Assembly: GCA_016748015.1 (NCBI GenBank)
Contig: JAAOMT010000029.1
Span: forward strand, 112,896-176,895
Reading direction: 5' to 3'
From: Geosiphon pyriformis uo1
Taxonomy: Eukaryota; Fungi; Glomeromycota
DNA length: 64,000 bases
Below, piece by piece: positions 1 through 64,000 of this stretch (its first letter is position 1; each line of letters opens with the position of its first letter). The notes beneath the pieces are model-generated. The model was not told the origin of the DNA. It did not search any database and saw only the letters and a list, made by a program, of their open reading frames with translations. The position numbers and the translations under genes were made by a program.

Positions 1-46
1 CAAAAAGACATATTTACATTTTTATTTTAAACCAGTCTAAACTTAC

Positions 47-724
47 GGATTAGTAAATTGAGCCCACACCACCTGTTTCATTTCACTATAACTATTAGCA
101 AAAATCCAGCCAAAAGATTTGATAGGATGAATAGTATATAAAAATTCAGTTTTAGCTGGAGGCAATAAAGGCGATAGATCTATTGGAACCCTAAAAATTT
201 ATCAGCAATTCAATGTTATATCTGATTCGAAAATTCGGTTTTCATTCGTGATGAATCTTGTCAGTTTCTTACCCTTGTATCGTTCCTTCAAAGTTCAGGA
301 TTAATCCTTTGCGCTGAAACAGTTTCATATCTTTGCTCTCAAAATAAGTAACTAAAATTTTTAAGTCTCTTATCATCGGAAGAATATCAATATTTATTCC
401 AGGTGGAAGAATGTTTTGGCAGAAATTAAATTCTGGGATATGGGATTGTACTGTAATTGTAACAACTTTTCCATTTGGTCGTATCAAGCGAATTCTTATT
501 AATGGATCAACACAGTCATCACTCTTTCCCCTTTTAGCAAGTCTGAACATTATGGTCCCATCATCAAAAGAACCAGAATCCCCTGGAAATATCCCAATTT
601 TCCCTGTTTCCTTCTCAGTGTATGAGAAATTGCGGTATGCTAATGTGTTTTCGTTAAAAATCGAAAGTAAAGTGATAAATAAAAGTAGTCTCAATAAATC
701 TGGAATTTTCATAGAGTGAATCAT
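47..724 (-). CDS. Secreted/cell-surface hypothetical protein (5' part only; gene continues beyond the left edge)
   Basis: Exons 724-273 and 190-47, GT-AG intron 272-191, next GTAAG donor at 46. Signal-peptide-like N-terminus (LLRLLLFITLLSIFNENTLA). The NFSYTE..DDGTI..RIRLIRPNG..IPEFNFC pattern resembles an expanded Glomeromycotina family (recollection, not searched). Confidence 0.7.
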
Positions 725-2147
725 TTTCTGCTGTTTCTAATTTTTCAGAATTTTTAGTAACGGGCTTGAGGTGGTATATAAATGACTTCTAAATGGTGCA
801 GCTAAACAGCTTTTTTTTTAGAACATTCGGACGATAAGAATAGTGATGATATAAGCAACGCCACATACGTGAATATCCGTATAGTGTGGAGGAACCAGTT
901 TTGCCAATTTCACCATATTTGATCGAAATAGCCTCGTTAATAAATTTTCCTGTATTTTCTTTGTTTTTCATATACGGGACAAAATGAAGATTTGAGCATT
1001 CTGGATTCCTAAATAAAGGAAACTTTATTAAGGGCACATATCGTTATTGGCCATGAAAACTAAGTTTAGTACAGTAAAGGGATAGAGTGTAAGCCAAAAA
1101 AGGTTTAGCTGATATTGGTTGTTATTGTAAGTTTAATTTCGTATGATAGTTTTTTGAATTGTTTCACAATCTATTATTACTTTTAGTGAATTTTGCTTCG
1201 TCAAAAGTATAATGAATTATTTGTATGATAAATCCTTGTTAAATAAGAATGGAACAAGTCCTTTTTCCCGATTTTTGCAATGTATTACCTTGTCGTTTTA
1301 TTGCTGCGACAAAAAAAGAAATATTAATTAAAAACTTTTAGTGAGTTTTGAAAACGGAAAAGTTTGGTTGAGAGCACAATGATGGGAATCGAAGAATTAA
1401 CAATGTAAATAGATGCAGCTAGCATTTTGTACTAAATAACATTTGGAAAATACATATTAAAATCGAGAGATAGTTGTTTATTCACAAGTCCCAAACAAAA
1501 AAAATTTAAAATATGATAGAACATATCCATTTATAAATTATTAAAAACTTTGAAAAATATATATTTATTCTACGTTTCAGTATTCTTGATATACTAGATA
1601 AACATTAGGAATCCAAGAAGATTTTATTTATTTCTTGATTCCTCTATGTTTCACCACTTCTGGATAATATTAGTAAATATTATGGGAAATAATATTCCTG
1701 ATAGAAGAATCTTGGTAACATCCTACTGAGTTTACAACAAAAGAGCTATTAAATTAAATAAATATTATTTTAAAAATTAAAAAAAAAAATTGCAAATGTT
1801 CAGGAAAAATGATAATTCCGCATATCCCCTTTTTTTCAAAAATTGGTCAAATATATCTACATTTGGAAATATTTTTCTAATCCTGATACATGTAATAAAT
1901 ATACAAATTTCTACTCCGCTAGTTTGAGAATTACTCATTATCTTTTGATTTCATTGGATTTATGATGAGACATTCTTGGGCGTTGAATGATGGGCTCATC
2001 CTTTTATTTCAATTCAAAAAATAAATGATTCGGATATCTGAGAAAATGTTTTAAACAATAAAGTTCTCAATATTGGAACGGAAATTTCAATTTTAACTTT
2101 TTCTTTAATATAATTTTTCAAAACCTCGTTTATTAAATTGGAAAATC

Positions 2148-3205
2148 ATGGAGACCCGATCCAATATCCCGGAAATTAGTTTAGCATCAAAACTGAAATC
2201 TGAGTATGACGAAAAGAAATTGGAGAAAGAAATATTTGACGACGAAAATGAAAATGAATCGCCAATGAAAAATACCCCATGGTGGAGAATAGTACAGTGG
2301 GGCTGTTTTGCGCTTTTAAATTTTGCTTTTTTAATAATAAGTTTCGCCTTAATAGGAAGTTTTAAAAGTGATGTAAGTATTCTTAAAATTATTTTTCTAA
2401 AAAGGATGATAGGTTATTCAAAGTTAACTTATTTTTCCCCTAAAAAATTTTAATTCTTTGGTATAAAAGTTATATAAAGGAAATATTACCGAAACCACAT
2501 ATGATGCAATTCTAATATTTGAATGTTTGCCGAGAACTATCAACCTCTATCAGATTTATCAATATACAGGAGGTCAACTAAAATTCCGTGAAATAATTGG
2601 AGTAATTTGTGGTAATTTTATACAAATACTATCTACCTTGATTTTTTAGCAAATAAACTATTTCTAATCTACTCGAGAATATTTCAATTATAGGAAAAAA
2701 GGAAGGATACCTATTATTTGGTCATAAAAATCTAACGCAACGACAAATCAATCGTCTTTCGCTCGTTTCCGATTTAATATGTTTTGTATATTTCATATTT
2801 ATGGCTTGGGCTATTGGAAGTGATTATGGAAGTGTTGCACGCAACAAAAGAGCAGAAAGCAAAATGAACTCTCTTACTTATGCAGTAATGCTTATAGCCT
2901 TTATTATGATTATGAGGCATGCGATTAAATCACTCAAAAAAATTTATTCTGGTTTCATTTCCGTTATTGAATCGCTTAAAAAAAATTATGTTTACAAAAG
3001 AAAAAAAGCATTCCAATGTACTACCACCACCGAGAAACTAAGAGCAAATCAATCACTCATATACCCGCATAATTTAGTTCAGATCCTACCAACGCAAAAT
3101 TTTGTCCATGATCGAGCTTCACAAGTTCTGCAGATGCAACATCCTCCGCAGCCCGCTTATTGTATTCAAGAACAATATCAAGCTCATGTTCAAATGGTCG
3201 TTTAA
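2148..3205 (+). CDS. Hypothetical multi-pass membrane protein (~292 aa)
   Basis: Exons 2148-2372, 2470-2611, 2694-3205 join in frame across GT-AG introns. It has several hydrophobic segments and a Q/P-rich tail. Confidence 0.7.
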
Positions 3206-3547
3206 TGATCAATTCTTAACCCAGTCACAAAGAAGTTCTCAACACCCCTTGTAAGGAAATTATCAACAATCTTCCAACATGTGGTTGTCCAGTCTAGGAG
3301 CAGCCAATAAAAGGCATGAAATACCATTCAATCTTCACAAACTGCAATTGCACCTGAATATTATCAATTACTCACACAATTAACAACACTGCATGCTAAT
3401 AACCGATCATTATATTGTGACCTTTCAAATCTTCAAAATTATCATGAATAACATTATATTCTCTATTGAAATAATTAGCTTTAAACCGATAGAGCTATGT
3501 CGATCAATCCAATGTAAACATACACATACATATTCTACTGTGCTGAA

Positions 3548-3582
3548 GGAAGAAAATAATGGCTGAGCCATTATTTTCTTCC
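3548..3582. repeat. Perfect 17-bp inverted repeat with a 1-nt spacer
   Basis: ggaagaaaataatggct-g-agccattattttcttcc. Confidence 0.95.
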
Positions 3583-4248
3583 AAAAAAGTGCAGAAGTTT
3601 TGAAATCATTATAACTTTGAAATCCAATTTCTGATCAATATATTAATACAGTTATTTTTCGCATCTAATGAATAATAAATGATCTTAATAATTTTGGAGC
3701 AAGCTTTGGTTTTATATTAAACAAAGTAAAGTTGAAAAAAAGGAGGTATAACTGGCAATTTTTATAACTTATTACATGTATTATTATTATTATTATTATT
3801 ATTATTTATTTGACAAGTGGTATTAAATTGGTTGGTAGCCATTAAATGTTGGTAATAATAAATCCTTTTTTTAAAATTAAATATTTAATATAGGCTATTG
3901 AATCTATAAAAATATGAATTATGGTACCCATATTTTTCTTTTTTGCTTTGATATTTGAAAACTGACTCGATCTTATCAACCTCATAAAGATTATATCTTC
4001 TTTCGTTCACTAAAAGAAGCATAAATTTTTTTATAATAGTTTAATGATTTTCAATAAAACATAAGGTTTAAACATTTAATGTTATATGCTGTCTTCGAAA
4101 AAGAGTTTTTACTATTATAACGAATTTTATTCGTTAAACTAACAGACAAACAATTATTTTTATTTATTTTAATATATTTCTCTTTTATTCTGGAATATAA
4201 TAATACTAATTCTGATATTTAAAATAGGATTTCTAAAATAGATATCTC

Positions 4249-4301
4249 TTATTATTATTTATTATTATTATTATTATTATTTATTATTATTATTATTATT
4301 A

Positions 4302-4383
<82 letters not shown>
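4249..4383. repeat. (TTA)n microsatellite
   Basis: Seen directly, with a few single-T interruptions. Confidence 0.95.
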
Positions 4384-6706
4384 GCATGTTTCACCTTTGA
4401 AAAGTTTTATTTCACTTTGAATAAATTAAATAGATATTTGAATCGAATATTTTTTATGAGGAAAATGGTAAACACCCACCCAGATTATAATATTAAATAT
4501 TTTAAGCAGTAAAACTTTAAAGCTAGATTAACACTTTCCAATGAATTTGAGATAATAATTTATTAATTCCAACAACCATTACATCATAAATTTAAATAAC
4601 TAATGAAAACTGGTTTGTTTTAGTTTCATACAAATTTAATCGGTATTAGTGATCTATGCTATCGAGGTTAGTTGCAAATAGCATTAAAATAACATCATAA
4701 ATATAATCACTTTTGTATAATCAAATATTTACTTTTTCCAGCTAAGAATATCGAAAGTGTGTATACTCTAAAATTTAGGGTAATTTATTTGGCATCTGGA
4801 ATACGTTAAAAGCGGCAGCGTGGATCGAATGTATTTCAATAAACAATTAATTTCTATCCTGATGACAACATTAATGATATTCAATTTAGGGAGTTGAAAA
4901 TCTTGAAATTCACATTCGATGGTAAAAGATGATTGACTTTTTCGATTTCTGAATAAAAGCAAATCTATCAGTCTCTCTTTTAGTAATTTTTAACATAAGC
5001 ATGTGATTCCTTTATTTTTAACATTTTTTGATTTCAACTTTATCAAGGTGTATTAGAATTCAGGGTTTTGTTGACAATTTGTTAATGAATATTTCAAAAT
5101 AGAAATTTTCCAAGAGGATCATTATAATTTGTCATGTATCGAGAAATCTTTGAAACAGATACATTTTCTAGAAAAAAGAGGTACCAATTCTTTTGTAAAA
5201 CCCATGCGATTCCTAGCATGGGTAGTAATCATAATAGAAGATAAAAAAAATTCATATATATCTTCATGTGACTAATCTTTAAAGTTTTTGGAATAACTAT
5301 TTGGAAGTCCAAAAATCATAAATTTGGATTGATTAAAAGCTGCCTAATTTTCAATCTCATACACTCAAAACTAATTGAAGACATGATGATCGGATCATCT
5401 TGTTCAAGAAATACTGGTTAGCTTACCAATTTTTCCCTAAAATTTCATAGAATTCAATTGATCATACAAATATTTTGCCACTGTTTTCCTCGGATATTTT
5501 GGGACTCGTTTTTTAGATACCTTTTACCTTTAAAGAAAATGAAACAGATAAAATTGGAATTTCTCCTTTCAAAAAGTTTCTCGATGATTAAAAAATAAAA
5601 ATTCTAACATTCATTAGATCCCTTATATTTCTAATAGAAGGTTTCTTTCTAAAGAAAATAAATATGAGATCATTGACTTGAGGCTTTTACAAATATTTCT
5701 TGCTTCTAGGGGTTAAAAAGAAAAGTTCTTTTTAAATTAAAATTTGTTTCGTTAGCTAGATAGAAATTGTTTCCTAGGTAGTTAATTCTACGCATCCCAC
5801 AACGGAAATCAAAATATTTATCCATTTTGAAAATTTAATTCAAAAAAAATATTATATATAAAATTATAAAAATTTTAAGAGCCTTTTAAATCTCCGATTA
5901 GGTTAATGAGAAATCGGGATTTTAATTTAAAACAAAACAATTTACGACAATCGAATATTATAAATGGAAAAATTTAAAATTCTACTTGTTAGAATGATTT
6001 TTTATATGCTAAAACTTCCCCCCTAATGCTCAAGGAGCTTTTAATGAATGTATCCGGTATAATAAATTTCGTTCACTTGAAAGATGTGTGTATATAAATT
6101 TTGAAAATTTGTAGTGTTTCAAATTTAAAATAACTAAAGTTAGAAACAAATGAAGTTTATCTTTCACCTATTTCAACGATCAAAACTTTTCAGAGGCCAA
6201 AATTTTAGATTGAAACTAGTGGTCCTTTGAAAAAACAATTTAGGAAATATTTCAATGAGAAGCTGCTTGGAAATTCAGATGCAAATTTTTTTGAGTTGAA
6301 AATTTCCATGATGTCATATTATGTCATAACCCAAAAACCGATTTTGATTCAAAAAAATCACGCATTTAAACTTTTCAGCTCAAGAATGTTTACAAATCTA
6401 TGTTAAAGAAACTTTTGGAATTGGTACCTCAGAAAATTCTTGAGGTGAAAATTAAATTTAATTAATGGTCAAGAGCTTGAAGAGTTGTGTCACTTTGGCT
6501 TAAACCTACAACCTGATTCATGTATAAAAAGGCATACACACAAGATAGTTTACAGCATTGAAAAACCGAGAGCATCTTTAATCTCTAAAAAAAATGGCAT
6601 TTTAGCCAATATTTGACGAATAAAAGAAAACTAAATCCATTTCTGAGGATAGTTCAATAACTAATTTACAATCCCAAAAATTATTTTTGAAGATTCCTCA
6701 AGGAAA

Positions 6707-7010
6707 ATGTTTTCAAAATGTATTTTTTTCACGTCACTCCTTTTAGCTTTCTTCAACGTCGCAGCTTACCTTCACTCACAGACAAAGAACAGTAAACAAC
6801 ATTTATCCGTGTACCTTGACATCAAAATACCTGGAAGATTATTTTTCCAGCTTTTAATTCTCGTAAAGCTGTTAATTTCCCAGCTCTTGATGTTTAAACT
6901 ATGGAAGCTGATGACCCAGTCAAATACTCATTTACATAGGCAAAAGGCTTAATTTTCTTTTCTTTTTTCTACAAGAAGCCTATATCAACAAAAAGGATGC
7001 TATGGAATAA
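6707..7010 (+). pseudogene. Probable decayed small secreted protein gene
   Basis: Signal peptide MFSKCIFFTSLLLAFFNVAA. After a T-run near 6845 a second frame reads FPAFNSRKAVNFPALDV*TMEADDPVKYSFT*AKGL, with TAA/TAG where CAA/TGG would fit. Confidence 0.35.
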
Positions 7011-9250
7011 ATTATGCTAAATAAGAAACTTAAATAAAGGACGCTAAGAAATAATATGAATATTATTATACTATCTCAAAATATGTTGAAAATAGAAAAA
7101 AATCTTTTTTGATCTAGGAAGGATAGCCATATTCTCGCTCTAATCTAAGAAATTCATGAAATTAAAATTAAGCTAGATTTGATTATTATTAAAAAAGTTC
7201 AAGAAAAGTTTGTATCATTGAAATAATTTACAAAAAAGCCCTAAATTTTAAACATGTTTATAAGAATTGATAAAAAAGAATTTACATTCAATAATGTTTT
7301 TTCTTTATATATACTGTAAACTTTAATTTTAGAAAAAAATGAAACTACTGCAATCTTGTAATTACTTAAAACTAACAATCGTAAACCATCAGATAAGAAT
7401 TTAATAAATTTCCGTGAATATCAGTGGCAAAATATTGAGTAACAAAAAAAATATATATTCCAAAATGTCAAAGCAACTAAAAAAAAACAAAATATAGCAT
7501 ATATTGTATTATTATTTTAAAATAAAATTCTAATTCTAATTAAACAATTTAATTAAATTTTAAAATGTGTCTTTATATCAAATTATTAAAGAAACATACT
7601 TAACATTTATGAATTAATTTAAACAAAAATTTTTCTTAACAAGTCAATTCAAATATTAGTTAAGATGCTATTTAAAAATGTAACTATTTTGAATAAATGT
7701 TTTTAAAGAATAGCCAATAATAAAATAGTTATTGTTTCACAGTAAATGCAAACAGCGCACTTTTTACACGTGACTAGCCACCATACCAATCAACTTCTAA
7801 TTGGTCATTATTGTACAATCGTCATGTGCATACATTTATAGAGAGTATTCTAATATACTTGGAACTCAGAATCATTTGCACATGCAGAATATAGAGAGTG
7901 TGCATTTAGCTTTAAGCCCCAAACTTGGGACCAGACTATAGTGTGCATATAGAGAGAGTATGTACTTATAGTTATGAATTAAAATAACAGACTAACAAGT
8001 GATGAATTAAAGATGGTTCATGAATATTGTATGAATGATGTTTCAGGTAGCAAATTTTAAATTTAAGTTTATCCAAAACCTTTTTCTTAATTAATACAAA
8101 TTACAAAAATAGAAAAAAAAGTTAAGTTAATTATTACCTTAAGCTTTCAAGTAATGATTAATATTTTTCTCCAGAAGAGTCAATGATCAGATAAAAGATT
8201 CTCTCTAAAAATAGATGATTAAGCTAATAACTAAATAGCAAATCCAAACTATGACTATATAAAGTATTTAGGTGAGAAACATGTAAGATGATCAATTTCT
8301 CATTGTGTTCTACCAATTTCGAAAGATTAGAATTAGGTGATTTGCCAAAAATTTATAATATTCTAATCTTGATCTAACTTTTGTCCCAATAAATTAAAAT
8401 GGTTTTGACTAAAATGAAGTATTTTCATTAGATAAAAAATATAATATATAGTAATAGAGATAGATCGCTGCTTCAATTTATTACATATTCGTTAGGAAAA
8501 CTTTGAGAGCTACAATGAAATTATTTCCCCACATCTTTTATACACATAAGCCCATTTTATTAAAGTCTTCCTGTTTTGTCAATCTGAAAATTTTTTGATT
8601 TGATATATAAAGAACTTTGGCAATGAAGGCGATAGATTAATGATAAAGTAATAATACAACGGTAACTTTGAAGCTGCGAAAGGAGAAAAGATTCAAGGAA
8701 CTTAGATCAGAGGAATTAAGACTTTCGTTTCATAATTTTAGGAGAAATTCGCCTGTAATGATAAACAAAATATCTTTGGTATCTGATTTAGTAATATTAA
8801 TGGAAACTTTCCATTTACAATATTTGTTTGATATTGCCTCCCAGAAAGCTATAGTCGTCCAATGGATTTATTTTTTCGTATACAGCCATGGTAAAAAGTA
8901 TTCACCATAGACGTTCCATTTTCTTCTTAGATCCTCATGGCAGAGTTTAATTCGCTAAAGATGTACGCATTATTATATTCCAACTCTTTTTTTATGGGTC
9001 AGCCCAATTTGTTAGGATCTTTGAAAATACGAATTCTGGGTTTTTGCTTTTTATTCATTAAGTATATGGAGAATTTTAATCAATAAACTTTGCTTTCATT
9101 TCTTGCCTTACTCATAAATGCCACGATCACAAGTAGTGGTCTCCATGTCGCAAAGAAAAAAGTCAAATGTTTTGGTTTCTAAAAGTTAAGTAAACTTTTA
9201 TTAGTTTGCTTTTAAGCTTCCAATTTTGAAAATGAGACAAAATTAATCTC

Positions 9251-11241
9251 TCAAAACTTGCCCCATGAAGAAAATTCTCTCAGGGTTTTATTGGAAGACT
9301 CATTTAGATTTTCTGGTTCTTCAGTTATGACCGAGGCAAACTTTGTTAGTTTCTCCTCTTTCTCGATTACTGGCAAAAATGGCATCTGTTCCAATTCATT
9401 TAGAATTTCATCCATTGTTGGTCTCCTTTCAGGATCAAAATCCCAACATCGCGAATATAGCTGATGATAGGCGATGGGCGTCCCGATTATTGGAGTCTCT
9501 CGTTTACCGTTGCAAATTGAAAAAATTAAGGAATCGTTTGATTTTGGGAAAGGCTTTCAAATGAAAATTAAGATCTTTAATAAAGCGCTATCAATTATTT
9601 TATCTCTGCAGCAAAAAAAATTAGTTGAAAAATACTCACAGCTCTGCCAGCCGAGATTTCCCACATAATCACACCAAAACTGACCAATAGAATTATTGGC
9701 TTGATATTGTAAATCGCATATCCAAGTACAATTGAGTGACAGTAGCATTTGCATTGAAATTTAAGACAAACCTGTATATGTCAGAACGGGTATCATAAGG
9801 GGAAGGATGATCAGTCAGCCGCTCTAAATTGAGAAAATGAGATTTCATTCACCAAAAAAAGAAAACCACTTTACCAATCAAGAAGGTTCTAAAACTTACC
9901 AGGAGGTACATAAGCCAAGATTCCAGTAACAGATGAATGAAGTGATAAATCATCAGCTCCTGAAATTTTCTTTGAAAGTCCAAAATCAGTAATTAATGGT
10001 TTCCCGTGGTGCATGAGTATGTTTTTAGAGTGAAGGTCCCGGTGAACAATATTTTCATCATGAATGTATGCCAATCCATTAGCGATTTCATAGGCAAGTC
10101 CTTTCTTTGCTTCCCAGGTCAAGGAAAGAAAGTTTTTCTTCAAATAACCACGCAAGTTCCCGCCATCAGCATATTGCATCACCATCATGTATTCTTTTGT
10201 GTTTGGATCTTAGTAGTGAAAGAAATTGCAATTCAAGTTAAATAAAATTCGGAAATTTTTTCATGAATTAAAGGATTTCAATTCAAATATCAAATTAACA
10301 CCTTGGGATAAACCATAAAACGTGACCTTTAAAATGAAAAATCGAAGGAATCTTGTTTAGTCAAAAATAAAAATTCCCAAAGTTCATATTTGACAATTTT
10401 CTCACCACTCGATTGTCGTCTTTAACTTTCATTGAGAGTTTCAACTGAATATTAAAAGAATTTTAGGATTAAAGGTATAGTTGAAATCTCATTTATAAAG
10501 AGGTATCAAAAATAATAAATATTAGCAAACCTCACGAACAAATTCTTCGTATTTGCCTTCAACATTAGATACGATACTTCTGTCAAGCCGTTTTAATGCC
10601 ACTTGTCTTCGACGCCAAACAGCACGATGTATCACACCGAAGCCACCTTTGGTAACGTACTTGATATCACTGAAGTGCTTATACTCTATAAATTTCACTA
10701 GCTCTTCTTTAATAGCAGCTTCTAACCATGTAATATCTTTTCCTCCTTGGTAGTGGTGAAAATTTTCATCATCATATTGTGTAGTTGTAATCTTTTCATC
10801 TATTTTTCTTGATAGAGGAGTAACTGATGCGTTTTTTATGGGTTTTTCTTTTATTTTCTTTGGAGTGAATAGTGTTCGTGAATTAAATGATACTAATGTC
10901 TTTTCCGAGTTTCTTGATGAATCTTGATCAAAATCAATGCGTTCTAGGTCAATCACCTCGTTCAAATTTGCACAAGCTTGATCTAGTCGTTCTTCCAAAA
11001 GCCGAAAATTCTTTTCAAACTTGGATGCCTGTAGCAATTTATTTACGAAATTGCATTCTGAGTATTTTCCAATTGCCGCTTTACTTTCCTCAAGAACCAC
11101 TCCCAGGGTCCCTAACGCTATTCCATAACCTGCTTTTTTTATCTTTTCGGGATCATTTTCTAATTCTTGAAATAAATCCTTTGTTGATTCAAGAATATTT
11201 TGAATCCTCTCTAGAAATTGTTTAGCCTCAATTGTAGTCAT
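9251..11241 (-). CDS. Tyrosine-kinase-like (TKL) protein kinase with N-terminal MLKL-type helical-bundle domain (~492 aa)
   Basis: Exons 11241-10531, 10444-10406, 10326-10302, 10208-9900, 9823-9772, 9679-9640, 9553-9251. Kinase motifs: KGGFG, VALK, FVRE, HRDLHSKN, DFG, PPE, SDIYSFGVIMWE, CWDFDPERRP. The first ~100 aa match the MLKL N-terminal helix pattern. Confidence 0.9.
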
Positions 11242-12310
11242 TTCTTAAATCTGAAAAAAGTCTAAAGAGTAAAAATTGTACTAAGTTTCAAAAATTTAAT
11301 AATTGCCAGCAATTATAGCTGGGCAAATTTTTAACTAACCTGAAAGAACGCAACAAGAAAGATTCAACATCTGAAATGACATCAGGGATTTACTTTCTAA
11401 TTTCCTTTTCATTCCGATCTGTCGTGATAGCAGATAGATAATACAGGTGAAGTTCGTATTCGAGGCTGCATCATAGCCATATCGCATAATGTAAAGACGG
11501 TAATAAAATCGTCATACTTTCGCTTTTACTTGAAGTTTTGTTTTATAGCAAAAGTATATACTTCAAGTGTAAGTTAACTGCTGGCATATATAGTATACTT
11601 GAAAATTTAACTTTTAGAAATTCCTTTTGCCTTTTTAAATGTATAAATAATTAAATAAATAAAAAATAAAAAATATTTATTGCTAAGCATGTCTACATAA
11701 AAGTTTCCAAGGTTTAAATAATTTATTCATGACAACAATATTCAATAATATTTATTCTAATAATTAAAGTGATTTATACCAAATATTTTATTGTAGTAAA
11801 TTGATTTTAAAAAAAAATTATTTCCAAGGATAAATTGAGTCTGAATTAATCCTAAAATGATCATCCCTTAATATTTGACTTTTAACTATAGAAATAAAAA
11901 AAATTTGGGTTCTACAAATTTAAATATATCCTAAATCCGTTACTTTTCTAAGATTGTGAACCCATATGAATTAGTTTTTTGGACTTTATAGATTTCCCTG
12001 TATTAATTAGGAAATTATGTAATATTGTGTATGCAATTTGATTTTTTATACAAAATTGTTCAATACCAATATAGATTTTTGAATCAAAATATATCATAGT
12101 AAGTTATTTTTAAAAGAGATTCAATTGGCACCAAACATTTCGAAAGTCCAATAATTCATATTGTTTTTCTTTTATATATTTAAATTTGACTTTTTACAAT
12201 GGTTTTTTCTCTTTGATTATAAAAACTACTTTAACCTAGTTCATTCAACTTGCATGCCGCAAAAGGATTTATTATCGGTTAATTTCATAAATTTCAAACT
12301 TGTTTGTTCA

Positions 12311-12317
12311 TAATAAA

Positions 12318-12400
<83 letters not shown>

Positions 12401-12410
12401 TAATAATAAT
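12311..12410. repeat. (AAT)n microsatellite
   Basis: Seen directly; it produces the poly-Y and poly-I pseudo-ORFs. Confidence 0.95.
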
Positions 12411-14193
12411 GAGAGACGTTAATTTTTTTTTTGTAATAATTTGGACTTCTTTGGCATCCATAAAATTTCATTTTCCGGATGAAGTTTCTTAAAAATTTTT
12501 TAGTAAAAGGGAAATTAAAAATTAAAAATAGGTATTATATAGTGTATATAGAAAGCACTTGTTTTTAAGTTAATGGTTTGGCCATCTAGATAATATATTC
12601 TTATTTATTACATAAATAATTTCTTTAAACAATTTCAGGCTAAAATTTGACTCTGGTTTGTGAGTTAAATATATAAATAGTAAAAAAGTCAAAAGTTCCG
12701 ACATTTTGATTGGAAAACTTAAATAGAAAAGGGTTCTCTAGCACTAATTAGAGCAAAAATCAAATCATCATGAAATTTTTTTTTAGCATTAATTCCAAAT
12801 AAAGAAATTAATAAATATCAATTGATGTCAGAATTCCGAGTTATCAAAAGGTAAGGAAAAAGGGGAAGAAATTCAGCCTTTTTAGTTTTACGAGATATTT
12901 TTAGAATAACTTAAATCTTTATCGCTATTAAAAGAAGCAGATTGTATACGCGTGGAACAAATTGTTCTTTGGCATCGTAAATAATAATAAAATAAGCAAA
13001 TTCAATCACTTTAAAAATTGTAATCCTTCTATAATCAGGCTGATGAAACTTCATTCGGGTATTTCCGAAATTGGGATTATTTGTGAAACAAACCTCCTTT
13101 TAAAAGTGTAAATATAAATTATTTCATTTAGGTTACCCAATTAGGGCAGAATTAGGTTTGATCTCAAAAATTTCCTTGGTAGCAAGATTTATAAATTATA
13201 ATCAGCTAGGACACCAGAGAGCTGTAGCAAGTTCTATGCATGGAAAGTATTTCCTAAAACTTATTAGCTGAAAACGCATGTAATTGAACAGAAAGTTTGA
13301 AAATCTTGGTTTTTTTAAGTGAATGAATAAATTAGCTGCACTTTCCAATTAAAAGCTCTCTTTGCATATGTCAAGTCATAATGACAGCAGTAGTCAGAAA
13401 ACTGATAATGCACATTGAACTGTCTTCATTTTTTTGGTGTTTTCATAATAAATTTTTTTTTATTGTTAATAAAATTTCTTTTTTTATTATTACATTTAGA
13501 TCAATTCTAATAACTTTAAAATTTTCGGCGGTTTTTTCTACTAATAATAAAAAGTATCAGGTTTGAATTTGACTCGGGTGTTTTCTTTGCTTTTTGAAGT
13601 CTTTTTATTGAGATTTACGAAAGATTATACATTTTAGCAGGGGATTTATTAAGATCTGTTCGAATATTATGAATTTATTAGTAAATGGTGAATACGATAG
13701 ATCCATGTTTTATTATAAGATAATGGTGAATATTTTGTCAATCCTGAAAAAAAAAGAATTTCATTATTTTGCATTGATCTAGATTTTTATTATTTTTATT
13801 ATTATTTTTTGCAATTAGTTAATAATTTTTAGCCTCAAAGAGTCTTAAAATAACATTTTTAATTTTGTGATTTAATTTTCCTTAACAATTTATGAATATA
13901 TTGAAAAAAATAATTTTACTCAAATCAATTTCGAAAGTATTCAAATTGGACAAAAAAAGATGCTTGACGAAAAGTGAACCGCGGGTGATTTACAAAAATT
14001 AAAAGCTCTTGAACAATCATGATTCTATTCTTTGGGTGTCTTTTTGAGCGACTTATTGATAATAAATTAGTCATTGATATCCATTACCGATAAGATAAAC
14101 TTCTTTTTTAACACATTCTTTAGGTAGTCCTTAATAATATTGAGTTTTGAATTTGTTACTTTAAATATTAATGAAAATAAACAAAAATTTCTC

Positions 14194-14250
<57 letters not shown>
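14194..14250. repeat. (AAT)n microsatellite
   Basis: Seen directly. Confidence 0.95.
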
Positions 14251-14251
<1 letters not shown>

Positions 14252-16214
14252 TTTTGAAGAAGAAAATTTTCTTTGCTTATGAAAAAAAAAATAAAAAAAA
14301 TAAAAAACAAGAGAACAATGTAAAAGGGTTGGTATATTCTATTAATAATGTTACATAAACTTCGAGGTTTGAATTCCCCTGCTTTCTATTGCTCTTTTTT
14401 GTATTTTGCTCAAAAAATAATGTGAGTAAAAAAAATGCACAACCCCCCGCATATAACATTTGCAATTTCTATTTTGAATATTTTCACTTTCTTTCTGCAT
14501 TAATTTTTCATTTTGCTTCCTCCGGGGGAGATTTTTTACTTTTTTGACCAAACTGTTGTGAAAAACCTTATCGATTACCATATATGTCAAGTGAAAAGAA
14601 AAATCATTTCCTGATTTAAAAGATTCTGATTAATGATGGTGTATTTGAGAAATAAAAGAAGGATTTGATGGTCAGTTTTTGATTCTAAAATATCTGCACT
14701 CCTGTATCAAAGAATTTCAATTGTTTGGAAATTTTTTTTTTTTTGGTGTGTTACCTGCACAAATTGTTGCACCACGATAATATGTCAAAACTGGCATCGA
14801 AAACATTCTGATTACGTTAGTGAAAATTCCTTTGGAAAACCCCCACAAAATTATTAAAGCTGCAGGTTACGTAAGTAAAAAGTTTGTTATTATTTTTTAA
14901 GTTTTCACAGGAAAAAATTCCCTTTGTTCGTAATTAAATTAGAAATGTGGAAACACGAGTGTATAAAACAATTCATTTTACAGAGTGTCTGGATCATTCG
15001 AACAATTGAATACCTTATTTCAAGAATTTTAAGTTTCTACAGTATTATGAATATTCGGGATATTTATATTCTATAATTTTGAAATGTACGTGAGGAATAT
15101 TTCAAAAAAGTTCGCTGCATTGTGGAAAATACAATGGAATAAAAGGCGAAGGAAATTCGAGACACTTCATTAGCACTTTATGAGATTACATCAGTAAATA
15201 ATTATGACATTTTGAGGTTTTACCTCTTTAAATTCCCGCTAAACATTCTTTGACAAAAAATTTTCAACGTGTGGAAAAAGCATAATAATGTAACTGATGA
15301 ATGACCCGAACAACAAAAATATCTTTTAAAGTTTTCCGATTTGGGAAGACTTCGTTTTCTATTTATCGATCTCCCGTTTTTTCGTCGTGATCTATGTTCC
15401 AAACGTTTTCATTTTTTTTTCAATAGAGTGAGCAAAAATAAAAATGTTTTTTTTTTTTTTTTATTCAATTTGTTTAATTATTGGAATTAATATTTCTCCT
15501 TTATTAAAAGGTACGTCTCTCGAATGGCGGAATTTTGAGATGAAAAGTTACAGAGAAAATTTATGGAGACTTTGGAGCACAAAAAACTTTGCTATATTTT
15601 TTTTTCGTTAAATTAAAAGAACAATCGAATATAACCCGATTACATCCGTTTAAATCGTAGATTCCTGAACTTAACTTCTGTGTACCTCACAAATTAAGTA
15701 AATGCTGTGGGTAAAATCCCAAAATTGTTATATATAATATGGAACATGACTTTTGGTTGTCAATATAAGCTTTATAAATTGGCTAAAATACTTTATTATG
15801 AAATAAAATAAAATGCAAGCATTTGGGTGCGTAAAAATTGAAAAACTTTTTTATTTTTTTAATTTTATTTTTAATTTTTTTTATTTTTGAGTTGAATATA
15901 AAATCTATGAATATATCATGAGTTTTACGAATTTTTTCAAATATGACAACAATCTAAAATTATAAATTTCACATGATTTTCTCTTGAATCTCCTCAATAG
16001 GCGTGTATTATATTGAAACTTTGGTTTTTTAAAGTGTTTTGATATATATAAACTATTCAAAAATTTAATTGATTTAACGATTTAATGAAAAAAAATTTAC
16101 AAATATTTTACTTATAATGCCTACCTAGTGTAGCAAATTTTAAATATAAAAAAGTATTCAAGTCTTTGATCCAATTTTGTATCCTCTTATAAAATTTTAA
16201 ACTACCTACTAAGT

Positions 16215-16256
16215 GGTAAGTGGTGAGTGGTGAGTGGTGAGTGGTAAGTGGTGAGT
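16215..16256 (+). repeat. (GGTRAGT)6 heptamer minisatellite
   Basis: GGTAAGT GGTGAGT GGTGAGT GGTGAGT GGTAAGT GGTGAGT. Confidence 0.95.
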
Positions 16257-16410
16257 ATAGAAATTCCGATTGTAGATTCTTTATAAAATGCTAAAAAGAT
16301 TAACTATTTATAATGAGGGAAAAATCCAAATAGGGATACAATCAAAGCGTAATATGAATAATAGTACTTGTATAAGGAAATTTTTAAAATATTCCTATTT
16401 ATTTTTGGTT

Positions 16411-16504
16411 ATTGATTATTGATTATTGATTTGATTTGATTTGATTTGATTTGATTTGATTTGATTTGATTTGATTTGATTTGATTTGATTTGATTTGAT
16501 TTGA
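16411..16504. repeat. (ATTGATT)3 followed by (TTGAT)n pentamer repeat
   Basis: Seen directly. Confidence 0.95.
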
Positions 16505-17217
16505 ATTAACATGAGTTTTATTTTATTAAACGCTCTATATATCATATGTTTTAAGAAGGACATTGATAAAAAAGTCTTTCTTCTCATTGATGAAATCAAG
16601 CATTAGTAGCACAACTGGGAAAGTATTTCAACTAATTATCCTCTAATAATTTTTGATCCCTGGCCATAAGTGGGAACAATGGTAAAAGAAGCTGCATCAT
16701 TAGGTCATGCATCATTATAACGCTAAATATGGGTGAGATTTGATTTTGTTAAAATGCAGACAACCGTCATTATGAAAACTTTAATGCGCTTTGATAATTA
16801 ATTTCGAAATTTTTTTTTTTTTTTTAGGACATAAATTCTATAAAATTTAACTACATGTTTCATTTTAAAATTGAAAGATCATTTTATTATTTTTTTTAAG
16901 TTTATTATTTGTAAAAAAATAATAATTTTGAACTACCCTAAAAGTCATATATCTTGGTATTGACGTAAATATATAATTTATTAAACGTGCCAAATCATAC
17001 CAATAGATATACGGATTCTTTCATTTTTTGATAGAATTCTTTCGTTATTGAAAATATTTCATTTAATACATCCCTGTGACAAATGGAATGTCTTCATATT
17101 TGCAAATTTTTGTGTCCTTGATTTCAATCAAGCGAAAATAAATTTTCAAATCGCGCGCCCGAGAGATTTTTTTTTGAAGATAAATTTATTCAGATTTAAT
17201 GCACGAGATCGCATTTA

Positions 17218-17967
17218 TTATTCCATACAAGTACTGGTGTACTTTGGAATAATTTCTATAGTTTCTAATTTATCAAAAGGTAGATAATCAATGAAATTGG
17301 CATAAACTACTTTTTCTAAATTAATAAAGGCAAGAAAATTCAAAAAGATCCATTCAGGTATAGATATATAAATATATAAAAACCATAAAAATGCCGAGAA
17401 AACTAAGATTTTGGCGATCCTTACGTGTAATTTCTTATAAACACTAGTTCTACACTTGATTGCAAATAATATAGAAGTTAATGCAATAAAAATTAAAAGG
17501 GTAGCTGCAATCAGAGCGGAAACTTTTCTAATATTAACTCCTTTATGATAATCGTTCAAAGAAGAGGCGTTCAATTGTTTCAAAACGCCAATGATACCTA
17601 ATACCGAGGAGATTGGTGACATTATTCGGATATATTTTGAAAAAAATTGTTCTGTTTTCAAATTGTATGCTTGGGTTTCTTTCGCCGTCAATTGATAAAC
17701 CCACTCATCAAGAATGTTAAATAAAGGTTGAATCGCCAGAAAATAACTTCCCCCCTGAATTGCAGTAAATGAAATTTCCAAATTTTTTGATGAGGTCTCA
17801 TGTGATAATCCTACGCAGCAGGTTTGAATAAATGAAAACAAAAAGAGTTGCAGGTAAGGTAATCGCCAATAAGTGATAGTACGATAGGCTAAGAAAATAG
17901 TAGCTTGTCCAAATAATATGGAAAACAAAATTGACGGGCCAAGGGTTGGTGAAATTGAGCTTGACAT
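17218..17967 (-). CDS. RTA1-like/DUF7702-like multi-pass membrane protein (249 aa)
   Basis: Single uninterrupted ORF with about 6 hydrophobic helices. PSILFSILF..YLQLFLFSFI..LGIIG..GVNIRKVS follows the RTA1-like fungal pattern. Confidence 0.65.
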   Translation of the reverse strand: MSSSISPTLGPSILFSILFGQATIFLAYRTITYWRLPYLQLFLFSFIQTCCVGLSHETSSKNLEISFTAIQGGSYFLAIQPLFNILDEWVYQLTAKETQAYNLKTEQFFSKYIRIMSPISSVLGIIGVLKQLNASSLNDYHKGVNIRKVSALIAATLLIFIALTSILFAIKCRTSVYKKLHVRIAKILVFSAFLWFLYIYISIPEWIFLNFLAFINLEKVVYANFIDYLPFDKLETIEIIPKYTSTCME

Positions 17968-18825
17968 CTATATATTTTAACTGCCGATTAAAAATCAAAG
18001 AGTCACTAGAATATGTCGAGGAAATCAAAGAAACTATCCTTAATTTTAATTTTTCTTTGATCTTTGATGGTGAAATGATAAGGAGCCGAGCAAAGCCTGT
18101 GTTTCAACATTAAATATTTTGATTATCAAGCAAAAATATAATTCACTGCCAGTAATATGAACGCCTCAATGTATATATTTATGGCAAAGCTCATTGAAAT
18201 TGGTCTTTCCTGTTCACTAACATGTCTATTAATTTTTGCTACGGCAAAGGTAGAACCGGATACAATTGCCAGAATAGGTTTACCACTGACAACAACAAAT
18301 TATTAGCTTTAACCTTTTATGAAATAAATGGTGTACAGTTTACGATAAAAATACATCAGTCATTTGTTACGCTTATTTAACTTCCTATTTGGTATAGTGA
18401 AAGATGGGTTCATCCCTTGTAAGGAGTTGCATTGTCAATCTGCACATTTATGGAGCTCAGCATAGATCATTAAGATATATTATAAATCAATTCATATAAA
18501 TAGTTAAACGAGAAGCTTGCAACACACCCCCAATTGCGCCAAATCGTTTTACTTGGAATATTTTACTTTTTTTGTAATTTTCAATTGGTTTAATGAGTTG
18601 TTTTAAATTCTGTATGTGATTTACTTATTTGATACAAACTTTATAATACTCATATTTGTATATCCCAATACCCCTATTAATTCTTTTGAAATTAACGAAA
18701 TTTTAAATATATCTAACAAACTGTTTTCTTTTTTTTATTTAAATATCCGCTCACCGACAAAATCTCCCTCTGTCACCAAATTATCTCTTTCAAAAAAATC
18801 ACAAGCCCAAACCACTAAACACGGC

Positions 18826-20782
<1,957 letters not shown>

Positions 20783-21439
20783 TAACAACCTCTTGTATTT
20801 TATAGCTTTGTGAAGGCTCAAAAATGAAGAGGACATTTGAAATTTAGAAAATTTTTCTCACTTGTATTCATATATATATATGTAATTAGTATTTAAAATC
20901 TTTTTATTTTATTGATAGGTTTGAAATTGAAACTGATTTAAAGTTTTTATTTCAAGGACTATTAATATTTTTAAGGCACGATTAATCTTCTCACTTTTTA
21001 TAACATTTTTATTTATCACCAATCAGTTGTGCTAGTAAACCTTTAAACTTTTGAGATATTTGAAATGAAGTTCAGTTCTTAATTAAGAAAAATTAAATCT
21101 TCGTAAGGAAACGGGCATTGGCGTTGACAACTAACTTAAACCTATGACAGATTAATCATAGTTTTCATTGAAATTTAATTATCTGCGTTAAAAGATTGGC
21201 ATTTCTAGGCCTCGAGATTTCCCACCTAAATAAATAACAATACCACGTAAAATACTGCTATTTGCCTAGTATTACTTATTATTTGCCGCCCTTTTGACTT
21301 CACCCGCCTTCGCCATTCCACTAAAAAGGTAATTAATAAAAGCATTTACCTTCTTTGTTCGCTTTATTATTCTTGATTTTCTCTTTTCGATTAAAATGGT
21401 AAGTAATAAAATTATTACCTTTTTCTTTTTTTCCTCTTT

Positions 21440-21505
21440 TGTTGTTGTTGTTGTTATTGTTGTTGTTGTTGTTATTGTTGCTGTTGTTGTTGTTGTTGTT
21501 GTTTT
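21440..21505. repeat. (GTT)n microsatellite at the edge of a degenerate region
   Basis: Seen directly; it produces poly-T/N/V pseudo-ORFs. Confidence 0.9.
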
Positions 21506-23400
21506 TGTTATTGCTGTCACTATCTTTATCATTGTCACTTTTTGCCATCATCCTCTTTCAATCATCACCTTGATTAATACGATCTGGATTATAAAAGTTA
21601 TCCTTTACTTTCTCTTTATTTCCTGAGCTAGTTTATAAAAATGTTAATTTTACTATCATTACCACCATCCTCAAGAAAGATTATTTCTATGCATGTGTCT
21701 TTAAGACCAAGCAAAAGAGAAATTCAAACAACAAAAGCAGCTCTTTAAGACCCTATTGGAATGAGCAAGTTGTTAAATGATCTCAGAAATTGTAATTACT
21801 CATTGTAACTATCTTTGCTGCTTCATTTTTGATTTTTTTCAACATGTTTTCTCTCTTTATTTATGGTCTTTTTTGATGAGTTGACCTTTAATAAACATGA
21901 GTTGGCTGAAGAATTTTTGTCTTTAATATTGTTTTCATTTGTAAAATAAAAGAATAATGAGTAGCAAGATAAAAAAGAGAGCATAAAAATCAAAAAGTGC
22001 AAAAAAATGATAACAGTTTGCAATAAATGTTAAAAATCAGAAAATATTCTCAATTATACATCATCGATCAAAATGTTTTCATATAAAGTAATAAATAAAA
22101 TTGGCCAAATTTGTTTTAAAAACAGTAATAAAATGAAACAAAATGTCAAATTAGAAAAAAACAAGTTGGTATTATAAAAAAAAGTTTGTTGAAGTCTATG
22201 ATAATTTAGCTATTTAGATTCAATAAAAGTTTTAAGCTTAATTCTGTTAATATTATAAGTAAAACAATTGGTTACACAGAATAAAGTTATTAAATATAAT
22301 ATACAACAACAATAAAATGCATTAATACTATATATTATTACAGTTTGTGTTTAATATTTTAACAAATAAACAAAATTAACTTTTTATTATAAGACTTCAA
22401 AAACTATTGTTTTTGTAATTTATGAATTTGATGTTATTACTTTTTTTAACTAAGAATATTATTAATCTTAACAATATTGAAGTTTGTATTATTATCAAAA
22501 ATAAAGTTAATATATTTAAAACTTGCAATTAATGTAAAAAAAATCCAAAACATTAAATATAACTTTAAAACTTTTTTATGTAGTTAAACATAAAATATAT
22601 ATATATATATATATATATTTTAGAATTAAGCAAATAATAATCAAAACAATTATATATTATGCAGTTTTAAAAATAAGTTCCAAATGTAAATAAAATTGTT
22701 AATCTAGTCATTGATTAGTTATTTATTTTTATAAACAAAAAATTTTTAAAGCACTAATTAACAAATAAAATTATAACAGTTATGTGATTTTTTTATCTTT
22801 AAAAAGATTAGTATATTTTTCTTAATTATTTTATTTTTTGCATGTGTTATTTTGATTTGTAATAATATATACATAATCAACAAAAGTAAAACTGAAATTT
22901 TATTGTATAATAATATTAGAATTTATACAAATTAAAATAACATACAATAAACAATATTAAAAACAATTATTTAATTTTATTATTTTAACAAAAAATTTAA
23001 AAACAATATTTAAAAAACTAATTTACAATAAAACGATTCAAAAAATTATTTATTGTTTTATAATGAATACCAAAAAAAAACAATAATTGTTCTAATAAAA
23101 AGAGTGCTATAACATGCAACTAAAAACTATTTAATATTGTTAACTTTTAAAATAATTATTCATTTAAATTTATGCAGAATTTAGAATTTGCTCTTTAAAT
23201 CTAAATATTTGTATTTTTTACTTGATTATAGCATAGAAAAATTGCTGTTAAGAATACATAAAAACTTGCTTGTTTCCTTTTTGTTTTTGATGATTTTAGC
23301 CAAAATATCTGTTAAAAAGCAACATTTGATGCAATATGTTTAAGCACAAATGTACTCCCATATTAAAAACAATGCTAATGAAATTCACAAATAAATTACA
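21500..23400. mobile_element. Highly degenerate AT-rich repeat/transposon relic (family not identifiable)
   Basis: Very low GC, CpG nearly absent, and stop-riddled K/N/I-rich frames. Confidence 0.35.
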
Positions 23401-23639
23401 TTTAGTTTACCCAGAATTTTGAAATTATTATAATTTCAAAATTTAATATTGGTCAAATGGAAAAAGAACTGTGCATCAAAAATAAATAACAAAACAGTAC
23501 AAAGTATGATAACATGAACTCATGTAAGATTTAAACAAAGACTGAAGCCCAAAGCCAAGGATTTGACAAGCATGTTTTTTTGGTATTTGAGACAAAAAAA
23601 TGCAGTTAGTATAAATGGGATAACAATAAGCCGAGAGAA

Positions 23640-24150
23640 AAAAAGGTCTTCAAGTGTTGGCAATAGGATCTCTATATAAATAAAGATATTAATGGGTGTA
23701 CATGAAATATTTCTTCAGACCTTATTAGATGACTAATAGCCACCCCTTAAATCATCATATGTTCAATTTGGTGCTCCCCTAAGGATAGTTCCATCCAGCA
23801 AACTCACGAGTGCCTTATTCACATATACAATTTCCCGTGTCCAAACAGAGCCCGTTAATTCTATCTCTCTTCAGCATTATCGTGGTAATACCTAATAAGA
23901 TAATACAGAGTTAAGATTTAGTTTCTTAAAAATTTAAAGAACAAACTTCTTATATAATATAACGGCAGGTATTTTTTTAACTTCAACTTTTGAAGCTACC
24001 CCCTATTAGCCAGTCGTATCAAATATTAATTTGCTTTTCCAATATGATCCGCCAATGTTATTCAATGTACTTTACCCTGAGTATTTTCATCAAAAAAACA
24101 AACAATGACCCATACCTCATTTATCTCTTGTATTCGGTTCTGATTAAAAC
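23640..24150 (-). pseudogene. Decayed coding remnant of unknown family
   Basis: Gene-like GC content. The minus frame reads EIELTGSVWTREIVYVNKALVSLLDGTILRGAPN*TYDDLRGGY*SSNKV*RN, with TGA/TAG stops compatible with C-to-T changes in CGA/CAG. Confidence 0.3.
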
Positions 24151-24942
24151 ATAGAAAATGTATTAGCTCTTATTTTAAGCAGTTAAACTTTTGGCTTATT
24201 TAGAATTTATTTTCATTAAAGCCATTATTATCTTTTTGTGGCTGATTTCGTCAAATTTCAGGATAACTAATAAAAGAAATTTTTAATCCAACTTTTCAAG
24301 TCTTATAAAAGACTGTATTCAGCTTTAGCTTTAGGTTTAGTTAGATAAGTTTTAGTTAAAATTTTTATTTTGTAGTTTCCCCAGTCGAAATACTTTTTAA
24401 ATACTTGTTCCAATTTTCCTCTATTATCCAACCACTGAAAATCAATTTCGTATTAGATCAGACATCTTCCGAAGACAAAAAAATTTTTTTTTTTTAAAAA
24501 AAAACAGGTTCTCAAGAACTAAAAGGAAAGCGTAACAGCCTCGTAATGATCTCCAAAAGAAAGTCACCATTGCTGAATTAAAATTTGCCGACTCAAAGTT
24601 CACATTAAACTGTGATCGTTTAAACAGCTACAATTGATGAATGGTTGACAGAATTTTGACATGAATACGTTGATTAACTCAAATGACTAATAAATCTCAT
24701 GTCTAACATTAAGAGAATGAAATCTTATATGAAATGAGTTAATCAAGTCATCTTAATTTTCATTATCATGATTTGCAACAAAAATTAATGGTGAGGTGTT
24801 TTTGATTTCCATGTCATATTTATTACGAGAAGGGAGGGAGATATAGCTTAATTTAAAAAGTCAAAAATTTATATATAAAATAATCCCTTTAATTTTTTGT
24901 ATCTTAATTGTTTTAATATTTTAATATTTTTTATACATTATA

Positions 24943-25856
24943 ATGTCAAATTTTTCCCACACTGGCTCTAATTTTACTTCAACAAGTATAAATCGCCATA
25001 AAAGACTTGTAATTTTGGCTCCAAGACCTGTAGACAAACAATATGTTACCCTTAAGCATTTTGTTGATGCAAAAGGATCGGATTATAAAAAATTTAGGGT
25101 AAGAATTTTTATCCTAAAATGTTTAAATTTTCTCAAAAATCAAGATTTTATTAAATGTAATTTTTCTCAGCAATGCGGTAATGAAATAGTAGCCAAGTTT
25201 TGTGAAATAGATTGTAGATTTGAGCATCAAAATCCGAGGATCCAAAATTTGTGCATTCAAACGGTAATTGTCCAGAGAATAAAATTTAGTTAGTTACTAA
25301 AACGTTTCTGACCTTTAAATTTCTTCCTTTATTAATAAACAGCTCATCAAAGAGTATCCAGAATTGGGCAACCACGAATGGGTGGCTGAAGAACTTTTCA
25401 AAACCCTTTTATTGAATAAAATAAAACACCTTAGACATAAGCAAATACAGAATTTTCATAAAGTCAGATATGTTCTCTGGGTTTATATTTCATTTCGCTT
25501 GCAAACTAAAACTTCAACTTAACATTATATATATCATTCCGAATTTTTAGCCTCTCCCAAGTGAAAACAATATCCATCGTAAAATAATTTCTAGTCGGCG
25601 TCAGCAAATAAAACCCCTTCCGAGACTATTGAAGCATGATTATCCCTCAACATTTATCGCTGCTAAAATCTCAATAGCCAGTGAAAGCTTTCCCATACCC
25701 GTCTCCAGTGAATTAAAATCGACTTTTATCAAAAATACTGGCAGGATCGAATCCCAAAAAGAATTAACGGTAGATAAAGGGGAATATGTTGAGGAAGATA
25801 AGGCACATGATTGGGAAAACGTGGTAGAACTGAGCTGTGCTGACGAGAACGATTGA
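24943..25856 (+). CDS. Hypothetical protein (~224 aa)
   Basis: Exons 24943-25098, 25171-25263, 25343-25462, 25551-25856; all three GT-AG introns are phase 0 and join in frame. Confidence 0.7.
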
Positions 25857-27696
25857 ATTAGAGATTTTCATAAAATAGCAAACATATTCTGATCCGATTA
25901 AGCTATACTTTTCACTAGCTGTCTTTGTTAGATTTTGAAATTTATTGCTTTAAAATTGAAGAAAAGATTTAAACCATCAATTATTTGCTTTTTAGTCATA
26001 TGATATGTTTTTTAAAATATATATCATTAACTTTTCATGAAAAAATATAGTTGGGAACAAAAATTAATAGTTAAAATTTATAAATCTTTTTACTATAATT
26101 AAAATAAAATTATGCTACCAAAAGCTGTAATTAATTTTTAATTTTATTTGGAAAAAACTTTTTTTTTCAATGGTAAATTAAAAACAATTAAATAAAATAT
26201 AATTAGAGTGAATAAAATTTATTAATTGTCATTAGATATGGTCTCTGCTATTTATGCTTAACAGACATAAAAATATAATCCAATATCTTTGTATAAACAT
26301 TAAAGACTGTTATTTTTGAAATATTTATACTTTTTACAATTTTAGAACAGAGGAAATATCAAATAACAAAAATAATAGTATATTAGGTACAAACTTGAAT
26401 GCAAAGACTAGTTTCAATTTGAAAAAAATATTGAAAAATTTAATCAACATGAACTTCATATTTTTATACAATAAAATTATGAAGATATATTAAAAAAGAA
26501 TCTTAAATCAATTTAAAATTAGTTTCATAAAAAGGATTTTAAATTTTTTTATTTAATATATAAATATAAAAAATTAAATATATTATTAAAAACAAAAAAT
26601 AAAATTTACAAATATTATTCTTTTTTGAATAAATCTAAACAATAATTATTAATGATACTTAATTCACATTAATTAAAAGAATAATTTTTATTTTATATAT
26701 TTGCATACACTCTTGTTAAGTAAACTTTTCATTGACACTGACTCGAATAGTTAATTCTTCAAAAAAAAACTTTTCAAAAAGATCATTTAGTCACTATTAC
26801 TATTTTTACTTACAATTTTAACAGTGAAAATTTTATGATTATTTAAAAATTAATTAATTAATCTATATTCATTATATATTTTTAATATCTAAAAAGAATA
26901 ATTATAAATTACTAAAAAATCAAGTAACCTAAACTTTTTATTTTAATAAAATAAAAAAATTACATTAATATACTAATTTTATTAATTTATTACATATATT
27001 TTTATTATTATACAGGTTCTTTATGTGTGATTTAATAATAGTTTATATGTATTTTGGCATACTATCAACTAATTCTTCAAGTTTCAAAATAAATATTCTT
27101 TTAACTTGAAGCCACAAATTTTCAATTAAATTAAGGTTCGGACTATGAAAGTGCATGCAAACCACATGCATTATCATCTTGAAACCAGCATTTTTTTTTG
27201 TTTATCTTGCATATAAGTAATAGAGAATTTCAACATATGTATTACCAGTGATTTGATTTTTGGATTTTTCCATTCCTGTACATCTAAATGTTTGTATTTT
27301 GGCGAAAATCCCTCTTACCAAGAGTAATTTTCAAGCAGCAAACAGCAAATATCTGGGAATAATATTCCTCGTTACTATCTAAAATAATTGGAGATAAATG
27401 AGGTAAAGAATTCGTCGACATTTAAGAATGGGAATCATGATTAGTTTGTCAATTTTTTATCTCGCATTATTAAAGGGTAAAATAAATGATTGGGATTGAC
27501 GGACAATTTATTTATGTCCGAAATGGTAAAACGTTTTGAAAGATTTACCGTTTATATGGGAAATAATTTGATGTGGGGTAATTATAAAAACTTATTTATA
27601 TTAGTGCGACAAAATATTTCAACGTGTTCTTTAAAAAAAAAAAAGCTATGCAAAATTTACTTGTCTTAACTGAGAATTTACTTTTTTAATAGATAA

Positions 27697-28499
27697 ATGA
27701 GCCTTTCTGAACTTTTCAAATACAAATTACCCTATTTTGGGACAAAAACTAGAGTTAAATGGACTAGAATCTTTTTGACCTTTTTGTTTTCATCCTATAT
27801 TTTAGGAGTTTTAAAGGACAAAAACAAGAACTTTCTAGTAAATATGCTAACCGATTATAATATAACTGAAATAAAATACTTTGAGAAGCCTGTTAAGAAT
27901 TTCATTTCAAGAGACATTCCCCACTTTGGAAATTTTATGACGATAGTAGATAGGCAATTTTTTGAATCACCTGTCGTTGATCCTATAATCCTAAATAGTT
28001 TGATTCAAAGTGCAAGTTTCGCAAGCCAGGCAGCATGCCTCACTGGAATAAAATACAAAATGGCACATAATCTTTGGGGTAACGTGTCATCTCCATAAAA
28101 TATCCCAAATTTTTTTGAATTTGCTTAAAATTTTATCTATTTTTACAGCACAAATTTTTATCAACTCCAAATCCAACCCTAAACTCGATTTGTCACGAGA
28201 AGTCATAGTAGTCATCAAGAGCAGCGAATATCAATATAAAGCGTGGAAAACTAGGGAAAAAAAATTCACAAAGTATGTAGAGGGAAACGTTGATTTCAAT
28301 TTTTACAAAAAATGGAAAAAAGCTAGTACCAAATTTTTTGAAATGTGGAATGAGTTTAAATTACAAAATCTAAGTCAGAATGTGATTTACAAAATGAGAT
28401 TTATTGGGTTTGGCATAGGAGGAGGTAAGAATTTTTGTTGAATTTTTAAAAATACTATTTTATCGGTAAATATTTAGTCCAAATGAATTCTAAATTTTT

Positions 28500-28565
<66 letters not shown>

Positions 28566-28950
28566 CTTTTTTTTCTAAATAAAAGTTTATGCCGTATTCG
28601 CAGCACTTGATTTCCCTCAGCCTCAAGGTGAGAAGCACAAAGTAATTACTTTTGGTCAGCCAAGAATGGGAGATCATCAATTCGTAACTTACGTTTGGCA
28701 AAGGTTGTGGATCTATCGTGTAACTTACGCCAATGACCTAATTCCATCATTCCCAAAAGGTGAATATCGACATCTGTCAAAAGAATATTGGATACCTGAG
28801 AGCAATTATTGTGACTGTCAAAGTCATATTGTAAACTTAATTGAATGTTTTCCTAATTCTAATCTTGAAGAAAACCCGGTAAAGAATGTTTAATTTTAAA
28901 ATTTTGTTAACTGTAAAAATTAAGAAAATATACCCTTTATGAGATGAACT

Positions 28951-28994
<44 letters not shown>

Positions 28995-29108
28995 CATTGC
29001 AATGCACAATTTTTTGACAACTCTCGAATGCTAATAAATAAATGGGTAAAAGACAATCACAATGGTCCATACTTTGGCTATGTATTGGGTAAATGTGTTC
29101 GCTTTTGA
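27697..29108 (+). CDS. Class-3 lipase-like protein (alpha/beta hydrolase) lacking the catalytic Ser (~354 aa)
   Basis: Exons 27697-28078, 28149-28424, 28586-28878, 28995-29108. Motifs: FIGFGIGGVYAVFAAL, VITFGQPRMGD, IYRVTYANDLIP, YRH..KEYWI, ENPHCN, HNGPYFG. The N-terminal hydrophobic segment may be a signal anchor. Confidence 0.85.
28503..28574. repeat. Intronic poly(T) tract (a second one lies at 28963-28992)
   Basis: Seen directly inside lipase introns 2 and 3. Confidence 0.95.
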
Positions 29109-29404
29109 AATAAGAATTTCAACCAAAAATTATTTAAAAGTACCTTTCACTTGTATAAAACTCTGAATTCTGTGAAAACAACATATTTGAAAAATAAGAA
29201 TTTTAAACTAGTTATAATATTCAAATTAAAAGTTACAAGCTGTTTAGATTAAATAATTATAATTTTTAAAAAAACAAATTAAAGAATTATCAGATTATAT
29301 AAGAAAATTTACCAAATATTCTTTAATTAAAGTACAATCAAATTTATTTTAAAATAGTTTCTTTTAAGCAGCATAAATTTTTTAATAAATATTAATAAGA
29401 TACA

Positions 29405-29435
<31 letters not shown>

Positions 29436-30732
29436 TTTGAAATATTAAATAGCTAATTTAAATAAATAAATATGTAAATATCTAATTATATTAGAATATT
29501 TGTATTTTATTTTATTAATAACGGTTAATACTAGAAATATTATTTCGCTAAAAAAAAATTCATTGAAATGGCAGCATGAATTTCTTATTTTTACACCTGC
29601 ATGTCTTAGTGCATTTAATATTTGTTTAGTTCCATCTTTTGAGTCATATTTTTTATGGACCACTGATTTTAAGCAAATTCAATTTTAAATTAAATCTCAA
29701 GTATGAACCAATTATATTTTCGAGATACCAAATAAAGTGGATTTGAAAAATTTCGAGACAAATAGTTCCCGATGAAAAAAAAGAGTACCATGAACAGATC
29801 AAACATTAAATAAGTTTGTTTTAGATGATTCTCAAATAAAAAAAAATATTATTGCATAATAGGGAAATTTTGAGCATATATCGTTAAAGTTTTTTAACAA
29901 AAATACTACCAAATTCGAATTTCTAATCATCATACTGCAGTCTTCATTGCATATCATTACATCACTATTACGTTCATTGTTTTATTAACGTGAAGAGTAA
30001 AAACTAAAAATTTTAATTTTTTTTTATTAGCATATCTCAAAAATATTTATCATGACCATAATCTTGAAATAAAATTACTTCACTGATTCAAATGTTACAT
30101 GAATTTTTTTCCAACTAAAAAAAAATATTTTCTTTAACTTTCTCTAAGCGATGGTTCCATATATGCTAACACCAAATTTTTTTATTCCGGCTTGCGCATT
30201 GGAAATCCCACGTTTCGATCGTTAAACCTAATTTTTTTCAAAGATTAAAAATACTTTAGTTTAGCTTGGAGACAAGGAGGTTAACATAATAAATAGTTAC
30301 AAATCAAAATACTAACTCAGATCATGACCATTTACTACCCTGAGAATATATCAAATTCAAGGATTTTCGTCATTTTGACGCAGCTTGGAATCAAAATCAC
30401 CCAGAAAGGTTAAAATTAAAATTATTGCCTGGAATTCATTTCGCTAATCAAAAAATAGATCAATGCCCTGTCATTATCCAGTTTCATCTTTGCGTCATTC
30501 TTAGCTCTCTCTTTTATTGTTTCAAAAATCTTAATGATGTATCCATGACGAAAGGTAATGTTACGGTGATGCTCAACTAAAAGAATAACTTTTATTAAAA
30601 GGAGGTACATTTTCTTTTTTTTTTCGACACAATTCTTACATCTCTTTAAATTATCTGTCACATCTGTTTCTGTGTGAAAACTCACATCTTTGATTTCTAA
30701 TTCCATTCTTCGTGTTTTAACATATTAAAATA

Positions 30733-33700
30733 ATGTCTGTACAGCATAACCGTATACCTACTGTGAGCATTGTAAAGGAGGGTAGTCATTTAACCGGCCG
30801 TTACCCAGTAGGAACTAGTATCGGTTGGTGCGAAAATGATGGTGCTCATGAAACTACCACGCTTAGTAAATTTACCCCACAACACTCATTGAAACTTCCA
30901 AGACAAAAAGCTTTCGATTCTCTTGAATATCTATGGAATCTGAAAGAAGGAGAGCTCCCTAGTAATGCCACTATCGAAACCTGGCTTCATGACCTGCACG
31001 AAGCCTCAAAAATTGATACAAGACGCAGAAGGTTGTCCGGTGATGGGGAACGTTTGTTAAAGGATTTTAGGTTACTCTTACGCGTTTTACGTGACGTTTT
31101 ATTCGAAAAGAATTCAGATGAAAAGATTCAACATTTTGTTCGTATTGTGACAAAGGAGAGCAAGCCAGCCGTCTCAGGTGAGTAAAGTTCCATTCGTTTT
31201 TTTGCACATCATCATCATCATCATTAATCCTAGAATATTTATTAGAGGATATCAATAAAGGTGTAGCGAAAGGTACTGAAAAAGCTCCCAAGGTAGAACA
31301 ACGGAGCCATGAAATAAAGGATGAAGTTAAAAGAGGTAAATGATAAATAAAATTCACTTCTGAATTTAATTAACTCTAAACAAATCTAAGTAATACCAAA
31401 AAAAAAAACAACTATAGGATATGAATCAATGCTTATCGTGGCTCAACTCCTAACTACAAATCAGGAATTTAGGGACCTTTTACATGATCTCGTTGTTATT
31501 TTTCGTGATATGTTTGGAGATGCTGCTCTTAAGATTGGTGAATTGGCAAGACCATCTGAAGAAGAGCGTAGACGAGCCTTTGATGGTTATACAGACCGTG
31601 AAGAGGGAAGGGAGGGGTTTAGTGAAGATCGTAGACATTCACACTTCGGACATGGGAATATTCACGCGGGAAACCAATTTTCTGAGCAGCATTCAAGTCC
31701 TCCTCCCATTTCAACTGGGCAACAAATTCCATCAGTGCAGGATTCCGAACAGTCGGACAATATATTTGTAAAGGGTCGACAATATTTGAAGGACCAATTT
31801 ACCGGAAGTCAACACGAAGCTTTTGATCGCACATCTGGTTACGTAACCGAAAAAGTTCCGCCAAAGACTCGTCAAACCTTAATCTACAGACTAAAAACGG
31901 CTTTATATCAAGTTCAAGCAGATGAAAGCTATCAAGAAGCTATTAATTATTTGTTTGAGCTGTCTGCTATATGGGCCAATCAGGCTGCTGGGCTAAGTTC
32001 AGAAGCAGGATCAGCCGCAAAAAACTATACTAGAGAGCCTGCTTATGTTCAAGCTCAATCCTTGTTGAAGGTTTGATTTTTAAAGAAAATTTATTCCACA
32101 AATTTCAATCCCCCAACTAAATTTATTTATTTATTAGCAAATCATTGAAGCTTTTGCTCAAAATAAGTCGCTCGATCCACTCTTTAATGCGATGAATATC
32201 TTTTTCGGTCATGTCCGTCAAGATCCTGCACTTCAACATTACTTTGAGGAGGTTAGTTTGTATAAAAATGACCTTACTTGAAACAAATACCATTTTATAT
32301 TCCTTTTTAACATGCCCACTTTAGGTGAACACATATTTAAAAAGACTTCTCCAAGAGCCTGGTTACTTTGACAATGAAGATAGCAACTACCGTGGGAATG
32401 AATTGATCCAACGAGGGCAAAATTTGTTAGGCGAAAAATATAGACCGGATATGAATCGGTTGAACAATGAAGCTATGGTTTTTCTTAACGCTTTGGTCAC
32501 GGATCCAGTGACGAAACGATTCGGGACAAGTATCAAAGCATTTGGAAAAGACTTGTTGTTGGATGAGTATGTTGATTCGTTATATAATCAAGCCTTTGCC
32601 AATTTATTCAACTAATATCATTTAAATCCGTAGAAATAACAGTCCAACCTTCAAAATGCACCTTTTCCAAGATTTTCGATCAACATTTTTTCCAATCATT
32701 TTCCAACATATTCATCAAATCCCTATCCCACGTATTGAGTATACAGATGAACATTATGATGCTGTTATAGAAAACATGGTTCTGACAAGCGATACTTTCT
32801 TCCCAAATCGCATCAATATTGACGTGAGTAGTAAATCTGGATCGTCCTCGTTACAAAAATGAATAATAAACTCGTATTCACACTTTTTCTTGATTGAATA
32901 CAGGTGAGAAACCATATTACCATCAGCCCTGTCCAAGAAAATGCCGATAAAAATCAGCATTGGTTATATCTTGATGTGCAAGGTCTACATGCAGAGGCTA
33001 AGGATGTCGCGTTTCAATTTAAGAAGAAAACCGGATTCTTGAAACCTATGGAATATGGATCTGCTAAAGTCCAGGTAAATAATTGATCTATGACTTGCAT
33101 CACGTCTGGTGTTATTTCTCGTACCAATTGACTAATTAAGGGATACTTTTTTGCCATTAAATAATACAGGTTGGGCAGCCTGGTAGGGGGGGAATATCCT
33201 TTAACGCTACTTTAACCTTGGGGGAAGATGATGACCAGATGTATAGAGTTAGCGCTGTTCATGTTAACGTTAAGAATCTGAAGGTAATCATTTCCGGGAA
33301 AAAACATGGGTAAGCTATTTTAGTTTTTGAGAGTTACTTTATGTGTGAATTTTTCCTTCAGAAACATCTTAACATTGATTTTTCAAAATATTCTAGGCTT
33401 CTGCTTAAATTATTCAAGCCAACAATCGTCACCTTGATCACAAAGCAAATTGAGCAAAGTCTCGAATCCACAATCCGTGAAACACTCGATTCTACGGCAG
33501 TAGGCTTGTCTAATTTCGTGTCTATGATAAAGACAAAGGCCTGGGACAATCGCCATGATATGGAGGATGATGAATATACTCCTTATCGTGGAAAATCGAG
33601 ACGTAGCTCAACCAAATCATTTCTTGGTGGTTTCTTTAGGCGTAATTTTTCAAAAACTGATAGACGCGGTTCCTTGAGGCATGAGGATCATCAGAAAGGC

Positions 33701-33898
33701 AAAATGAGAGATGATGAAAAAATGTTCGTCGAGCCTTATTCAATAGGCGATAAAAATCATGGATTTGGAAGCGGTGAAGGGGAAGCAAGCCGAACTACTA
33801 ATTTACCCCAATCTGATAAACATCTAAATGGGATACATAAAGTCGCGTATGGCCTTGGCGAACATCCACAGTCTCCGGCTGTAACGGTTAAGCCTTAG
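30733..33898 (+). CDS. HAM1-like (DUF5923/DUF4449) protein with BPI/TULIP-like C-terminal region (~848 aa)
   Basis: Exons 30733-31177, 31246-31335, 31418-32070, 32138-32251, 32325-32566, 32634-32823, 32904-33074, 33170-33309, 33397-33898. Motifs: GELPSNA, LSGDGERLLKD, EKNSDEKIQHF, LLTTNQEFRDLLHD, IPIPRIEYTD, ENMVLTSDTFFPN, FQFKKKTGF, KLFKP. Confidence 0.85.
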
Positions 33899-36239
33899 AT
33901 GTCGCATTTTAACTTTTAAATATTGATGGTCTCCAGAATTTCCTCTTTAGTTTTTATTATAATTGTAACAATATTTATTTATGTATTTTAATATTATGAG
34001 CATTGAACTTTTCTAGTATTACATGTTATCTTTCATTTGATTGCAAGAATTTCGAAAAATCCAATTTATCCCTTATAATTTACAAACACCCTTAACTTTT
34101 ATTGTATCTTATCATTCATTAATTCAATTTCACCCCTGCATTATTTAACTGATCTTGAAAAAATAACATTATAAAATTTGAACCTCTTCTGTTCGATTTT
34201 GTCGAAAGAAGGAAACTGAATTTATGTGGAAAACCTTTTGTCCATGAAAGAAAGTAAGCCATGTTATGTAGAGCTTGTATTTTTTACGAATGAGTATTTT
34301 TCATTAGCATGGATTAAAAGGCGAATTTTGATGCAAATATATCTGACACTAATAAGTAATTTTTTGAATTTATCATTTATTTTTACCCTCTTAATGTTTT
34401 TAACCCCATATTTCTTACAGTTGAAATCGTAAAAGCTGTCTCGTACCACTTTTTGTACTGTAATACTATGAAGAAATTATTTTGTTGATCTATAAAATTC
34501 TCATTTCCTTCTTTTTCGATACTTTTTTGTCCTGTTTTTAGAGAACGATTTTCACTGGAAAAATTCTTTCAACGACACTAAATAAAATTATTACCAAGGA
34601 GTTATCTTAAAGATTAAGAGTTCCAATTTGTTCCGAATTCACTCAAGGAGATGACTGTGCTTGCTGCTTGTATATGGGCATTGGGTATCTCTTCTAGCTA
34701 TTTTAGATAAGTCCTTAAAAAAGAAATCTTGGTCCTCGCAGATTTATTCAGTTTTTACTTTCGATTTTCCCTATTCAAAATATTATAGAAATTCATTTTA
34801 TTAACCCTGCCAAGGCTGCACTTATATGATAACACTGATCAATCCTTAAAATAAAAGAAGTCGAATCAAACATGTAATGCCCTTTCAATTTTATAAGATG
34901 ATGGGCTTGATCAATCTTGCAGGTTGTTCTTGCTGGACTTTGCCATCCGAGCTTTAAGTTTTCTTGAGTGTGTAATATCTTGCTCAACTGAGATATATCA
35001 TTCAAAGCATTTTATTCCGGTTGTTTGATGTGCGCGTTGATATCTTAATTTTTTGGATTCACGTCACGCTATTGGTTGATATCTTATAGTCTATTTCTCT
35101 TTCCGGGGCTGTTCGTCAAGATATTCCGTGGTCTCTTCGACATTGAACTCTGACCAGGTCATCTTAAACTTTCTGTTCTTCTTTCTCTCTTTCCCTTTCT
35201 TTATAATGACAACTATGAAATATTAAAATTATTTATATAAATTATTGTATTTACTTGTTTCTATTAATAAAAATACTTTTCTAAGGAATTTCGACAATGA
35301 TGAATTTTTGTGATTATTTGGCGAAAAAAAATTGTTTGGAGTGTTAACACAGATTTAATCTCTTTATTTGTTTTTTTATTTGTTATATTCATTATTTTTG
35401 TAATTCCTAGCTTTTTGCATGTCACCTTCAGTGAAGTTATAACCATTTTTTAAAATTTTTATGGGTGTCTTATCAAATTTCTTAAATGATAACATCGTTG
35501 CATCAAATTTGTTAGTAATTGCCAAATTTTTTTTAATAATGCGTTTAATAAAAGTCATGCTTTTGGTTATAAACAACAATTATGATGTGTATGTATTTTT
35601 GAAATAATTCATATATTTTTCAGTTTTTACCTTGTCACCTTTGAAAATTTCAGGTTAAAAATAAGGTTAACCATTTTTGCACAGAGAGAAAATATTTGTT
35701 ATGCTTAAATTACGTTAATATATGACCGTTTGCATCAAAAAAAAAAAATTTTGCCGATTTTCTCAAGGCTCTAAAGAATTTTAAAAATTAAAAACCTTTA
35801 AGATTGCACCTGCGTGGTTATTTTAATAAAAAAGAAATTCGTCTTTGTTTAATTAAGAACAAATTTATACGGTAAAAATGCTCAAGAAAGAGGTTGCATT
35901 ATTGGGCGGTTCTTTACTTGTGTTAAAAATTGCCTTGACCCATTAGAATTAACAAAAGTGATTAAAAATCTGTTTTTGATTAACGCTCTGAACGTAAAAT
36001 TCTTTGGGAAACTAAAATAAGAAAAATGCCAAAAATTCTGCTTGCTGCCGAAATCTCATCTAAAAATCTAAACTCTTCTTTGGACAGACGAATTCTCTAT
36101 AATTACAGATTCTTATGGAACTTTTCATTCATGGTGTCATAAAAGTAAGTTTTACAACACAAGTAATGGTTAAAAAGTAGATGTAAACCTATCATAGTAT
36201 GGGGGGGGGGGGAGGATGTATTGGGCAAGGTTTGAATCA

Positions 36240-36670
36240 TTTAATTCATGAGCACATGGAAACCTTACATTGAATATAGTTTATTCAATGATTAGGACCA
36301 CAAAAAAAGCAATATTCCAGAAATAACGTTCCAATTAACAAGTGAAAGCTTGGAATTTTAATTTAGCATGACCTCTACAATTGCCAGATCTTAGTCCAAT
36401 AGGAAATATGTGGAGGGAAGTTAAAAAATTGGATTCATTAGAACCGAAGGCCACGAACAGAGGCTAACTTGGAGGAGGCAATCTTTACTGCTTGGAATGC
36501 TATTTCATTAGGGACAATTCTTCAATTTATTGACTTGGTGCAAAACGTGTTAAAGAAGTTATGAAAGGAAAGGGTTACACGATCCATTGGAATTTGGTTT
36601 TTCTTATTGTGAAAAAAAGTTACATAAATAATCATTATTTTTATTCCTAATTTTGTGTCACCCGTCTGTA
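36240..36670 (+). mobile_element. Tc1/mariner (DDE_3) transposase 3' remnant with right terminal end
   Basis: A*PLQLPDLSPIGNMWREVK is a decayed WPPQSPDLNPIENVW. It is followed by LEEAIFTAWNAI..ILQFID..KRVKEVMKGKGYTIH with frameshifts. The element ends ...gtgtcacccgtCTG|TA at 36668-36670, a Tc1-type end with TA target. No left end was found. Confidence 0.8.
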
Positions 36671-37744
36671 CTTAGAAAGAATTTGTTTTTCTATGAAAAT
36701 AACATTGGACACAAAGATTAAAAATTCGTTCAAGTATACTTCTTCGCTGCTCAAAGAAAAGGTGAGTTTCGAACACTTAATCAAAATAATTTCGGCACGT
36801 GAGCTTATGGTAAGAAAGTTTTAAATAATTAATGATCTACAATATGAAGGGAGACCGCAGTCCGGAACTTCGGCCCGGTTCTCTTCGAACATTAAAGCCG
36901 TGGGAAGATTATATTCCTCAAAATGACGTAAAATTAGGACATTGTTCAAAATAGAATATTTAGACCTTATTTACAAATTTCTTATTAGGATAGCATAAAA
37001 GCAGTCGAAGCGTGAAAAGAATTAAAGCAACAGAATGTTGAATTGGGATCAAATTATTAATCAAGCCTGCGGCAACTAGAAATATTTTATAGTCGTTTCC
37101 TTAATGAATAACAATACGAATTGAAAATTTTTATAAGATTAACAAAAAGAATACGTACTTCTTTGCTATTAGTAATGAATAAATGGGATTTCTTTTACCC
37201 AAAAGGAATGCCAATAGATCTCCAAGTTTTTGCCTTTTCTAATTCGTGTAACTTGAACCTAATTTCATTATTTGCTTTGCTAATTGGGTTTAATATTAAA
37301 GCCAATTTCAGCTGTAAAATGAACCTCATCAACCCCCGATTTTTCTAATCAGTATCAAAGTTTAATGACCAATAAGTTTTAAACTATTTTCATTATGACA
37401 GGCTCGGTATCTCGGCGAAAAGATCCCTCTCAAGGTAAAGACACGACTCAAATATTCGTGTAACAGATTAATAAAGAGAAATTTCATTATATCTATAAAT
37501 ATAATTTTTTACAATATGTGAATCTCTCAATAGTACTATAAATAGCTGTAAATTCAGGAAAGAAAAGAAAAGAAATTCAGAAAATTGAATTAAAAAAATC
37601 CTTCTTTCAACCAGTTCATAACTCCCACTTTTGGTTGTGAATTTTGGTATAAACAACTGTCAGAACCAAAAAAAAATTTAAATCTTAAATCCTTTTAAAC
37701 AGGATATATTGAATGCGATTAGTTTTTAAAAACTTGAAGCAACC

Positions 37745-40700
37745 ATGACAACACCAACAAAAGGGGTCCAAGAAGCTGTGGACAACATACATTTAGACGC
37801 TCCTAACAATCAATTAAGCTTCAATTCCGAAAAAAATCAATCTAAACTCTCCTCGGAAACGCCGATAGACTTCTCTGTAACCGATTTACTTTCACAGGAA
37901 GTAAATTTGAACGGCAAAAGCGAACCTGATAATGGTTTCTCGGAAAAGGAAAAAGATAGCAAGAAACAAAAAGAGAAAGATGACCTAGCAAAAGTTGGTT
38001 TCTTTGAACTATTTCGATTTGCTACACCGGTTGAGAGATTATTCATGTTCCTTGGCTCAATATCTGCCGCAGCTAATGGTTCAGCTTTACCAATAATGAC
38101 CATTGTCTTCTCTGCTTTCATAAAAGCATTTTATAAGTTCGTTAGAGATTATAAAGATGATGGTCAAAAAGCAAAAGATGAATTGACCGACAGTGTGAAC
38201 AAAAATTCTGTCTGGTTTATTATAATGGGAGTTAGTGTCTTTGTACTCAGTTATCTACAGATGACATTGTGGATGATTGCTGGGGAAAGGCAAGCCAAGG
38301 TAAAGACATTTGAAATTTTTAATCAATTTAAATTCAGGGATAACAATGTTAAGCCTATCAAATCAATTATAGCGTATACGAATATTATATTATTCTTCTA
38401 TTCTACGGCAAGATATTGCGTGGTTCGATTCAATTTCTACCGGAGATTTAACAACGCGTATTTCCGGAGATGTAACACTGCTGCAAGAAGGTATATCTGA
38501 AAAAATTGGTTTCATTATACAATACGTCACCACATTTATTGCTGGTTTCGTCATTGCTTTCACTAAAGGTAATTTCTTTCAATTATTTTTTCATTTTCAT
38601 AATGATGAATCAAATTTCTCAAATTCTTTATCTAATTTTCAGGATGGAAGCTCTCCCTCGTTCTCACTTCGGTCATTCCTTTGTTAGTCGCTGCTGGGGG
38701 TGCAATGGCTTATGGTATTTCGAATTCAGCTGTGGATGGTCAAGGTACCTTTTCGAAACTTTACTTGACAAATTTCAAATCATTTTGATATGTGACAAAT
38801 TTTTGAAACTACTTTGAATTTCTGAAAGATGCTTATGGTGCAGCTGGCGCAGTAGCAGAGCAAGTTTTTGGTGGAATCAGGACGGTGGTCGCGTTTGCTG
38901 GTGAAAGGAGGGAAATTGTTCGATATAAGGAGAAAGTAATGATTTTTTTTATTCTAATAGAAACCTTAGATTTGATCGAATTGAATTTTTTCTCACCAAA
39001 TTTTTTTTATTCAAAATGTACAGCTTCAAATTGCATATAAGGTCGGAGTAAAGAAAGCCTTAATTAGTGGTATTGGAATGGGGGCTATTATGGGAATTTT
39101 ATTCTCAACTTATGGGCTTGCTTTCTGGTATGGTGCCAAGCTTGTTGTTAATGGGGAACTAACTGGCGACCAAGTTTTAAACGTCTTTTTTGCTATTATC
39201 ATTGGTGGTATGTATGAATTTCGTCCTTTTTCAATTGTCAAAAAGTGAATCTTTAATTTTTTAAATAACTTTGAGTTTGCCGTAATTTTTATTTTCAAGC
39301 ATTCTCACTTGGTAACGCATCACCAAATTTCTCTTCGGTGGGCAACGCTTTGGGTGCTGCGGCTAAATTATTTGCTATGATCGATCGTGTTCCTCCGATT
39401 GATTCTGCATCAGAGCAAGGCAAAATTCTCGTAAAATCTGATGTCCGTGGTCAAATCGAATTTAAAAACATCAATTTCCACTATCCACAACGTCCTGATG
39501 TTCCAATTTTGAAAAATTTTAATTTGACAATCGAAGCTGGACAAACCGTTGCACTAGTTGGAAGCTCTGGGAGTGGAAAATCAACAATCATCAGTTTACT
39601 GGAACGTTTTTACGACCCAATCAGTGGATCTGTGTCACTTGATGGAGTCGATCTCAAAAACGTTAATATTCAATCACTCAGGACACAAATTGGTCTTGTG
39701 GGCCAAGAACCTGTACTCTTCCCTGAAAGTATTGCACAAAATATTAAATGGGGTGGAATATCGGACGGTCCTGAACCAACTTTAGAAGAAGTTATCGAAG
39801 CTTCCAAGAAGGCTAATGCGCATGAATTTGTTATCGATTTACCAGATCAATATAATTCAATGGTTGGTGAAAAAGGAGCTCTTTTATCAGGTGGCCAGAA
39901 ACAAAGGTACATTTATAATCGGAATTTATTATCAATTTTTTTTTGCGTATGTTGGACTGACTTCATTGTAAATTATAGAATTGCAATAGCACGAGCTCTT
40001 ATTAAAGATCCCGCAATCCTTTTACTCGATGAAGCTACATCTGCTCTTGACACAGAATCCGAACGACTTGTTCAAGACGCTCTCGACGCAGCTTCCACGA
40101 ACCGAACCACCGTTGTGGTCGCTCATCGCTTGTCGACCATAAAAAATGCCGACAAAATCGTCGTAATGCAAAAAGGGGAAATTATGGAAATTGGTCGCCA
40201 TGATGAATTAATTGAGCGAGAAGGCATTTACTATGGGTTGGTCAAAGCTCAGGAACTCAAAACAAAACGCGACGCGCATGATGACAATGATAGCGATGAT
40301 GAAGAATCAATAAGCAGCCAAAACGGTGAAACCATTATAGAAATGGATGAAAAAAAGAAGCAATTTTTGCGGCGTATGTCAACAAAAGCCTCGACAGTTA
40401 AATCTAACGAGGAAATAATAGCTGATGACTATGAACAAAAATCAAAAGAAAAATTACTTCTGATTCGTGTGTTCAAAATGAATTTACCAGAATGGCCAAT
40501 CATTATATTTGGTATTTTGGGGGCCGCCGTCAATGGTGCTATTATGCCATTATTCTCACTGGTCTTTTCCACAATTTTGCAAATATTCTCTAAAACAGAC
40601 GAGTAAGCAAGAAAATATGCTTTCCTCTCTTTCCCGTTTAATATGCTCAATCCTGATTTACCATTTGTATTTTAGCTTACCCCAGATGCGAAAGGATGCA

Positions 40701-42505
40701 AATTTCTGGGCAGCAATGTTTGTTGTGTTGGCTGGTGTTGCTTTAGTTGCCAATTTCTTGCAAATGGGATTATTCTCAATAAGGTAAACTTCTTTTGATT
40801 TCAACAAATTAAGATTATCCTATCTTAATTGCCAATAATTTTATTTATTTAACTAAGTGGTGAACGGTTGACAAAACGTGTACGTGCTCTAACCTTCGAA
40901 GCAATAATCAGACAAGAAATCGCCTTTTTTGATGAAGAAAAAAATAGTACGGGAGCGCTGACTTCAAAACTTGCAACTGATGCATCAAAGGTTGAAGGTT
41001 TAACGGGAGGGTAAGATTTTCAGACAATATATTTTTATATTTAGATAATTTAAATACAAAAACTAAAAAGATTATACTCAATTTAGCATAATGGGATCGA
41101 TTATCTCATTATTCAGCAACACTGTCACTGGATTGGTGAGTATAAACGTTCATCGGGGGAACTTGTATTATTTTTACAATACTGAGCCTTTTCTTTTTAA
41201 AATAAAAAGGTAATTGCTTTCGTAATTGGTTGGAAATTAGCAGCAGTCGTCTTAGCATCATCTCCGGCAATCGTAGCCTCTGGCCTTTTGCAAATGAAGG
41301 CTTTGGCCGGTTATGGTGCATCGACGCGCAAAGCCTATGAACAATCCGGAGGAATTGTACAACAATCCGTTTCCAATATGCGCACAATTTCCGCTTTAAC
41401 TCGTGAAGGAACATTCAAAAGAATGTACGAAGAATCACTGGAAAAACCACACAAAATGACCCTCAAAGGAAGTATTTACTCTTCAATTGGCTTTGGACTC
41501 TCTCAAGGACTTCTTTTTTTTGTTTGGACACTAGCGTTTTGGTACGGAAGTCGCTTACTCGGGAACCAGGAATACACATTGGAGCAAATGTTGCGTGTGC
41601 TATTCGCTATCATTTTCACTGCCATGTCTTTGGGTCAACTGAGTGCTTTCGCTCCCAACACAGCAAAGGCAAAAATATCAGCTATCTCCATATTTGAAAT
41701 TCTTGATCGTAGATCTAAGATTGACACGACTGAAAACGAAGGAAAAGAACGTCCAACGCCAGTCACAGGGGAGGTCAGTATTTCCTTAGCAAAATTCAAC
41801 TACCCTGCCCGTCCCGAAACGAAAATTCTTCGGGGTCTAGACATGAGAGTAAAAAGTGGGAAAACTGTTGCTTTGGTTGGTGGTTCTGGTTCTGGAAAGT
41901 CGACAGTAGTATCATTATTACTCCGGTATTACGATGTTTTATCGGGATCGGTTAAAGCTGAAGGAGTAGATGTAAGAGATTGGAATTTGGAATATCTTCG
42001 TTCAAATATGGCTATCGTAGGTCAAGAACCTGTGTTATTTGATTTGACAATTGGTGAAAATATTGCATATGGCAAGGAGGGGTGTACACAAAAGGAAATC
42101 GAAGCAGCAGCAAAGGATGCAAATATTCACAATTTTATTTCGAGCCTACCACTTGGTTATAACACACCTGTCGGGGAAAAGGGTACACAGCTTAGTGGTG
42201 GACAAAAACAACGTGTCGCTATTGCTCGTGCACTTATTCGAAATCCCAAACTTTTACTTCTTGACGAGGCAACATCAGCTCTTGACTCGGAATCCGAAAA
42301 AGTCGTACAAAACGCATTGGATCTTGCTGCAAAAGGCCGAACAACTGTTACAATCGCCCATCGGCTCTCCACTATTCAAAACGCAGACCTTATTCTAGTG
42401 GTGAAAAAGGGAAAAGTGATCGAGCAAGGGAAACATTTAGATTTAATTCAACAACATGGCTTGTATTATGAATTAGTTAATAAGCAGACATTGACTCATC
42501 AATAA
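37745..42505 (+). CDS. mdr1: Full-size ABCB/MDR1 (P-glycoprotein-like) ABC transporter (~1326 aa)
   Basis: Exons 37745-38299, 38373-38568, 38643-38744, 38829-38935, 39024-39207, 39300-39906, 39979-40602, 40676-40783, 40858-41010, 41087-41135, 41210-42505. TMD-NBD-TMD-NBD layout with Walker A GSSGSGKS/GGSGSGKS, LSGGQKQR twice and LLLDEATSALD twice. Confidence 0.96.
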
Positions 42506-43874
42506 TTCGAACGCTATTTGATATCAGATAGGATAGTAGTAACTATAATAGAATAATTTATAATTATAATCTCCACTTTTTAGAAAAATATCTTGTGCAT
42601 CATAATTTTGAATGTTTCAAAATCGAATCTCTAACCTCATATATTATAGTTTGATAAGTAAAGGTTTTAACTTCAGACCAATAATATACCTTCTCCGTTT
42701 TTATTTCTCAAAGAGAATAGAATTTTGAAAATCCTGTCATAACCGTTCATAAAGAAATTAATTGCCAATCAAAAGGGCGTGCATACGAGTATCAGCTATT
42801 AATAAAACTTATTTTGAAACTAATTTTGAAATTACCAAAGAGAACTTTCTATAAATATCGTAGATGTAAGGCTCTGATAGGACCGCTTTTTTAGCTATTG
42901 ATTTGATTATAGAGAAAATGAAAGAAATGAATTCCCTAAAATTGTGAATGAAGAATTTCGCGTGATAATTAGTTTTGTGTAACTTACATAATCTTGAAGA
43001 AAATTTTAGTCATAAAATTTTTTTATCCATGGTATTCTATCTTTAATGTTTGCGTTTTAACTAAAAGCAAATAAATTTCAAATTTGATTTGGAAGATTGA
43101 GAAATTGCAAATTGAGAAAATTTCTAACCAATATTTGGTCAAGTGTTTCTTAGTGATTAAATAGAAAACAACCAGACACCTTAAGAATAGATAAAAATAC
43201 TTTTAATAATGCAAATGATTTATGAGATTCAAGGTGACTATTAAGCAGGGATCATACTTCAGACTTCTATAAACTATCAGCGATATGGGAATAGTTGTAG
43301 AACAACATGAAGTGGAAGAATCTATAATTGGAAGCAAAGTGCAGATTACTTGGTGACAGTATCCCCCATTGAAAATGATGAATATAAACGCCACAAAATG
43401 TGGCTGTACAAGGATGATACTTTTATTTGAGAAATTTCGTCCCATTGACTAAATTTTTGAGGAGTTCTTATGTAAAATTCTTTTATTATTCTTGTTTCAA
43501 TGCTAAAATGATCATTATGGTTAAAATTACTCCCAATTGTTTCATGCATGTGTATTCCCAAAATGTGGGACAGGTTTGTCGAAAATTCTTTGGATAATGA
43601 CGAGAATGATAAAATCTAAATTAGGTAATTTTTTCAGAAATATTTATAATGGTTTGGGATCTATGTTGAAATGTTCTCTCTCTTTTGAACCTAAAGACAA
43701 TTCAAAAATTAACACTGGTCTTTGCTATTTTGCAATCGTTGAAGCTTCGAGCATTATATATATAAAGGTACAGGTTTTTGCTTAAAAAGTTCAGAAATGG
43801 GTCAAAAATTTAAAGGTTTCTTTCATTTTTTTGGCTAAAGAGCCTCATAATTGTTAGGGTGTTTCATTTACACG

Positions 43875-44815
43875 ATGCAATCTCAACCCAAAATATTACT
43901 TCCCATAATAAATGGAAAAATTAGTACGGAAGAAACTCCTGAAGAGCTACTTGACTATGTAAGTTAATAATGATTTTTTGGTGGTTGAAAACACAAATTA
44001 AAATTTAAAAATTTTTCAATTTCAATCCTCAGGTGACACATGAAGAATATAATGAACGTATTCAAGCGTTCAATAAACTTAAATCAATGCATCGTCAACG
44101 TTCATGTTTAATATGCTTCGGTCCTTATATTTGCACGCTTATAAGCATAGCTATCATAGTTTCTTTAGTTTTTCTTTATAAAAATACACCTCATCCTTCG
44201 CTAGCGGGATCTGAAAAATTGGCAGATTGGGCAATGTTTGGTGCTATTACCCTAATTGGGTTGGTTAGCTTTATTTGGGCATTGACTTGGAAATTGGTCA
44301 TAAGAAACAAAGTAAGAATATAATATATGAGTATAAAATTTTTTTTTATTAAACTATCATTACTAAAGGAAATGAAATTTTCAATTTTCAAAGGCACGAA
44401 ATCAAATTCATGATTTGATTAAAAATTTCAATAAAGAAGACATAAACACAATTGGAATTGAATGGATATATGAACCTTTGGGCAGGAAGGTGATAGAAGG
44501 TGAAAAGGTAACTTCATCAGAATAAAGGAGTTTAATTGCTTTCTTTTGCTTTTAAATGAGAAAAATTTAACCTTAAATTCTGTTATTTTCATATCCCAAC
44601 AGTCAACTATATCGAGTTACACTCAATACTATTCAAAACCACAAGAATTTCTTGTAATCAAGCTGTTTAATAATGATTTTAGAGGTTCCACGAATGATTT
44701 GTTATCTTACTCGCAACTACAAGGTTCTTTTTCAACAATCGTGCTTATCCCAGATGAAGAAGAAGAAAAAAATAAATCTCTTGATTCTATTAAAAGTGCT
44801 GAAATTAAAGGGTGA
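43875..44815 (+). CDS. Membrane protein with Erf4/Golgin-A7-like region (~229 aa)
   Basis: Exons 43875-43958, 44033-44311, 44394-44507, 44603-44815. PEELLDYVTHEEYNERIQAFN, two TM helices, then LIKNFNKED..GIEW resembles the Erf4 domain pattern. Confidence 0.6.
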
Positions 44816-47197
44816 AATAGACCCTTAATGTTCTCATTGGGTGTAATGAGAAATGAAAATAGCCTCATGCTTGCATTTGAGAGAAGCGTATTTTTTGTTT
44901 TAACATATCATTATTTGGGAAATCATTTTTTAGAACTTGTCCTATTAAATTAAAATATTTACCTCAGACTGATACTAAATTTAGAAATTCAATATTTATT
45001 TTTATTTTTGTATATCTAAAAGTCTTTAAAGTCCCGAAAAACTATATTAGGAACAATTAAAAAATCTGTAAAATACCAGGTTGTGATGTAGATATACCTT
45101 AAAGTTTAGCGTAAGAAACAAGTAAATTATTATTTTATAATCAGTTTTAATTTGGGTGAATAAGCTATTAAAATGTGACAGAATTCCTAATTCAATTTGT
45201 TGACATTTAGATTCCCATAATATTGGCACCAGTATTTAATGCTTTGAGACCTAACTTCTTTTGGGCAATATTCTTGCTTAACCCAAACTTAGGGAATTAA
45301 GTTCTTTACCTGAAACTTCAGTCGTTCGAATAGATGAGAAGTGATTTATTCCCACATAACATGTAAAAATGAAAAAGGACGAATTATATAAGTTGTTCAA
45401 TTTTGAAAGGGCATTTTGAAGCATACAAGCATAAAATGTTTAAACATACTTTTTTGATATTTTGAACTAAACCCTGTTCACGTTTAAATTTCATAATTCT
45501 TCAAAGTATATTTAATTTCACCTTTCATCCTAACTGTTCGCTTTCGTTTTATAAATAGTTTATTTAATTAAAAGACTAAATTTCAATAGTTTCTGTGAAA
45601 ACGATTATCTTTGAAAATTTTCATGACTTTGAAATGAGCCAAAATTAAGAAAATCCTTATCAAAATTAAATTATTATTTTTGCATGATAATTCTGAGTCT
45701 ATATATTTCCATCTCAAACATTTAGAAATATCTGTCTTGGGACAAATAAATTATCTAGATTTCATCTTAATTGAAAATTTTTTTTAGAACCATTTCCAAT
45801 AGCTTTTATATTTTGATTACAAACAAAAAATCATCAGATAATTTTCTCTAGAAATGACTTTTTTTCATAGTACCCAAGACTTTGGTCAAAACATTACGAG
45901 TTTCGTGCTAAAAAGAGATCTTTCATTTATAATTATCAAATTGCATTAATCGCCGATAACATGAACGGATTGTCCCGTTCAGCATGGCTTAAAAGTAATA
46001 TTGTTTTGGTAACACTTAATGCTTGGCATTTTATATAAGTTATATCATTTAATATTGAGGAAAGAAAAAAGATTTATAAGCTAAAAGATTTGCATCGAAA
46101 ATTTCTTTCAAATATAATTGATTTTTAAATTTATGAGGTTGTATTTACAAATTCTTATAAGAATTTCAAGGAATCAAAAGTTAGAATTATAGAATGATTA
46201 AGAATATCCGTTACTTCCAAAGCATTTAGATTTATAGTTTCAAGATTGAAAAAGGCTTTTCTCATAATCTGATCATGTACTCATTAAATTTAATCAAGAA
46301 AAGTCATTAATGGAGATGAGATTTGGTGAACTTTTCAATCGTGTTTGAATAAAGTTGTAAGCGTTGGAATCGACAATATGTTTAACAGCTATATTGTTTC
46401 CTGGAATTTTTCTTTACCTATCAAATTACGCATATTAAAAGTCCAAGTATGGAGCTTGTCTTTATTAGTTAATCACAATAAATTAAAGGAGCAGTTATGC
46501 TTTTATACTTTTATGCTACTTTAATAGTCTAAATTAAAAGGTCCTTTTATTTATGCTTTTGACTCAAGTTTTGTATAATTCCTTTCCACAGAGATAAATC
46601 GTTCTCCTAGATCGAAATCAAGAACACGTTGAGATCAAACTTGTGGGGGTTTCTAAAATGTCTAATACAAAAAGCATTTGCGATTGATTCTAAGGAAATT
46701 TGTAGTCCAAGGTTTGTATCAACTAGGATCAAGTTTCTTGGTTTTTTGTTTCTGTTGAAATTAAAATTCACTAATCTGCTGCGAAACTTGGGGCTCTCAT
46801 CGATAAACGATTTTCAGAATCCAAAGAAATTCAATAGATCCGATCCCGATGCACGGACGAAAAGTTTCAATGGGAGGAATCCTAATTTTTGCAAAATTTA
46901 AGTTACACATCAATTTTTTCACATCGATCGTTTGACAGATCAATGTTCCAGCTAAATAAATGACCATCGCTCGATATGAAGACAAAAGATACGCAACCAT
47001 TGGAATCGGTCAAATTCCAAATAGACTAAAGTCTACTGAAATATTCCCGAAAAGATTGCTCAAATTAAAATATCCAGTTTTTGATATAGGAATGGTTTAT
47101 TTCTAATGTATATTTAATGTATTAGGTACAAAATAAATAAATTACTTGATAAATATTAAATAGTAAATTTTCAAGCCCAGAATCATTTGTAAGAACC

Positions 47198-48629
47198 TTA
47201 TATACATCTTGCAAAACCAACGAAGTAAGCGATCTCATCACTGTCCCAAGTTATTGGGATAATAGTTACAAAATTTCTGAATGGCTATTGAAAATCGAAA
47301 AGAAGTTTTATTCAGTTGAATAGTATTATGAGGATACTAGAGAGATTTCAAGTAATGTCTTTTTCAAAAAAATTTACCTGACCACCTTTTCTGTAATTTA
47401 TAAAGTCAACTTGAACTTCTCTATAAGACACTGTTTTTTCTTTAAGTTTGATCACAGCATTGGCATCTGTATACTCTCTAACGGAACCTTGAACAACGTG
47501 ACCATCAGGTGATTGAAGAAATCGGCAATTACGACCTATAATTTCTGCACTTGGATATCCTGTCAAGGTTTCAAATGTGGTACTAGCGTATACAACGGGG
47601 AAATCATATTTTCGAGCATCCACTTTTAGATTATCAAAAGAAATATTAGGAAAGAGGAATTTAATATTTTTTTATGATCTCGAATTCTCGGATATTCAGG
47701 AAAACTCACCAACAACAAATGAACAACTCAGGTCAACTGGGCCCAGATCAATTTCAGGATTTGGTCTTTAAAAATTAAAAGAATAAAATTGGTTTTCCTT
47801 CAAATAGAATGTAAAAAAGAAAATTTTTGAGCATCATGTGTTTACCTCATTGCAACTCGGGCCTATATTTTACAAGTAATGATCACGTTAGATATTCTCC
47901 CCTTCATCTTAAATCCCATACATATTTTGGAAAATTCCTTACCAAAACACCAATCATATCAAATCCTGTAGTGGAATACAAAATTCCCAGACCAGGAATC
48001 CCTATATTTAAAATCGATGCTGAGCGAAAAGTTTTTACAAAAAAAAGGAATTTCAAAGATCTTAAAGGTCAAGAAAAATAATCATACCAGGGGGTCCTGC
48101 GGGATATGGAGGAAGATTAGGCCTACGCAGAGACCTTTTTGGTGATCCAGTTCTATCTTGAAATTTTCTTGGATTTTGAGATATGTGACTTTCTCTGGAC
48201 CCTGTCGTGCTTAAATGGAGGTTTGAAGCAACAGGTGAAGGCAACGGGGCAAATTTATTGTTGTTGGTCATCGTTTCCATATATGGTTGTGGTTCGTATT
48301 GGATGCGCGAATGCGCTATAGAATGGGAATTAAAAGAATCTGGTGTGCGGCTACTGTTGAGAATCGTATTTGGTAAACGAGAAATTCTTTAACTCTAATC
48401 TCGGTTTTTTCAGATACACTGAGCCAAACCATCCTAAGAAAACTTACCGCCAACTTCGATTATAATAAGATGGTTGTGAATAGGAATTTCTATTTTGCCG
48501 AAAGTTTGGAGAGGATAATGAAGGAGGAGGAACGGTAAATGTGAAAGGATAATTTGCAGGGACTGTATGCCAAGTTTCATTATCCTCTCGCTGTGATTGT
48601 GACATTACATTGACAAAATTTTCATCCAT
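47198..48629 (-). CDS. Short LOV-only blue-light photoreceptor (VIVID/WC-1-type LOV, ~314 aa)
   Basis: Exons 48629-48448, 48386-48088, 48001-47943, 47862-47846, 47765-47710, 47622-47378, 47284-47198. It has the N-cap YSTTGFDMIGVLARVAMRPNPEIDLGPVDLSC, the core GRNCRFLQSPDG with the fungal E-F loop insertion, and INYRKGGQPFRN. It ends YFVGFARCI*. Confidence 0.9.
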
Positions 48630-48880
48630 TTTCGATGGATTTTGTTGAAAGTAAAGTACAATATTGAGCCTAAATTTCAGAAAAAATGAGATTTTATCGT
48701 AATGAAAATTTCTGAACGATATAAAATTCTTGATTTTACCTTTCGATTCGAGATGTTACTGTATGAAGTTAAATCAAACGAATTTTGTAAATAACAGTGA
48801 TAGAAAGAAAATTATTGAAAGAGAAGTAATGAACAAAAGAATATCGATTCAAATGTTTTTTGTTTATGGAATTTCAGTTT

Positions 48881-48888
48881 TATTTATA
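48881..48888 (-). promoter_or_regulatory. Candidate TATA box of the LOV gene
   Basis: TATAAATA on the minus strand ~250 nt upstream of the ATG. This is weak evidence in AT-rich DNA. Confidence 0.3.
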
Positions 48889-51334
48889 AGAATTATTATC
48901 GATCTATCTAGACATGGTTTGTGCCACAGAATTAGGAATCGGGAAATATATAATATGTGTGTCGTGTGATTACTTGACTTGAAATGAAATAGAACATCAA
49001 GATCATGAATCAAAAAAAAATTACAAAATTTTATACACACTCGGCCGGTTGTGATTTTATAAAGAATTTTTAGGAATTCATTAATTTTTTGAAATTCTCA
49101 GAGACTTGCTAATTTAGCGATAGAATTACAATATAAAAGGTTTTAAGAGCAATAGCAAAGTAAAAAAGGTCTGCAGTGTTACCCTTGATAACGGCACGAA
49201 AAATCTCGGTTTCGGAGAAGATAAAGGTGTAAATAAATTCTAAACTGGTTTTCGTAATCATCATGCTAATAAGTTATCTCCATCGAAAAAGTAGACTTTG
49301 AAATATATCTAGTAAGGCAATTAATTAGCATTTAATTCTAGGGAATTAGATTTGAATTCGGATTCAATTTCAGACACAAAATTGGCCCGTGATACTGTGT
49401 CAAGTCGGCCATTCGTGATCGAATTAACTTGCACAAAATTACATGTATTGTGCTTGCTTACAAAATATCATAATTTGATCAGTAATCTCAATTTTTAATT
49501 GAATCATAAATGGCTTGTGCATATAATATAAGATGTTCAACCGATAATATAACTTTCGAAAATTCCACGAGGTAAAAATCCAGCAGGAAGAAACGTGAAT
49601 TTTATTATTACCTTCAAGTTTCGGAAAATTTTTTTTATTAAACTAAAAATAATATCCCTCATTTGTCACCATCAATCGAATTTATCCATCTAATTAATAA
49701 TTTTTACAAAAGCAAAACTCCAATTAAGAATGCTCACAATTGTAATATACATTGTAAAAATAAAAAAGGTTTAAAATTAAGGGTGAAAAGAGTGAAAATT
49801 AATATACAGTGATGACGTTTGAATAAGGAATAGTTTCATTCGTAATATTATTGGTCCGATTTTTATAATTTCGAAGAATTTAAGATTGCCAAAAAAGCCA
49901 TTAATTGAAAAAATTTTCAATTTTAGTTATGAATCGAGTTCATTGTAAATAAAAGTGAAGATGTAAGCTTATCTGAAAATATAACTTTGAGAGAGCAAGA
50001 ATCATTTATCGATAAAATTTTTCAAGTTGTTAAATCAGCTGCCTTATGAAATTCAGCATTGCTGAAACCGCTTGTAAATCTATAAGTCTGCACTTGATAT
50101 TCATTATAATATTATGTGAACAAGGCTATTATTGCTGTCCCATAATATCTATTTGAATAATTATATTTTTCAAACGATCACATCTTCAAGATCAGGTGTA
50201 TATCAGACTTTATTCAGCTTTCAAAGAAGTATTCAATATCGGCTACTTAGTGTACTTAAAACTGAAATATTTGTGATAAGAATTTTAAAGGTGTCCCTAA
50301 AAGTAATTAAGTCCACAAAGTTCAACCAAAAAATCATTTGTTCCTAGAAATTAATTTTTATAAAATAAAGCAGAATGGATTGATTTAATAATTAACAAGG
50401 AATATTAATCATCATCAGCTAGAATTACAAGTTTTCATTTATTTCAATGATAACATTTTTCAAAATAAATAAATAAACCATTAAACAAAAATTACTTTGT
50501 AAAAATTTTAATTATTAATTGAATAAAAATGTATAAGCTTTTAAACAGGAAAAAATGTATATGCATAAAATTCCTAGTCAAAATTGTTTTATTCACACAA
50601 AAATTAGCTATTGCATAAATTTTCAAATTTTTTGGCGAATTTTGGATTATTTGCCAATTAATAATAAAGATATAAAATTGAATACAAAAATCAAACATAA
50701 ATAATTCAATTCAAAAGTAATTTGGAATTTTAATAAAATTTTAATTTAAAGTATCATGTTTTATATAAAAATTATCTAGCATTAAGAGCAAAAAGAAAAA
50801 GAAAGTTCATAATTATATATAAATTTGTGAAATTTATAATATAAAAATAATTAAAATTTTTTAATTAACATATATTTATTTAAGGGTACTTAGTAAGTAA
50901 TTAAATTAAATTTAATAAAGTAAAAAAGGAATTTTTCATAAAATAATTTAAATTTTGGTGATTGTTAATTAAATTTTTAAATTATTTTTAATTTTATTTG
51001 GTTTTTTGACTACTTAAAGAATTTTCAGAAATATTAATGATAAAAACAAAACAAAACAAAACAAAACAAAACTAAAAGGAATAATTTGTTTTTATTCGGT
51101 TAGTTGCTAACTCTCATACTAATTATTAATACATAACAGATTCATAAAAAAATTTTAATTCAAAATAAAATGGATAGGCTAAGGTATGCTTTAAATTTAA
51201 ATGATGATAATCAAATACTCAAGTAAAAAGTTCTAATAGAAACCAATTAAAGAAAACTTATCATTACACTTAAACATAACTATTTTTAACATAAAGTCAC
51301 GAATCGATTCCAATTTGAACGAGAATTTTAGGCT

Positions 51335-52559
51335 TCAACCTTTTTGTGCCAAAAACGAGTGATAATAAGCGCAACATTCTAACTTATCGTCATCCATTTC
51401 TTTAGCTGATTTTTTGACAAGAGTTTCAAATTGCTCAACATCCATATCTAAAGTATCACCAATCGTTTCGTACTCAGTATGCATGAACTCAAGAAGGCTT
51501 TCTTCGCAAAATTGCCCTACTAATCCTCCCCATTTTCCAATTGGTATCTTTAAGACTTGGCGAGTAATTTTATGAAATTGGTTCGTGTTTTTAAGAATCG
51601 TCTCAATTTCGTCGATGATTTTATAATCAATATTTGAGGCTTTCAACCACTCTAAGACTATGAAAAATTTGTGCCAAATTTACATTTATTGATCAGCAAT
51701 AGACTACAATCAGTATATATTTTTTGCTTACATTTGTTGTTGAATTCCCTAAAGGCACTTCCAGCTTGATGTCCAATGGTATATGGTTCCATCAACTAAA
51801 AAAAGCAAAAAAGTTGGAAACTGAAATACAAAGTTTGTTTTAAAAAATTTATAGATTCAAATACCTCAATCCAGCCTCCAGGCTTGACTAATCTGATTAG
51901 CTCATTAATAACCAGATCTTCCCAATCATTTTTTTCTAGGCCAAGAACCATATGTCTCATATGAATATAATCAAACTCCCCATCCTTCAAATTTAAGATA
52001 TGAATTTTAAATCGCCTTCCTTAATATCCCAATTTTTACTCTACAAATTTACCTTAAACGGAAGACCAGTGAGAATATTAGCGGCCAAGAATTTTACATT
52101 TTCTGGCATAACGCTCTCAGGAAAATTTGGAACTATGTCGATTCCAAAGAACTTTGAATTGGGATAATCTGTAGCCATCTCGCAGACCCAAGCACCTGGA
52201 CCGCATCCAATATCTAAACATTTTGCTCCTTCAACAAGCTTGTCTTTAATATCAGCAAAAAAGTTTTGTTGGAAAGCAAATTTTAACATGTAATGATGAT
52301 AAATCATGCGATCAAGCTCTCGGCTATCCAAAGGGAGTACCTAAGATTAAAATGACAAAACCCGGAAAATTGGCTTTCATGAATAAACCCATTGATCCGT
52401 TAGCTATTTCATTTAAAATTATTGGCTTACATATTTAGCATTCTTAACATTGTGATATCTTCTTCCATGGATTACACGAAAGAGTTCACGAGCAGTTGAA
52501 TCAATATTTGGTTCGTATAAAAGTTCATGAAGTTCGTCAAAGTTGACATTTTCTTCCAT
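51335..52559 (-). CDS. LaeA-like class I SAM-dependent methyltransferase (~307 aa)
   Basis: Exons 52559-52431, 52340-52053, 51984-51865, 51795-51732, 51657-51335. Motifs: HGRRYHN, YVLPLDSRELDR, LDIGCGPGAW, GIDI, FDYIHMR, ELIRLVKPGGWIE, IPIGKWGG. Confidence 0.9.
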
Positions 52560-53099
52560 AATTAATATACACTAAAAATCAAGACGACAAATATGAAATA
52601 AAATCTTTTTACGTCTACTAAAAAACAATATTCAAAGGCTACCAGTTCTCCAGTAGCAGGTTTATTGAGAGCCTTTATACCAGAAATAACCAATCACGCT
52701 ACCTTTAAGAGAATAAAGGGATACACAACATACAGGCATTGTTCCTTCCGAATTATGCCTAAGCGAAAATCTGAAATTTCCCAGTTGGTAAAAAAAATTT
52801 ATTAAAGTTGTTTGGTCAGTGCGGATTTCCTAATCGATGCAACTAATCAAATTTAAGGTTTAAGTGAAACCGCTGATTTACGGGTAGCGACGATCTAAAT
52901 TTATTATGTCTGACTGTTATCACGTCTGCATGCCGTTGAAGATTTGATTTGATGATATTAATTAAAGTTCAGATTCACAAGGAAAATTTGATAGCCAATT
53001 TTTTTTGCCGGTAGTGTAGTACTTCCGCTATCTATGGTAAACGCGAACCGCCACCTAGGCCAATCTCGAACATTCTTTTACATTTAACTTCTAATGTTA

Positions 53100-56000
53100 T
53101 TTACTTTTTTATGAAAAGGATTAATTTTTAAAATTCCAACCATTTGCTTAAATCAAATTTGTTAATTTTAATGAACTAAAAATAATTTATACAAGTTATT
53201 ATAAAAATTCAAAATTCGTAGTATAATCAAAACTATTTTCTATCAAAATCAACAAAAGTTTCATTTATATTATAAACAATCCTTGTATTTTTAATAACAT
53301 ATATTTAAAGATTTACAAATTATGTTTAAATAAAATAGTATACAAATAATTAATTTGAAAATTTATTTAAAACACTATTTTTAAAAATGTAAAATTATTA
53401 TTTTTTATAAATAAACTCAAATTTTCCACTATTTTTTGTTAAATAATGTATAATTGACTAATGAAAACTTGTATACATGTATAAATTTACTACAATTATG
53501 ATAAACCAAAATTATTTTATAGTTTTTTATTTTCTATTTTCATATATTAAATATTTGATTAAATTAAACAAAAAACAATAAAGTAAACAAAAGCAAAAAT
53601 AAATAAATTTAAACAATAATAACTGGTGTTGAATAAATTAAAGAATTTTGCTCATAAGAAATAAATTATACATATAAATTAACTATTTAAATGCTTAAAT
53701 ATAAAAAATCATGGAAGTTGTGAATTATTTCAGTCATCTTACAAATCCAGTTAGTAAGAAATGTTAAACTACTTGAATATAAAATGAGAACATGGTTCCA
53801 ATTCTTTAAGCAAATTGACACCATATACAAAAATATAGTCTAAATTAGTTTTATCTTCTGTTGTTTCTTAAACTTAATTATTCTAGTTCTTTTTGTTTTA
53901 TCTGTTTTACAAACTTTAATAGTTTAATCTGCTTTTTATTATCGTATTTGTAGTTTTTATGTCTTTGAAGCAAATCAATCTTGCTTAAGTTCTTTAAACT
54001 CTTTAGCACATTTAGCAAAAGAATAATCATTTGAAAAGTCTTTTGTATATTTTAATATGCTTAAATTACTCTATCTTAAATTAATGTACCCAAACTTAAA
54101 ATTAACTTATCTAAAAAGTTCAATAATAATTGTTCAAAGTTTTAAGATTTTTCTTAATTAAACCTAACTTATTATTCAGATAATGTTAGCCAAATAGCGC
54201 TTATTAGCACACTTTCTATAAGTATTGTACTTACATGGTTTGTATTTTTGGTTAAGACTTTTTTTCTACTATTTAAAAATTTTAAAAAATTTAAAATAAT
54301 TGTTGATAATACAAATAAGACTTAAGTTTTAACAACATTTCTGCCAAGAAAATTGCTTTATAGTAATTTATTTGTAATTTAAATTGAAAAAAAACTTTGA
54401 TCAATTAGTTCTATTTTGGTCTTTATAATAATCTTGTCAAAATTCCATAATACTTAGTAAACTATTGGCAATATAATATATTATAATAATTGATTATTTA
54501 AATATTGTAAAGAATAAAATTTTTAAAAATGTACTGTTAATTCTGTTTTTCTCTATTTTTTAATTTGTTAACTAACATTCATGCAATGTAATAATTAATG
54601 CTAATCAATACAATTTATTTTAAGTTTTTTATTAAAATTAAAAAATACTATTATTAAATTGATAATTTTTATTTGTATTATAAAGATTTTGATTAATAAA
54701 ATTGTTACAGTTTTATTAAAAAACAATTAATATAAGATGTAGTAAAAGTTATATGTTTAAATATTCCAGTTTTTATTTCAAGTACTTAAATTTTGTTAAG
54801 TTTAAGATTTAGTTTTAAGTCCAAATATTGTTATTAATTTAAAACAAAATTATAATTCTTAAGTATTTTGTTTTTTAATAAAAATCTTTGTTTAATATCC
54901 AGTTTTGTCTTTAGTTTTAATTATATTGTTAAGATTTAGATTTTTTAATTAAGTTTATTAATAAACAATCTATTATTTTTAAAAATATTAGCTAAAAAAC
55001 TCATAATTATTTTTTATAATAACAACATTGAGAAAAACTTATTTTTAATATTATTAAAAGTTTATATTATGTTATTATTCTTAGATTATTTTGGTTATAA
55101 TTAAATAATCCAATAATTAACTAAAAAGTTTATAGAATTAAATTTGCCAAGTTTTTAAAAATAGTTAATATTCACTATTTTAAAAATTTTAATAAGTTTT
55201 TTTGATTATAGCTTTAATTATTTTATAAGCAATTCAAACCAATTTAAAATTTACATCCTGTAATATATATATTAATAAAAAATAAAAAATTAAAGTATTT
55301 TATAAATTTTAAGTAGTTACTTAAATATTAAAAATATGTTAATAAATTTAATAAAAAAAGAATTAATTTATTTTAAAATATTACTAGTATAATTTTTTTA
55401 TCAATTTAAAAAAAATAGCTCTATTTAGGCTAATTTATAATATTTCTAAACTAAAATTCAAAATTTTTTATTGAAGAATTTCAAAAATGAATCAAATATA
55501 ACATTTTAAATATATTATAACTATTTTAAATATTTAATAATACTATTTAGTCTAACAAATATGTTTGCTGTTTTTTAATATTTAAGAAATAATATATTTA
55601 AAACTATTTAGATTAATTTATTATTTATTATTTTATTCAAAAATTATAAAACTATAAAAAATAAATATTTTTAGTTAAAATTATTTTTAATTAAAATATT
55701 AATTTATTTTGTAATTTAAAAACATTTTTTTAGTTTTTTAATACTAAATTTTTTTATCTTTAATTTTATATTCTTTATTTAATAATTATATTAAATACAT
55801 ATTACACATTGTAAGAACACATATAATTATTAATAACTATAATATAATTTTTTTTTAAAAAAGTATTATATTAATTAAAGTAATAAACTATTTTTAATTT
55901 TTATATTTATTATTGTATTTGTTTTGTTTTTAATTTTTATATATTTAGTCTTATTATATATTCTTTTGATTAAAATTATATAAATATTTAAATTAAATGC

Positions 56001-56130
56001 CAAATTACATATTAATTGTCAAGATTAAAAGTTACGTTTTTGTGTTAAATTAAATTTTTAATTTAAAGTTGTTATTGTTTTATTATTAAAATAAAGTGCT
56101 AAAAAGATAATACAAGAAAAAAACAGATAC
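53100..56130. mobile_element. ~3-kb extremely AT-rich degenerate repeat/transposon relic
   Basis: GC is visibly far below the flanks, with only about four CpGs in 3 kb and no ORF of 60 aa or more. Boundaries with the flanking DNA are fairly sharp. Confidence 0.4.
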
Positions 56131-56377
56131 ATCAATCTAAATTTTAATTTTGACTTGTGTTGTACACAAGGGTCTTGAAATCAGTTTTGAGTGAAAATTT
56201 CCCTATTTTTTTTTAAGCAAAATTTATTGAAAACCCTTTATTAAAACAAGATGTTTTATTATCTCTTCAATGCTTTTGCTAAATTTAAAAAAATGCGACA
56301 TTAACAGATTTCTGAAATCTGTAAATTTTTTACTTATATACAATAAATCTCTCTGAAAATGATTTAGTTTTTGCCAT

Positions 56378-57821
56378 TTAAAAATCATTGGAGGCACCCA
56401 AAATTGGTGATTTATAATAATAACTTCCAATGTCAGATAGCACATGATAGGAACCACTTAAAGCGACACCACTTCAAAATCAATGTGAAATCCAAAAACT
56501 AGAGTGAATAAATTTGATTCACCACATAGTTCACCTTCGACTCTCCAACTTCAAGCTCGCACCTTGATCTATCTTAAGCCAGCTAGACATAGTAAGCCAA
56601 TATAAAATCCAAGAACTCATAGAAAATCCGATGGGCTCGTCAATATATTTTCGAATTCTGTCAGCAAAAGTACGCATCAAGTTATCATAATGATAAGCAA
56701 AGTGGATCAAGATCTGTGATCTAGGCGTGAAGTCAGAGATGGAATATTTTTGCGGGCGTAGAGTAGACTTAGAACTTGAAACAATAACAATATCTCGTTC
56801 ATAAATGGGACTCGACCTCGAATCCTTTTTCTCTGCCTTGTGATCATGGATGGGCATAGATGATGATTCTCTTAGTTGTAAGACCTGTGAGGGTGCTAAA
56901 GGCTTAATCGAGAATGCTTGATCGGTAGATTTGCGATCATTCAGGTCTGGTTCTTTTAATTCCACCCTGAAAGACAATATTTCATGATGATTGATTTCAA
57001 CAAAAGCTTGGGAGGATTCTTGGGGATCTTTGGTGATTGACGAATTCTCCGGAACCTTTATTCCATCTAAAACGTCCAATTTTACAACAGTTTTTAAAAT
57101 ATCGCTTTCTTTACCAGGTGACTCGGGTGGGGTAAGTAGTTGATGAAGTTCTGGATCCTGAGTAAAATCTTTAAGATAGTATTGTTCCGCAGTCCAGATC
57201 ATAGCCTGATTTTCAGGTTTTACTATAGGTGACAACCACTTTGGCGATGATTTTGAGGTAGCTGTTCGTGATTATCAATTAATTTTCTAATCAACTAAAC
57301 CAAAATGATAGTTTAAACTTCAAATAATAATTACCTTCCCAAAGTTTTGGTGGATAGGAAGGCAAAACACCGTCTTCCATGAAGGGGTGAATAGGCCCCT
57401 TTCCTTCACTTTGCTCCCATGAAAAAGAATCATAAAATGGCTCACCCTCCTTTTTTTCCTCGGGGGGTGGTGTCCTCTCAAAAGGTGTCATGTTATTCAC
57501 GTAATCCCATCTTCCTTTGTTTTCCAACGTTGGTGGGCGTTCTGAAAGGGGCGTTCTTTCACTAAGATCCCATTTTTGTTCCTCAGAAGTAGGGGATTCA
57601 TGCAAAGATTTTGGATGAAATCCGTCGGTATTCAAGACTGGTTTTTGAATTGATGATGTGTTGACATCTGATTCATCAAGCGTAGCGTAGGATGCAAGAG
57701 ATGATTGTGAACCACGTGAATCAAAGGACTCGGTAACACTGTGTCCACCCGTAAAGTTCTTCGACTTGCGGCCCTTATTACTCCTTTTAATAAATTTTTT
57801 AAATTTTTCAAGTTTTTCCAT
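56378..57821 (-). CDS. Hypothetical low-complexity S/P/E-rich protein (~405-430 aa)
   Basis: ATG at 57821. Exons 57821-57335 and 57261-56531 join in frame. A possible third exon 56456-56378 follows a 78-nt GT-AG intron starting at 56534. Confidence 0.65.
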
Positions 57822-59290
57822 TCTCACTCACTGACAAAAGAAAGAAGATAATTTATTTTTTTAAAGCGTGAAAAAGGGTTGGTTATAAGATATTTTTGGG
57901 TCACTATATGAAATCTGACATAATAATAGATTAGTTAACATAATTACGTCAAAAATATTTTCTCGAGAAAATATGTCATTCTTGTATCATTTTCTTCAAT
58001 GAATCTTTTCGATAATAAGCATGTGAATTTCCAAAGATTAATGGAAATCAATGACGTATTTTAGAGGTCAATTCAAGGGAATATGCGGTTTAAAAATTTT
58101 TGAGCAGCGCCACAATTTGAATAAGACATAACAACTCAGTATCAATTAGTATTTTAAAATCCCAAAGGGTTTTCAACAAAAACTCGCGATCTATTGATTT
58201 ACCGTTATTTATGAATGATGACTTTCAAGGGTCAAATTTTCTACTCAATAATGAATTTGCTTGCTTTATTTCTGTTAGGTAATTATTTAGAAAAATTACA
58301 TTGTCATTATTGAAATTGTGTTTTGATCCCGAATCATTCATCCTATGGTTTCCCCAGATAAATTTCAAGATTAAATTATAAGTAAAATATGATCTCTTTC
58401 GTTACCTTTAAAATATTTTTATCAGTAAATTTCTTTTATTTCAAAACTTTTTTCATGTTAATCAGCTTTTATCCTCATGATAGTTAAAATATTTTTTAAA
58501 TTTTAGAAATTAATTAATTAATTAATTGATTACTACCTTCATTCAAGTAAAATGATAATATTTTAAAATACAATCGCGTAAACAAGTCTGAAATGTATGG
58601 TGTACCAGTTCTAGTGCTTGTCCATTAATTATAAAGGAAAGCTTTAGAAGGCAAAACTTTTTAAAATTGTTCTCGATTGGAAACCACATTTGACTATTGA
58701 GATTTGGTAATGTTTCATTCGTCCTGAAGAATATCAAAAAATTACCGATCTAATTTAAAAGCTTTATCCTCTTTTTGAAAAATTTCTAAAAAGCTCAACA
58801 GATAAACGAGAAAAGCACTAAAAAAGATAGAAACGACCAATCATTTTTTAGATTTTATTTATCTTTTTCACACTTCATCTAGTTAGTAAATGCTTCTTGA
58901 TTGCCTATATTTTTTATAAAGTTCGAATTTTTTGAATTACCTATTAGGTACTAGCTCACCTTGAATCCCCCCCCTCATAATAAGTAATTGTTGTTGACGA
59001 TATGTTAATGATTATCAATTTCTTGTTCTCACGAGTAGCCAGATGACATTTTATGTTCATAATCTTAATTCTGAAAATGGTTAAATTAGTCCGGAATGAT
59101 CTTATTGGGCTATGATGAAAGATTACATTAAACAAAGAACAATGGGAATCTAATTGAAATTCTGAATAAAACATATAAATAAGATTGGTATTTTACTTAT
59201 TCTTCTTTTAGCGTTCATCTCCTTTGATAGTTTTAAACTTATTAAATTCTTTGAAAAAAAAAAAGATTTTTTAAAATCTCAGATAACAAA

Positions 59291-59906
59291 ATGGAATGGA
59301 AAAAAATATTAGAAGATGGTACACAAAATGGGCATGCTTTCATTGGACGAGGCCAACAAGAAGTTGAAAACTTGGCTCAAACTTTAACAAATATTTGGCA
59401 ACTGTTTTTGAAAAAAACGCCAATGTGGTTTCAAGAAAGCGCACATCGTTTAGAGGATACCATCAAACAAAATCAAATTCTATCTGACTTTATCGTATTC
59501 TTTACTGTTTCATTCATTATTCCCTTGGGAGCTTTCATATTCTGGTCAATAGGGTGCTTAGTTGTTACTCTATGTTTTTGTAAGTTGGTAATATTTTGTT
59601 TGAAGAGACAAAAATTAATTGAAAATTAATTGAAATTAAAAATTGTATTTTTCATTAAAATTCTTTCTCTCCCCATGTACAGGGATTGCTAGTTGGTCAC
59701 TAGCTTATGTGATGTTAATCGCAGCAGGGGTTTTAGTCCTTTCACCATTCTATTTTTTCGCTATAGGGGTTGGTGCCTTTTGTGCAATTGGTCTTGCCTC
59801 CATAAGGTTCACTATACGTGTTGTACGTTCTTTTTATGAAAACTCAATACCTTCACCATCACACCAAACTTTTGATCCTAAGTTTACAACTGACGTCACA
59901 GAGTAA
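59291..59906 (+). CDS. Promethin/LDAF1-like lipid-droplet membrane protein (~170 aa)
   Basis: Exons 59291-59579 and 59683-59906. A continuous ~75-aa hydrophobic stretch with prolines (FIIPLGAFIF, LVLSPFYF) matches the promethin double-hairpin pattern. Confidence 0.6.
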
Positions 59907-60896
59907 AAAATATCTTTCTCTTCCTTTAAGGAACACCAATTTATTTACAAAAAAATTAGGGTCTTTAAAGCAGTTGAAAAATATTTAATTATATTTCCTA
60001 AAAGTAAAGTAATTAAATTTGACTCAGTTTCATTGTAATTATTATTTTTATTCACAATTTTCATATTTTTGATGTTTTTTAATATATTTAGTTTTCAGGC
60101 TTGTAGTTAACTTCATTTTAAAGTCCTGAGTTAATCTTTTATACAGATTAGGAATAAAAGAAGGAAATTCAAAATTTATTTTGTCCTTTGAAACGATTTA
60201 TTGATATTTCCCAAGAATTTCATGGAATAATGTAATTCAACATGAGTATTCCAAAGTGTTTGGATTATCATATTTTTATTTTATTTTAAACTGGACGCGT
60301 GAAGGGTTGATTGGTTTGAATATAACCTTCAACGTATTTATGAATTTCATTATTTTTTTTAATAATCTTGACAGAATTGAATTAAAAGCACGAGATTATC
60401 AAATGACCATTTAAAGAGTTATTCAGCCTGATCTAAAAACCACTCTTATTTTAAAGCTAGCAAAAACAAGAAATTGAAAAATTTTTGTTTTAATTGTTAG
60501 GCAAAAAGTATAAAGAAATAATTATATTAATAAAATTTTTTATTAATTAAAGGATTACCTCAAAAAACATTTAATTTTTAACAGATAAGCCCTTTTTGAT
60601 ATATGTAGAAAATTCGAAATAAAAATACCCTAAAGGAATTTAAAAGACTACATAAATTAATTTTAATTATAAAATCTCTTCAAGTTTAGTGATAAAGTAA
60701 ATTAAATTAAAAGATGAATATGTTTTATTTTACTCATTGAATTATATTTAAATTTTTAAATGTCTCTGATCCTTATATTAAATTTTTATTTTATTTTGAG
60801 TCTTTTAATATGTAAGTGATAAGTTATTTTAATAAATGGTAATTAATTGTAAATTTATGATTATGCTATTTTTCACACGAAGCCGAAACCCGTTTA

Positions 60897-60897
60897 G

Positions 60898-60932
<35 letters not shown>
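60897..60932. repeat. (GTT)n microsatellite
   Basis: Seen directly; it produces the poly-Q pseudo-ORF. Confidence 0.95.
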
Positions 60933-60933
<1 letters not shown>

Positions 60934-61539
60934 CACGATATGTAACCTGACGTAATCCAAGGTCACAATTTCAATAAAAGTTGAAAATTTTAGGATGTTG
61001 CTGAAAGTGTAGGTTACAATGAACCATAAGAGAAGAATGAATTTCTGAAAGTCCAAAAGCTATCTTTCATGCGATATTTAATTTATAAGGGATCAACTCG
61101 TAGAATGAAAAATTTATTAATAAATGTTTCCGCATGTCTTCATGTTCGGCAAACTTCTTCACAATTCAAAAAACTCGAATGTTTTTGACGTTAACAGATA
61201 AGACTTTGATTAATAAACATAGCTCTTTGAATATTTAATTATCAACAGTTTAAAAAATGATAAATAAAGTAAATAGATAATATAATAAATAATAGATATA
61301 GTAAATAAATAATAATAAATATTAAATAATAATACTTTGTTTACCTTTTTAAATACTTCTTCACTTATATTTATGATTTTTATTGTTACTTCCGTCCCTT
61401 CTTCATTCTTTTATATATCTTTCATATTCCACTTCATCATGATGTTTTGTAATTTCCCAGCCAATTAATTCATCCATCAGTCACAATTGTTTTATAAATT
61501 ATACCAAACCCTCCTCTAGCAATTTCGTTGATTCGAAAA

Positions 61540-62075
61540 ACCATCCCATGAAATCCAAGAATAATAATTAGCTCTATTATGAGAATATTCAGTAGGTGAA
61601 ATTTAGATTAGATTTTTAATTATTTCATCAAATAATTTTTCAAAAAATATGGATTGGCATGCGCCATACAATTTATTAGAATACTCCCTTGACAGGTTGC
61701 AATCATGAGCTTCTGGATGAGTCATTTTAATTTCTTTGTTTCCCTTAATGTGGATAAGTGCGAAAAACCAAAGATTACCTCCACCTTGTTATGCTAAAAT
61801 CATTAAAAAGTGTTGGTATGCTAATCCACTGAGTCATCCTACTGCCAAAGAAAGTTAAAAATAAATTGTGGGAACTTAAGGAGATGTATAGACGGTTTCA
61901 AATTTTGAGTCTTGAAAAGACATAGTTTTTAGAATCAAATAAATACCTAAGAAAAATATTGAAGAACAAAGAGATAAGAAAAACTTTAAAAACAACCACA
62001 ACAACAACAATTGAGGAGCGGTTCATAAAAGTCGTCTTTTAACTTTGTAAAAGAATTAGTCTATTTGCCTAAGGT
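61540..62075 (+). pseudogene. TKL protein kinase pseudogene fragment
   Basis: PPPCYAKIIKKCWYANPLSHPTAKE (kinase subdomain XI) at ~61780-61855 and HKSRLL near 62025. Flanked by stops and frameshifts; no HRD or DFG was found. Confidence 0.65.
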
Positions 62076-64000
62076 AAGAGATTATATACTGTACATTATC
62101 TTATTTAATTATCTTACATTTAGATGACTCTTAATAGATCTAATCGTGATCGATCATCTTTCATTTTCCGTTTGTAAGTTGATCTTTTCATCATTGATAC
62201 ATTCTAGATAACCTTTATTATATTATAAATTTTAAATATAAATGAATATTCTCTTACACCTAAGAAATATTATTCAAAAAAATAGCAAAATTCAAAAAAT
62301 AGATTGCACACGTTTCGAAGGATTAAGATGAAAATTTATGCCTCAGCCAGAACTTTCTTTTAAATTCATATCTATATTTTAAAAACTCCAACCCGAAGAG
62401 CTCTTTACTTTTTAGTCAAGTATAACGATTTTGCGCGGAAAAAAATTTGGAACCCAACCATGATTCTTAAAAAAGAAAGCTTTTCTTTTCACTTATTGAT
62501 CAATTAATAGACTATTTTCTCATCATTTTTTAAAGCAAAATCGCAATGCCATTCACCACAAAAAAAAAGTGACTTAGGGAAATTGGATCATATTATGCCA
62601 TCCTGTGACCAATTTTTTTCAGAGAAAGCTTGAATATACTATAGCTAAAGCCATCATATTAAATGTGATGATTCAAGTGAGAATATTTTTATTTTTTTCA
62701 ATGGAATAAAACTATTCTTAATAGAGTCAAATCTTTAATCTTTCAATAAAATTGGTGCACATTAAATCAGCCTCTAATGAAATTATCTTATTTTGCTCAA
62801 TAGATTTAATTAGAAAATTTATTATATTTTGAACAATTAACAGCCATATCCTTTTGATGAAAATATAAACATTATAATTGGCTCGGAAATATATAATCGG
62901 TCATGGTAGATTGTACCACTGTACCTACAAAGTAATTTGCCCCTAAAATCACATTTTTCCTTAACTGACTACCTTCTTTTAAAAAGAGCAGAGATGGACA
63001 TTAATAACCCCTGAAGTTATAGAAAGGATATCAGTTTTATCTTTATAATTCATCTTTTGATATGGCTCAAGAGAAGAAACAAAATTCTTTTAAGAGTGTT
63101 ATTCTTCAAATCTTTGCTTTTTCTTACCCGAGTCGCCAAAACCCTTTTACCAACTACATGTATCACACAGGCAACTAAAAGTTCAAAGCATTTTGAATCT
63201 TGGTGATTATCATTTATAGATCATGATCCCACACCCAATCAATCAAATATCTCGGGAACATATCCACGAATATAAATTGATTTCAATAAAAGGGATTAAC
63301 TCCGAATAGTATTCAATAAAAGGAAATCTTTTATTCAAAATAATAAGGGGAATGCTTTGACCAAACTTTCTTTTGAAAATCAAAGGAAAAAACGCTAGAA
63401 AATGATTTTATAGCTAAAATTTCTATTACTCAATTTTTTTAAAAAATTTGGCTCCAACGAGGTTATTTTGTAATAAATTAAAAATTTAAAGCAATTTAAT
63501 TCAAGATTTTAATTTGACCAACGCCTCCTTTCTTGTCAATTCCACGTGTTAATTCGATTCGATAGTATAAGATTTATCAATAGAATGGTTGAAAATCTTT
63601 TCTGCGACCATTTTAAATCAGTGCAGCCATCTGCATATGTACCATTTCGGCAGTTTTGTAAATAAACTCTGCGAAAAAAAGAGGAATTATTCACTTGGCA
63701 ATAATTTTAAACTCACCCGTTTACACTCTTTTTTTTCCATTCATCATTCTATGACTTATTTTGAGAAAAAGATTTTGGCACGCCTGAATTATCACATTTA
63801 ATATTTACAAATGAGTCAGAATAATACTCATATTCAAGAATGGATAGGGTTCCCATTAGTAATGGCAGGTTTAATCCTGACCTTATCTGCTTCTTTACGA
63901 ATGATTTTACTCCAAAAAAGCGCCTCAAAATTTCACCTTTTCCCTATAATCAACGCTCTCATGCTAATAACAGAAATCAGTACATTAGCACGAATTTTTT

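Follow-up and report, generated by a model that had tools for sequence, protein, structure and literature searches.

A spliced gene on the minus strand of Geosiphon pyriformis DNA, at 11241-9251 of the window (the whole 64-kb stretch that was analysed), encodes a kinase whose N-terminal helical domain is, by profile comparison, a homolog of the N-terminal domain of MLKL. The kinase is catalytically intact as judged from its motifs, and the helical domain begins at the equivalent of MLKL alpha2. The shortened domain probably acts as a module for protein-protein interaction or autoregulation within a signalling kinase. Autonomous membrane killing by this protein appears unlikely because the alpha1 helix and the hydrophobic extension are absent and the bundle core is acidic.

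Gene structure and genomic context

The sequence-only reading had placed a gene at 9251-11241, and a spliced minus-strand gene indeed lies there: all its exon translations occur as substrings of the deposited protein KAG9306767.1 (P0001; 'hypothetical protein G9A89_005667 [Geosiphon pyriformis]', 512 aa). Our own reading comprises seven exons, as against eight in the public model, with 1479 nt encoding 492 aa and introns that are all bounded by GT..AG (Table 1). The sole difference between the two models is an extra GC-AG intron near the C-terminus in KAG9306767.1, in which exon 7 ends at 9262 and a 23-residue tail stands in place of the last three residues. Exon translations were searched singly, and whole-protein analyses were made with the public protein.

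Table 1. Features of the KAG9306767.1 gene, in window coordinates
Feature	Coordinates	Strand	Content
Exon 1	11241-10531	-	MLKL_N part, linker and start of kinase
Partial MLKL_N helical domain, aa 1-105	11241-10927	-	Equivalent to MLKL alpha2, alpha3, short top helix and alpha5; without alpha1
Linker, aa 106-168	10926-10738	-	Ser/Thr/Lys-rich, predicted disordered
Remainder of exon 1, aa 169-237	10737-10531	-	Pre-kinase helix (ITWLEAAI...EY), G-loop, VALK Lys217, alphaC Glu237
Exon 2	10444-10406	-	13 aa of the kinase N-lobe; GT..AG borders; aa 238-250 of P0001
Exon 3	10326-10302	-	25 nt, kinase N-lobe
Exon 4	10208-9900	-	Hinge, HRDLHSKN catalytic loop, DFG, activation segment
Exon 5	9823-9772	-	End of PPE motif, subdomain IX Asp376
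Exon 6	9679-9640	-	Helix F (FGVIMWEI)
Exon 7	9553-9251	-	Kinase C-lobe with Arg436 and C-terminal tail; unspliced reading stops at 9253-9251
Exon 8 (KAG9306767.1 only)	9178-9108	-	Predicted 22 aa (aa 491-512) and stop; donor GCAAGT, acceptor TTTTAG

The window consists of AT-rich eukaryotic DNA (GC about 0.29). The genome that was searched for paralogs comprises 792 contigs with 128.3 Mb in total, which agrees with the published G. pyriformis genome (129 Mb, 795 scaffolds, G+C 29.25%; PMC9453076). Of the window's larger ORFs, some are HAM1-like or ABC-transporter genes and the others have no Pfam match; none of those next to KAG9306767.1 is an MLKL-like or NLR gene. A two-gene module formed with a neighbour was rejected, given this content of the larger ORFs.

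Homology of the helical domain to MLKL

With exon 1 as query, aa 10-101 match Pfam PF22215 (MLKL_N) at 37.1 bits (E 2.7e-9), the curated gathering threshold of this family being 27 bits; aa 1-110 score 39.4 bits and full-length P0001 scores 35.7 bits, both likewise above the cut-off. The sequence-only reading had proposed a profile comparison of aa 1-105 as a check, and that comparison thus recovers MLKL_N. When a six-domain N-terminal profile that included the query was compared with the PDB, human and mouse MLKL (2msv, 4btf, 6zvo, 6ux8 and 6lk5) were matched at E 3e-13 to 3e-12, and the next unrelated match had an E of 0.09. The gapless alignment to human MLKL that had been drawn by eye is correct, because the profile alignment to 2msv_A covers the same human segment in the same gapless register.

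Searches with single sequences recovered fewer relatives. When aa 1-110 were compared by phmmer with 1.84 billion representatives, five proteins came back, namely the query itself, P0002 (E 2e-10), P0003 (E 2e-8) and two marginal ones, P0002 and P0003 each having a full MLKL_N domain. The same 110 residues gave nothing significant against the PDB, where synaptobrevin and XaxA came out best at E 0.25-0.37, and a word-index search with exon 1 found no homolog in the length band of 130-415 aa. The Pfam families HeLo and Helo_like_N were not listed for exon 1 even at E values up to 10, and SesA was listed at E 0.14. In the ESM Atlas, a search by features came closest to clusters of plant MLKL_N, MCAfunc and RPW8 (0.91-0.92), which is weakly consistent with the Pfam assignment.

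Structure prediction with AF2 relied on shallow alignments of 4 and 6 sequences, and confidence in the models is moderate. The model from the 6-sequence alignment (mean pLDDT 73, pTM 0.62) has helices at residues 3-29, 37-62 and 65-105, those of aa 1-105 having pLDDT values of about 64-86. The linker (aa 106-168) has pLDDT values of 27-52 with a low-confidence helix at 109-123, and a pre-kinase helix is predicted at 168-188; in neither of the two models is a brace helix between bundle and kinase predicted with confidence. Foldseek gave no match with E <= 0.001 for either model. A VIA search with the first model retrieved MLKL (6ux8_A, Z 7.0) and AtMLKL3 (6ka4_A, Z 6.5) amid many generic helical matches, and with the better model (pLDDT 73) MLKL fell outside the top 50, the best Z of 10.2 belonging to unrelated helical proteins. 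The comparison with MLKL by AlphaFold and Foldseek that had been suggested along with the sequence-only reading therefore returns generic helical bundles, and at fold level the modelled domain resembles such a bundle. A generic coiled coil without any match to MLKL, RPW8 or HeLo had been named as part of the outcome that would speak against the MLKL assignment; the fold searches do give a generic bundle, but the sequence profile matches MLKL clearly. Because of this outcome of the fold searches, the claim of MLKL homology rests on sequence.

The missing first helix and the start codon

The helical bundle that had been read from the sequence stands in part: the helices are homologous to those of MLKL, but they do not make up a complete four-helix bundle, the protein beginning where alpha2 begins, at a K-x-x-C-x-x-L motif that alignments show to be common to human MLKL. 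The PF22215 match spans profile positions 29-116 of 142, whereas the matches of paralogs begin at positions 4-9. In KAG9306767.1, the alpha2 column is preceded by only 4 residues, compared with 28-124 in relatives, and the match of this protein to the family profile starts at position 37, compared with positions 3-22 in the 19 other genome loci found. Among the 20 MLKL_N-like loci found, it alone lacks alpha1 and the hydrophobic N-terminal extension. The N-terminal extensions of fungal relatives hold 19-mers that are hydrophobic, with Kyte-Doolittle values of 1.6-2.15. The net charge of the bundle core also differs, being -6 in KAG9306767.1 and +1 to +6 in relatives.

A wrongly placed start codon, the four-helix bundle being completed by an upstream exon for alpha1 that escaped recognition, could mimic this loss, and a possible acceptor (ttttttcag) does lie directly upstream of the ATG. 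This explanation is nevertheless very improbable, because an in-frame TAA stands two codons 5' of the ATG and the remaining two frames stop at once too, because no alpha1-like segment appears in the 4.7 kb upstream (neither in the ORF listing nor by tblastn with three paralog N-termini, which gave nothing below E 0.5), because alpha1 and alpha2 lie within one continuous exon in paralogs, and because the public annotation of KAG9306767.1 uses the identical start codon.

The kinase domain

The sequence-only reading had named four conserved kinase elements, and all of them are kept: the VALK lysine (K217), the alphaC glutamate (E237), HRD (D316, in HRDLHSKN with N321) and DFG (D333). To these are added the G-loop TKGGFGV (197-203) and, further on, E362 of the PPE motif, D376 and R436. 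The codons of Lys217, Asp316 and Asp333 lie at 10593-10591, 10038-10036 and 9987-9985, respectively. A pseudokinase with degenerate motifs does not fit KAG9306767.1, in which K217, E237, D316, N321 and D333 are retained.

Exon 4 matches the Pfam families Pkinase (E 3e-21) and PK_Tyr_Ser-Thr (E 7e-21); the latter scores 169 bits for P0001, and exon 7 covers its profile positions 209-258. No Sel1 repeats were found in P0001 by Pfam. The nearest solved kinases are members of the TK/TKL groups (CTR1, TAK1, RIPK4, TNNI3K and MLK1), and the MLKL pseudokinase (6vbz) is also among the PDB matches of the kinase domain, at E 4e-26. The best matches of this domain are 'kinase-like proteins' of Gigaspora, Rhizophagus and Diversispora with 37-46% identity, and the 'WLE...EY' stretch ahead of the kinase has a counterpart in the alignment with P0007, a TKL kinase of Rhizophagus. 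By similarity, the kinase thus belongs to the large Glomeromycotina TKL expansion.

Among the 120 kinase matches listed, MLKL_N occurs only in the query itself and in P0076, which has a complete MLKL_N domain, a kinase with intact HRD and DFG, and Sel1 repeats, and is encoded without introns on a 19-kb contig from run SRR28211857. This contig (Logan) looks non-fungal.

Paralogs and relatives

The Geosiphon genome contains at least 20 MLKL_N-like loci according to a family-profile search, a count that is a lower bound. In the other loci, a kinase-like domain follows the helical domain, mostly with HHD and NFG; among the 12 loci that were fetched and checked, KAG9306767.1 is the only one to keep both HRD and DFG. 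Two of the MLKL_N-like loci contain stops and are decayed copies.

The closest relative of the helical domain is P0003 (KAG9295780.1, 710 aa), with 33-34% identity; over aa 5-449, the two proteins are collinear at 25% identity. By Pfam, P0003 combines a full MLKL_N domain with a kinase-like domain and Sel1 repeats; it has orthologs in Ambispora, Rhizophagus, Acaulospora, Racocetra, Gigaspora, Dentiscutata, Diversispora and Paraglomus, whose N-terminal domains are 61-88% identical. In the 12 aligned members of this orthogroup the G-loop is deleted, the HRD position reads HKY in ten (HKT in P0140, the stretch being missing in P0141), and the DFG position reads NFR in all except P0126, which has SFR. 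From its aligned motifs, this orthogroup is a conserved Glomeromycotina pseudokinase with a real MLKL layout.

For KAG9306767.1 itself, phmmer with aa 1-110 found no ortholog among the 1.84 billion representatives, and the protein forms a singleton cluster. An ancestral MLKL-type module, one of the options in the sequence-only reading, does not agree with these data, because no such ortholog was found among those representatives and because the kinase is closer to generic Glomeromycotina TKLs without MLKL_N (40-46% identity) than to the MLKL_N-bearing paralog (25%).

Possible function

KAG9306767.1 would thus be a Geosiphon-specific paralog within the Glomeromycotina MLKL-like kinase family, probably a soluble Ser/Thr kinase of the TKL group that is catalytically competent by appearance. 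Its N-terminus would be a remnant of the MLKL_N bundle that comprises alpha2 to alpha5 only and, without the N-terminal helix, is unlikely to permeabilise membranes by itself. One possibility is that the remnant docks onto full-length MLKL-like pseudokinase paralogs and modifies them or competes with them. The lack of a neighbouring MLKL-like or NLR gene counts against such a regulatory role. More specifically, since, of the copies checked, this alone combines an apparently active kinase with loss of the killing helix, it may act as the activating kinase of the family, a functional analogue of RIPK3 that would have arisen by duplication of an MLKL-like gene, or else a truncated antagonist, in either case docking on the MLKL_N-pseudokinase-Sel1 protein; in this precise form, the proposal is distinctly unlikely.

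The necroptosis-like executor that had been proposed from the sequence would be an autonomous one-component protein of MLKL type, in which the protein's own kinase, for example by autophosphorylation, frees the helical domain to permeabilise the membrane and cause cell death. True MLKL_N homology, seen in Pfam and in the profile comparison with the PDB, agrees with this proposal, as do the order of helical domain, linker and kinase, which is collinear with that of the MLKL-like P0003, and the example of plant Pm13, in which an MLKL_NTD and an active kinase act together in immunity with cell death (PMC10951266). It is contradicted by the loss of alpha1 and of the hydrophobic N-terminal segment, unique among the 20 loci found, by the acidic core (-6), by a brace that is not predicted with confidence and by fold searches that yield generic bundles only, so that an executor of this kind is rather improbable. 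A different alternative is that KAG9306767.1 arose recently within this lineage, as a TKL gene that is chimeric or truncated at its 5' end, and that its helical remnant has no function kept by selection; the remnant would be neutral, or the gene decaying or unexpressed. Its singleton status among 1.84 billion representatives suits this explanation, and so do the separate affinities of its two parts (the helical domain nearest P0003 at 33-34%, the kinase nearest generic TKLs at 40-46%), the decayed family copies in the genome and the very large motif counts of Glomeromycotina genomes (Pkinase_Tyr about 1500, Sel1 about 3400; PMC9453076). However, the reading frame stays open through all 7-8 exons, the splice sites are canonical, no kinase motif is damaged, and the remnant scores above the Pfam cut-off and is predicted as confident helices; a gene without selected function at its N-terminus is therefore unlikely.

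Significance

KAG9306767.1 is an already-deposited hypothetical protein, its architecture is detectable with Pfam and proteins of this type have been described previously. Its interest lies in the observation that plant-symbiotic fungi of early-diverging lineages possess kinases to which true sequence homologs of the MLKL killing domain are fused. As a natural variant with an apparently active kinase and without the first helix, it could be of use in dissecting this family. Should the remnant bind full-length MLKL-like pseudokinases, the two partners would provide a simple fungal system for studying the evolution of kinase-controlled helical-bundle death proteins.

Comparison with known systems

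Animal MLKL (PDB 2MSV, 4BTF and 6UX8) has a homologous N-terminal helical domain, followed in the same order by a linker and a TKL-type kinase fold. KAG9306767.1 differs from it in having no alpha1, no confident brace and an acidic core, and in having all catalytic residues where MLKL has a pseudokinase; animal MLKL also has a RIPK3/RHIM partner, whereas none is known for KAG9306767.1. The AtMLKLs are likewise of the pseudokinase type (bioRxiv 10.1101/681015).

The HeLo and HELL domains found in HET-S and in HELLP belong to the same superfamily of MLKL-related helical bundles. In contrast to these proteins, KAG9306767.1 has no amyloid-forming C-terminal motif, no N-terminal membrane helix and no Pfam HeLo match. 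Membrane targeting by HET-S and by plant CC domains is attributed to the N-terminal helix (PMC12881547, PMC9815663), and in fungi some HELL domains share a protein with a kinase or a pseudokinase domain (2025 review, PMC12881547). Fungal 'MLKL' proteins have been cited from Basidiobolus (PMC11476962), and MLKL-family homologs with Sel1 repeats have been noted as specific to Glomeromycotina (PMC8778642); the literature searched contained no experiment on any fungal member of the MLKL_N-kinase family.

The P0003-type proteins differ from KAG9306767.1 by 66-124 extra N-terminal residues that include alpha1, by a deleted G-loop, by HKY and NFR in place of HRD and DFG, and by their Sel1 repeats. 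Glomeromycotina TKL kinases share with it the HRDLHSKNI and SDIYSFGV motifs and a similar pre-kinase helix, but many of them have Sel1 repeats, which are absent in KAG9306767.1.

NRG1C, a truncated RPW8-type paralog in Arabidopsis, regulates its full-length neighbours (bioRxiv 10.1101/2021.01.27.428547). Like KAG9306767.1, it is a paralog within a group of cell-death proteins whose HeLo/RPW8-type domain has been shortened at the N-terminus, and it offers a precedent for truncated copies that regulate full-length relatives, an analogy of mechanism only. NRG1C is an NLR and not a kinase, and its regulatory effect comes from experiment, whereas that of KAG9306767.1 is one that we infer.

Pm13 of wheat/Aegilops has the same architecture, an MLKL_NTD joined to a kinase in which no catalytic residue is missing. 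From InterPro, 714 MLKL_NTD-kinase proteins of Poaceae and Arabidopsis have been collected (PMC10951266). Pm13 and its relatives show that the combination of MLKL_N with an active kinase is not the unusual architecture for which it had been taken from the sequence. Because such fusions are known in plants, and HELL-kinase fusions in fungi, the architecture is not new, and KAG9306767.1 is an atypical addition to it. Both proteins have an N-terminal MLKL_NTD, partial in KAG9306767.1, and a C-terminal kinase with all key catalytic residues. Pm13 has a complete predicted four-helix bundle with a brace and a kinase of the plant RLK/Pelle LRR_8B group, whereas KAG9306767.1 has a truncated bundle and a fungal TKL kinase, and the MLKL_N-kinase fusions in the two proteins may be independent.

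Gene model and surroundings

In the public model of the studied gene (KAG9306767.1), the 3' end (window 9108-9262) contains a GC-AG intron, with the donor GCAAGT at 9261 and the acceptor at 9179, which replaces the last three residues with a 23-residue tail. The alternative is a straight read-through without this intron, ending at a stop codon at 9253-9251. Upstream of the gene are long AT-rich simple repeats of the trinucleotide type (12241-12492 and 14140-14358), whose ORFs, present in several frames, encode poly-Y, poly-I and poly-N. The HAM1-like and ABC transporter neighbors are ordinary genes (see table), and in the ten larger window ORFs scanned, Pfam matched neither a second kinase nor an NLR. 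GC content falls to 0.136 at window 54001-56000.

Locations of neighboring genes and of other MLKL_N genes and loci
Feature	Location	Strand	Content
HAM1-like neighbor	window 31429-33898	plus	HAM1_N and HAM1_C
Full-size ABC transporter neighbor	window 37745-42505	plus	ABC_membrane and two ABC_tran domains
Further MLKL_N-like loci	Geosiphon assembly (G000), L007, L009-L017 and eight more places (for example, four on contig C642 and four on C387)		
P0076 gene	L005:7692-9479, Logan contig SRR28211857_770167		single intronless ORF
P0003 gene (KAG9295780.1)	L001/L006, G000:C623:203576-207058		full-length MLKL_N, pseudokinase and Sel1

MLKL_N-like loci and relatives

The Geosiphon genome contains at least 19 MLKL_N-like loci besides the studied gene, several of them grouped on shared contigs and two with in-frame stops. 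A kinase-like domain lies downstream of MLKL_N in each further locus that was fetched. Most of these domains carry HHD instead of HRD, and the DFG stretch, in those where it could be recovered, mostly reads NFG; locus L007 has NFH at the latter position, and L015 has HRD together with NFG.

P0076, another protein pairing MLKL_N with an intact kinase, has a complete MLKL_N, a kinase whose VAIK, HRD and DFG motifs are all intact, and Sel1 repeats. Genes are densely packed on its contig (GC 0.36-0.41), and an ORF of >2600 aa with a SecA_DEAD-like domain adjoins the P0076 gene; no Pfam match was found for its remaining neighbors. The source of P0076 does not look fungal.

Proteins of the type of P0003, the closest helical-domain relative of the studied gene, are present in all Glomeromycotina orders sampled, and their N-terminal domains share 61-88% identity from Ambispora to Paraglomus. 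This conservation exceeds what an immune gene would usually show. The G-loop is absent from all 12 aligned members. At the HRD position, ten of them carry HKY and P0140 has HKT; the stretch is missing from P0141. NFR occupies the DFG position in eleven of the 12, and SFR in P0126. Among fungal proteins, this P0003 type, with MLKL_N, pseudokinase and Sel1 repeats, comes closest to the layout of animal MLKL.
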